A stretch of DNA of 63,005 bases, the filler included, from Basidiobolus ranarum (Eukaryota): NCBI GenBank assembly GCA_040143965.1. It is 43 parts of 43 records of this genome, joined end to end, with 100 filler letters (N's around TTAATTAATTAA, not from the genome) between each part and the next. Parts side by side here need not be neighbours in the genome. Positions count along the whole stretch, not along the records: positions 39,692 to 41,056 come from JASJQH010005401.1; 42 more parts are not named here. The stretch is one strand, 5' to 3'. A program made the position numbers and the translations under genes. Positions 1 through 63,005 of the stretch are shown piece by piece. Under the pieces are notes generated by a model. The model saw only the letters and a program-made list of their open reading frames with translations, was not told the origin of the DNA and made no database searches. Every line of letters begins with the position of its first letter. The stretch's first letter is position 1.

Positions 1-1375
1 TGTTGTGTTTAGTCTCTACATATGCACATATTTAACTGATTAGACATAACTCAATAACATCAATATGCTTTACCAGCAAACTAATGGTGGAAAAATTGCT
101 AAACATCTGAAATTTTGAATAGCACTGACACTTAGCAAATAGCTGACTCTTGTTACCATTCACATTTAGAACAAGCTCCTGGATTTTGGCAAATTTCTGT
201 AAAGAATTCAGCCAATATGTCCCCAACTTGCAGTCAACAAATGTCCTGCCCTAAGTAGATATGTGATTGCTTGAATAGAAAAGTGCATGGCTAAAATAAT
301 AATACTGCATATCACCATCTCTCCCATCATGCAGTCTGTCTTGCAGCTTTCCTAAAAATGGCATGAGATTATCACACAAGCAAATTAGTCCAATTATAGA
401 GGTACTTACTCTGTGTCCATGGGTTGGGCTTTGTTGCTGTTATTGTGCTCAAACAATGCAAAAACCTGTGAGCACATGGAAAAGAGCCCTTAGTTGACAG
501 GTTAATATACTCTGTAGTCTCCATAACCCGTTGCATTACATCCATCACTGATTTTGCTGATAATTGTTAATCAGATTAGCCTACAGTAATACTGACAATT
601 CACATGGAGCACCATTTCACTGCAGGTGCACTCCATTGTGAACTCACAGAATGTATAGCAAGGGCCTAAAATCTCTAAGCATTGTGAAAGATGCAGCAGA
701 GAATGTATTGAATACTGGCATAGATTCAGTCTATCTTTTTTAGACCTGCAATAAAGTTTCATATCCAGTTATAAAATCTTCACACAGTTGCTGTATCTGC
801 TTTAGATCTGCCAATGTGAGTTCACACCATAAGAATACATTGACAATATCACCAAACAACTCCCAATGTTGCCAATGCTTATCAGGCAGAAATCTTTTCA
901 AAATTTCACTTGATTATATATAAATCCCATACTTCCAGTCCTTGCATTTGAATAAATGCCTATATGAGTGGATATTGATGGGAGTCCTGGTAAAATATGA
1001 AGGTGTGTTGATGTTTTCAAGCATTTTCCTAATTGATTCAATTTTGATCCTATCTTGAATGGATCATTCATATTGAATTTTCCACTCAAAATCTGAGTAA
1101 GTAGTATCAGAATATTGTTGAATAGTAAGTGCATAGTGCCTAATTAGAAGCTCTGGCTCCAGCTGATCCCCTTTAGCAATATATTCTTAGGCTTACGGCT
1201 AATACAAAGTTTGATGTTAGACTGACTGTTTTGTGTATTGATATTAGTGATCATATTGAAATCTGACCAGGCTCTTGATGGTAAAGTCATGAAGTTTAGT
1301 GTTGTATTTGGATAGTAGTAATGTGTGCGCGTGTTAGAGTTAACTCCATTGATTTGCCAAAATCTCCGGGAGGAT
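1..1375 (-). mobile_element. Degenerate CACTA/EnSpm-like (CMC) transposase, C-terminal half
   Basis: Minus-strand fragments MHLLFNNI, FKCKDWK and GPCYTF(C/W)EF(T/P)ME, the last resembling the GPxxxWxFxxER motif of tnp2-type transposases. Colinear with 48480-49300, 57259-57850 and 59159-59560. Many stops and frameshifts. Confidence 0.7.
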
Positions 1376-1475
1376 NNNNNNNNNNNNNNNNNNNNNNNNN
1401 NNNNNNNNNNNNNNNNNNNTTAATTAATTAANNNNNNNNNNNNNNNNNNNNNNNNNNNNNNNNNNNNNNNNNNNN
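1376..1475. other. Assembly spacer (N44-TTAATTAATTAA-N44); first of 42 identical spacers joining 43 size-sorted contigs
   Basis: The same 100-bp spacer with stops in all six frames recurs about every 1.47 kb. Contig lengths fall monotonically from 1375 to 1361 bp. Confidence 0.99.
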
Positions 1476-1632
1476 CTCCCACAGATGTTATGAACACAAT
1501 CCCAGTGTTAGTTTTATATTTCCTCCAAAATGTACAAATGCTTTATTTCTGGACAATAAATAATTATCTCACAAAGTTATTTACAACTCCACTTTTCTAA
1601 AGTTCCTCTAAACAGCCCATATTTTCCCAATA
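1476..1632 (+). repeat. Copia LTR family A, 3' part of a 5' LTR
   Basis: Matches the 3' half of the complete LTR at 16312-16691. Ends TTTTCCCAATA directly before a PBS. Confidence 0.9.
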
Positions 1633-1644
1633 GGTTATGAGCCC
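1633..1644 (+). promoter_or_regulatory. Primer-binding site GGTTATGAGCCC (complementary to the anticodon arm of initiator tRNA-Met; half-tRNA priming)
   Basis: Abuts the LTR end and precedes the gag ATG at 1665. Same motif at 4270, 35328, 54025 and (minus) 36446-36457. Confidence 0.85.
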
Positions 1645-1664
1645 CATGTTCTAACCTTTACAGC

Positions 1665-2739
1665 ATGACAGAAACCACAACTACCACTTTTATTAACTCA
1701 AGTGTCAAAAAGCTTGATGGAGAAAATTCCAATTTCTGGAACTACTGCCCCCTGTTCACCTCAACAGAATGGAGTTGCTCAAAGAGCTAAAAGGACTATA
1801 ACAGAAATGGCAAGATCTATGATAAATGCACAAAATTTGTCTCATAATTTTTGGGCCAAAGCTGTTGCTATAGCTATTGTTCTGAAAAATAGAGTTTTAC
1901 TAGAAGTCTGTCTAACTCTACACCATATCAAGCTTGGTTTGGAGTTAAACCTGATGCAAAACATTAGAGGATCTTTGAATGCATTGCTAATCTCAAAAGT
2001 ATAACCAAAAATCCATCCAAATTTGGTCAAAAAAGTAAGAAATGCATATTTCTGGGCTATTGTAGTCAAACTAAGGCCTACTGACTGTACAATACAAAAA
2101 TTTTGAAGCTAATCAAGTCCAGGGATGTTTTGATTTACAAATATGAAACATTTTTGCCCATAATGACCTCAGATGATGATGAAAATCAATTTCTCCTGAT
2201 CCAATCATTCAAACTGATTCCAACAATAGCAATGAGGAAAATGGCACTCCTGTGGACCATTTATCCAGAATGCTGCCTACTGAAGTGCCTAATACAATGC
2301 CAGAAGTTGTAGTACCTTCATCCCAAAATAGGATATCATATTGGCTCAGAGATAGCCCTGATTACTATATCAACAAGGCTCAAAATTAAGCCTATGCCTG
2401 CATAGCCCAAATACATGAATATCAGACTATAAAAGAGGCCCTGAATGGCTCTCACATTAAACTTTGGAGATCTGCAATGGCTGATGAGTATTGGGCTTTG
2501 ACTCATAATCAAACTTGGATTTTAATTCACTTACCTGATGTCAGAAAATCAATTGGCTGTGAATGGGTGTTTGAAGTTAAATACAACTCTAATGGCAATA
2601 TCAAAAGGTACAAGATTAGACTAGTAGCAAAACACTATTCTCAAACACTACAAATTGATTATATAGAAACTCTGCTCCTGTAGCAGAGTTTAATTTGATT
2701 TGATTGATTGTAGCAATTTCAGCCAAGTATCAGTTTATT
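1665..2739 (+). mobile_element. Degenerate Ty1/copia internal region: gag start joined directly to integrase C-terminus, then RT N-terminus
   Basis: MTETTTTTFINSSVKKLDGENSNFW, then SPQQNGVAQRAKRTITEMARSM, and later KSIGCEWVFEVKYNSNGNIKRYKIRLVAK. Confidence 0.9.
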
Positions 2740-2849
2740 TATTGGGAAAATATGGGCTGTTTGGAGGAACTTTAGAAAAGTGGAGTTGTGAATAGCTTTG
2801 TGAGATAATTATTTATTGACCAGAAATTAAGCATTTATACATTTTGGTG
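2740..2849 (-). repeat. Copia LTR family A, partial, inserted in copia RT
   Basis: Reverse complement of the LTR-A 3' end (TATTGGGAAAATATGGGCTGTTTGGAGG...). Confidence 0.85.
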
Positions 2850-2949
2850 NNNNNNNNNNNNNNNNNNNNNNNNNNNNNNNNNNNNNNNNNNNNTTAATTA
2901 ATTAANNNNNNNNNNNNNNNNNNNNNNNNNNNNNNNNNNNNNNNNNNNN

Positions 2950-3842
2950 CTGCACAATCACCACAAAGCACCCTCAGTAGTGTGACACCACAAGGACATA
3001 AAAAATAGTCAAAGTGCTTGAGAAGTACTTTCAATAGTATGGGGGGAAAAATGCAGTGCAGGTATACAGAGAGTGGCTTTAGAAGAAGAACATTCAACTT
3101 GACATTCATTCTGGTGTTACCATGCAGATATCTGGGAAGAACTTAATACAAGGTGGCACAATATTGCAGGGTATCTGCCAGCTAGCTGGAAGAATGTGAT
3201 TCAGCAACATTAATAAAATGGTGAGCTTTGATGGAGATATTGATACAAACTTGTGTTGGATATGAGCCAAACCTTGGGTATGACAAATTCTATAAAAGTA
3301 TACAAGAGAATATATCAATGAAACTGGGGATTTCAAAAGTGACAAATTAGTGTTCAGGTTGTAAAAGTGTAAAATTTGAGTTACATTTTTTGCACATGTG
3401 TTGATCCATAGTTCTCTGGGATTGTAACCAATCATGCGCAACTATTTTGCAAGATCTTGAAATACACTCCTGAAACTGAAAAAATTGATTAAAATCAAAT
3501 CTAACTTGATGATTTATGACAGTAAGTAAAGAGTCAATCCCAAATGGAATAAAATTGTGATGGTTTTCCTATGATAACAATTGTCAAATCCTCTGTTAGG
3601 GAAATTAGCAGTCAAATGGTAAATGAGTAAAATTTGAGTGATGTTTTTTGCAGATGTGTTGATCCATAGTTTTCTGAGATCATAGCAAAGCATGGGCAAC
3701 TACTTAGCAAGATCTTTAAATTTCACTCCTGAAACTGAGAAAATTGAGCAAAGTCAAATCCAAGTAAGTAAATGGTCAACCCAAAATGGATTAAAATTAT
3801 GATGGTTTTCTTACAATAAGAATCCATCAATTTCTGTTAGGG
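2950..3842 (-). mobile_element. Subterminal region of the CMC-like DNA transposon with two tandem termini (CTGTTAGGG ending at 3601 and 3842)
   Basis: Same ~700-bp sequence at 23555-24122, 24320-24923, 26602-26944, 30262-30480, 49350-49843 and 61262-61470. Similarity stops sharply at CCCTAACAG. Confidence 0.7.
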
Positions 3843-3941
3843 GAAGGGTAGATTCAATCCTTATTAAATCAATTTGTTTTTGTTGAGGTTCTCATCAGCT
3901 CTTACTCACTTTGATTGAAGATGCTTCTTTGTGCTTACTGT

Positions 3942-4323
3942 AGTTCAAATTAGCTTTACATAAACACCTTTATAGTCATATATAGCTTGATACCTATTTA
4001 TATATAACTTACTAGGATAATATCCTTTATTGTCAACAGGAATCTACTCAGAAGATCTTGGATATATAGATTTTTCAAACATGTACTAGAAGCCCCAAAC
4101 TTTGCACACATGTTCCTGGAACCTTCCTTAACAAGTTCTACACATTGGTTTGTCTACAGGTTGACAAAACTGTAAATATCAACTTTCTACTCAACAAATC
4201 AATAAGTGAAAACCACCAATTTATTCAATTCTCCAAACCACTGCTAACAGGCTGCCAAATACTTTAATGGGTTATGAGCCCCAAGCTTCCACCCTCTGTA
4301 ATGTTTACTTTCCAAATTTATGG
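3942..4323 (+). mobile_element. Copia LTR family B (5' LTR ~3942-4269), PBS 4270-4281 and gag start at 4301
   Basis: Aligns with LTRs 11305-11665 and 35783-36110. Followed by GGTTATGAGCCC and ATG TTT ACT TTC CAA ATT TAT, a variant of gag MSTSQIY. Confidence 0.85.
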
Positions 4324-4423
4324 NNNNNNNNNNNNNNNNNNNNNNNNNNNNNNNNNNNNNNNNNNNNTTAATTAATTAANNNNNNNNNNNNNNNNNNNNN
4401 NNNNNNNNNNNNNNNNNNNNNNN

Positions 4424-4576
4424 CTGAACGTACCATGGGGCAGAAGTATATTCGGTTAAATTAAAGGTTGTCAATGAATTGAATCCCTCGGGTGGGCAAG
4501 CGGCAGGGGGTGCACAAGCTAGCGCAGAATAGGCTGCTAAAGTCTGAATAAGAAGATATTGAATGGTAGTTTTCAT
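4424..4576 (-). CDS. Secreted lipocalin-like protein, N-terminal fragment (cut by contig end)
   Basis: Signal-peptide-like N-terminus, then CPPEGFNSLTTFNLTEYTSAPWYVQ, which resembles the lipocalin SCR1 segment (FD/NLxxYxxxWY). CpG-normal, genic composition. Confidence 0.6.
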
Positions 4577-5237
4577 GGTGGTTGATATGTTACGCTACTG
4601 ATTAACGATGGAATTTATACTTTTGCTTCTACTGGATAGAATATATGGAGAAACGGTGAAACTCTAAATCGAAGAAACCATTTCTCGATCTAGGGCAAGT
4701 GGTCTCTTGCCTTATGGTTGGACAGGACACGTTATTATGATGCTATTAGTGTGAAATCCCGATTAACTTTAATGATAGAAGGGTTGTATGACATCAGCAG
4801 GTAGTCAAGTAAGAATTTCGATGATCGGGATTGGTTCTGAATCGAGAAAATGGATTGCTGATCCCTCATTCGCTTTTCATTGAGAACGGTTGATTTCTGT
4901 CGATTTGTATAAGCCTCTCTAGTAATCTTGAGTGAGACCAACTCGGATTTTTACAAGTATTTTCGCAAAGGTTGTTGGTTGCATTTGGTAGTAATTTGGA
5001 AATATCTCTCTAATGGCACGCTCTTCTCTTTCTAAATGAAATTCTCGGGATACTACAGATATCTTTAAATATCTTTATAAGTTTTCTCCGTATTGGTGGT
5101 AAATGGAATGTATCACAAATTGTAAACATATATAGATGTTTGCTTTTGAAGCTAACAAATGAATACTTGTTGATGTTCCTCGAACCGTGTGCAAGCTTAA
5201 CCATTCAACAAAAAACAGAGCCCTCAGCAGGACAAAA

Positions 5238-5319
5238 TGATGAGAGTGGGGTTCGAACCCACGCCTCCGAAGAGACTGCGACCTGAACGCAGCGCCTTAG
5301 ACCACTCGGCCATCTCACC
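5238..5319 (-). tRNA. tRNA-Leu (anticodon CAG)
   Basis: GGTGAGATGGCCGAGTGGTCTAAGGCG-CTGCG-TTCAGGT-CGCAG-TCTCTTCGGAGGC-GTGGGTTCGAACCCCAC-TCTCATC-A: 7-bp acceptor stem, long variable arm, intact A/B boxes, followed by a TTTT Pol III terminator. Confidence 0.97.
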
Positions 5320-7371
5320 ATTACAAGTAAATGTTCAAATGTTGATGCTGTCAGTGTAATTCAGAAATTTTTGGATATTGCAATCAATTTGCTCAAATGC
5401 GAGGTATCAAGGATATTTCTGGGCTGTAGGCTCCATAATAATTCGTCCTATCTTTAATACGTAAATCAGTGAACGTAATACTAATCTCAGTTATTCGTTA
5501 CTTGGTGTATTAATCCATAAAATATAACAACAGCATAAACATCAAAGTACAATTTAAAGATGCTTGCTTCCCAAATCGACGATGGCCTGGCGAGTTTAAA
5601 ACGGCTACCAATCTCCTAGAAATATATCACTGTTGCCTTAGGCTATTGGTTTCATCTTGACAATTGCTTGGCCAATCAAATAGCAACTAATATACTTTAC
5701 TCTTTATGACTATCAGTAGTGGGAAAAGGCTTTATAATTAGATGTGTCGCAATAAAGATGGTTATTGTTGAGTACTTCCAATAAATAACTTCATGTCNNN
5801 NNNNNNNNNNNNNNNNNNNNNNNNNNNNNNNNNNNNNNNNNTTAATTAATTAANNNNNNNNNNNNNNNNNNNNNNNNNNNNNNNNNNNNNNNNNNNNTGT
5901 CGGTTACCAAGATAGGCTAAACTTATTCTCAATTGATACTTCAAATGATTATCTCCATTGATTAGACAATAGCACCAGTAAGTCTAGGTCGTTCCATTTA
6001 CTGAGCGCGGAATTACCTAAAATGGATTTGTTGATTCAGTCATGCTACAAGGTACTCATTGATGTAAAATCAGAATCATGCAAATAGGCAACTGTGATCT
6101 AGCAGTAATGTTGACTCGTCAAGCACGGCTCATACTGTCTAATTTATGACTGCTTTTGATACATATCAGGCAAATAGGGTTAGCCTATGTTTCTTTGAGG
6201 AGTTTCAAATATATACTTGTACAGGCCGAACAACTCGTCAGAAAGAGCAGTCAATCCATAGAGCGCTCTGGACTTCCTTGAAATACGGATGTTGTTAATG
6301 CTGATCTACACCCGTATCTTTAACCAAGCAATGTTGTATTCATATGCTTCTATGTGGAAACTTTTATTATTTTGTGAAATTGCTTAGAAGCACTTTGAAA
6401 ATAATGATAAGTTTGCTGATATGAAATACGTTGTAGCAACGAGCACTAACTAATTGTAGTAATGTGCTAGAATCATTAAAAGTAGTAAGTGCATGCAGAG
6501 AATATACAGTACAAAAGCTGTAAGCGATATATAGCATGCCTTCTGATAATGTACTTCGATGTGATATCCTGGCAGCGAACAGGCGCCAGGTTTAGTATTA
6601 AAGATGAAAGCAAGTTTAAATCATCAGAACAATGATGCATCAATGATACACTATACTTAACAGCATCTCCGACATCGCGGCATATTGAAACTCCTCTCTT
6701 ATAGTGTACTAGTGATGACTTGCTTACTCATGTTAGCCCATTAGTTGCTAAATAACTATGCTAAGGAGTGAAGATTTATAATTATAGTACTCATTACTGG
6801 TATAAAAAGTAGAGAACATTTATTCTCATAGGTCACCCTTTCCATAAAATTTAGGTTGATGTGAATATCTAATGAAGTAATTTACATACATATGGAGGAT
6901 ATAACTACAAAAATCCCACATTTCTTAATAGTAATTAAAGTACATGTTACTTTTCACTATTAACTGTATGAATTTAAGAGGATTACCATAGAATTTATTT
7001 TGTTATATTTATCAAAGAGACTATAGATCAATAGGGTTAGGCCCAAGTCCTCTCTCCAGTGATAGAAGTCTTGCTGGACCGGCATTAACTCGATAGTACT
7101 GTTAGTTTGCTATTTCCTTTTGAAGCAATAGGCACGAAGTTTGAATATGTTAACAATTACTATGTCAAGAGTACAGGAGATAAGGAGTAAGTGTTCCAAA
7201 GAACAAAGTTAGATCCATCGCTTCGCATAGTTTACTGCATCATTTGAGAATACCTTAAGTTCCCACGCTACNNNNNNNNNNNNNNNNNNNNNNNNNNNNN
7301 NNNNNNNNNNNNNNNTTAATTAATTAANNNNNNNNNNNNNNNNNNNNNNNNNNNNNNNNNNNNNNNNNNNN

Positions 7372-8744
7372 TTTGTCTCTAAAGTTGAGGCCGCAACGGT
7401 CGCTTCCGGTCCATACAAGCAAAAACGCAATTGGAATCGTGTCTTTGCGGACTCAAAATCGAAATTCCTATTTCTCAATTCATGCTTTCTATCCTCATGA
7501 GTCTTATTGTATATTTTCTTGCAGACTTCTGAAGGCATGAAGATATAGTATTCTCTCCAAAGCAGAGTTGAAAGTTGCTTCCACTTTTGTCTAATGCCCC
7601 CTTCCCCAGCTTCTGTCAAGTTTATCAATAACTCCCATATATCCAAGCAAGAATTCATAGTGGATACCTGGGCATCTGTAAAATCATTAGGCATGCGCTG
7701 CTTCGCGCCACCCACACCTTCATTTGACTGCGCGCGCGAAATTTTGGAAGTGGTGGTTTCCTGTACCAAAGTAGGTTGTGAATCAGGAAGAATCTGCTTT
7801 GACATGATACGTAACTACCATATATATCTATGATGTTAGACTTTATTGGTTTCAATCAGAGATAGGGATCTTTTTATATTATTGGTTAAAATGTCAAAGT
7901 TAACTTCCTATAGTGTGATCAAGCATTATGCATTCCACTTTGAGCTGTTTTGATATGTATGCAAAATAAATTGATTGAGATGAAACTATGATTAACTTTG
8001 CTGATGTGGTTTATTATGTAATTTCCATGCAATTGCACATAATTGAAATAATTGGGATAATAAACACAAACAGAAATTTATTATACAGAATGGGAGGAAT
8101 TTTACCATGACAATTGAAATTTTTAGATCAATAACTAATGCACACCAGATCAATCAGTATCATGCCAGCTCAGTACAAGATCAATATCATGCTCTCCATC
8201 TACTCTATATGGTCATTCCTTATTAATTCAAAAGCAACTACTGGCTTTACTATCATCATCCTAGAAGCTATATTTGGGAAATACTGTGGCTCATATACTC
8301 CAATACACCTACCTGAAAGCAGCTAGTCAGTTTGCTTTATTTCTATAAAAACTATTGTCCAATCAAACTTCAGTGTGCTATTACAGTAGCAAAAGTGGGA
8401 GAAGCTTCCATACCAGGTGTCATGATTCTGATCTTGGCATATTCATTCACTGCAAATAGAACTCTCCTATTATTGCATTCTGACATCATATCTGCTGTGG
8501 CATCCCTTCTTGGCAATCTTGTGTTAGTTCCTTCAGGTTTCCTTATAGGGAAGTCATGATCTTTGGAGCATTCCATGAAAGCTAACCATTCACGTAATCC
8601 CACACAAAGTGTATCTCCATCAAGACCTTCCATGGAAGGTCACCTGATCATCCTTACATCATCCTTCTTTAGACTTGTTCCTTTGGACCAGGTCAAATTA
8701 TGCTGCTTGATCCAGCCTGCTAGTACACCATCTGGCAAAATCTG
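7372..8744 (-). mobile_element. Unclassified dispersed repeat encoding a Myb/SANT-like ORF (7372-7805) and a degenerate upstream ORF
   Basis: Colinear copy at 12128-13161, further pieces at 41157-41460, 61645-61790, 11666-11689 and 45430-45451. The ORF contains W...KWKQLSTLL...SEVCKKIY, reminiscent of Myb/SANT-like (trihelix/MADF) helices. Confidence 0.6.
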
Positions 8745-10081
8745 NNNNNNNNNNNNNNNNNNNNNNNNNNNNNNNNNNNNNNNNNNNNTTAATTAATTAA
8801 NNNNNNNNNNNNNNNNNNNNNNNNNNNNNNNNNNNNNNNNNNNNGTAAAGCCCTGCTGTCTCGAATCCGCAAGACCCGCAGTTTCGAAGCCTTTGGTATC
8901 TTCTACTTCGGTGCCAGAGACCCATTGTGATTTTTTGGTAGTGTCGGTCATTGCAAGTGACGATTTCTGGATACTTGTCTGTTCAATTGCTGTGAAGGAG
9001 TAATTGGTCAGCCAAGCCTAGCAGTTGTCTAATTTTTGATCAATGGAGAGAAGGACATTTTATACTTTCTATGCGGAAACTCACTCCAAACCTACCCTGA
9101 GCTTAAAGCGTTATCCTAAGCAAAGTTCCCTAATTCAGCTTTGTCTAGTTACTCATATTTCCAGACTGAAACCTTTTCCAATATGTTTTACAATTCCTAT
9201 TGAATAACAGGCTCCCTAATGATTTCAATTTTCGCTTAAACTTGGTAGAACCATTTACTCATCTGACTTCACTCTCTCTCACATACGATAATCTTTTAGA
9301 TGTGGGAATCATATTTACTTATATGCTGAAAATTCAATTTTAGGTTTCAATAAATCGACTCTAACCCTAACCCATATTACCTCTCGTTATTGTCACTAAC
9401 CATATATATATCTACACTACGTTTGTTATAACATATGCATTCATCCTAAGCTTGTTTTTAAAACCATGTAACGTGATCAATAAAAATTGATTATCAGTAA
9501 ACAGCACTGGTGTCGAAAATTCGTAGGCTTCTTTCATCAAATCGTCCGTGTTCAGAGATGAGAATCTGTTTTTCAACAACGTGAACACAACCTCCACCAA
9601 CCCGATCCCTTACGTAATACATGAAATAACCGGACCTAACCCAAGTTAGTAGAAAGTTTGACATCCGAGTGGTTATCACAAAAATCAGGTGTTATGGATA
9701 CACCATGTTATGAACAACGCGTCAGCCAGTGAAAATCCACTACGATCCAAGATAAGGACCACTCGGAGAGGAATTCATTATCGATATGGTATTATTCTAC
9801 TGCTACTGTTCCTGGATCATTTGAAATAGAACATTTAACTTTCTTGAAAACGATACAGATTGTTCACTGGATAAAGTTACACCTCTTATGGACGAATATC
9901 CTAAATTAAATGACCTAATTATTTCAAGTACTGAATGTATGTAGTGAATTTTATTTTCAATAGAATATTCGTGCTATATTTAACAGTGCAAACAAATATG
10001 ATAGGCAATTATTGACAACTACTAGAGAGAAAGTAGAAAAATATACTGAAATTTTTGTATCACTGAGAAAACAACTCAGAT

Positions 10082-10216
10082 TTAATGTCCTTTGGCGATT
10101 TCATCCACACTTCTTCCCTTGGTTTCGGGAACAAAGAAGTAGTCAAATATCAAAAATACAAAGTTAAAAACCACGAAAATGATGAACACCTTCGAACCCA
10201 TAGAGTTGATCAGAGT
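10082..10216 (-). CDS. MFS sugar porter, C-terminal fragment
   Basis: Translation [44 protein letters not shown]: last TM helix plus the PETKG sugar-porter signature. Confidence 0.9.
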
Positions 10217-10317
10217 ANNNNNNNNNNNNNNNNNNNNNNNNNNNNNNNNNNNNNNNNNNNNTTAATTAATTAANNNNNNNNNNNNNNNNNNNNNNNNNNN
10301 NNNNNNNNNNNNNNNNN

Positions 10318-11293
10318 GTAGATGATCTTATTATAGTGAATAAAGACTTGAAGAATTTGTAGAAAACCAATTCCAGCTAATCTGCCAAATACAAAACAAC
10401 TGATCTTGGTGAGCTGACATACTATCTTGGAATTCTAATTAAGATAGATAGAACTACCAAAATAATAACCTTAAACCAGTTTAAGTATATCCTAGATATA
10501 CTAAAGAAGTTTAAAATGGAAGAATGTAATCCTGTATCTATCCCAATGGAGACAAATCTTAACTTGACCAAAAATAGCTCAAATCAGACATTTTTGAATT
10601 CAAATGAAAGCCAAAAATTTTCTTATCAATCTATGGTTGGTAGTCTGATATATATCATGGTTGGAACATGGCCAGATATGGCATATTTGGTGGGAGTTAT
10701 GTGCCAATATCTTCAAAATTATGGATCAGATCAAATCATAGCAGTCAAGTGGATTTTCAGATATTTGAAACAAACTGTGGATCTGGGCTTAAAATACACC
10801 TATTCTGCATCAAACTTTGACCTGATGGAATATTCAGATGCAAATTGGGGAAGAGTTACAAAAGACAGTAAATCTACAACAGGATACATATTTATTGCTG
10901 TAATGGAGCTATTTCATGGAATATAAAGAAACAACCCACTGTAGCACTTTGAACAGCAGAAGCAGAATACATGGCTGCCTGTGAAGCAACAAAGATGCAA
11001 TATTGTTAAGAAAACTCTTAACAGATTTAGCTTGTTCCCTAAATTCACCAACTACAGTATTTCAAGATAATCAATGTTGCATCAAATTAGCTAAATATCC
11101 CATGTTTCATAATAGAAGCAAGCACATAGATATTAAGCATCACTTCATTAGAGAGACTGTGGAGAATAAGTTTATTGACTTAACTTATTTTTCTTCAGAA
11201 GTCATGATTGCTGATATATTAACCAAACCATTTGCTAGACAGAAATTTGGAAAATTCAGACCTTTACAAGGATTAGTCTATAAGACTATTTAG
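10318..11293 (+). mobile_element. Ty1/copia RT C-terminus and RNase H (family B), degenerate
   Basis: VDDLII, YQSMVGSLIY, YSDANWG, STTGYIF, EAEYMA, RSKHIDIKHHFIRE, MIADILTKP. Confidence 0.95.
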
Positions 11294-11304
11294 TTGAGGG
11301 ACAG

Positions 11305-11665
11305 TGTTGAAATTAGCATTGCATAAACACCTCATAGTCTTATGTAGCTTAGTACTTACTTATATTAAATATTACTAAGCTGTTATCTGTTATTCTCAAT
11401 TTGAATTTACTTGGAATATTTTTACCAACTTAGGAGTTCTCAGATATATAGAATTTTCAAACTTGTGCTAGAAGCCCCAAACTTTGCACACATGTTCCTG
11501 GGACCCTCCTTAACACATTCCACATGCTGGTTTATTTAAATGTTGACAAATGTATAAATGTCAACTTTCTACTCAATAAACCAACAAGTGAAAATCAACA
11601 AGTGAAAACCACCAATTCCTCTATTTCAACAAACAACTCCCATCAGGCCCCTAAATACTTTAATA
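11305..11665 (+). repeat. Copia LTR family B, 3' LTR preceded by PPT
   Basis: PPT GAGGGACAG then TGTTGAAATTAGC ... CTTTAATA. Matches 35783-36110. Confidence 0.9.
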
Positions 11666-11789
11666 GGAAGGCCACCTGATCATCCTTACNNNNNNNNNNN
11701 NNNNNNNNNNNNNNNNNNNNNNNNNNNNNNNNNTTAATTAATTAANNNNNNNNNNNNNNNNNNNNNNNNNNNNNNNNNNNNNNNNNNNN

Positions 11790-13161
11790 ATGAACCAACT
11801 CATTGGGCTCTTGCCCTTGTTGGAGGTGTTACCTCAATTCTAGTGGTGAGTTGTGTAGATTCTTCTTGTGAAATAGATACCTTATCCATAGTCTCTTCAA
11901 CTCAGAGTGATCTAGTACATCTGTGCAATGTCTTGACTGCTCCGATTTGCCTTTGGGAATTTCTTCTGATTCAATAAATTGTCTTGCTTTTCTCTTTACA
12001 CCTCTGTTGATTACTCTTGCCATAGTATCCTGAGATGTTGTTTTGAACTCTGCAACCTCCATCAACAGTTGCTGCACAGTCTCATTGAGTATTGGTAGAT
12101 ATCTATTTAGAACATCTTTTGTTGGTAAAGTTGAGGCTGCAACAGTTGCTTCTGGTTCGTACAAGTAAAAACATGATTGGAATCAAGTCTTTGCAGACTC
12201 AAAATCAAAATTCCTTTTTCTCAATTCACACTTTTGATCCTCATGATTCATATTGAATATTTCTTGCAGACTTTTGAAGGCATGAAGATATAGTATTCTC
12301 TCCAAAGCAGAGTCAAAAGTTGCTTCCACTTTTGTCTAATGCCCTCTTCCCCAGCTTCTGTCAAGTTCATCAATAACACCCATATATCCAAGCAAGAATT
12401 CATAGTGGATACCCGGGCATCTGGAAAATCATTAGGTGCATGCTGCTTTGCACCACCCACACCTTCATTCAACTGTGCATATGAAATTTTGGAAGTGGTG
12501 GTTTCCTGTACCAAAGTAGGTTGTGAATCAGGAAGAATCAGTTTTGACATGATACATAACTATCATGTATATCTATGATGATAGACTTTATTGGTTTCAA
12601 TCAGAACTAGGGATCTTTTTATATTATTGGTTAAAATGGCAAAGTTAATTTCCTATAGTGTGATCAAGCATAATGCATTCTACTTTGAGCCATTTTGATA
12701 TGTATGCTAAATAAATTGATTCAGATCAAACTATGATTAACTTTGTTGATGCAGTTTAATAAACAATTGCCATGCAATCACACATAATTGAAACAATTAG
12801 GATAATTAATACAAACAGAAATTTTATTATACAGAATGTAGGGAATTTTACCATGATAAATGAAATTCTTAGATAAATAACTCACATGCACCAGATCAAT
12901 CAGTATCATGCCAGCTCAATACAGGATTAATATCATGTTCTCCATCTACTCTAAATTGTCATTCCTCATTAATTCAAAAGCAACTACTGGCTTTCCTATT
13001 ACTACCCTAGAAGCTATATTTGAGAAATCCTGTGGCTCATATACTCCAACACCTACCAGAAAGCAGCTAGTCAATTTGTTTTGTTACTACAAAAACTATT
13101 GTCCAATCAGATTTCAGTGCACTATTAATGGTAGCAAAAGTGGGAGAGGCTTCCATACCAG
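11790..13161 (-). mobile_element. Second copy of the Myb/SANT-like ORF repeat (ORF broken)
   Basis: Colinear with 7380-8415. ORF pieces at 12248-12550 and 11829-12164. Confidence 0.7.
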
Positions 13162-13261
13162 NNNNNNNNNNNNNNNNNNNNNNNNNNNNNNNNNNNNNNN
13201 NNNNNTTAATTAATTAANNNNNNNNNNNNNNNNNNNNNNNNNNNNNNNNNNNNNNNNNNNN

Positions 13262-13502
13262 GTGTTCAGAACATCTGTGGGAGTAAAATGAGCTATCTTT
13301 GGGGCAATTTGGACGAGTTTGAAATTTCCAATATGTAATTGCTAATTCTCACATAATTCACATATATATAAAATATATGTTCCAATTTGCAGCTAAGTGA
13401 TATTTGACTAAATAATGTTGACTAACTAATATGTGATATATGAAATAGTTAGGTGTATAAAGATAGGGATAACATAGATGATAAAGACAATAAACTTCAA
13501 CA
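13262..13502 (-). repeat. Copia LTR family A, partial, inserted into Ty3/gypsy pol
   Basis: Ends AATAAACTTCAACA (reverse complement of the TGTTGAAGTTTATT LTR start). Confidence 0.9.
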
Positions 13503-14632
13503 CAGAATCCCTGGAGTACTTTCCCAGCACATTAAGCATCACCATCCCATTGCCTTTGAGTCCAAGAAACTTACTCAGGCTGAAGTAAACTACCCTGTGC
13601 ATGAAAAGGAACTTTATGCAATCTTTAAATGCTTCAAAACATGGAGATGCTACTTAGAAGGATCCAAGACAACAGTAAAAACTGATCATGCATCTTTAAG
13701 ACATCTACTAACTCAGAAACAGCTATCTAGACATGTTACCAGATGGATAGAGTACTTACAAGGATTTGACTTTGAAATTCTATACATTTCAGGCAAGAAA
13801 AATGTTGTTGCTGACACTTTATCAAGAATCCCTTACACAAAGATGAAGTTAATACTATAGTGGATCAGACTGAATGGCCTGGACTTCTACTTCAGTACTG
13901 GAGTGATGGAAGCCTACCTACTGAATGTAGCCAAGAGGTCAAAGACTTGGTGATCTCAAAGCACTCTGAATTTGTGGAAACTGATGGAGCAATCTTTAGG
14001 AAAACACCCAAGGGCAACATCCCATACATTCCCTTTGTGATGAGAACAGATCTAATAGCTAAATTTCACCATGGCTATGGCCATTTGGGCACTGCTGGAA
14101 CATTCAACCTACTAGAAACAAGAGCCTGGTGGCCAGATATGCTTAAAGATGTTCAAAATTTGGTAAAAGCTTGTCCTGAATGCCAACTAACCCAAAACCA
14201 TAAGAAGAACACCTCTGAGATGTATCCTTTGCCTACCACTGAACCTTTCCAAAGATGGGCACTTGACTTTATTGGTATACTGCCAAAGACTGATACTGGC
14301 TTCCAGTGGATATTAGTGGGCATAGATCATTGTACCAAATGGCCTGTAGCAAGAGCTGTAAAGAATGCCACCCACCAAGAAGTAGCCAAGTTCATCTATG
14401 AGGAAATACTCTTACAATTTGGATGCCCAACCAAAATTCTGACTGACAGAGGTGCAAATTTCATGGCAGACTCTCTAGAACACTATCTGGAACTCCAAAA
14501 GATCAAGCACCTACAAACTTTGGCATATCATCCAAGAACTAATGGGGCTGTTGAAAGATTCAATGGTTTATTTGGAAGAATGCTCACAAAGTACTGTAAA
14601 GGAGCAACACACAAGTGGGAACAATTTATACA
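13503..14632 (+). mobile_element. Ty3/gypsy pol: RNase H, integrase zinc finger and catalytic core
   Basis: HPIAFESKKL..AEVNYPVHEKELYAI, TDHASL, HxxxGHLG...CPECQ, WALDFIG, TDRGANF, YHPRTNGAVERFN. Confidence 0.95.
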
Positions 14633-15927
14633 NNNNNNNNNNNNNNNNNNNNNNNNNNNNNNNNNNNNNNNNNNNNTTAATTAATTAANNNNNNNNNNNN
14701 NNNNNNNNNNNNNNNNNNNNNNNNNNNNNNNNACATTGTTATTCAACGCTTATCTGGCTAAGCTCGTTATCATTGAACTATGTATAGATGCTTAAACTAT
14801 CTATAGAAAAGCTGAATACTGGGCATAGTGCTATGTACGCTTGTCCTCAACATCGCAATGTCACACGAAGAGAAATCACGATAGGGATCATTTGCAAGCC
14901 TGGCCTAGATTCTAACTAGCAAAGCAGAGCAATGTCAGATTTGAGAATCTACAATTGACTGCTATGATTTGAGTGGATTGCTTCTCCCCACAACATTGAA
15001 TGAGAGGGTAAAATCCGTTAAGCAGTCAATATAACAGCGTATTGAGTGATAGATTCCATAATGATACAATGGAAAGTGACACGGAGATGCACAACATTTT
15101 TACTTCTCTGTCTGGATGATATCGTTAATGGGTAGGGTTAGGGCTCGATATCTTGAAACAAGCTCGTTTATTAATTAAAGCAATTTACAGCCTTTCTTGG
15201 CATTCTATATTATATTGATCTCTGAGCCGCTATTCCGCTGGTAAAATGCGCTAATATTATATTTGGTGCTGATAGAGCCACTTGATTGGTTGCACTTCTT
15301 TCCTTTTGGAGTAAAATTTTGGATCGTGTATGTTGATACTAATCTGAGCCATCAGCCATCTGCTATAAAATCCAGATGTCGACAGCATATGTTCAGTGCA
15401 TTGGCGCTGGATATTGATGTGTTTTATTATGTTTCTAAGTCAAGGTGAAGTGTTATTGGATGTTCGAATATGGAAAAAGGCAATTAGTCTGAATCGGAAT
15501 ATCATTGGCTAGCGCTCGAATTAATGCCCACTTTATGGATCTATAGATGGTGTTCTTTGTTATAAATGAAAATCATCTTTCCTATAGCTTAAAGGGGTTT
15601 TTACAAATATTTGGAATATTGAATTATAAACAGAATCGTCCACTTCATTTAAGAGCAGAGTATAATGACGTAATTTAGTCCAACTCATAGAATTCCATCA
15701 GCATGGAAATGTCTCTCTCTGCCACCTATTGACACTCAGAATTCGGCCATTTGACAAATTAAAATGATGTGATGTGATGTTTAGGGAGGGCGATGAAAGC
15801 GTTAGATGGTACGAATTTTAATGTCAAGTGTTCAAGTAGTTGTTAGAGATGGAGTGAAAAGAAGTGAAAAAAGTTTAAACAGAAAGCATTCGATAGTTTA
15901 CTCGCATTTATAAGAAAGCGCTTGACT

Positions 15928-16101
15928 TTACACTACATCATTTAACGGTGTTTCATCCTCATGGTATAAAAACTTCGTTGGGATGTCGTACGTGTCATAC
16001 CAGTTAATTCCTTTTAATCTACTGGCATTCCCATTACTCCAGAAATCGAGGCAGTTCGAGTAACATCCAAAGTCAAAAGGATTATGGTTGGGGTTAATTC
16101 G
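15928..16101 (-). CDS. AKR1: DHHC palmitoyltransferase (Akr1-like), C-terminal fragment
   Basis: RINPNHNPFDFGCYSNCLDFWSNG...INWYDTYDIP...DVV*. NPFDxGxxxNCxDFW is the C-terminal motif of Akr1/ZDHHC17-type enzymes. Confidence 0.75.
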   Translation of the reverse strand, partial: RINPNHNPFDFGCYSNCLDFWSNGNASRLKGINWYDTYDIPTKFLYHEDETPLNDVV

Positions 16102-16203
16102 GCNNNNNNNNNNNNNNNNNNNNNNNNNNNNNNNNNNNNNNNNNNNNTTAATTAATTAANNNNNNNNNNNNNNNNNNNNNNNNNNNNNNNNNNNNNNNNN
16201 NNN

Positions 16204-17215
16204 GAGCATAATATGTGTGGGACCATTAAGCCTATGCAATGACCCAAAATTGCTTGGTCACATGAAAGTAGAAGTCTCATAGGAACGCCAGCGGACCAAA
16301 AGACTCTGAATTGTTGAAGATTATTGTCTTTATCATATTTGTTATCTCTATCTTTATACACCTAACTATTTCATATATCACATGACAGTTAGTTAACATT
16401 ACTTAGGCAAATATCACTTAGCTGATAATTGGAACATATATTATATATATATATGTGAATAATGTGAGAATTTGCAATTCCATATTGGAAATCTCAAACT
16501 CATCCAAATTGCCCCCAAGATAGCCTATTTTACTCCCACAGATGTTCTGAACACAACCCCAGTGTCTGTTTTCTGTATTTCCACCAAAATGTATAAATGC
16601 TATATTTCTGGACAATAAATAATTATCTCACAATGCTATTTGCAATTCCACTTTTCTAAAGTTCATCCAAACAGCCCATATTTTCCCAACATGAACGTCA
16701 GAGCTGCCTTCACTTGCTCAGATGATGGGTGGTTTAACATTTTAGAAACTATGTGGAATGTTACCCAAAATCACCTGGATTTGAGCCAATTGTGGAAAAA
16801 CCAAAAACCAGGTGTTATTCTGAAGGTTCTTGACTAATTTCATGTGGCTTATCCTGGGTTTTTGCAAGCAGATGGCAATTGGGCTAGTATAGGCCTTTTC
16901 ATGAAATATCTTACAAATGTACACAATTATTAACTTGGAAAAGAAAAGCAGCTAAAGAAGTACTCAAGGAGCAGGAAGTTAGTAAACCCAAGGGAAAAGC
17001 AAAGGAACCAGTGAGCTTAGGCTCTACTGTCCCACTGACAAAATTCCTCAGATCATTACAAAGATCTACATTTCTAGAGTCAGATATATTGGCAAAAAAG
17101 CTTAACTTTACAATTGAACCAGGTACACCAATTGGAAGAGTGGTAAATTTGGAAGCTTATCCAACACCTGGCACCTCTCAACAAGCCAAAACACCAGCAA
17201 ATAAAGCTCATTGCT
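16204..17215 (+). mobile_element. CMC-like transposon second ORF (3' part), interrupted by a solo LTR
   Basis: Aligns with 21660-21985 and 29100-29326 on either side of the LTR. Confidence 0.7.
16312..16691 (+). repeat. Complete solo LTR, copia family A (380 bp), with 5-bp TSD TGAAT/TGAAC
   Basis: TGTTG...CAACA termini. Flanks TGAAT (16307-16311) and TGAAC (16692-16696). Empty site GACTCTGAATGTCAGA near 21755. Confidence 0.93.
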
Positions 17216-17229
17216 CTCAAATGTCAACT

Positions 17230-17574
17230 TGTACTTTTCAAAGTGTTCATTCCTCAACAAAGCAAACTCCTTTCTTTGCAAATTATGGATTCCATCCTTA
17301 TTTCACAATTCACCCACCATCCAATCTATGTTGCCCTGCTGCCTCAGACCATGCCCCTTTCCTTAAGGACATCTATAAATAATTAATATCTGAGTTGGAG
17401 CATGCTCAATCCCAATACAAGAACTTTGCTGATAAGAAAAGAAAGCCAAGCCCTGATCTCAAGCCAGGAGATTATGTTTGGCTACTCCGGAAGAATATCA
17501 AAACCACTAGACCTTGTGATAAACTTGATCATCAAAGACTAGGGCCTTTTAAGATTATAAAGCAAATCAATTCA
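17230..17574 (+). mobile_element. Ty3/gypsy integrase C-terminal region
   Basis: HSSTKQTPFFANYGFHP; AQSQYKNFADKKRK...GDYVWL...KLDHQRLGPFKI. Confidence 0.9.
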
Positions 17575-17674
17575 NNNNNNNNNNNNNNNNNNNNNNNNNN
17601 NNNNNNNNNNNNNNNNNNTTAATTAATTAANNNNNNNNNNNNNNNNNNNNNNNNNNNNNNNNNNNNNNNNNNNN

Positions 17675-19045
17675 CATGACTTCAGGCTTTTCAGATCACT
17701 GGTGAAAGCCAAACAACCATTTGGACATGAAGGCAGTTCAATTACTGAAGGATTATAAGTCATACAATTGACAAGTGTTTTCCACTTGTGCCAGGTCTGT
17801 GGCAAGCAAAAGTTGCCAATCAACTGTTGTAAAAGTGTAATAAAACCAATAAACACTTGGTTGCTAAGATTGAATTGAACTCTCCACTCCTCAATAATCA
17901 AAGCTGCTTCCTTTACTGTAAGAATTATGACTGGACTAATGTTTTCCAATAACACAGAGTCCATAACAAAACCATCATCTTCTTCTTCAACTTCTGATAT
18001 ACTACCATTGGTACTGGAATAACAAAGGTCAACATCTAGCTGCAAGTCCTCTAAGTTGTCTGGACCTACTGGTTTGACCAAAGTTGCATTTTGACCTACA
18101 TCATTCTGGTCATACAACTTTGGTAACTCCACAGTATCTTGACTTTTGGCATTGTTACCAAAACTTTGAGGCAAACTACAGTCAGTGGACTCAATAGGCA
18201 AAACTAAAGTTGATTTGGTGCACTTATTACTGTTGTTATACACCAGGCTTTGTGCAGCTGGTGTCTTTTTACAGTGACCATGCCTGTGATTATTTTTTCT
18301 ATGAAGCCTCCAGCTTTCATGGCAAAAGAATTTGCAACAGTGATAGCAGGGCTTCTTTAAATGTTTGTGTTGTGGCATGAGAAGGATATTGAAGAAAAAA
18401 GAACACCTCCAACATAAGGGTGATATTTTAGGTATAGCCCATCAATATCATCAGCTGATTCTGCAATGGTGTCACAGATGAGTCATCAGGGGATTTACAA
18501 GATATTTCCGGTAATGGATGGCAATTTTGGTTTATTATAAGCTGTTTCTATGCAATTTCAATACACCAAGTTTACCATCTCAAAACTTCAATGCCATTCA
18601 ACAAGTATACAAAATCTAAGTCAAAATCAGTTTCCAGGCAAAAGCCTGCTGGCATAAAAGGAAAAAAACCAGCAAGAACAGAGGACTTAATTGATGTGCA
18701 GTCTAGCAATCCCCTATCCACTTTGGAAGGAACTAATATGCTGGAAACTAACTCAAGTAATGATGAAGCATTAATCAATTTACCAGATGTGTTCCTTTCC
18801 AGCAATAGTTCAAGTGAAGAGATTGTAATCCCCCAATTACATAGTAAATCAATAGTTGAGCAAAGTTCAACCAAAACACCGTCAAGACCATCAACTTCCA
18901 AAATGGCTACTTTGCCCACTATTGAACAACCTTCCATAGAAAATTTGGATAGAATTATTACAACAAGGGAATTGCAGGCAGAACACCATAATGATTTGTA
19001 TACAATCATAAGTAAAAACTATGAAGTTGCTATACAGGCCATGAC
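17675..19045. mobile_element. CMC/CACTA-like transposon centre: transposase N-terminus (minus, 17675-18378) and divergent ORF2 (plus, 18591-19045)
   Basis: Minus ORF has ...NLSNQVF...LPQTW...CPNGCLAF, typical of the tnp2-type N-terminal region, and continues into the 57259-58470 transposase. Same divergent layout at 20616-21985 and 27960-29326. Confidence 0.75.
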
Positions 19046-19145
19046 NNNNNNNNNNNNNNNNNNNNNNNNNNNNNNNNNNNNNNNNNNNNTTAATTAATTA
19101 ANNNNNNNNNNNNNNNNNNNNNNNNNNNNNNNNNNNNNNNNNNNN

Positions 19146-20515
19146 ACTGGTTCCATTACTGCATCACTATATTCAGCTGAAGGAAGTTTTCTGGATACTG
19201 GCTTTACTTTCTGGCTTACAGGCTTGTATTTTGTAAATGAGTGTGGAGTTGTGTTTTCTGGTTTAAAAGTATGGTATGTAAGCACTTCTCTCTGTTGTTC
19301 TTTGATAATTAGTGGTACATCTGAGGAGTTTCTGATATGAATACTTTCACTAGCACAGAAAGTAGTTCTTCTTTTTCTGTCCTCTGATGTTATTGTTAAC
19401 CATAGACTACCATCTGGTCTATTATCAGCTTGCAATAAAGCTCTTCTTTCATATGGTCTTCCAAGTAGTATGTCAAAGGATGGTCCATCTGATACAATAA
19501 AGAAGGGTGATGATACTTTGACTCCTCCAATATCTAATGATACTGCGTGACAGACTCCTAGCATCTTCTCAGAAGCACCATTTGCAGTTTTCATAGTCCA
19601 AGAAACCTCAGTTGAAGGAAGGTTAAGGCTTTTGAAGACAGACTCCTTGATAGCATTAATTTCTGAGCCAGAATCAAAGATACATTCCACTACTTGACCT
19701 TCTATGGTTGCTTTGTAAGATCCAGTAGCTATGGAGTAGTATGCCTTCTCTACTTCTAATCTTAGCTGCTCAGGTGTAAAGGATTTGTCTAAATTCTGAG
19801 AGATGTGATATTCATTTGGACAATGCACCAAGTTATTGTTAACTTCTTTCTTAACAGGCTTGAAGAGTGCTGGCAGAGTTTGCTGTAGATGTTCCACTGC
19901 TGAAAACATCTCTTGGTTGGTGATTTGAGGAAATGGTGACTTTAAGAACTTATCAATGACCTTTTGTGCAGTGGCAGAGTCAGCAACAGGCATCTGATAC
20001 TTTCCCTTTCTCTTAGTATCAGGTGGTGTTTCTTTTGATAATGGTACTATTACTTCCACTTCTGTCTTTGGTTCAGGTTTGAAACTTTTGTTTGGTTTCC
20101 AATCTTGACTTGCATCTTTTCTTTTCTCTATAAAAGAGTTAACTTCCTTTGCTTCTTCAGGTTCCATCAGATACTCATGAACCTCACCACTAGGTTCAGT
20201 AAGTGTACAGATGAATCTTTCTCTGGCTGGAACTCTAGGAATAGAGTCTACCTTGAAGTAGTTGCTGCTCTTGACTTCATTATTGGTACTGGATTTTCCT
20301 CTAATGAAAGCCATTATACCTCCATGCCCCTTGTTTAGGCTTAATGGATTTCCTTGACTATCACAGATCTTGCCATACTTGTTAATGGAAGCTCTGTTCT
20401 GGTCAATGTCTGTGTTGAGTTCCTGGCAACTTGATCTATAGTGTTCTTCAGATTCACAATAGATACAATACTTTGGTTTAAAAGTATTTTCTTTCCCTGA
20501 GGATGAGTTACTGTT
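19146..20515 (-). mobile_element. Ty3/gypsy gag-protease ORF, open across the whole contig (~456 codons)
   Basis: CIYCESEEHYRSSC zinc knuckle in frame upstream of the listed ORF, protease IFDSGSEIN, ILLGRPY, and KYKPVSQKVKPV. Confidence 0.85.
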
Positions 20516-20615
20516 NNNNNNNNNNNNNNNNNNNNNNNNNNNNNNNNNNNNNNNNNNNNTTAATTAATTAANNNNNNNNNNNNNNNNNNNNNNNNNNNNN
20601 NNNNNNNNNNNNNNN

Positions 20616-21985
20616 CAAGGTCAATTTAGTGCACTTATTACTCTTGTTATACACCAGGCTTTGTGCAGCTGGTGGCTTTGTTCAGTGACCATACTTGTGA
20701 TTATTTTTGTATGAAGCCTGTAGCTTTCATAGCATAAGAATTTTTGACAATGATAGCAGGGATTCTTTAAATGTTTGTGTTGCGGCATGAAAAGGATATT
20801 GTAGAAAAAGAACACCTCCTATATAAAGGTGGTATTTTAGGCATAGCCCATCAATATCATCAGCTGATTCTGAGATGGTGTCACAGATAAGTCATCAGGG
20901 GTTTTCCAAGATATATCTGGTAATGGATGACAATTTTGGTTTAATATCAGCTGTTTCTAAACAATTTCATTACAGCAAGTTTACCATCTGAAAATTTCAA
21001 TTCCATTCAAAAAGCATTTAAAATCTAAATCAAAAATGGCCTCCAAGCCAAAGCCTGCTGGCATGAAAGGATAGAAACCAGCAAGAACAGAGGACTTGAT
21101 TGATGAGCAGTCTAGTGATCCACTATCCACTTTGGAAGGCATTAACATGCCAGAAACTAACTCAAGTAAAGATGAAGCATTAATCAATTTACCAGACATA
21201 TTTCTTTCTGGCCATTGTGCAAGTGGAGAGATTGTAATCCCTCAATTACGTGGTAGATTAATAGTGGAGCAAAGTTCTACCAAAAGACCATCAAGACCAT
21301 CAACTTCCAAAATGGCTACTTTGCCCACTATTGAACAACCCTCCATAAAATATTTGGATAGAATTATTACAACAAGGGAATTGCAAGCAGAACCCCATAA
21401 TGCTTTGTATGCAATCATGAGTAAAAACTATAAAGTTGCTACACAGGCTATGACAAGCAATAACGCCACAATATTGCAATTAATGCAGTGCTTGGAAGCA
21501 ACCAGTCAACAGTTAGAGAGTCACTCAACAATGATACAAGACCTTCAAAAAGCTCTACTTGAGCTACAGTAGCATGCTGCTCCCTTTATCCATTCTCATA
21601 TGGAACTTCAATCAATCCCACACCACATATATGAACATCACCATGACAATCTAGCAGAGCAGAATATGTGTTGGACTATTAAGCCTACACAACAACCTAA
21701 AATTGCTTGGGCACATGAAAGTAGATATTTCATAGGAAAACCGGCAAACCAAAAGACTCTGAATGTCAGAACTGCCATCACTTGCTCCAAGAATGAGTGG
21801 TTTAGCATTTTGGAAACAGTGTGGAATCTTGCGTGAAATCATCTGGATTTGAGCCAATTGTGGAAAAACCATAATCCAGGCATTACTCTGAAGGTTCTTG
21901 ACATATATCATGTTGCTTATCCTAGGTTTTTGCAAGCAAATGGCAATTGGGCTAGTATAGGCCTATTCATGAAACATCTCAAAAA
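20616..21985. mobile_element. CMC-like transposon centre, copy 2 (transposase start, minus; ORF2, plus)
   Basis: Colinear with 18205-19045, and extends ORF2 to WNLAxNHLDLSQLWKN...YPRFLQANGNWAS. Confidence 0.75.
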
Positions 21986-22534
21986 NNNNNNNNNNNNNNN
22001 NNNNNNNNNNNNNNNNNNNNNNNNNNNNNTTAATTAATTAANNNNNNNNNNNNNNNNNNNNNNNNNNNNNNNNNNNNNNNNNNNNGATATTTCCATAAAA
22101 TAAGCGATTTCATTTGTTGCCAAGCTACCTATGAATTACCATGATAGAAAAATCGAATCCACGGCCTGAATATTTAATTAACCTATATGGAGTAACAAGG
22201 ACACGTTATATCACATTGAGCAAAATGTGCAGTATTTGTCCAATTGATTGAAGTGGCTCTTTTGCTTATGGCATTAGAGACAGTGGAGGAATGTATGCAA
22301 TGCAGATGCTTAAAATTAACCATTCATCGGAATATGAAATACATGTTACCACAGGCTCATGATAACTTAAACCACTTAATAGTGCTAATTAGTTGATAAA
22401 CTGCATAGCTTTTGTTTATTCGATAGAGCATCATCTATCAGTAATAGTATCTATAGCTGTGGGGAATTTGCACAAGTATACATGTTATTGGCCGCATAAA
22501 ACTATGCGTTGACTCTAAAATACTATTGCATTCC

Positions 22535-22969
22535 TCAGTATATTGTATATTTTGCCACAACAAGAAGAACACTTGTTAGAACGGCACTTGGGATATTCGA
22601 AACACTAGAACTCATTGTATATTTGTCCTCAGGTTTGGTATTATTACCACTTAATATTCCACTATAAACCGTGTTATTTATATTCCCTGATTGGGTTACA
22701 TACGGAGAAGGTACCATATTAGTCGCTGATGGTTGGTTATGTGCTTGGCCATTGGCAGTTACCGATGGTAAATGTTGACCATTGGTAGAATGTTGGGCAT
22801 TACAGAATCCTTCTCCCACACCACAAAAGCCCCAGGAAGAGCAGCATGCTCCAGCTGGACACTCGACACCATTTCCACATGTTCCATCAACGCTTAGAGC
22901 AGCTGAGGTTGGCTGGATAAGATAGGAAGCGGAAGCGAAGATGGCAATAGTAGCAATAGAGAATTTCAT
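22535..22969 (-). CDS. Secreted chitin-binding (CBM18/hevein) protein, probably GPI-anchored
   Basis: Signal peptide, then DGTCGNGVECPAGACCSSWGFCGVGEGFC (hevein CCSxxGxCG motif), an S/T/N-rich stalk and a hydrophobic C-terminus. Complete intronless ORF of 144 aa. Confidence 0.9.
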   Translation of the reverse strand: MKFSIATIAIFASASYLIQPTSAALSVDGTCGNGVECPAGACCSSWGFCGVGEGFCNAQHSTNGQHLPSVTANGQAHNQPSATNMVPSPYVTQSGNINNTVYSGILSGNNTKPEDKYTMSSSVSNIPSAVLTSVLLVVAKYTIY

Positions 22970-23554
22970 TTTAGAATTTAGAGAATTAAGTGATTAAAGT
23001 TAAGGGTTAGAGTTAGAGAAGCGCTGGAATAGTTCTACAAGCTGGTTTGAAATATATTTTGGATTTTATAAGGGACTGCTGTCTCAAAAATGGTATAATC
23101 TCCGTAAATGGATGATTTTGTTACAATCAATGTAAAATGTCATTACACATCCTATGCATTTCGATTGTGTGCTTAATGTCATTCTTTTCCCAGAAAAAGA
23201 TGCAGCAGGAGTATGAATAATGTTGCAATTATGAAAGGAGTAACGAAAGTAAGATACTGATGGCTTCCTTTGATGTCATGTGATTATCATTGGAATATTT
23301 GATAATGACGTTAAATTCTTGATGAACTAAGTTTGAAATAGGGAATTCTTAGTTGTTAACCAAATATATGTAATTCATGCAAATTACAAGTATTCCATTT
23401 GTTGTGAGCTTGGAACTTGGCAATAAGTGAGATCATAGATTCTGCGGTAATATGNNNNNNNNNNNNNNNNNNNNNNNNNNNNNNNNNNNNNNNNNNNNTT
23501 AATTAATTAANNNNNNNNNNNNNNNNNNNNNNNNNNNNNNNNNNNNNNNNNNNN

Positions 23555-24923
23555 GCAGATATCTGGGAAGAACTTAATACAGAGTGGCATAATATTTCAG
23601 GGTATCCACCAGATAGCTGGAAGAATGTTGATTCAGCAACATTAATACAATGGTGGGCTTTGATGAAGATATTGATACAAACTTGTGTTGGGTATGAGCT
23701 AAACCATGTGTATGAAGAACTCTATCAAAATACCCAGGAGAATATATCAAAGAGACTAGGGATTTTGACGGCAACAAATTAGCATTCAAGTGGTAATTGT
23801 GTAAAATTGGAGTTACGTTTTTCAGGAAAAAATATTAAAGAAACCAGGGATTTCAAAGGTCACAAATTTGCATTCAAGTAGTCAATGTGTAAAATTTGAG
23901 TTATGCTTTTTGCACATGTGTTGATCCATAGTTAACTGAGATTGTAGCCAATCATGTGCAACTATTTTGCAATATCTTGAAATTTCACTCCTGAAGCTGA
24001 AAAAATTGATTAAAAGCAATTTTAACATGACTATTTTATGATGGTAAGTAAATGTTCATCCCAATATGGACTAAAGTTGTGACTGTTCTCCTTCAATAAC
24101 ATTCCACAAATTTCTGTTAGAGCAATTGCTCTTTAGATTTTCAAAGATTTTCAATGGCATTAATATGGTCAGATGGTAAAATTGGTGAAATGAAATTGCA
24201 TAGAAACTGCTTATAATATTCCCATATTGCCATCCATTACCAGAGATATCCAATATATGATACACTGACTCATTAGTGCCACCATCTTAGAAATAGCTGA
24301 TGATAGCAATGAGTTGTATCCCTAACAGAAATTTGAGGTTTTTTTTGTAGGAATACCATCACAATTTTAATTCCTTTTTGATTGGCCATCTACTGACCAT
24401 CATAAAGCTGTCAAGTTGGATTTGATTTTAGTCAATTTTTTCAGTTTGCGGAGTGAAATTTTAAGATCTCACAGAATAGTTGCACATGATTGGCTACAGT
24501 CTCAGAGAGCTACAGATCAAAACATGGCTGAAAATGTAACTCAAATTTTCACATATACTACTTGATTGCTGATTTGTCACCTTTGAAATCTCTAGTTTCT
24601 GGGATATATACTCCTGCATATTTCTATTGAATTATTCATACCTAAGGTTTAGCTCATATCCTACATGAGTTTGTAACAATATCTCTATCAAAGCTCACCA
24701 TTGTATTAATGTTGCTGAATCAACATACTTCCAGCCATCTAGCAGATACCCTGCAATCTTGTGCCACTCTATATTAAGTTCTTCCCAGATATATGTGTGG
24801 TCAATACCACACTGAATGTCAAGTTGAATGTTCTTCTTCTGAAGCCACTTTCTGCATACTTGTGCTGCATTTTTCCTTAATACTTTTGCAAATGCTCCAC
24901 AAGCACTTTGACTAATTTATACA
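23555..24923. mobile_element. Two opposed CMC-like termini (ending 24122; starting 24320 CCCTAACAG) flanking a piece of the same element's intergenic region
   Basis: 23555-24122 and 24320-24923 are inverted copies of the subterminal region. 24130-24315 is the reverse complement of about 18435-18620. Confidence 0.7.
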
Positions 24924-25023
24924 NNNNNNNNNNNNNNNNNNNNNNNNNNNNNNNNNNNNNNNNNNNNTTAATTAATTAANNNNNNNNNNNNNNNNNNNNN
25001 NNNNNNNNNNNNNNNNNNNNNNN

Positions 25024-26391
25024 GTTTCTTACTAATCCAGCTTATTGGTCTACCACCTAGTGAAAACACATATCCAATTCTGGATTCATGGTCTTCTGTA
25101 TTGTTTGCCCAGTCTATATTGGAGTATCTTTCCAAAATGAGTGACATGCTATATTACTTACCAAATGGGATTCCATAATGTCTGGTTCCTTTCAGATAGC
25201 ATATTAACTGTTTCACAGCTATCCAATGCTCCATTGAAGGACTTTCCATGTATTTGCTGATAGCTATACCAATATCAGGTATAGTACCAGTTGTTGCATA
25301 TATGAGACTTCCAACTGCACTACAGTGAGAAGTATGTTTCATGATTTCAATATCTTCAGAGATTTTTGGTTCCATATCTGTAGTAATTTCAGCATACATA
25401 GTGGATTTGTAGCTGTTTTACATTCTGACATATTGCATCTGTTTGAAACATCTCCAATATATTTTTCCTGCCTACTACACAGTATTCCAATATTGGAATT
25501 TTGCGGTATCTATATTCCAAAACAATATACTAGTGATCCAAGATCTTGCATTGCAAGGTTGATAGATAGCCAGGTCTTAGTTTCTTTCATCAGCTATGAA
25601 CAATTACTAATGATTACTGACTGCCTGAATTTTTTGATTGATTGCTAACTTATTACAATTGCTCCCATATTTCTAGTAATTGATTGTATTCAATATCAGC
25701 CAAGTTAAGAGTAGGATATTTCTTAGGCAAATCATTGGTCAAAAAATCATCATCTTGCTTCTGAGCCCAACTTCCTGATTCTTGATTGGATGGAAAAATA
25801 TCCTTTTTCTGATTTTCATATTTTCAATTGGCAGGGATAACATGCTGATTTCCAGAAGCTGATTCTCAACTATCAGTATCTTCAGAGTAACTAGCAGGTT
25901 TCCCGGTGTAACTTGGTGTATTTCCAGTATTTTCCAATGTTTCACAACTTGTATAACTGCTTGATTCCCAATTATGATAAAATAGTTTGTTCTCCCAGGT
26001 TGCAGTATTTATAGTGAAGTTTGAGACTAGACTATTGCTTGTTGGTGTTCTGCTAGGAATATTCATCACAGGGATTGTTAATGATTTGAGCTTTGCCATA
26101 TATTTGTTGGTGGCTTATGTTTCAGAGCTTGTCCTAGATATGATACTTTCTAAGTGTGGATAATGTTGATGGATAGTTTCAGATTCCAAATTTGGCATAA
26201 TTCCAGTGTCTGTTTCCAAAACATAAATTTCCAAGTTGGTTTTGGTACTCATTAGCTGAAGATTGGCTTCAGAACTTGTTAACTTAGAATTTGAGCCATT
26301 GAGAAATAGAATTTCAGCCAATATCAAACTGCCTCATATAGATGATATGAGATTTTGTTCAATGAATATAGTGTCTCTGGAGTTGATGATT
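25024..26391 (-). mobile_element. Highly degenerate Ty1/copia pol (post-integrase linker and RT)
   Basis: SAVGSLIYATTGTIPDI, PSMEHWIAVKQLICYLKGT, YSNIDWAN, DLGSLVYCFGI. Confidence 0.8.
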
Positions 26392-26601
26392 NNNNNNNNN
26401 NNNNNNNNNNNNNNNNNNNNNNNNNNNNNNNNNNNTTAATTAATTAANNNNNNNNNNNNNNNNNNNNNNNNNNNNNNNNNNNNNNNNNNNNCTTTGGTTG
26501 AAACTTGGTTTGCTTGCTCTGACTTCTCCTCTTTGTTGTAACTTCTTGATTTGCAAACTTTTAAGTGGTGACAAACATGATAAAGACAATAAACTTCAAC
26601 A

Positions 26602-26944
26602 GATATGAGTTAAACCTTGGGTATGAAGAACTACATAAAAATATTCAGGAGAATATATCAAAGAAGCTAGGGACTTTGAAGGTGACAAATGAGCACTCAA
26701 GTGTTAATGGGTAAAATTTGAGTTACATTTTTTGTTCATATGTAGATCCATAGCTTTCTGAGATTGTAGCTAATAAAGTGCAACTATTTTGCAAGATCTC
26801 AAAATTTCACTGCTGAAACTGAACAAATTGAGCAAAATCAAATTTAACTTGAAAATTGTACAATTGTAAGTAAATGGTCAATCCAAAATGTGTTAGACTT
26901 TTGATGGTCTTCTTACAATTACAATCCTCTGATTCCTTTTAGGG
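26602..26944 (-). mobile_element. CMC-like subterminal region and terminus
   Basis: Aligns with 3255-3601 and ends ...TTTTAGGG. Confidence 0.65.
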
Positions 26945-27194
26945 ATAGTAGTAAAGTAAATCAATAATTTCAAATATTCCAGAATTTGTGTAATAAGACA
27001 TCATATATAGGTGGGGGTAATAAGACATACTTTTTAAGTAGATATAGAGATATTCCTATGGAGAGCATGGGGGCTATTGATATTTTGCTTTCTGTTTCTG
27101 AAATATTTATCATAACTGTTGTTCACTAAGAGGTTGAATAAAGATTAATTATCTGATACCTTCACTTAATTTGAATTCAGCATTGTTCTTGGAT

Positions 27195-27859
27195 TCACTG
27201 ATGCCTCTGCTTGTGTTTAATATTTAAAATGTGGAGTTTTGAGTGTGTTTTTGTTAGTATAGTGGCAAGTATTTTTTTAGTTTTACAAAAAATAAAGTTC
27301 ACTGTTTTGTCTTGAACTCTCTCTTGTATAAAATGATGTCTTACATCAATATGCTGTTGTTGTGATATCCTAATAGGATACATTTAATGCCTTTTTGTCC
27401 AATTTCCTATGCTGAGGTTTAAGAATATGAGCATGTACTATTGATCCAAAATTTCCAAGGTGATTCAGATTAGGCTTGCTTCCAGTCCAGATTTCAATAG
27501 GAGTTTTAGAGTCATGGTTGCTATGTGCTGGACTTATATTTTGGAGATATGTAGCTGTTAAAATAGCTTCACCCAGTAGGTCTTAGGCAGATCTGAATCA
27601 ATCAGCATTGTATGTGCTTTTTCTACTAAAGTCCTATTCATCCTTTCTGCAACTCCATTTGATTCTGCACTTAATTGAATAGTAAATTGCGGCTGAATTC
27701 CCTTTTCTTGACAAAAGATAGCCATGGCTTCATTGCTAAATTCAGTTCCATTATCACTGCATAGGTATTTGATTTTTCTTCCAGTTATGGTTAAGACCAT
27801 TGCTTCATATATCTTGAAATATTGAAACACTTCTCCTTTGCTCAACAGAAGATATAAAA
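27195..27859 (-). mobile_element. Ty1/copia integrase core joined to RNase H end (internally deleted, degenerate)
   Basis: IKYLCSDNGTEF, SNGVAERMNRTLVEKA; HIDVRHHFIQE. Confidence 0.85.
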
Positions 27860-27959
27860 NNNNNNNNNNNNNNNNNNNNNNNNNNNNNNNNNNNNNNNNN
27901 NNNTTAATTAATTAANNNNNNNNNNNNNNNNNNNNNNNNNNNNNNNNNNNNNNNNNNNN

Positions 27960-29326
27960 CTAATAACCAAGGTCAACATATAGTGGCATGTCATCAAAGC
28001 TGTCTGGCCTTACTGGTTCAACCAAAGTTGCATTTCTACCAGCATTGTTCTGGTCATATAACTGGGTAACTCCATGGTATCTTGACTTTTGGCAGTGTTA
28101 CCAAAGCTTTGAGACAGAGTACAGCCAGTGTACTCGGTGGGCAAAACTAAAGTTGATTTGGTGAGCTTATTACTGTAGAGATTCAGCAGGGTTTGTGCAG
28201 CGGGGGGCTTTGTACAGTGACCATGCTTGTGATTATTTTTACTATGAAGCCTCCAGCTTTCATAGCACAAGAATTTGTGACAATAATAGCAGGGCATTTC
28301 AAATGTTTGTGTTGTGGCATGAGAAGGATATTGTGGAAAAAAAACACCTTGTGCATAAAGGTTGTATTTTAGGTGTAGACCATCTATATCATCCACTGAT
28401 TCTGAGATGGTGTCACAGATGAGTCATCAGGGGATTTACAAAATATTTCCAGTAATGGATGGCAATTTTGGTTTAGTATAAGCTGTTTCTAAGCAATTTC
28501 AGTACACCATGTTTTCCATCTGAAAATTCTCAATATCATTCAAAAAGCATTCAAAATCTAACTCAAAATTGGCTATGCACTTGGGAGAGCATTACCATGC
28601 GGGAAACTAACTTGAGTAGTGATGAAGCATTAATCAATATACTAGATGTGTTCCTTTCCAGCAATAGTGCAAGTGAAGAGATTGTAATCCCATAATTATG
28701 TAATAAATCACTAGTTGAGCAAAGTTCATCCAAAACACTGTTGACACCTTTAACTTTCAAAATGGCTACTTTGCCCACTATTGAGCAGTCCCCTGGACAA
28801 AGTTTGGATACAATTATCACAACAAGGGAATTGCAGGCAGAACACCATGATGATTTTGATGCAGTCATAAGTAAAAACTATGAAATTGCTACACAGGCCA
28901 TGACAAGTGATAACACCACAATATTTCAATTAATGCAGCATTTGGAAGCAACTAGTTAACAGTTCAAGAGTCACTCAACAATGATACAAGACCTTCAGAA
29001 TGCTGTACTTGAGCTACAGCAATAGGCTGCTCCCTCCACTCATTCTCATACAGGCTTTCAGTCAATCCCACACCATACATATATTTGTCACCATGACAAT
29101 CTAGCAGAGCAGAATATGTGTGGGACCATTAAGCCTGTATGCAATCATCAACTTCAAAAAGAAAGGAAAGCAGCTAAAGAAGTACTCAAGGAGCAGGCAG
29201 TTAGTAAACACAAGGGAAAAGCAAAGGAGCCAGTGAGTGTAGGCTCTAATGTCCCACTTACCACATTCTTCACACCAATATGAAGATCTGCATTTTTGGA
29301 GTCAGATATAATGGCAAACAAAGTAC
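27960..29326. mobile_element. CMC-like transposon centre, copy 3
   Basis: Colinear with 18015-19045 and 21100-21690, with internal deletions. Confidence 0.75.
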
Positions 29327-29426
29327 NNNNNNNNNNNNNNNNNNNNNNNNNNNNNNNNNNNNNNNNNNNNTTAATTAATTAANNNNNNNNNNNNNNNNNN
29401 NNNNNNNNNNNNNNNNNNNNNNNNNN

Positions 29427-30261
29427 GAATAATAGGTTTAAGTGCTTCTAGATCATCTGTGGCTATGGCCAAGTGATCCACAACATAGTGCTAAGATAAG
29501 TATCCTATTTCCGGTTGTGTTAATGTAAGTATTGTGATCTGCAGTGCAGATTTGGAATTCCAGTGACTCCAATTAGTATCTACCTTGTTGTACCATGCCC
29601 TGTTGTGCTTGGTTGAGTCCATATAGCATCTTTTGCCATTTACTGACTATATCAGGGTGTTTTGGGTCAACATATCCTTCTGGTTGCTCCATATAGATCT
29701 CTTCTTCCAGATTTCCTTCCAGAAAGGTGTTTTTACATCCATTTGATGTAAGTCAAGGTTAGCAATGGCGGAGAGTGCCAGACTCAATCTAATGGAGCTT
29801 AACCTATCTACAGAAGCAAAAGTTTCATTGAAATCAATGCCCAGAGTCTGGAAACAGCCTGTTGCAACTAATCTTGTTTTCAACCATTCCATAGTTAAAT
29901 CAGCTGGTGTGTTTTCATCAAAAATCGCATCTCTGGACTTGATTGACTTCTAAATCTTTTATCAAGCCATATAGGCCTTAGATCCATTGCAGTAACCAAA
30001 AAGAATGCATTTTCTGCTTGTGGGTTCTAATTTAGAGTGTTTTTGAGCTGGAATAAGTAAGTATGCTGTGTGACCAAAGATCCTGAGATGATCCACAGTT
30101 ATATTTGATCCATATAGGGCTTCAGATGGAGTAAAATCTTACGGCAATCATGTTGGGCATCTGTTGCGGATATAGACTGTGAAGGAGACTGATTCAGCCC
30201 AATATTGGTAATATAACTTTTGATCATGTAATATTGATCTTGCCATCATCATTACAGTCTT
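29427..30261 (-). mobile_element. Ty1/copia integrase end and RT, degenerate
   Basis: [36 protein letters not shown]. Similar to 36760-38125. Confidence 0.9.
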
Positions 30262-31189
30262 GCCTGACAGAAATTTGAGGATTGTAATTGTAGGAAAACC
30301 ATCACAATTTTAATCTATTTGGGATTGACCATTTACTTACCATCATAAAATCATCAAGTTAGATTTGATTGTAATCAATTTTTTGAGTGTCAGGAGTGGA
30401 ATTTCTAGATCTTGCAAAATAGTAGCACATGATTGGCTACAATCTCAAAGAACTACGGATCCAGACATGTGCAAAAAACATAATGCAAGGAACTTTTTCA
30501 AATCCTGGGATAAATCACTACTAGTGCATCCTTGTTCAAGACCCTGCTGGCTGAGTTTACAGTTGTTTTTGATTTGATATACCCTTTTCATTGGATCATT
30601 CTCAAAGGACATCAAAGTCAGTAAATTGTTTTGTCAGGCACCAGCATATTATTCAACAGAAAGCTGGACATTGCATTGTGGTTTATCAGTCCTTAGACAT
30701 ATCTAGAGGCTTGATTCCTTTTCACCAAGACCCAAGAGGCAAGAGACATACCCATATTACAGTACATCCCAGAGTTATTCAGCTGTGGTTATTNNNNNNN
30801 NNNNNNNNNNNNNNNNNNNNNNNNNNNNNNNNNNNNNTTAATTAATTAANNNNNNNNNNNNNNNNNNNNNNNNNNNNNNNNNNNNNNNNNNNNAATCTTG
30901 ATTAATTCTCAATACATCCATACTCAAAGATATCCATTGAGAGCTCTAGACTTAAGACACTATGAATAAAGCTTTCATCATCTTTTGAATGTGCAATAAT
31001 GTCTGAAAGTACTTTTTGTAAATATACCACAAAAGTAAAATAAACTGTTTCCAAAACAGTAAATAACATTGTGCCCAATAATGCCCAATCATGCCAGTTT
31101 GTGCTGCCACACTTTTTAGCTGGCCTGATCTGGCTCAATAAAATGGAACAAGTCTAATATCTTAATCAAAGCCCACCATTGTATTAACT

Positions 31190-31995
31190 TTACTGAATCT
31201 ACATTCTTCCTGCTATCTGGTAGATACCCAGCAATATTGTGCCATGCTGTATTAAGTTCTTGCCAGATATCTGCACTGTCAACACCAATCTTAATGTCAA
31301 GTTGAATGATCTTCTTCTGAAGCCACCTTCTGCATACTTGCACTGCATTTCTCCCTGCATACTTTTGAAAATACTCCTCAAGCACTTTTACTATTTCCAT
31401 ATATCCTTGCAGTGCGACACTACTGAGGGTGCTTTGTGGTGTTTGTGTGGCTTTTTTCTTGCCTTCACATTTGGGGTTAATTACAACACTTTGAAAAGTA
31501 CCAGTTGAGATTTGCTGGTGTTTTGGCTTGTTGCAAGGTGCCAGGTGTTGGATAAACTTACAAATTTGGCACTCTTTCAACTTGTGTATCTGGTTCCATG
31601 GCAAGATCAAGCTTGTTTGCTAGTATATATGACTCTGGAAATGCAGCTCTTCATAATGATGTGAAGCATTTAGTAAGTGGGACAGTAGAGCCTAAACTCA
31701 CTGGCTTCTTTGCTTTTCCCTTGGGTTACTAACTTCCTGCTCATTGAATACTTCTGTAGCTGCTTTCCTTTCCTTTTCTTCCTTTCCAAGTTAATAATAG
31801 TATATATTTTTGAGATGTTTCATGAATAGGCCTATACTTACCCTATTGTCATTTGCTTGCTAAAACCCAGGATAAGTAACATGAAATAAGTCAAGAACCT
31901 TCAGAGTAATGCCTGGTTGTTGGTTTTTCCTCAATTGGCTCAAATCCAGGTGATTTTGGGCAAGATTTCATGTGGTTTCCAAAATGTTAAAGCAC
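31190..31995. mobile_element. CMC-like element segment linking the subterminal region to the 3' end of ORF2
   Basis: 31200-31450 matches the subterminal repeat. 31620-31995 is the reverse complement of 16735-17090. Confidence 0.7.
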
Positions 31996-32362
31996 TCTGA
32001 TAAAAGTGTTTAGGGGATTTCGAAGTGTTTTGAACAAGTTTGGGATTTGTGAATTAGACACTTAAGTTTTATCGAATTGAATATGTCCTATTTATAGTTT
32101 ACTATGAAATAGGACTATTGGATGTGCTTAGATCATAACAAACATGCCTGTTAAGCATGGGTGAAAGTTTGAGGGGATTTGGAGAAGTTTTGAGAAAATA
32201 GTGAAAATTGGTAAAAGTGATCTAATTGATATTTCTATCAATTAGAGCAATAAACACACANNNNNNNNNNNNNNNNNNNNNNNNNNNNNNNNNNNNNNNN
32301 NNNNTTAATTAATTAANNNNNNNNNNNNNNNNNNNNNNNNNNNNNNNNNNNNNNNNNNNNTA

Positions 32363-32737
32363 GCAGCTGGTAATGAGAGTCAAGATGCTTGTAATGTATC
32401 ACCGGCCAATGCTGCAGGTGCTTATACTGTGGCTGCCACTACAATCTCTGATACCGCAGCTAGCTTCACCAACTACGGCGAATGTGTCAATATTGCTGCC
32501 CCCGGGCAAGATATCACCTCTGCATGGATTGGAGGCACCGCTGCCACTAAAAAAATCTCTGGGACTAGTATGGCTAGCCCTCATGTTGCTGGAGTTGCTG
32601 CTCTCTATTTGGCACAAGAAGGATTTAACTCTCCGCAGGCCGTGTATAACGCTCTTTCAGCTAGAGCTACCAAAAATGTTGTTACTGGATTGAGAGGTAA
32701 TACTCCCAATCTTATGGTTTACAACTCCAACCAATAA
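32363..32737 (+). CDS. Subtilisin-like serine protease (S8A, proteinase K type), C-terminal fragment
   Basis: AAGNESQDAC (oxyanion Asn), FTNYG, IAAPG, ISGTSMASPHVAG (catalytic Ser), stop at 32737. Confidence 0.97.
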   Translation, partial: AAGNESQDACNVSPANAAGAYTVAATTISDTAASFTNYGECVNIAAPGQDITSAWIGGTAATKKISGTSMASPHVAGVAALYLAQEGFNSPQAVYNALSARATKNVVTGLRGNTPNLMVYNSNQ

Positions 32738-33827
32738 GTATCGTATTGTCAAAGATAGCCACAACGTTGCTGTTATCAAGGGCAATAAATCTGTCAACTA
32801 TGTAATAGTCGGAAATTCATCAACTTGGTCAATTATGAATTATATGATAACAATTTTAACATCAATAATATGATGAAGCTCAGAGAAAATTGCCATAGTA
32901 ACTTTGACTATATTATGAAATGGGCCAATCACATATAAACAAGTAAAGTGCAGCGTTTCACATAGAGGTCAATCTAGGCAGTGCCATACATGGCATATAT
33001 TTGAAGAAATATCTCCTTCTGCAAACATCTTATTTTCAAAAAAAATAAATCAATTGCCACTAACGCTCTCTTATCATAAGTCAAAGTATCCATCAGGTAG
33101 GTACTACTTTTAATATGAATATCAATCAGATTCTTGTCGCTAATATTAATTTGTGAATAGTTAGAGTGATGAGCATGTACCAAGCAACACAATCTTTGTT
33201 TGAATAAAGAACAGTCTTTAACAAAGAAACTATCAGGGGCTGTATAATATCCTACACATAATAATTAGTTCTTGGTTTTGGATATAGATGTTGTGGTAAG
33301 GGTTAGGAGCAAGATAGTCACCAACAGGTGAAATCTTTATTTCAAACAAAACAAAGATGCTATAACTACTTTTGTAGCTTCCTAATTAAAGTATGAAGAT
33401 CTATTGGTATGAATGTTAAAAAGTAGAAACATTAAGTCAGTAGAGTTAGGGTTAGGGAGATGAAAAGCACCACAATGTGTTATCTTAATTTATCTCAAGT
33501 TAGACTTAGGGGGGATGAAAAGCACCAGATGGTGTGGACTTTATTTAGCTTAAATACTAATCTAAACAAAGTGGCAATCAAGACATCAATCTTTTAAGAT
33601 ATTGTGACAATACTGGATCATATCCATACTTAACCTGATGACCAATGTAATCAAGCTCATAGGATGTAAATATAGTGTTAAGGGGCAAAGGTGGTAAGCA
33701 GAAAGGAAGGTACTCAGTGCAAACCAGNNNNNNNNNNNNNNNNNNNNNNNNNNNNNNNNNNNNNNNNNNNNTTAATTAATTAANNNNNNNNNNNNNNNNN
33801 NNNNNNNNNNNNNNNNNNNNNNNNNNN

Positions 33828-34150
33828 TATATTGTGTCTAAAACCGCGAATGTTTGACCAGCATCATACGAGATTGCAAATTGACAATGACCTCCACTAT
33901 GAGTAGCTACTCCACTAAGTTTAACGCTTACTGACCCGCCAGCCTTAACGGTTTGAACAATTCCACCTTGCTCATACCCTTTGCATGGGAATACACCTAG
34001 TGGATCCACCATGTTATAGTCAGGAACACCAGGAAAGGTTGGGTTATACTTAGAGTGGCGTGGAGGCGGTTGAACCATTTCCATATGAGCGACGGTCAAC
34101 GCCGCAAAGCTTAAAAGAACTGTAGCTGATTGGAAATAATTCAAGAACAT
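33828..34150 (-). CDS. Secreted AA11-like lytic polysaccharide monooxygenase, N-terminal fragment
   Basis: Signal peptide ending LTVA, then mature N-terminal His (HMEMVQPPPR), FPCKG, and ATHSGGHCQFAISYD (second His of the histidine brace). Confidence 0.85.
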
Positions 34151-35293
34151 TGCTAGCAAATTAAGGAACTGTACTGAAGTTTAAACCTTGGAGTCTGATT
34201 TTTATACCCAACTCGAGGAATCAATTGCCTAAAGCTCTCGACAAAAATTAAATCATAAGGAGATTCCAAGTCCAGCACATGAACAGATTACCGGTTGGAA
34301 ACCGGTCTATACTAATCAAAATGGTCATATGAATGAAATATTAAGGAAAAAAAGTGATTATCAGGTGATGCACATGTTAGTGCCGAGTTCATAATCGCGG
34401 AATATGGTTATTAACTTACAGGAATCCCTGGGACGCTAGAGTATATCACTTCCCAAAGAGTTAGTGTGAATTTCAAGACCACCAATTTGGTATAATTGAA
34501 CCCAATATGCTTCGGAAATATTCGCTGGATTAGTATTGTTAGCAAGAAGATATTCACCATGTTAATTTGTACTAGTTCATGGTGGTGTCACATAACTTGT
34601 CTAGGTAACTGGTCCCTGATTGACGGCTCGAACTTCCGAGACCTAATCACTAACTTATTCTTGCCTTTACTCAGGGGAATTATGAACGTTCATAGCAACC
34701 TTGTTACTGAAATTGTAGGTACAGCCAATCAGTATCTCAACACATTTCGATGTCCGATACTAACATCGGATCAGAATCGTGATTCTTCACAGTTAGAGAC
34801 TATGGAGCGCAGAGGGTTGGTTCTAGTTGATAATGACAATCAGAGTTAGGGGGAAATCTGCTGAAGAATACCCTCACAAGCAGGTGGTGATGTAGGAGTG
34901 AGAAAATAAAGTCAAGACGCAGTTATAAAATACTATTTCGAGAATTTAAATTGCTCTAATCTCACTACACGAAAATTCATAATAATACTAATGGATTGAG
35001 ATATCTGTTACATCGTTACTACCTATAAACACTTTAAATCATATTGAAGTTGTGCCTATTTGGTAAATTTTATTTATTAAATAGTCCCAATGATGAACAC
35101 TACTTAACAGGCACCTAAATCAGTCCAAACACTGCTAGTATCTGGAGATTCATTCTGAGTCCACCATTTGGCTTGCCACAAATGTCCTTTATGNNNNNNN
35201 NNNNNNNNNNNNNNNNNNNNNNNNNNNNNNNNNNNNNTTAATTAATTAANNNNNNNNNNNNNNNNNNNNNNNNNNNNNNNNNNNNNNNNNNNN

Positions 35294-36110
35294 AACCACT
35301 TCCAACAGGCTCCCAAATACTTTAACAGGTTATGAGCCCCAAGCTTGCACTCTCTGTAATGTCTACTTCTCAAATTTATGGAACTTTTCCCTCTTCTGAA
35401 AAATTGGATAGAAACAATTATCACTTTCAACAACAGAAGCTGAATACATGGCTGCCTGTGAAGCAACAAAAGTAGCAATATGATTAAGAAAACTCTTAAC
35501 AGATTTAGGTTATTCTCAAAATTCACCAACTACAATATTTCAAGATAATCAAAGTCAAATCAAATTAGCTAAAAATCCCACATTTCATGATAGAAGCAAA
35601 CACATTGATATTAAGCATCACTTCATTAGAGAGACTGTAGAGAATAAGTTTATTGACTTAACTTATTGCTCTACAGAATACATGATTGCTGATATATTGA
35701 CCAAACCATTAGCTAGACAGAAATTTGTGAAATTTAGACCTTCATTAGGATTAGTTTATATGACTATTTAGTTGAGGGAGAGTGTTGAAATTAGCACTGC
35801 CTAAACACCTATATAGTCATATATAACTTGGTAATTAGTTATCTTGTAGCTCACTAAGATATTATCAATTATTCTCAATTGGAATTTACTTCGAAGTTCT
35901 CAGATATATAGATTTTTCAAACTTGTAATAGAAGCCCCAAACTTTGCACACATGTTCCTGAGACCTTTCTTAATATATTATACATGTTTTTTGTTTACAT
36001 CTTGACAAAACTATAAATCACAACTTTCTACACAATAAATCAATAAGTAAAGATGACCAATTCCTCTAATTCTCCAAACCACTTCCAACAGGCTCCCAAA
36101 TCCTTTAACA
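35294..36110 (+). mobile_element. Internally deleted copia-B element: 5' LTR end, PBS, ~22 gag codons, RNase H, PPT, 3' LTR (35783-36110)
   Basis: TAACA-GGTTATGAGCCC (35328), MSTSQIYGTFPSSEKLDRNNY, then LSTTEAEYMA...HIDIKHHFIRE, GAGGGAGAG, TGTTG...TAACA. Confidence 0.9.
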
Positions 36111-36537
36111 TTGTTGGCAGCAAAACATGTTTGGTAGATGTCTTCCAAGGCTTTCCAAATCTTCTTGGCACTTTTGGCTCTTGAACTTTGAATTGGCAAT
36201 TTGTCTTTAATATCAAGACAAATTGTGTTAAAGGCATTTTGTTCTTTTTAACCTGTAGTAAAACTTTGATTTCAGAGAGTTTTGCATTATTTTCTTCTTC
36301 TACAACAGTGTCTCAAAGTCCTTTTTCTTGCAGCAGCATTTTCATATCTATTTTCCAAACTTGATAATTGGTTCCATCCAATTTTTCAGAGGGGGGAAAA
36401 GTTCCATATATTTGAGAAGTAAACATTACATAGAGTACAAGCTTGGGATTCATAACCTGTTAAAGTATTTGGGAGCCTGTTGAAAGTGGTTTGGAGAAGC
36501 AGAGAAATTGGTGGCTTTCACTTATTGATTAATTGAG
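36111..36537 (-). mobile_element. Copia-B 5' end in the opposite orientation (LTR end 36458-36537, PBS, gag from 36426)
   Basis: Minus strand TAACA-GGTTATGAATCC, then MFTSQIYGTFSPSEKLDGTNYQVWK. Confidence 0.85.
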
Positions 36538-36572
36538 TATTCAGTTTGTTGAAATTATTTAGGGAGAAATAT

Positions 36573-36645
36573 TGGTCTGGCCAGGATTTGAACCTGGGGC
36601 CTCCTTCACTCTAGCAAGGTGCTCTAACCACTGAGCTACCAGTCC
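36573..36645 (-). mobile_element. tRNA-like sequence inside an LTR-like repeat that begins TGTTGAAAT at 36547
   Basis: GGACTGG-TAGCTCAGTGGTTAGAGC-A-CCTTG-CTAGAGT-GAAGG-AGGCC-CCAGG-TTCAAAT-CCTGG-CCAGACC-A: cloverleaf with A/B boxes and mismatched stems. Near-identical copy with shared flanks at 58492-58604. Confidence 0.75.
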
Positions 36646-36759
36646 TTGTATGCTATGCCNNNNNNNNNNNNNNNNNNNNNNNNNNNNNNNNNNNNNNNNN
36701 NNNTTAATTAATTAANNNNNNNNNNNNNNNNNNNNNNNNNNNNNNNNNNNNNNNNNNNN

Positions 36760-38125
36760 TAACTAAGTGCAGAGATGTGATTTTAGATGAAAAAGCAAAT
36801 TTTTCACCTCAAATCACAATTCTTGATCCAGCAAACACAATTGGTACTATTCAGGAAGTGTCTGATGAAATTCCAGCTGTATCTGATCCCTATTCAACCA
36901 AAATATCAGTCCCAAATACATCAAAGGATAATTCAGGACCCAGAAGATCATCCAGCAGGAGAAATAAGCCAGGAAACTGGTGGAACACTTCCAATGATGA
37001 TGTATATGCTTATGCAGCATTCTGAGATGAGCCACAGACTCTAGATCAAGCTTTGGAGTGTCCAGAATCAAAGTTAAGGGAAAAAGCAATGTCAGAGGAG
37101 TTTTCTTCACTTCAGGACAATAAAACATGGGTTTTAAGTCCTCTTCCATAAGGGAGAAAGCCAACAGGTTGCAAATGGGTCTACAAAGTCAAAAACTGAG
37201 CTGATGGAACCATAGAAAGGTACAAAGCAAGATTAGTTGCAACAGGCTATTCCCAGACCCCAGGAGTTGATTTTAATGAAACTTTTACTCCAGTAGCTAA
37301 GTTTAGCTCCATTAGATCAATTCTGGCATCCTCAGCTGCCCATAACCTTGATCTACATCAAATAGATACAAAAACAGCCTTTCTGAATGGAAATCTAGAA
37401 GAAGATATCTATAAGGAGCAACCAGCTGGATTTGTTGACCCAGAACAGCCTGATATGGTCTGTAAACTGAAAAATTGCTATATGGACTCAAGAAAGCACC
37501 CAGGGCATGGTACAACAAGATAGATACCTATTTGGAATCTCTGGAATTCCAAAAATGCACAGCAGATCACAGTACTTACATCAAAACAACCAGAAATAGG
37601 GTTCTTATCTTGACACTATATGTGGATGACTTAATCATAGCCACAAATGATCCACAAGCACTTAATCAGACAAAAAGCCACTTATCAAACCAATTTCAGA
37701 TGATTGATATGGGTGAATTAAGTTATTTTCTTGGAATCCAAATGAAGAGAAATAAACCCAATCAGAAAATCATGCTGAATCAGTCTAGATATATCCTAGA
37801 CATCCTAAAATGCTTCCACATGGAGAATAGCAAGCCTGTATCAACACCAATGGATCCAATGTAAAATTAATTAAAATTTCATCTGATTTGGCTCAAAATG
37901 ACTCAAATCAAAGCCAGGAGCTCCCTTATCAATCCATGGTTGGTAGTTTAATATATACAATGGTAGGAACACATCCAGATATTTCTGTGGCAGTGGGAAC
38001 TATCAGCCAATATCTCAAAAATCCAGGATCTGAGCACAAAACTGCATTAAAACAAATATTCAGGTATTTGAGAGGAACTGTAGATCTAGTTCTGGCATAC
38101 TCTGCCACTCCTGATGCACAAAGAT
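36760..38125 (+). mobile_element. Ty1/copia reverse transcriptase (RVT_2), degenerate
   Basis: GCKWVYKVK, RYKARLVATG, LYGLKKAPRAW, LYVDDLII, YQSMVGSLIY. Confidence 0.95.
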
Positions 38126-38225
38126 NNNNNNNNNNNNNNNNNNNNNNNNNNNNNNNNNNNNNNNNNNNNTTAATTAATTAANNNNNNNNNNNNNNNNNNN
38201 NNNNNNNNNNNNNNNNNNNNNNNNN

Positions 38226-39582
38226 TAATGTGATTAACTGTCTATTTCTGCCTAAAGATAAATTTTGCATAGGTCCACACAAATCTGAATGGATTAGATG
38301 CAATTTATTGACAGATTTGATTAAACCAGAGCTCCTGAATGGTTGCCGGGCTTGTTTCCAATATATTCAACCCTCACAAATTTCCATTTTGGTTGGGGGT
38401 TAATCTGAATTCCAGAAATTAGGCAAGTTTTGATCATTTTGCTCAAATAATCAAATCCAATATGGCCAAATCTCTTATGCTATAATTGAGTAGTTTCTTG
38501 ATTGGAATAACTTACACTTACATATAAACCTCTTGGATTATCTGTAACTTTGTACAAGTTCTGATGCTTTTCTCCCAAAGCTAAATAATTCCCATTTTTT
38601 TCAGTGATAGTGCATCCTGATTTATCAAATTAGAATTTTAACCCTATGGCCTTGCATAAAGATATTTAATTCTTGGCAATATCTGGTACATGTAGTACAT
38701 CCTTAAAGTATACACTTTCTCTTCAGAAGCTCCAGTTGTATTGACTTTAACTGTTCCCTTTCAAATAGCATCCAATGCGTGGTTTTCTCTCACAGAAACC
38801 TTTCTAATTGGGTTTTCTTTGTAATCCACCAACCAATGTTTTCATTTGTAAAATGTTGGGAAGCTCCAGAATCAATATACCACATCTGACAATCCTTGCT
38901 GGTAGTCACAGATAGAGCAGATATGAGCAAGTGATCTTCTGTTATAACCATATTTCCAGATTCAGTGTGTTTTCTTCTTTTGCCACTCTTTCAAAGCAAT
39001 CTTGGCTGAAATAACCAGTTCTTTGACAGTAATCACAGAATGTGTTACCTTTCTTCTTAAAGAGCTTTTGACCTTTATAGGAAGGTTTGCCATAGCCTAT
39101 TAAAGCATATTCCTTGTTCTTTTGGTTGGATCCTGATTTGCATAAATCTTAATCCAGAAGTCTGCCAAATGATTAATTTAAGGTCAAATTTTCAGTTCCT
39201 GATTCTAAAGCCATTACTAGGCTCTGAAACTCACGTGGCAGGCTATTCAGGACTGTAATTATGATATCTTGATCAGTTGTAGCTATTCCAATGCTTTCCA
39301 TTTCATCTGCTAAACAGCGACACCAATAATTAGTGATTTAATGTTTTCTTCTGGCTTCATCTTTGACCTTAAGACAAATTTTGTTAAAGGCACTTGTTCT
39401 TTTTTAACTTGGAGTAAATTTACAGTTTCAGATAGTTGTGCATTGTTTTCTTGTCCTACAACAGTGTCCCAGGGTCCTTTTTCTTGCAGCAGTATTTTCA
39501 TTTTAAATTTCCAAACCTGACAATTGATTCCATCCAATTTTTCAGAAGAGGGAAAAGTTCTGTAAATTTGAGAAGTAGACAT
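38226..39582 (-). mobile_element. Copia-B gag, zinc knuckle, protease and GAG-pre-integrase, degenerate
   Basis: MSTSQIYRTFPSSEKLDGINCQVWKFKMK, CDYCQRTGYFSQDC, WYIDSGASQH, LIHSDLCGPM. Confidence 0.92.
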
Positions 39583-39691
39583 TACAGAGAGNNNNNNNNN
39601 NNNNNNNNNNNNNNNNNNNNNNNNNNNNNNNNNNNTTAATTAATTAANNNNNNNNNNNNNNNNNNNNNNNNNNNNNNNNNNNNNNNNNNNN

Positions 39692-41054
39692 GAAGTCGAA
39701 GAGCAATATCATCGCATTCATTGTATTCGTCATCGCCATCATCAATAGCTCTACGCGATTTGGTAGGTGCCAAAGTATCTCTTAGGCAAATATTGACATC
39801 AGCTTTGATGATGTTAAGCACTTTAGCATGGGCCTGAATGTCTTCGCATCCCCTACGGTGTACGTCGTCTTTGGTCCATCCACCAGCACTTTTGACGCCA
39901 ATACAAACATCAGCATCTAGTTTGAGACCTAATATGCGAAGTCGAGCAGCGATATCAGGGCATTCGTTATATTCATCACCATCAGAGCCTCGAGAGTGAC
40001 CGAGGTTCAGGATATTGCCAAGACACACATTCACATCAACCTTGAGAATGCCTAGGACCTTAGCATGGGCAACAATGTCATCACAATTCGACTTGTCAAC
40101 ACGGTCTTTTGACCATCCCTTGCTCCCTCTGATACCAAGGCATACATTTGCGTCCACCTTCAAGCCTAACAAACGCAGATAAGCAGCAATATCAGAGCAT
40201 TCATTGTACTCTCCATCGCCATTGGAGCCCTGAGAGTGGCCGAGGTTCAAGATGTTGCCCAGACAGATATTGGCGTCAGCCTTGATAATTCCAAGGATTT
40301 TGGCATGGGCTACGATATCGGCGCATTCCAACCGATCAACATATTCCTTCGACCAGCCGTTACTACCCTTAATACCAAGACATACATTGGCATTCACTTT
40401 TAATCCTAACAAACGAAGGCGTGCAACAACATTATCGCATTCATTGTAATCTTCATCATTGGAACGTCGAGGGTGACCAAGATTCAGAACATTGCGAAGA
40501 CATACATTAACATCAGCCTTGAGAATTCCAAGTACTTTAGCATGAGCAACAATATCATCGCACTCCAACCTGTCAACACGATCTTTTGACCATCCCTTGC
40601 TCCCTCTGGTCCCAAGGCATACATTTACATCCACCTTCAAGCCCAACAAACGAAGACGAGCGACAATATCGTTGCACTCATTGTACCCTCCATCGTCATT
40701 AGCGCCTCGGGAGTGACCGAGGTTCAAGATGTTGTCTAAGCAGACGTTGACATCAGCCTTGATAATTCCGAGTACTTTAGCACGGGCTATGATCTCGGTG
40801 CATTCTAACCGATCAATATGTTCTTTTGACCAGCCATTACTACCCTTAATACCAAGGCATACGTTGGCATCCACCTTTAAGCCTAACAAACGAAGGCGGG
40901 CAACAATATCATCACACTCGTTGTATTCATCATCACCGGATCTTCGAAGTTTGCGTGGTTCTCTATCATTCTGTAGACAAATATTGACATCAGCATCAAT
41001 AATGTTTAGTATTCTAGCTTTGACCACAAGTGCTTCACACCCCATTCGATTAAT
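39692..41054 (-). CDS. Cys-patterned tandem-repeat protein (internal fragment, five full ~80-aa units), unknown family
   Basis: Stop-free over the whole contig and CpG-normal. Unit = YNEC-x18-C-LGxxGSxGWSK-x7-C-x19-C-linker. Confidence 0.9.
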
Positions 41055-41156
41055 TTNNNNNNNNNNNNNNNNNNNNNNNNNNNNNNNNNNNNNNNNNNNN
41101 TTAATTAATTAANNNNNNNNNNNNNNNNNNNNNNNNNNNNNNNNNNNNNNNNNNNN

Positions 41157-41460
41157 GCTTTTTTCAAGTTTATCAATAGCTTCTATATATCCAAGAAAGA
41201 ATTCATAACTGATATCTGAGTATTTGTAAAGTGATTGGGCACATGCTGTTGTGTGCCACCTACACATTCATTTAGCTATGCGTGCAAAACTTTGGAAGTG
41301 ATGGTTTCCTGTACCAGGGTGGATTTGCATCAGGAAGAATCTGGTTTGACATGATATGTAACTCCTAAATATATCTCTGATGTTACACTTGATTGGTTTC
41401 AATCAGAATTAGGAATATTTGTTGGATTATTTGTTAAAATATGGAAATTAATTTTCTATT
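41157..41460 (-). mobile_element. Third, more diverged piece of the Myb/SANT-like repeat
   Basis: Aligns with 7610-7910. Confidence 0.7.
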
Positions 41461-41468
41461 CTATGATT

Positions 41469-42521
41469 TATTGGGAAAATATGGGCTGTTTGGACAAACT
41501 TTAGAAAAGTGAAGTTCTGAATAGCTTTGTGAGATATTTATTTATTGTCCAGAAATAAAGCAGTTATACATTTTGGTGGAAATACAGAACACTAACACTG
41601 GGGCTGTGTTCAGAACATCTGTGGGAGTAAAATGAGCTATTTTTGGAGCTATTTAGACAAGTTAGAAATTTACAATATGGTAACTCTCATATTATTCACA
41701 TATATATATAATATATGTTCCAATTTTCAGCTAAGTGACATTTGACTAAGTATTGTTAACTAATTTATATGTGATAAATGAAAGAGCTAGGTCTATGAAC
41801 ATAGAGATAACTAATATGATAAAGACAATAAACTTCAACACTCCCGCACAACTAAATATTCATATATCTTAATCCTGACTTAAATCTGAATGCTTCAAAT
41901 TTTGGTTTAGGTAATGGTTTGGTAAGGATGTCAGCAATCATGTCCTCAGTGAACATGCTTAATCTCAATAGCTTCCCTAACAAAGTGCTGTTGAATGTGA
42001 TTGTTCTGACTTCTTGCATGAAAATTGGGATTTTTAGCCAAAGAAATACAACTCTGATTATCCTTGAAAACTATGGTGGGTGAAATTTGAAAAATGCCAA
42101 GTCTTTGATCAGTTTTCTTAATCACAGAGCCTGCTTTGTTGTATGAGATGCTGCCATGTACTCTGCTTCAGTTGTTGTAAGTTCTATGTTGGGTTGTTGC
42201 TTGCTCTTCCAAGATATGGATGCTTCACTATAGAGAAAAGTATATCCAGTCATAGTTCTTCTGTCCTTAATATCACATCCCCAATCTGCATTACTAAACC
42301 AAATTAGATCCCTATTCTCACAAGAATATTTGTATCTTAATCCCAGATCAATTGTCCTCTTCAAATATCTGAAAATCAACTTAACTGCTGCATAATGCAC
42401 AGAACCTGGGTTTTATACATGTTGGCTGACTACTCCCACTGTAAAAGAGATATCTGGCCAGGTTCAAGTCATAGTATAGATCAAACTACCTACCATAGAT
42501 TGCTAAGGGAACTCAGGGCTT
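41469..42521 (-). mobile_element. Copia-A 3' end: RT end/RNase H (41860-42521), PPT and 3' LTR (41469-41840)
   Basis: FSNADWG, ISWKSKQQ, TTEAEYMA, MIADILTKPL, then TAGTTGTGCGGGAG-TGTTGAAG...CCCAATA on the minus strand. Confidence 0.92.
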
Positions 42522-42621
42522 NNNNNNNNNNNNNNNNNNNNNNNNNNNNNNNNNNNNNNNNNNNNTTAATTAATTAANNNNNNNNNNNNNNNNNNNNNNN
42601 NNNNNNNNNNNNNNNNNNNNN

Positions 42622-43686
42622 ATGGTGGTTGTTTTCCTTCTTGTAGATCTATAGGGCAATCATATGGGTGGTGAGCTGGGAGTATGTCAGATTTCTTCTT
42701 GTCAAAGACATCAGCAAAGGCTTGGTGTTTGGGTGGGAGCTTATGAACCATTGGTTTTGTTGGTTTCAGCTCTTCAGCAATACTGTCAATGGATATTGGC
42801 TTTACAGATGTTTTTAGGAGTCAGGCTGGTGATGAGTTGGATATTTTGCAGGTTGGCAAGTATGGACTAGGAGGTGGAGTTTGCTTGAACATTATAATCT
42901 TCTTCTTCCAATTGATTACTGGGTTGTGCTGCATGAGCCATGATATACCAAGGATAACTGGGTGGTGAGGTGAAGAAATGATATTAAAGGCTATTTCTTC
43001 TTGATGAGCAGTGGACATGAGTGTCATAAAGGTTGTCTCATGTGTTACAGCACCTGATGATAGTAGCCTTCCATCAATGGCTTCTATAAGGACTGGACTA
43101 GATTTCTTGATTGTTAGGATAGAGTGGGATTTTACAAAGGCGGAGTCAATGAAACAGGAGGAAGCACCTGAATCAAGAAGTGCAGTTGTTTTTATTGAAT
43201 TGGAATTTGCAAGCAGGAGTGTAATGGGCAGCTTTAATGATTTGTATGACTGCAGAGATTGCAATGTATGGTGAAGATACGTTTTTGAAGGTGGTTTGCC
43301 CAACTGCATGCCCATTATTGCAGCTGGGTGTTGAAGTTTTCTGATGGTTGGGAAGAGGTCTCTTGCATATTGTTGATTTGAATCCAGGATTCTTCTTTGG
43401 ACAGGTTCTTGCTACATGTCCAGGAGCTCCACAATAGAGGCAAAGATTCTCTTGTTGGCATCAATATTTCTCCTCAGGGCTAAGCTTTCTCAAGGGAGTT
43501 CCATCAATTTGCATTGGGTCATCAGCTTGAGCTGTATTTTGTGTTTGATGGAAGGGGGGTCTGAAAGTAGAAGATGAAGGAGAGAAGAAAGGAACCATAT
43601 TTCTTTGTTGTTGTCTTTTAAACAGCCGGTTGTTACATTTAACTGCCTGGTGGATAGCATCAGTTAAGGTCACTGGATCAGCCATA
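42622..43686 (-). mobile_element. Ty3/gypsy gag C-terminus, protease and RT start (Tf1/sushi-like)
   Basis: DPMQID, NLCLYCGAPGHVARTC, ALLDSGASSCFID, VILGISWL..HNPVINW, FADVF...LPAHHPYDCPIDL. Confidence 0.93.
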
Positions 43687-43986
43687 TGTTGAAGTTTATT
43701 GTCTTTAACATATTTGTTATCTCTATCTTTATACACCTAACTATTTCATATATCACATATAAGTTAGTTTACATTACTTAGTCAAATGTCACTTAGCTGA
43801 AAATCAGAACATATCTTATATATATATGTGATTAATGTGAGAATTAGCAATTCCATATTGGAAATTTCAAACTCATCCAAATTGCCCCAAAAATAGCTCA
43901 TTTTACTCCCACAGATGTTCTGAACACAACCCCAGTGTTAGTTTTCTGTATTTCCACCAAAAAGTATAAATGCTTTATTTCTGGAC
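43687..43986 (+). repeat. Copia LTR family A inserted in Ty3 gag
   Basis: Starts TGTTGAAGTTTATTGTC and matches 16312 onward. Confidence 0.9.
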
Positions 43987-45551
43987 NNNNNNNNNNNNNN
44001 NNNNNNNNNNNNNNNNNNNNNNNNNNNNNNTTAATTAATTAANNNNNNNNNNNNNNNNNNNNNNNNNNNNNNNNNNNNNNNNNNNNGTATGATTTGAGGA
44101 AGAACCTCATCTTTGATTATTTATTATCTTTATAGATTTGCTAACTTGGCATCTTGTGCTATTCAAATTAGTGCCTTGGGAGCCATGCTGTGGGGTACTA
44201 TGTCTACTTTGCTGAGTGATACCATTGCTGGCATGTGGTTTTATTAGATTTTTCCAATCATCAAAACTCACTTAACACAAAGCTCACAACCTTGTAAAAC
44301 AGCCTACTTATTAATCCTCATGCCCATTTTATTGAGAAATACCAATTCAAAACCATCATGAAAAAGGTTATGCACTCAACAAGAGATAGCAAAAGAAGGC
44401 AGCCTAGAAGTTGTGAAAATAATAACCAATGAAGTTCTATGCACTCTTGCCAGCCTTACTAACTTAAGTTTAACCAGCCTTGCTAATCAAGTCTGAGGCC
44501 TTGTATCCATTCTTTGATACAGTGCCCTCAACAAAGCAGGACTCAAGGTAGATCAAAATTAGTACATATTGGTCATGACTTTCCAACATACATGCAAACA
44601 GAGCAAATATCTCACTTGGTAGTGCTTTTCACTCTTGTTATGGTAACAGAGCCAGCAAATAGTCTTCTCCTTGTTTTGACTGTATTGGAAACAGTTGTTA
44701 ATTACTAGAGCAAACTCTTCACCTTCTTATTTCTTGTGCTTGAACTCCTGAAGTTTGCTAACTTAGATGTAGATTAAGTGTCTCTTCACCTTCAGTCATA
44801 ATCACTGTTGGTACAAGTAGATACTGGGAAAAATGTCAGAAGAAGTAGAGTTATACCTTTGGCCTTGTTGATGAACTTACAAATGTAGTATTTCTCTTCT
44901 CATGTGCAAAGATTCAGGCTCCAGGTAAGCATTTGCTCCTTTTGTCCAAGGTATTGAGCTGGAATGTAGATGGTATTGCCTTTGTCAACCACCAATTTGA
45001 AGATATTTCAAGGTCTCAGAAGGTAAATCTGCAAAGTGTGAAATGTACAAAGTGTGAACAGAAGGCTGATGTTGGGATGAGAAGGGATATAGAATGGCTT
45101 TTTATACACTTCTTGGAGAAGTATTTGATGATGTTCTCATGATCATAGGCTGCTTTTGTCACAATAAGAAACTGGACAAGGACTGGAAACAACAACAAGT
45201 GGCTAGAAGCAGGAGAGTACTTGGGTGTAGACCACAAGACAAGACAAGGCAAGGGAGATACTTTGGCAAGAATCTTTGTTGAAAACTGGCATTGATCAGA
45301 CTGAGGTCTGATCAAAGAAAACATGGGGCTTATATAGATATTGCAAGGTGAAACATAATATACTGAATAGGGAATATACTGTGGCAAGTTCAAGAGTTGG
45401 GGTGTTGGGGACTACAAGGACCAATACAAAGAGGGATGATGTAAGGATGATNNNNNNNNNNNNNNNNNNNNNNNNNNNNNNNNNNNNNNNNNNNNTTAAT
45501 TAATTAANNNNNNNNNNNNNNNNNNNNNNNNNNNNNNNNNNNNNNNNNNNN

Positions 45552-45716
45552 AATGGTGAGATTGGTATTGTGATGGTTGGTAAAGGACTCGTCAACTACT
45601 CCAGCAAGGAGCTGAATCGCATTAAAGGCTGCAAAGAGACTATGGTCTCAAAGATACTAGGCTATCACGAATCTCCTCTAGTTGTTAAGCAGGAGAATTA
45701 TGTTGCCCTTATGTAA
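45552..45716 (+). CDS. PRO1: Glutamate 5-kinase, C-terminal PUA domain fragment
   Basis: VGKGLVNYSSKELNRIKG...ILGYHESPLVVKQENYVALM* matches the GxGLVNYxSxE..IKG...ILGY end of ProB/Pro1. Confidence 0.85.
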   Translation, partial: NGEIGIVMVGKGLVNYSSKELNRIKGCKETMVSKILGYHESPLVVKQENYVALM

Positions 45717-47015
45717 ATATAAAATACATATAATGTACTTTTACCCACTGCACTAACTGAATGTTAAAATAAAAGTGTTCAATTCATCTATTTATCTTGG
45801 GAATGTCATTCGATAAAGTAGTGTTTACTGTATTTCTTAAAATTAATTCGATATTTAATTCGAATGGGAGGTTATCATTCAATCAAAAAAGAGCAGTTAA
45901 TATTATAAATACGCAATTATCATGAAGATATCGAAATACTTTTTGACGTTTATATTAAAGAACAATTCATTCCTAAACTTGGTTTGAGATTTCTTTGTTG
46001 CTTATTCTTGAAAATTGGTGTATGCACAGACTGCTTAATTTCTATATATGTAATCGAGGAACTAAGATATTTTGTGTGGCTTTAGTGATCTGTCTTCCGA
46101 AATCCTCCGGACGAAAGCAAAAAGACCCGAAGTAACGAAATATTGACGTAACTTAAGACTACCTTTTTTGAAAGTCCTATTCAAGAAAAATGGAAGGGCC
46201 AACCTCTAGCTTTGTTCTGGCTGAATACCAGAGTAAGTCGGGTCCAAACACACCTGCCTTGTACAACAGGAGAGCCATTACGAACGTGTTATTATTATCC
46301 TGAGTATATGTAATTAGCAAGCGATTGCCAAATACAGTCGAGTTCCATTGCTATTGATGTCGTTTTAATTTGCTAACAAAATGGACTTCTCAACCAGACA
46401 TATAGGTATTACTAGTTTGATTTCAAGGCCCAATTAGAGATCATTTATGTGTACAGCCTCTACTTACCAGCGTGGTCTGAAATGATATTATCTGCATTGA
46501 AATTATTCTAGAATGATGCACACATCATTAATCTGTCGCAAATGATTTGTTTAGTAGGACCAAAGCCCTTCTTATATAGATCTTATCTACACATACGATT
46601 GGTTCCGTAAACCAACGGTTTGTATGCTGGATAGAAAATCTAGCGTAATAAGTAAGCGGATATCACTGATTTCGCTCAATACTCTAGTTCTAAATACCTG
46701 AAAAGCAATATAGTGTATTAGGGTGAAGGGTAAAGTAAAGTAAGGCTCAGCATCATTGCATGTCCGTAAAAAAGAACAACGGGTGGGTTAATGCAGAGTA
46801 GAATTTACATGTGTCTACAGCTCATTATAGCATACTTGAATAACTGTGGTTTGTACAAGAATTCTATAGGATTAGCCAAAATGGCAACGTGGAGTATATT
46901 TAGAGTACACACGACNNNNNNNNNNNNNNNNNNNNNNNNNNNNNNNNNNNNNNNNNNNNTTAATTAATTAANNNNNNNNNNNNNNNNNNNNNNNNNNNNN
47001 NNNNNNNNNNNNNNN

Positions 47016-47817
47016 ATTAACGTTCACTGATTCCCGGCCCTCCTCAGTCTGCATGCCCCTCAGTTTAAACTTATCATGGATAGTGTTTTCTGGGCTTTCA
47101 AGCATACAATGCGTGACATTGCCGATATTGGATTGAGTATATGTGTCGAGTTGTTGAACAATGTCGCCTCTTCAGACACCAATATTGCAAATGGCTTCTA
47201 TCAGGGATACTTCCTAAGTTTGCTTCAGGATATTTTCTATGTTTTGACTGATACTGATCATAAGAGTGGCTTTAAACTCCAGTGTTTAGTTTTAAGTCGT
47301 ATGTTCTTGTTAGTTGAGAATGGTTCCGTTAGTGCACCTCTTTTCAACCCCGCCCAAGTCTCCAATCCCAGTACGACGAATTCCATGTTCCTCATGGAGT
47401 ATGTTTGTAATCTGCTGCAAACAGCCTTCCCTCATCTCACTTCGTAAGTACTGTTCATTGATCCGTAGGCGGTTGATCTCATTCTAATATTGAATATTTT
47501 TAGTGCTCAGGTGCAAGGATTTACTAAGGGTATGTTTGACTATGACCAAGACCTTCACAAGTTCAAGCTTCACGTTAGAGATTTCTTAATTCAACTTAAG
47601 GTAACTTATGTATTATGCATGATCCAAGTTTCCACTAAATCATATACTAATCACCCACTTTTCAAATAAGGAATTTGCTGGCGATAATGCTGATCTTTTC
47701 CTTGATGAGCTTGAGGCTGAGGCTGAAGCCAAGAAGAAGGCTGATATGGACGCTGCCATGAGGATCCCAGGTATGGTGAAGCCTTCGGATCTTCCAACTA
47801 TGGACGAGGAAATTTAA
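47016..47817 (+). CDS. CRM1: Exportin-1, C-terminal part; exons 47016-47443, 47504-47600, 47671-47817
   Basis: FPALL...QFKLIMDSVFWAFKHTMRDIAD, DTDHKSGFK, AFPHL, FKLHVRDFLIQLKEFAGDNADLF, IPGMVKPS. GT-AG introns with CTAAT branch sites. One in-frame TGA at 47028. Confidence 0.97.
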
Positions 47818-48249
47818 GTCAAACCACTTTTGAAAACATTTCACCTAAGCACGTATTCTCTTTAATTTTTATTCCATTTTCTCAGATATTGCGTACCTTA
47901 ATGAGCGCCTTTGTATGTACTGCTACAATGCTTTTAGATACTATTCTCTCCCCTCAAATTCATACTCTTTTTCATTTCTCTTGAATTTTACTGACAGAGA
48001 CAAAATCATTCATTTAAATTGAAAATATACATATATATTTCTTTGGACCAACTCAGTCATTTCATTGAACTACAAAGTATATGCTAAAGTTCAAATAATA
48101 GTGAATATGTCTGTGTTATATACATTTGATATATATTAGTTTCATTCATATACAGTAAGTTTTTTTGTAAACAGTTAACTTTGAAACAATCAATATTTGT
48201 TGATCTATATAGTTTTGGTAACAGTAAGATAATTTAGATAGGTATTTTG

Positions 48250-48379
48250 TGTTAAAGTATTTGGGAGGCTGTTGGAAGTGGTTTGGAGAATTAGAGGAAT
48301 TGGTGGTTTTCACTTATTGATTTATTGAGTAGAAAGTTGACATTTATAGTTTTGTCAAGATGTAAACAAACTAACATGT
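48250..48379 (-). repeat. Copia LTR family B, partial, ~430 bp downstream of CRM1
   Basis: TGTTAAAGTATTTGGGAG..., reverse complement of the LTR-B 3' end. Confidence 0.85.
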
Positions 48380-48479
48380 NNNNNNNNNNNNNNNNNNNNN
48401 NNNNNNNNNNNNNNNNNNNNNNNTTAATTAATTAANNNNNNNNNNNNNNNNNNNNNNNNNNNNNNNNNNNNNNNNNNNN

Positions 48480-49843
48480 AATAATACTACATATCTCCAT
48501 CTATCTCACCAAGAAGTCTGTCTTGCAGCTTTCCTAGAAATACTGTCAGATTATTACACAAACAAATTATTCCAAATTATAGAGGTACTTACTTTGTGTC
48601 CATGGATTGGGCTTTGTTGTTGTTGTTGTACTCAAACAATGAAAAAACCTGTGAGAACATTGAAAAGAACCATTTGTTGGAATGTTATTATACTTTGGAG
48701 TCTCCTTAACACATTGCAATACATCCAGCACTGATTTTACTGATACAATGTCAATCAGATTAGCATATAGTATTACTTACTATTTCACACAGAGCATCAT
48801 TTCACCAAAGGGGCACTCCATGGGGAACAGCCAGAATATACAGCAAGGGCCTATATTCCCTAAGCATTGTGAAAGATGCAGCAGGGAATGTATTAAGTAC
48901 TGGCATAAATTCAGTCATTCCTCTCTAAACCTGTAATAAAGCTTTTATATCGAATTACAAAATCTTTGCACAGTTGCTGTATCAGCCTGAGATCTGCCAA
49001 TGTGGGTGGATGCCATAAAAACATATTAACAATACCTATAAAGAGCTCCCAATGTTGCAATACTTATCAGGCTTATGTCAATTTAAGATTCCACTTGAAT
49101 GTATATAAATTCATACTTCCAGTCTTTGCATTTGAATAAATTCCTAGATGGGTGGTTGTTGGTGGGAGCTCTTGTAGAATGTGACAGTATCTTGATGCTT
49201 TCAAGCAGTTTCCTAATTACTTTAAACTTAGATCCTATCCAAATCAGTCATTCATATTCAATTTTCCTCTATATAGCTGCGTAAATAGTTTTAGAATGTT
49301 CTTGTGCAAAGTGTTGAAATTAGCCCCAAACTTAAAAACAAGCAAAAGGTTGCACAAACATCACAAAGCACCCTCAGTAGTGTCACACTGTAAGGATATA
49401 TAATAGTACTACAAGTGCTTGAGGAGTAGTTTCAAGAGAACAAAGGGAAAAATGCAGTTCAAGTTTGCATTAAGTGTGTTCAGAAGAAGAACATTCAACT
49501 TGACATGCAGTTAAGTGTTGACTGTGCCAATGTCTGGGGAGAACTTAATACAGAATGTCACAATATTGCAGGGTATCTGTCAGATAGCTGGAAGAATGTT
49601 GATGCAGCAACATCAATACAAAGGTGGGCTTTGATGGAGATATTAATACAAACTTGTATTGCATATGAGCTAAACCTTGGGTATGAAGAACTCTATAAAA
49701 ATCCTCAGGAGAATATATCAAAGAAACTGATGATTTTGAAGGTGACAAACTGGAATTCAAGTGGAAATTGTGTAAATTTTGAGTTATATTTTTTGCACGT
49801 GGTTTCATAGCTACTTCTCTGAGATGGTAACCATTCATTTGCA
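48480..49843 (-). mobile_element. CMC-like transposase C-terminal fragment (48480-49300) plus subterminal fragment (49350-49843)
   Basis: Colinear with 300-1130 and 2950-3440 respectively. Confidence 0.7.
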
Positions 49844-49943
49844 NNNNNNNNNNNNNNNNNNNNNNNNNNNNNNNNNNNNNNNNNNNNTTAATTAATTAAN
49901 NNNNNNNNNNNNNNNNNNNNNNNNNNNNNNNNNNNNNNNNNNN

Positions 49944-50451
49944 CAATAATGTTTAGTATTCTAGCTTTGACCACGAGAGCTTCACACCCCATTCGATTAA
50001 CTTCATTTCTGGACAGGTCACCAGCACCTCGAAGGCCAACACATACATTGGCATCTACCTTGACCTTTAGAAGTCTGAGTCTGGCAACGATGTCTCTACA
50101 CCGACGTTCATCATCATCTTCACTCCTCTTAGAATTTCGATGAGACTCATTGCCAATGTTCCCGAGGCAGACATTAGCATCAACATGGATACCAAGAGCC
50201 CTGACTCGGACTGCAAGTTGGTCACATGACAAATCAGCAGGATTTAGAAGCTCAAGCCCATCATCACTCTTATCAGGTTGACCACTGCACATACCTGGAT
50301 CAATATTCAGGCCATGGCGAGTGCTGAGGTGCGACAACAGATCTTGACAGTAGCTGATTCCAGCAGGTGGAACATATCCTCTCTCTACAACAAAACTGGA
50401 GGCAAGAAGAGCACTAGATAGAAGTAACAAAAGATTGTTGGCGGGAATCAT
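49944..50451 (-). CDS. Secreted Cys-patterned repeat protein, N-terminal part (same family as 39692-41054)
   Basis: Signal peptide MIPANNLLLLLSSALLASS, then C-x18-C motifs (CDQLAVRVRALGIHVDANVC; CRDIVARLRLLKVKVDANVC) and a KR site (NSKRSEDD). TATATAA lies ~100 bp upstream. Confidence 0.9.
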
Positions 50452-51142
50452 TCTATTAGTGGTTGGTATACGGACAGTGAGAGAGAGAGAGAGGATAGAG
50501 CTCTAAGGAAGAGGAGAATGTTAAAGTTTAAGATGAGCCATGAGCTCACTTATATATGAGTTAGCGCCAAATTCATATTCCCGTTTTCTGCTAAGGGATT
50601 GTATAACGACGATAATGCATAATAACGGAAATATATTGATAATTACCTAGTATCTTATTACTGCAATAAATATTTTACCATAAAACCTATTATGATTATC
50701 TATCCTTCCTTTATTCTATTGTACTCCTTCTCTTAACAATCTATTTAGGGACGGGATACTAAATTCAATAATTCAAAATATATACCACTGACAGCATAAT
50801 GGATGGATTATATGAATTTTTCGTAATATTAATTAACAAGTTTCCGGATGCGAAAATGTAGTAAATGCATTGAATTCATGGAGGGGAATACTTCAGTTTA
50901 ATAAATATATATTCTCCACAATTGGCATGAGTTCATGGTCCTTAGGGAGAACTTGCTAAGAAGGATACACTCGGTCGGGAATATTTTGTCAAATTATTTC
51001 ACAAGAAAAGTTTACACAGTCACAATTGTATTATTTCAACGTCGCCAAGTAATTTTATTAAGAAAGTAAGGATGCAAGAAAATGCTCTCAATTATTGAGA
51101 ACCAGCATCATTATACAAGAATCAATCTAAAACTGGATTACT

Positions 51143-51307
51143 CTAACAAACGTGCGCATCAACTCCCAAAATGCGAAGTACCTTAGCATGAGCTACTATC
51201 TCTTCGCAACTTCTGTGTTCAGTATCACCCTTTGACCAACCACCACTACCCTTGATACCAATACAAACATTAGCATCTACATTAACACCGAGCAAGCGAA
51301 GATGGGC
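51143..51307 (-). CDS. C-terminus of an upstream tandem paralogue of the repeat protein
   Basis: AHLRLLGVNVDANVCIGIKGSGGWSKGDTEHRSCEEIVAHAKVLRILGVDAHVC* (TAG at 51143-51145). Not in the ORF track. Confidence 0.88.
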   Translation of the reverse strand, partial: AHLRLLGVNVDANVCIGIKGSGGWSKGDTEHRSCEEIVAHAKVLRILGVDAHVC

Positions 51308-51407
51308 NNNNNNNNNNNNNNNNNNNNNNNNNNNNNNNNNNNNNNNNNNNNTTAATTAATTAANNNNNNNNNNNNNNNNNNNNNNNNNNNNNNNNNNNNN
51401 NNNNNNN

Positions 51408-52770
51408 ATGCCATTGGAATGGGAACAATTCAAGTTTATTTAACTAGAGCTTCTAAAGAGAAAGTGTATACTTTTAAGGATGTGCTACATGTTCCAGATA
51501 TTGCCAGGAACTTAATATCTCTATGCAAGGCCACCTTGGAAGGGCTAAAATTCAATTTGATAAGTCAGGATGCACCATCACTGATCAAAATGGGAATTAT
51601 TTAGCTTTGGGAGAAAAGGATCAGAACTTATACAAGCTTGCATATCATCCAAGAGGCTTATGTGTAAATAAAGTTACTCCAAGCAAGAAACTATTCAATT
51701 ATGGCTTAAGAGATTTGGCCATATTGGATTTGATTATTTGAGCAAAATGATCAAAAATCACCTAATTTGTGGAATTCAAATTAACCCCCCCCACCAAAAT
51801 GGAAATTTGTGAGGGTTGTATATTTGGAAAGCAAGCCAGGCAACCATTCAAGAGCTTTGGTTTAATCAAATATGTCAAAAAATTGGATCTAATTCATTCA
51901 CATTTGTGTGGACCTATGCAAAATTTATCTTCAGGTGGAAAAAGATATTCAATCACATTTATTAATGATTATACAAGAACACTTGGGTCTACTTTACGGA
52001 AAGAAAAGAAGAAGTTCTCTCTATCTTTAGAGATTTTAAAATACTTGTGGAAAATGACACTGAAACTAAAATCAAGAAAATACATATTGATAATAGTGGA
52101 GAATATACTTCAACACTATTTAAGCACCTTTGCAAAGCTTATGGAATTAAGCAAGAGCCTACTGACCCCCATTCACCTCAACAAAATGGAGTTGCCAAAC
52201 AAGCTAACAGGACTATGGTAGAAATCCCAGCATCTATGATAAATGCACAAAATTTATCTCATTACTTTTCAGTGGAATCTGTTGCTACAGCTGTATATCT
52301 AAAGAATGGGAGTTTTGCTTGAAGTCTGACTGACTCTACACCATATCAAGCTTAGTTTGGAGTTAAACCTGATGTAAATTGTATGAGGATCTTTGAATGC
52401 ATTACTTATGTGAAAATTGTGACCAAAAATTGGTCTAGATTTGATCCAAAAAGTAAGATATGCATGATTCTGGGTTATTGTATGCAAACTAAGGCCTACA
52501 GACTCTATGATACCAAAATCTCCAAGTTAATCAAGTCCAGGGATGTTTTGTTTAATGAAAATAAAAATGTTCACCCAAAATGACCTTAGATGATGACAAA
52601 AATAAATTTTCTCCTGATCCAATCATTTGAATTGATTCAAACCAAAACAACAAAGAAAATAGCATTCCTGTGGACCCTTCAACCAAAATTTTACCTACTG
52701 AAGTGCCCAATACAATGCCAGAAGTTGTGGTGCCTTTATCCCAAACTAGGAGATCAAATTGGATCAGAAA
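51408..52770 (+). mobile_element. Copia-B protease end, GAG-pre-integrase and integrase, degenerate
   Basis: DVLHVPDIARNLIS, ICEGCIFGKQ, LIHSHLCGPM, IDNSGEY, SPQQNGVA. Overlaps 38226-38770 and 1740-2350. Confidence 0.93.
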
Positions 52771-53729
52771 NNNNNNNNNNNNNNNNNNNNNNNNNNNNNN
52801 NNNNNNNNNNNNNNTTAATTAATTAANNNNNNNNNNNNNNNNNNNNNNNNNNNNNNNNNNNNNNNNNNNNCTACAGACTAAAGTATAAGAGCCAAAATGA
52901 AAATAAAAACCCTGCAAGGGAAAACTCTACATTTCAATCACAATCTCTCTACTTCAAATGTCTCCATAAATGTGCATCATGCTATTAAATGACAGCTTAA
53001 TATGGAAAATCACCAAGTCTAGTGATAATGATAATGTTGACAACACTGACCCAGTCTCAAACAATACAGAAAGAAGACTAGAGACTCAGAGAATGTGAGT
53101 AAAACAATAGCTGCACAGCCTTTAATGTATATACAACACAGTTAATAATAGAGCAAATGATATAAGCAAAAGCACCACATAAACCATTAATGGCTACACT
53201 AATACATTCAGGATATACTAGTGAGATTGAATGTACTTTGACTCTTGGGTTTTGGCAGCCTATCTAACAGGGCAAAGAAGATTTACTGATCTCCTAAAAG
53301 GTTAGATTCACAATACTTGAATATCAACAATATTGAGCAAAGCCTGGTCAAAAGTGTATATTTCAGTTGCAATGTTTCAGAGTATAACATAAGGCAAGCA
53401 GGGCACTTTGATCAGGCATAAGAATTTAGCAAAACTGGCCATGTGTAAAACTTGAGGAATACTCTATTATATGACTTATTTAGTCAATTGACCTGAATCT
53501 ATCAGTCATTCAGTACTTACAAGTATTAACAATGTAAGCTCAAGTATTACAAAGTAGGAAAGTGATATACCTACTATGCATTATCAAAAATATAACTTTT
53601 AACCATCTTACTACATTTAATCTAATCTCAATCTAATTAAGTTGATAGATCTGACTTAAGATAGAAATATTTCAAAGCAACTGTCTGTAGTACCCATTAA
53701 AGCTGAAGCAGATGTATTGGTCATTATTT

Positions 53730-54233
53730 TATTGGGAAAAAATGGGCTGTTTGGGGGAACTTCAGAAAAGTGGAGTTGTGATTAACTTGTGAAATTGTAA
53801 TTTTTTATGCCAAAATAAAGCATTTATAGATTATTATAGCAGTTGTTAAAGTGTTTGGGAGCCTGTTGGAAGTGGTTGGAGAATCAGAGATATTGGTGGT
53901 TTTCATTTTGTGACTTATTAAAATGTATAAATGCTTTATTTCTAGACAATAAATTTTTATCTCAAAAAGCTATTCACAACTCCACTTTTCTAAAGTTCCT
54001 CCAAATTGCCCATATTTCCCAATAGGTTGTGAGCCCCATGTTCTAACCTTTACAGCATGACAGAAACCGCTACTACCACTTTTATTAACACAAGTGTTGA
54101 AAAGCTTGATGAAGAAAATGAGAATTTCTGGAAGTTCAAGATGCAAATCATGCTGGAAGACAGGGAGCTTTGGGATGTAGTCTCTGGAGATGAAAAGGAA
54201 CCTTCTGACCCTTCTTTATTGGAAGCTTACAAG
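53730..54233. mobile_element. Mosaic of LTR-A (minus), LTR-B (minus) and LTR-A (plus) ends, then PBS (54025-54036) and copia-A gag start (54057)
   Basis: CCCAATA-GGTTGTGAGCCC, then MTETATTTFINTSVEKLDEENENFWKFKMQIMLEDRELWDVVSG. Confidence 0.85.
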
Positions 54234-54333
54234 NNNNNNNNNNNNNNNNNNNNNNNNNNNNNNNNNNNNNNNNNNNNTTAATTAATTAANNNNNNNNNNN
54301 NNNNNNNNNNNNNNNNNNNNNNNNNNNNNNNNN

Positions 54334-54468
54334 AGCTAGCTTTTGTTGTTCAGCTTCTACTTGCTTTTGTTCGCCCTTGGCGACCATACTTTCACTGTTG
54401 AACATCTTACCAACTCCTTCTTGGATGTTACCAGCGGCGTTCTTGGCGGCAGCGGAGATTTTAGACAT
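54334..54468 (-). CDS. CsbD-like small stress protein, N-terminal fragment
   Basis: MSKISAAAKNAAGNIQEGVGKMFNSESMVAKGEQKQVEAE fits the GxxKExVGxxxGxxxxxxxG CsbD pattern. Confidence 0.7.
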
Positions 54469-55556
54469 GTTGATATTAGATTGATATGATTTTAGAAGCA
54501 GTTGATTTTAATGATAATGGTGATTACTGACTTCCTTTTTATGCTCGCTCAATTCTGAATGAATTTATATTGTCACTAAGTATTGCGCAGATCAGGGCAC
54601 ACAGCTTACGTTCTGATATCGTCACTATCATTAACCTATCGCAGAGGAGTCCAACTTTCAGGATATTTAACATAACCAGGAATACCCTTGAATCTATAGC
54701 TATCAAGCAATTTGATTCCCGCTTGGATGAGTACCATTGTGTATACAAAGAGCAACCGCATGATGTCATATTAACCAATATTAGTGGTAAAAGAGTCATC
54801 GATGTATTTGATTGATGTAAAACGAAGTGTAACGTGACCATATTTGAATTTTGTGTGGCATGCCGTTGCTAATTACTTCTACTGCGATCTCTCTTTAAGA
54901 GTACTCTGGTACCCTGACTCGCTTACACTAACTATCTCATTTGTATACTCAGGGCTGATCAAATCCAGGAACAAATACCAGCACTAACATTTTGGATTAA
55001 TTCAGTGACGTTTCGAATTGATTTTATCCAAAATTTGTTCTTTTGTTAATACCGTCTATCATCAACATTATTTGGTGCACATAATTCACAGTTGTAAATT
55101 ACATCCTCGACACTAACGTAAATGATCTGTTCGAATAGTTGTGTCAATATAAAATGATGACCTTCCGATTGCTCTTATATTGATGGTCATAGATTTAACT
55201 ACATGTTCAGAGGATAAGACTGACTACATCATTGAAACTAAATTCTGCTTATATCTTTTATATGTACCATGTAAGCGATATCAATTCGAACTAGAATATC
55301 TCATCACTTTTTACAATACTGGGTTATTATGAGCAATGGCATATTGAGTGTCTCGCAAGCAGTTCATCTGCCATAATTAGAAAATACATTGCTTAGAATT
55401 ATTAGTTCATTTTAACCCTGCTTTATTTGCAATAGTTACCTTAATTCGGGAATATATCTTTCAAGCAATATTTATTTTACTATTTAACAAAAAAGTGCAA
55501 TTGGTGTACATGAAAAGAATTTAACTGACAGTAAGTTGGTTAAATAAGTAAATATC

Positions 55557-55694
55557 TTACAATACTCTATTGTTATGAGCTGCGTTCTGTTGTGCATCAC
55601 CATGTACTCGTTGTGATGCTCCATTGAGCTCCATGGATGGGTTACCAGTGGCATAGCCTACGTTTTCTTTCACCGCACCAGTAGCAGCATTAGT
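55557..55694 (-). CDS. CsbD-like protein, C-terminal fragment (upstream tandem neighbour)
   Basis: TNAATGAVKENVGYATGNPSMELNGASQRVHGDAQQNAAHNNRVL*. Confidence 0.7.
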   Translation of the reverse strand, partial: TNAATGAVKENVGYATGNPSMELNGASQRVHGDAQQNAAHNNRVL

Positions 55695-55796
55695 AGNNNN
55701 NNNNNNNNNNNNNNNNNNNNNNNNNNNNNNNNNNNNNNNNTTAATTAATTAANNNNNNNNNNNNNNNNNNNNNNNNNNNNNNNNNNNNNNNNNNNN

Positions 55797-55880
55797 CTGA
55801 GAAAGATCGAGAACGTCATGACTGGCCCTAACAACAGACCTAAGCTTCCAGTTGTCGTGACGGAATGTGGCGAGATGTAG
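55797..55880 (+). CDS. PPIH: Cyclophilin H (U4/U6 snRNP PPIase), C-terminal fragment
   Basis: LRKIENVMTGPNNRPKLPVVVTECGEM*, the characteristic PPIH C-terminus. Confidence 0.88.
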   Translation: MRKIENVMTGPNNRPKLPVVVTECGEM

Positions 55881-56089
55881 ATTTGGTTTGATCGACATAT
55901 CACCTCATAACTTTGCTATTCAATAAACTATATAACATGTATTTGTATCCACTATTATTGACTTTGGCATGTGCTGTCCAAAGAAAGGGATTTTATTGTT
56001 GTTTTGGTGCGCGCAGCTTAAAGAAAAGGGTGTGGAATAAATCTGTACTAGCACATTATATATATATTACAGTCAACCCTCACTTCATT

Positions 56090-57158
56090 TCAAGTCTCCA
56101 TGGGGGTAGTTGGGTCGGTGGGAACTGGAGTAAGACTAGGGGTAAGGCTAGGGGTGATGTTTGGTGTGTTTTCACTCGTTTGTAACGCTCTATAGTGATC
56201 TAAACGCTCCTGAATCTTCAATGTGCTTTCATCTATTTCTATCAATTTGGCTTGAGTTTGTTGGAGATCGTGGTCAATCTGCGCCAGCTCGCTGCTGTGA
56301 GTCATTTGGGTGCTCTGTAGCATCGACATACAATTCTCGAACATCTTTTGAACGTCACCGATAGTTGGTATAGGTGCTACGTTGGGAGCTGAGTCGAAAT
56401 CACTCGTTAGTATGTAGAACACTCACTTTTCAAGTCAAATAATAGCTTACTTTTAGTTTCCTTACGCGTATTCGTAACTCTATATGAATACGGGAATAAA
56501 CAGAATCAGTCCAAGTTGATCTCTAAAAGAGCATTCATTGCACTTACGTCGGCTCAAGAACTTTGGATCCAGCAACTTTGCGCATTTGCAATGTTTCCCA
56601 TCGACGTAGTTCTTCGTCATCTTCATCCAGCTCACTACAAAGTTGAAGCCATAAATAAGCCACAATTATCAGTTTGTCAAAAAGTGCAAACCTAACTTAC
56701 GCTTCTTCGATCATCTCTTTAAGATCGTGTCGATGACGAGTTTGTGCTTTTTTAGCTGCATTTTTACCAAGTACTAGTTTGTCACCCATAGCAGATTCGA
56801 ACTCTAAAAGCCAAGAATATTAATGAACTAGATTCACACATCAACATTTGTATGGGAAATAACCTTCGTCGCCTTCACCGACTTCATCTTCCTCTCTCAC
56901 CAATCTAGAATCACCATGAGTATCCTTGAAGCCAATAAACTGTCAGAATAGGAGAAGAATAACAAGCAGCAGTGAAATTCTTACCACCCCATCATCTAAT
57001 GAGATGAAGTCGCCAGAGATTACACCAGATCGCAGTTCCTCGCGCTTTTTCTTGGCTAAAAGCACCAAGTGTTCGTCCGGTATTCCTTCAGGCAGATCAA
57101 ATTTGTCATGAGCGCGTGTAGGATTGAAAGATTCTTTCTTAAGAGCCTCTAAATACTC
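56090..57158 (-). CDS. NTR2/GCFC-like spliceosome disassembly factor, multi-exon 3' part
   Basis: EYLEALKK...IPDEHLVLLAKKKREELR...DFISLD / SRLVREEDEVGEGDE / LVLGKNA...LKEMIEEA / RRWETLQMRK, and a final coiled-coil exon. Several short GT-AG introns. Confidence 0.75.
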
Positions 57159-57258
57159 NNNNNNNNNNNNNNNNNNNNNNNNNNNNNNNNNNNNNNNNNN
57201 NNTTAATTAATTAANNNNNNNNNNNNNNNNNNNNNNNNNNNNNNNNNNNNNNNNNNNN

Positions 57259-58472
57259 TTTTCTTATCCAATTACAAAATCTTTGCACAGTTGCTGTATC
57301 TGCCTGAGATCTGCCAATGTCAGTTGATGCCATAAGAATATAGTAACACTATCCACAAACAACTCCAAATATAGCTAAAACTTAGCAGGCAGAAATTGTT
57401 TCAAAATTCCAATTGAATATATACAAATACAATACTTCCAGTCTTTGCATTTGAAATTAACTCCTAGATGAGTGGATATTGATGGGAGTAATGGTAAAAT
57501 ATGATGGTTTCTGATGCTTTCAAGTATTTTACCAATTGATGAAGACTTTGATCCTATCTTAAATGGTTTATCCATATTAAGCTTTCCACCATATAGCTGA
57601 GTAAGTAGTATAGGAATGTTGTTAAATAGTAAGTACATAGTGCCTAAAGGCAAGCTCTGGCTCTAGCAGATCTGCTTTAGTAATACAATCTTAGGCTTAG
57701 AGATTATCCCAAGTTTGATGATAGACTGACTATTTGGTAAATTGATATCAGTAAGCAAGGTGAAATCTGACCGATGGTAAAATCAGGGAATTAGTGTTGT
57801 ATTTGGCTAGTAGGAAAGTATATTCCTGGTAGAGTAAGCTCAATCAATTTGACAAAATTTACATCAAGATAGTGTCAAGATATCAGGACTCTCATGCTGT
57901 TCTGAAGGAGGAAGATTTGAGTTAATTATAATTAGTTACCAGCATGCCCTTCCAATAATGAATTTGTTTAGTGAGAAACCATCCAGAGCCTATGCAAATG
58001 CATGATCATATGTGTTCTCAAAGAAACCGTGACTTTCAGATTCTGGTAGTGATATCCATCAGGTTTATTGGTAATACCATAAGCTTTATGGTAAGTTCTT
58101 TGGTATTGCATCAATGATTTATATTTCAGTGAGTTCATCAAGACTTTAAGTTAGTAAATCAAGAGTATGTAGGCCAAATATGAGCAACATTTACCCAATT
58201 GAGTGATTGCCAACTTTGTGCAAACAGTACATGACTTCAGGTTTTTAGATTTCTGGTAAAACCAAACAACCAGTTGGAAATTAATGTAGTTTAATTACTA
58301 ATGGATTATGGGTCATATGATTGACAAATGTTTTCCACTTGTACTAGGTTAGTGGCAAGCAATGGTGGCTGATCAACTGTGGTAAGAGTTTAAGAAAACC
58401 TATAAGCATCTGGTAGCTACGATTGGATTGATCTCTCCACTCCTCAATATTCAAAGCTGCTTTCTTTATTGT
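57259..58472 (-). mobile_element. CMC-like transposase fragment (N-terminal to C-terminal pieces with deletions)
   Basis: 58230-58472 aligns with 17675-17925; 57259-57850 aligns with 765-1360. Confidence 0.7.
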
Positions 58473-58491
58473 CAATCCTCAACTTTGATAA

Positions 58492-58620
58492 TATTGAAAT
58501 TATTTAGGGAGAAATATTGGTCTGGCCAGGATTTGAACCTGGGGCCTCCTTCACTCTAGCAAGGTGCTCTAACCATTGAGCTACCAGTCCTTGTATGCTA
58601 TGCCTATAGTGCTAGGGAAC
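58492..58620. mobile_element. Second copy of the tRNA-containing LTR-like repeat (tRNA-like part 58518-58590, minus)
   Basis: Near-identical to 36547-36659 but in a different flanking context. Confidence 0.75.
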
Positions 58621-58779
58621 NNNNNNNNNNNNNNNNNNNNNNNNNNNNNNNNNNNNNNNNNNNNTTAATTAATTAANNNNNNNNNNNNNNNNNNNNNNNN
58701 NNNNNNNNNNNNNNNNNNNNTTTGAAGAATCAAGATTTAAGTTAGGATTAAGATATATGAATATTTAGTTGAGTGGTAG

Positions 58780-59158
58780 TGTTGAAGTTTATTGTCTTTA
58801 TCATATATGTTATCTCTATCTTTATACACTTAACTATTTCATATATCACATATAAGTTAGCTAACGTTACTTAGTCAAATATCACTTAACTGAAAATTGA
58901 AACATATATTTTATATGTATGTGAATGATTTGAGAATTAGCAATTCCATATTGGAAATTTCAAACTTGTCCAAATTGCCCCAACAATAGCTCATTTTACT
59001 CCCACAGATGTTCTGAACACAACTCTAGTGTTATTATTTTGTATTTCTACCAAAAATGTATAAATGCTTTATTTCTGGATGATAAAAAATTTTCTCACAA
59101 TGCCATTCACAACATCACTTTTCTAAAGTTCCTCCAAACAGCCCATATTTTCCCAATG
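58780..59158 (+). repeat. Copia-A 3' LTR preceded by RNase H end and PPT
   Basis: TAGTTGAGTGGTAG-TGTTGAAGTTT...TCCCAATG. Upstream sequence matches 41841-41900. Confidence 0.9.
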
Positions 59159-60082
59159 AATATATCTCACCAAGATGTCTGTCTTTCAGCTTTTCATAGA
59201 AATACTGAGAAATTATCACATAAGCAAATTGGTCCAAATTATAGAGGTACTTACTCTGTGTCCACGGATTGGGTTTTGTTGCTGCTATTTTGCACAAACA
59301 ATGCAAAAACCTGGGAGCACATTGAAAAGAGCCCTTTGTTGGAAGGTTATTATACTCTGGAGTCTCCTTAACCCATTGCATTAAATCCATCACTAATTTT
59401 CTGATACATTGTTAATCAGATAATCATATTGTAACACTCACAGTTTTGCACAAAGCATCATTTCATCACAGGTGTGGCCCATTGGGAACTCCCAGAATGT
59501 ATAGCAAGGGCCAATAATCTGTAAGCATTGTGAAATAATGTATATGCCTGATAGAGTAAAGTTGATTGATTTGACAAAACCTACAGCAAGATAGTGCATT
59601 GTGCCTGCAAAAACCTCCAAGTCTACTGATGGCAGGAATTTCACCAATACATAAAATGATATTAGCTTTAATAAAATATTCACCCTTCTGAACCCCATTG
59701 GATAATGGTTCAAATTCTGCAATCAAACACTTCAAGAAGTTATCTATCAGCATTGGTGATTTAAGTCCAGATATGATGGACACCATCAAAATATAATTAC
59801 TCTTATAATGTTCAGAAAGAGAAAAATTCAAGTTAATTAAAATTAGTTGCCAGCAAGCCTTCCAATTGAGATTCTAGTAGTGATATCCCTCAAGTATATT
59901 AGTAATACCATCAGCTTTATGGTGAATACTTTGGTATTGGATCAATGATCTATATTTGGATGATTTCAGCAAAACTTTAAGATGGGGAATTAATGGTATG
60001 TAAGCCATATATGAGCAATATTTTCCTGATTCAGTAATTGCCAATTGTGTGCAAACAATACATAACTTCAGGTTTTACAGAT
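59159..60082 (-). mobile_element. CMC/CACTA transposase catalytic region (Transposase_21-like), degenerate
   Basis: LINLNF...YKSNYILMVSIISGLKSP..IDNFLKCLIAEFEPLSNG...CIGEIPAISRLGGF.RHNALSCCRFC, corresponding to the NLPP..R...IIPGPK.P..D.FL.PL..EL..L / GDxPA...GH...CRFC motifs. Confidence 0.8.
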
Positions 60083-60182
60083 NNNNNNNNNNNNNNNNNN
60101 NNNNNNNNNNNNNNNNNNNNNNNNNNTTAATTAATTAANNNNNNNNNNNNNNNNNNNNNNNNNNNNNNNNNNNNNNNNNNNN

Positions 60183-61261
60183 ATCCTAGTGGTACATCAT
60201 GAGCAAAAAGGGCTTGCTCACTTGATGATGCTACAAAGAAAATTCTTAAACTCTGTATTTATGGGGATTCAGCTATTATGACATATGTAAATGGTGTCAA
60301 GAAACTTGCCCAACAACTGGAATCAGTGAATTATGAAGTACCTGAAATGGATATACCTCTTACCATAATCAGTGGTCTCCCTGAATCATATTCAGCCCTT
60401 ATACTCACTTTGGAAGCAATTGGGGATAAGCTTACTCAGTATTTTCTGATCTCTTGTCTATGTCAAGAAGAACTTAAAAGGAAAGACAAAAGTCTGCTTG
60501 CAGATGAAGCAAAAGCTACCCAAGCATTTTATTCTCAAAATAGCCAACCAGAAAGGAGCACTGTGAAATGTTACAAATATGTAAAACTGGGACATATAGC
60601 ATGTGACCGCAGATCAAAGAAGAAATGGGTTTCAAGGAAAAAGGAAGCATATAAAACCACTAAAAGTGGAAATGAACACTATGTACTTATGGCAATATCT
60701 AAATCAGAAAATGACTCTGCTCATGTATGGATTCTAGATTCTGGTGCAAGTGATCATATGTGTCACAATAGGAACATTATGCATGACTATATGGAAATAG
60801 AAGCTCTGGACATCATAGTAGCTGGAAGCAAGAAACTGGTTGCATATGGAATGGGAAAGGTCACACTTGACTTACAAATAAGTAAAGCCAAAAGTGTATG
60901 GTAACCTTATAAGATGTCTTATCTATTCCATCATTTACAACAAATCTGTTTTCAATTGGTGCAATTGAAAGAAATATTATGATATCAAATTCAGCTTTAG
61001 AAGCAATTGAAAAGGAAACATTATGATGTCAAATTCAGCCAAGGAAAAGAAACCATATACAAATCAAAAGGCTTGATAGTAGCAACTGGAACAACAATTG
61101 GGAATCTATATCACATGGATATTGCACCAATAGCTGAGACTATTTCTAACTTTGCAACAATTACTTCTGGATACTTGATCACTTGGCATCAGCACCTGGG
61201 TCTTCTAAGCTATGATAGTGTGAAACTATTATATAAAAATAGCCTATGTACTGGAATGGAT
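60183..61261 (+). mobile_element. Ty1/copia gag, protease and GAG-pre-integrase of a further family
   Basis: IISGLPESYSAL, degenerate zinc knuckle CYKYVKLGHIACD, WILDSGASDHMC, WHQHLG. Confidence 0.9.
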
Positions 61262-61544
61262 CCCTAACAGAAATTTGAAGATTGTTATTGTAGGAAGCCT
61301 TCTCAATTTTAATCCATTTGGGATTGAGTGTTTACTTACCATCATAAAATTGTCAAGTTAGATTCAATTTTAATCAATTTTTTCAGTTTCAGGAGTGAAA
61401 TTTCAAGATCTTGCAAAATAGTTGTGCATGATTGGCTAAAATCTCAGAGAACTATGGATCAACACATGTGCCATTTGCTTGAAAAAACCCAGGATAAGCC
61501 ATGTGAAATAAGTCAAGAACCTTCATAGTAATGCCTGGTTTTTG
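61262..61544 (+). mobile_element. CMC-like terminus CCCTAACAGAAATTTG inserted into the copia ORF
   Basis: Copia coding sequence stops abruptly at CCCTAACAG. Downstream sequence matches 24320 onward and 30262 onward. Confidence 0.75.
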
Positions 61545-61790
61545 NNNNNNNNNNNNNNNNNNNNNNNNNNNNNNNNNNNNNNNNNNNNTTAATTAATTAA
61601 NNNNNNNNNNNNNNNNNNNNNNNNNNNNNNNNNNNNNNNNNNNNTGGTGGGATAGTGCCATATTGTTCCTTATAGTGTCCGATCGAGTGTTATAGGACCC
61701 AGCCATGGTAATTGACAGATCGCGCCAGATGGTGTACTAGCAGGCTGGATCGAGCAGCACGATCTGACCTGGTCCGATGGAACAAGTCTA

Positions 61791-63005
61791 ATTTCTTGAA
61801 GATATCAAAGGCTGCATCCTTAATGGCCAGAAAGTATACCCAAGTATACTTTGTCTTATCATCAATCAAGGCCATAAAATACATTTTTCTGCCTAAGGAT
61901 TTTGTCTGCATGGGACCACACAGATCTGAGTGTATCATGCCCAATTTATGATCAATGTTGGTCATTCCAGAGCCCACAAATGGCTGTCTGTGTTGCCTAC
62001 CATATAGGCAACCTTCATATAGCTCCAGATCAGGTGAAATTACAAAATTTAGTCCCAAAATCATCTTGTTTTTGATTAAATTTCTCATATTTTCAGCTCC
62101 TAGATGACCCAATCTTCTATGCCAAATTTTCCAGTCCATTTCTTCAGCTGTGGCAGTATGAACTTGTTTATATATTAGCCTAATACAATGAAGTTTATAC
62201 AAGCTATTTTGCTTAGCTCCAGAAGCTACATAATTTCTTTTTTGATCCCTAATTGTAGAGCCATTTTGATCAAAATTAAAGCAATATCCCTCAGATGTAG
62301 CTTTACTCAATGATCACAAAATTTTTGCTATTCCAGGTACATATAGCAAATTTTTCAGTTTCAAATACATGTCCCCAGAAATGCCCCCAAGTTCCACTTA
62401 AATTTCTCCCACTCCCAGGGCCTCTATTGGCCAGTGATCTCCCATATAAACCTCCTTATTTATGTTTGTTTTGAGTGTCTTAAGCCAATTTTTTGCTTGG
62501 CAAAATGCTCAGAGGCTCCAGAATCAATATACCACAACCTATGGTCTTGTTCACTGTTCACTGATAGGGCTTAAATGAATAAAAATTCCTCTTTAGTTGA
62601 AGCCTGATTTGCTTGTTGCAACTTCTCATTTTTGTTGTAATTTCTTGATTTTCAATCTTATAACTTTTGTCCTGGCTTGTTACAACCATGGCATAAACCT
62701 GGTTTCCTTCTTTTGTAACCTTTGTACTTGCCAAAGCTATGTTTTCCAGCTCTAAAAAGAGCCACTTCCTCAGATTCTTTTTCATATTATTAATTCTGAG
62801 GTGTTGATCCATTAGCCTTGCCACCACAAACTTCAAAGACAACTTGTAGATCTTGCTTCCAAAGCTGTGACCAAGTTTGAATATTGTTCTGGTAGACTAC
62901 TTGGAAGAGTCATAATGACATCTTCTTCCTTTAGAGTTACACCAATATTTTCCAGTGGTTTTGCCAAAGATCTCACATTTGCAATATGAGTAACCATGCT
63001 TTGAG
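61791..63005 (-). mobile_element. Ty1/copia gag, protease and integrase start, degenerate
   Basis: WYIDSGASEH, WHRRLGHLG, MIHSDLCGPM, YFMALIDDKTKYTWVYFL. Confidence 0.93.

Follow-up and report, generated by a model that had tools for sequence, protein, structure and literature searches.

The 1365-bp contig at 39692-41056 of the window (the whole 63,005-nucleotide stretch of DNA that was analysed) is in all probability an internal fragment of a real, selected gene, K7432_018244, predicted to encode a secreted, genus-specific repeat protein built from a four-cysteine domain. Its source, by the names of the database matches, is Basidiobolus ranarum, an early-diverging fungus, as the first-pass annotation had stated. 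The fuller reading, in which the product is a modular protein that is secreted, stabilised by disulfides, confined to the genus and probably belongs to a wall or surface matrix, has about an even chance of being right, a figure that blends identity and role; a surface or matrix role taken by itself is a tentative assignment that falls somewhat short of even.

The contig and its repeat units

The window consists of 43 separate, unrelated contigs (1361-1375 bp) joined by N44-TTAATTAATTAA-N44. The contig at 39692-41056 is occupied from limit to limit by a piece of the family gene on the minus strand: a single open frame, starting at 41054 and open at both ends, runs for 454 codons without a stop (39692-41054, translation P0001). 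Another minus-strand frame is full of stops, and the longest other ORFs across the contig, both on the plus strand, encode 65 and 127 aa. The database protein P0003 (Basidiobolus ranarum K7432_018244), which comes from a 1365-bp contig, is 100% identical to P0001. The stretch 39692-41056 is a complete short contig, with K7432_018244 truncated at both ends; since the contig is all repeats in a fragmented assembly, the order and number of its units could be affected by assembly collapse. Six of the 15 long ORFs checked on other contigs of the window are pieces of LTR retroelements.

The fragment contains five full units of 79-82 aa and partial units at both ends, all on the minus strand. Each full unit carries one ~60-aa domain made up of two related cysteine-bracketed motifs, C-x18-C (motif A) and C-x19-C (motif B), joined by an 18-aa linker. 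Residues 1-42 (40929-41054) close the preceding domain with a B-type motif bounded by C6 and C26 and continue into an inter-unit linker with KLRRSG. Unit 1 (80 aa, 40689-40928) has motifs A and B on either side of an 18-aa linker that contains GWSK, and its acidic linker is devoid of dibasic sites; unit 2 (79 aa, 40452-40688) has HPRRSN in its linker; units 3 (80 aa, 40212-40451) and 4 (79 aa, 39975-40211) have linkers without a dibasic site; and unit 5 (82 aa, 39729-39974), the most divergent, has KSRRAI in its linker. The first 12 residues of a sixth unit (39693-39728) precede the end of the contig. P0001 contains 23 cysteines whose 22 gaps cycle through 19 / 19 / 20 / 20-24 positions, so that motif A encloses 18 residues and motif B 19, with 18 more in the A-B linker between them. 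Tandem Repeats Finder reported a period of 240 nt (4.0 copies) and a super-period of 477 nt (2.0 copies, 83% matches) over 39692-41056. The design first proposed for this protein, ~80-aa repeats with x18 and x19 motifs and acidic linkers, is therefore confirmed in unit length, cysteine spacing and the presence of acidic inter-unit linkers, while the conserved GxxGSxGWSK linker described with it occurs in four of the five full units, the fifth reading GVKSAGGWTK.

Strong purifying selection acts on the units of K7432_018244. Compared pairwise (10 pairs), the units show 0.08-0.29 non-synonymous differences per site (pN) against 0.40-0.82 synonymous ones (pS), indicating that the repeats exceed chance; dN/dS was 0.03-0.16 in the five of 10 pairs where it was computable.

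A second contig of the window, 49944-51307, carries two further pieces of family genes on the minus strand. The N-terminal 169 aa of one (P0002, 49944-50451) open with a hydrophobic stretch resembling a signal peptide; a divergent first domain follows, then a KR site in NSKRSE (50125-50130) and the next domain, truncated by the contig end. The last 54 codons and stop of an upstream gene (51143-51307) are separated by 691 bp from the start at 50451, the two genes being arranged head to tail in tandem. This contig overlaps the one at 39692-41056 by 58 nt with 3 mismatches and, as judged from that overlap, is an allele or paralogue relative to K7432_018244 and not necessarily part of the same gene. 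The signal peptide previously assigned to the family N-terminus at 50451 thus stands as a hydrophobic start, but one that lies on a different contig from the repeats.

A four-cysteine domain family in Basidiobolus

The domain belongs to a family of which 36 proteins were seen in the searches, all from B. ranarum or B. meristosporus. Two sequence searches gave 7 and 24 matches, each named as one of these two species, and a profile search of 1.84 billion representatives gave 19 matches at E<=0.001, all 19 with Basidiobolus names. Within everything searched, to judge by these sequence matches, the family is restricted to the genus Basidiobolus. It is defined by a ~60-aa domain with cysteines at profile positions 5, 24, 43 and 63 and glycines at 16 and 54. 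The profile recovered 110 domain matches in 37 proteins, 91 of them near-complete and 83 unique; among the 83, the four cysteines are present in 82, 83, 82 and 80, respectively, and Gly16 in 76. The five full K7432_018244 units match the profile with E values of 2e-33 to 5e-36.

Full-length members are 129-653 aa long; K7432_009305 and ORX77975 are among them, and the 129-aa K7432_018175 has a single domain. The canonical motifs of all 16 proteins listed keep a cysteine-to-cysteine gap of 18 within the motif, or 19 in motif B, and all other gaps vary from 8 to 75 or more. The exceptions to the 18/19 gap are found in P0004, where one motif has 25 residues, and in the variant C-terminal domains of P0016, P0017 and P0021, whose gaps are shorter and irregular. 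Because only the within-motif distance is fixed, the cysteine-bracketed motif appears to behave as a self-contained element; the motif count is odd in P0013 (7), and a lone degenerate motif occurs in P0016. In the distant members (P0016-P0026) the same domain is set between proline-rich or glycine-rich low-complexity spacers, whereas the long-repeat subfamily that includes K7432_018244 has short acidic linkers instead. Family genes also occur in tandem elsewhere: K7432_009304/009305 on one 12,127-bp contig, K7432_013913-013915 on one 5,956-bp contig, and ORX93684/ORX93685 on one contig.

The first-pass annotation had not recognised the family, and searches of the Pfam release used (which lacks PF28059), the PDB and the ESM Atlas agree. 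Pfam scans of P0001 and 33 relatives or units gave only scattered sub-threshold matches, the most recurrent family appearing in 3 of 29 members; sequence-profile searches of the PDB with two family alignments gave no match at E<=10; and an ESM Atlas search with the whole fragment and one unit gave no usable match. Accession PF28059 is a precomputed label on P0005, a B. meristosporus homologue 58-68% identical, and the B. ranarum proteins carry no precomputed Pfam label; a newer Pfam release probably already models the four-cysteine domain or the protein under this accession. P0004 reached a summed score of 24.7 bits for the Urease_alpha N-terminal domain against a whole-protein cut-off of 23, a score rejected as noise summed over repeats because no single stretch passed alone. 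Fused forms of 1144-3265 aa were sought and none was found. Literature searches combining Basidiobolus with Kex2, hydrophobin, cysteine-rich secretome and accession or locus names returned no description of the family.

Secretion, fold and the role of the product

The full-length relatives point to secretion, as first suggested. P0004, P0006 and P0002 begin with a hydrophobic segment (mean Kyte-Doolittle value 2.3 over 12 aa), and most full-length members have hydrophobic N-termini, a predicted signal peptide in each case being assigned from the hydrophobic stretch alone. Full-length members carry no C-terminal hydrophobic or GPI-like tail. Cysteine counts are even in three mature full-length proteins (32 in P0004, 20 in P0007, 16 in P0009).

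Cysteines lost in pairs were looked for; only four of the 83 domain instances are irregular, all of them from doubtful gene models. The disulfides probably connect within each motif. The halves of a motif differ in character. The second shows strong alternation of hydrophobic and polar residues; the first lacks beta periodicity, begins with a Pro directly behind the Cys and closes with a nearly invariant Gly, and its interior is almost free of Pro and Gly, apart from single exceptions in motif A and a few glycines in motif B. The hydrophobic/charged alternation once described on both sides of a central turn accordingly applies to the second half and not to the first. The proposed disulfide-closed beta-hairpins are not supported: AlphaFold2 models of a 653-aa paralogue (7 alignment rows, mean pLDDT 40.0) and of one unit (29 alignment rows, mean pLDDT 53.2), both low-confidence and with no residue at pLDDT 70 or above, have helices and no beta-hairpins, the first half of the motif being helical in each. 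Foldseek comparison of the low-confidence unit model with the PDB gave no match at E<=0.001 (best E 5), a result that says little because the unit model is poor. Chou-Fasman averages did not separate helix from strand (1.10 vs 1.10).

These observations have led us to a model in which the protein would enter the ER and each motif would probably be closed by its own disulfide, the first Cys being followed by a short helix, a turn at Gly and then an extended amphipathic segment that ends at the second Cys. After maturation, five to eight compact domains may remain strung together like beads by short acidic linkers and serve extracellularly in a structural, matrix or adhesive capacity, as part of the wall or of the spore or hyphal surface. 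The conserved KR that follows the divergent N-terminal domain is a plausible place for Kex2-type cutting, which may also occur at scattered RR sites, while release of single units would not be the family's design. The long-repeat subfamily has neither the wall-suggestive Pro/Gly-rich spacers nor a GPI-like tail, a counterpoint to a wall role. A bolder version holds that the cysteine-bracketed helix-turn-strand is a new disulfide-stapled fold and that Basidiobolus, lacking classical hydrophobins, uses the expanded family for surface coating or adhesion (conidia, capilliconidia, walls), with KR-bearing members cut by Kex2 into separately acting pieces; this we consider improbable.

The alternative suggested by the first-pass annotation was a Kex2-processed repeat precursor, in which cutting at dibasic sites in the Golgi would free single or double cysteine-closed units as surface-active, antimicrobial or signalling peptides. 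All four strings on which it drew are present: KLRRSG (40941-40946, minus strand; RR at residues 37-38), HPRRSN (40464-40469, minus strand; RR at residues 196-197) and KSRRAI (39750-39755, minus strand; RR at residues 434-435) as candidate Kex2-type sites, and the KR dipeptide of NSKRSE in P0002. RR is followed by acidic residues in three of the six inter-unit linkers of P0001, so the K7432_018244 product may be partly processed; KR follows the divergent N-terminal domain in six of eight N-termini, and in the Pro-rich subfamily KR stands at one matching place in 10 of 12 proteins, preceding a conserved M-H-x-K-P stretch. Half of the P0001 linkers have no dibasic site, however, and such sites occur in three of seven linkers of the paralogue P0004, one of six in the B. 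meristosporus homologue P0005 and none of four in P0007. Shuffling residues within linkers reached three of six in 1315 of 20000 trials, so that the P0001 count is not above chance. Nor are the sites conserved between paralogues or species: the RR of KLRRSG is replaced by QG at the equivalent place in the paralogue P0006 and that of HPRRSN is not kept in P0004, with RR giving way to QG or to deletion even in close paralogues, although the RR of KSRRAI is shared with P0004 and P0008. Kex2-processed repeat proteins (KEPs) have tandem repeats, an ER signal peptide and KR/RR sites that regularly separate the repeats; here the repeats are present and full-length paralogues have a signal-peptide-like start, but regular separation was not found in P0001, P0004, P0005 or P0007. 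B. meristosporus is reported as the most KEP-rich fungus, with 43 KEPs (PMC7329392), yet the homologues ORX77975, ORX93685 and ORX93684 are not among the KEPs of the same strain in the supplementary table of that survey, which lists Basidiobolus entries (PMC7329392). Typical membrane-active peptides are cationic, whereas these units are close to neutral and the protein as a whole is acidic. Taken together, the precursor reading is unlikely, and the proposed hydrophobin substitute, amyloid or membrane-active peptide found support in no test; the family proteins are hydrophilic, with GRAVY values of -0.19 to +0.03, and slightly acidic, with a pI of 5.5-6.6.

A little more probable, but still doubtful, is a multivalent binding protein whose domains would be lectin-like or bind wall polymers (chitin, glucan, host or microbial glycan), the array adding avidity in the manner of LysM or CBM-type effectors. 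The occurrence of small disulfide domains in tandem within secreted proteins, a Trp kept in the A-B linker (GWSK) of the long-repeat subfamily and a genus-specific expansion of the kind common among interaction proteins would all suit it. That Trp is not conserved family-wide (W at profile position 33 in 28 of 83 domain instances), aromatic residues are few overall, and the Pfam release without PF28059 gave no carbohydrate-binding match. LEKTI and Kazal arrays provide the analogy for a multi-headed protease inhibitor, a string of small two-disulfide inhibitor domains that might protect the fungus in the animal gut. Only the architecture fits, with secreted tandem ~60-aa two-disulfide domains and occasional dibasic sites between them; an exposed hypervariable reactive-loop position is not evident, no inhibitor family was matched in Pfam (release without PF28059) or the PDB, and this reading, which rests on the analogy, is very unlikely. 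Least credible of all is that the contig holds no functional gene and arose by misassembly, by repeat collapse or from a pseudogene in decay. Its small size, its content of repeats alone, its place among short contigs, the retroelement pieces on other contigs and the lack of an independent record of the exact sequence (P0003 being from the same contig) speak for such an origin, but 454 codons remain free of stops although the units differ at 40-82% of synonymous sites, and the same architecture recurs, on contigs of 12-122 kb, in full-length paralogues and in homologues from B. meristosporus.

Relation to known secreted repeat proteins

Basidiobolus lives in association with the gut of amphibians and reptiles and occasionally causes disease in humans, and the secreted proteins of early-diverging fungi are mostly uncharacterised. 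As it stands, the four-cysteine family is an orphan secreted repeat family, a common type of result in fungal genomes. Being genus-restricted, tandem and selected, with a domain placed neither by the sequence libraries nor by AlphaFold2, it lends itself to structural study and to proteomics of the surface or the secretome. Should it turn out to form a surface layer or to serve in adhesion, it would reveal a non-Dikarya solution to problems that hydrophobins and known adhesins solve elsewhere.

Hydrophobins of classes I and II have eight cysteines with two adjacent CC pairs. The relatives P0017, P0029, P0030, P0032 and P0033 bear the automatic UniRef name 'hydrophobin', and the Basidiobolus family resembles hydrophobins in being fungal, cysteine-rich and predicted to be secreted, with members in tandem gene arrays. 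None of the 38 sequences (P0001-P0038) contains a CC pair or fits either hydrophobin spacing pattern, and no Pfam hydrophobin model appeared at E<=1, E<=10 or E<=0.1 across the scans. Without the eight-cysteine pattern, a CC pair or a Pfam match, and with full-length proteins that are hydrophilic and 129-653 aa long, hydrophobin identity was rejected.

The family shares with KEPs such as Ustilago maydis Rep1 and the yeast alpha-factor precursor, and with those of the published survey (PMC7329392), a signal-peptide-like start, tandem repeats, some RR or KR followed by acidic residues, and a host genus reported there to be KEP-rich. It differs in that its units, at 80 aa with four cysteines, resemble folded domains and not short peptides, that dibasic sites, which lack conservation, are missing from some of the linkers, and that the homologues named above are missing from the KEP list in that survey's supplement.

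The third comparison is with modular fungal wall and surface proteins that carry small cysteine-rich domains on Pro/Gly/Ser-rich spacers, of which CFEM-type proteins are an example. The Basidiobolus domain shows no sequence relationship to CFEM or to other Pfam families scanned (release without PF28059), the proteins have no GPI-like tail, and the K7432_018244 subfamily has short acidic linkers where modular wall proteins have long spacers. Common to both are a signal peptide (predicted here), a small, presumably disulfide-bonded domain occurring one to eight times, and, in many members, Pro/Gly-rich spacers.

A four-cysteine domain in constrained arrays

The 63,005 bases of the window comprise 43 separate contigs, each of 1361-1375 bp and ordered by length, with joints of the form N44-TTAATTAATTAA-N44 (for example at 39592-39691 and 41057-41156); these contigs are unrelated, and genes adjoining there are not genome neighbours. 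The feature at 39692-41054 occupies one entire contig, 39692-41056, whose minus strand carries an open frame of 454 residues (translation P0001) from 41054; another minus-strand frame contains many stops. Every sequence feature that the first-pass annotation listed as seen is present. By Tandem Repeats Finder, the repeat has a period of 240 nt in 4.0 copies, with a super-period of 477 nt. The 23 cysteines of P0001 cycle strictly through intervals of 19, 19, 20 and 20-24 positions, each unit consisting of C-x18-C (motif A), an 18-residue GWSK linker, C-x19-C (motif B) and an acidic linker of 20-23 residues. P0001 contains the tail of a preceding domain, five full units and the initial 12 residues of a sixth. 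The ten unit pairs differ at 0.08-0.29 per non-synonymous site versus 0.40-0.82 per synonymous site, with dN/dS of 0.03-0.16 in the five pairs whose synonymous distance is unsaturated. Mean dN is lower in the motifs (0.16), the best conserved part, than in the inter-unit linker (0.28) or the A-B linker (0.34). The repeat units are old and under constraint.

A word-indexed search of 5.8 billion proteins returned seven relatives of P0001; an HMMER search of 1.84 billion representatives with a seven-member profile yielded 19 proteins at E<=0.001, and a profile search of a named protein collection gave 24 matches. All proteins matched in these searches carry B. ranarum or B. meristosporus names, and the family seen totals 36 proteins (25 and 11, respectively); forms of 1144-3265 aa were sought and none was found. 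A domain model made from the family alignment and run over 37 proteins gave 110 matches in 37 proteins, 91 of them near-complete and 83 unique. Cysteines occupy profile positions 5, 24, 43 and 63 in 82, 83, 82 and 80 of the 83 instances, and Gly16 is present in 76. Retention of the four cysteines across these instances identifies the conserved element as a domain of ~60 aa made of two related motifs. In distant members, spacers that are Pro-rich (PPKDPY or KPGKP types) or rich in Gly/Asn/Tyr flank one or two domains. The analysis establishes a selected, genus-specific gene family that encodes a hydrophobic leader followed by arrays of a four-cysteine domain.

Gene models, tandem copies and other contigs

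The top relative of P0001, P0003 ("hypothetical protein K7432_018244 [Basidiobolus ranarum]"), is 100% identical and lies on a 1365-bp contig, indicating that this gene model was built from the same contig. The model (39692-41056) starts at an internal Met (MGCEAL), ends in ...TKDDLMSIFA and leaves the straight reading frame. The straight frame preserves the repeat pattern, and the departure resembles a spurious splice made on a truncated contig. Among full-length paralogues the best is P0004 (K7432_009305, 653 aa, 68% identity to P0001), which shares a 12,127-bp contig with the related protein P0007 (K7432_009304). Compared with P0004 and another relative, P0008, the fragment lacks ~160 N-terminal residues and probably also about two C-terminal units. 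Members in B. meristosporus CBS 931.73 include P0005 (ORX77975), P0010 and P0011, the last two adjoining on one contig.

The contig at 49944-51307 carries on its minus strand two family genes, head to tail and 691 bp apart: one is present as its end with the stop codon, the next as its start, where a hydrophobic leader is followed by a divergent first domain, a KR site and a further domain. The N-terminus assigned earlier to the family at 50451 does have a hydrophobic leader, but it lies on this separate contig, which overlaps the 5' end of the K7432_018244 contig by its last 58 nt, with 3 mismatches. The gene starting at 50451 is an allele or paralogue, and not demonstrably the identical gene. 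Tandem placement also occurs at K7432_009304/009305, K7432_013913-013915 and ORX93684/ORX93685.

On the other contigs, six of 15 long ORFs checked contain LTR-retrotransposon domains (aspartyl protease, integrase, copia-type gag, pre-integrase and RVT_2), at 19148-20515(-), 13815-14630(+), 60203-60901(+), 61693-62313(-), 42824-43411(-) and 10381-10923(+), so that many of these short contigs are repeat fragments. A minus-strand ORF at 22538-22993 matches Chitin_bind_1, the Pfam chitin-recognition domain (E 4e-7, 30.5 bits versus a cut-off of 27.8), and represents a further secreted-type Cys-rich module on a different contig of the same genome.

Motif fold and dibasic sites

The first-pass annotation proposed cysteine-closed amphipathic beta-hairpins. 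The second motif half does alternate near-perfectly (L-K-V-D-A-N-V; family-averaged hydrophobic moment 3.16 at 180 degrees versus ~0.8 at 100 degrees); in the first half the hydrophobic moment reveals no clear periodicity. There, the opening Cys is commonly followed at once by Pro, the eight residues after that are nearly free of Pro and Gly (motif A has single exceptions, motif B a few Gly) and the end carries a near-invariant Gly, a pattern that fits a short, Gly-capped helix. AlphaFold2 gave two unreliable models, one of P0004 (7 rows, mean pLDDT 40.0, pTM 0.20) and one of a single unit (29 rows, pLDDT 53.2, pTM 0.34); in the first motif half both are helical and have no strands, and no residue attains a pLDDT of at least 70. 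Foldseek with the low-confidence unit model found no match. We infer a motif composed of a helix, a Gly turn and an extended strand.

In all 16 tabulated proteins, canonical motifs keep their cysteines 18 or 19 residues apart, the exceptions being a single variant of 25 residues in P0004 and variant domains of irregular spacing in the relatives P0016, P0017 and P0021. All other cysteine gaps vary, from 8 to at least 75 residues, and relative P0013 has seven motifs, an odd count. The fixed spacing and odd count lend some indirect support to each motif being closed by its own disulfide.

RR is found in 3/6 inter-unit linkers of the contig, 3/7 in P0004, 2/4 in the relative P0006, 1/2 in P0008, 1/6 in the B. 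meristosporus homologue P0005 and 0/4 in P0007. At aligned dibasic positions in close paralogues, RR switches to QG or is deleted, and of 20000 trials that shuffled residues within the six linkers, 1315 left a dibasic pair in at least three of them. A survey of repeat proteins that Kex2 processes (KEPs) reports 43 KEPs for B. meristosporus, more than for any other strain (PMC7329392); term searches of three files did not find ORX77975, ORX93685 or ORX93684 in its supplementary table listing Basidiobolus ORX accessions. Sites that are partial, flipping and within reach of shuffling, together with this negative search, indicate that regular release of single units is not a conserved property, and the Kex2 repeat precursor envisaged earlier is not borne out.

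One site is conserved, the KR that follows the divergent N-terminal domain and is carried by 6/8 N-termini. Within the Pro-rich subfamily, 10/12 proteins (P0017, P0019, P0021, P0024, P0029-P0031, P0035, P0037 and P0038, all from outside the window) share a KR at an equivalent position, directly between the N-terminal domain(s) and a conserved M-H-x-K-P stretch; as a conserved Kex2-type site it is a stronger candidate than any in K7432_018244. Limited Kex2 cutting at these two positions is plausible.

Proposed role and relation to known families

The proteins would enter the ER through the hydrophobic leader and form two disulfides per domain, giving a mature chain of compact domains joined by short acidic linkers; other family members suggest domains strung on Pro/Gly-rich spacers. 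Such spacers between domains are typical of wall or matrix proteins. Their role may be extracellular, whether structural, matrix or adhesive.

Among other readings, a Kex2 peptide precursor is improbable given the linker data; the hydrophilic, mildly acidic composition of the family (GRAVY -0.19 to +0.03, pI 5.5-6.6) counts against cationic membrane-active peptides. Domains in arrays could also make a multivalent glycan- or wall-binding protein, a reading slightly less improbable than the precursor but still unlikely, or, by analogy, a multi-headed protease inhibitor, which we consider quite unlikely. With the frame open and its units constrained, an artefact or pseudogene is highly improbable. 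Composition does not suggest hydrophobin-like behaviour; a CC pair or a fit to a hydrophobin Cys pattern occurs in 0/38 sequences examined, and the suggested hydrophobin substitute also finds no Pfam support. Taken as a set, the peptide-precursor, beta-hairpin and hydrophobin-substitute reading is mostly without support, and a structural, matrix or adhesive protein is tentatively preferred.

Pfam scans of P0001 and its relatives found no model in the release searched that accounts for the domain. Urease_alpha in P0004 (24.7 bits versus a cut-off of 23) is the one whole-protein score above a cut-off, but no single stretch passes, and it was dismissed as repeat-summed noise; the UniRef names "Hydrophobin" (five relatives) and "Xylose isomerase-like TIM barrel domain-containing" (the K7432_018244 protein) are likewise without support from these scans. 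PDB profile searches with family alignments returned nothing at E<=10, and the ESM Atlas gave no usable match for the family. P0005 bears a precomputed label, PF28059.1, absent from the release scanned, and the four-cysteine domain is probably already covered in a more recent Pfam release (PF28059). Database entries exist for K7432_018244 and its relatives, labelled as hypothetical proteins; no description of a four-cysteine Basidiobolus family was found in the literature. The family is an uncharacterised member of a familiar kind, the lineage-specific Cys-rich repeat proteins that fungi secrete.
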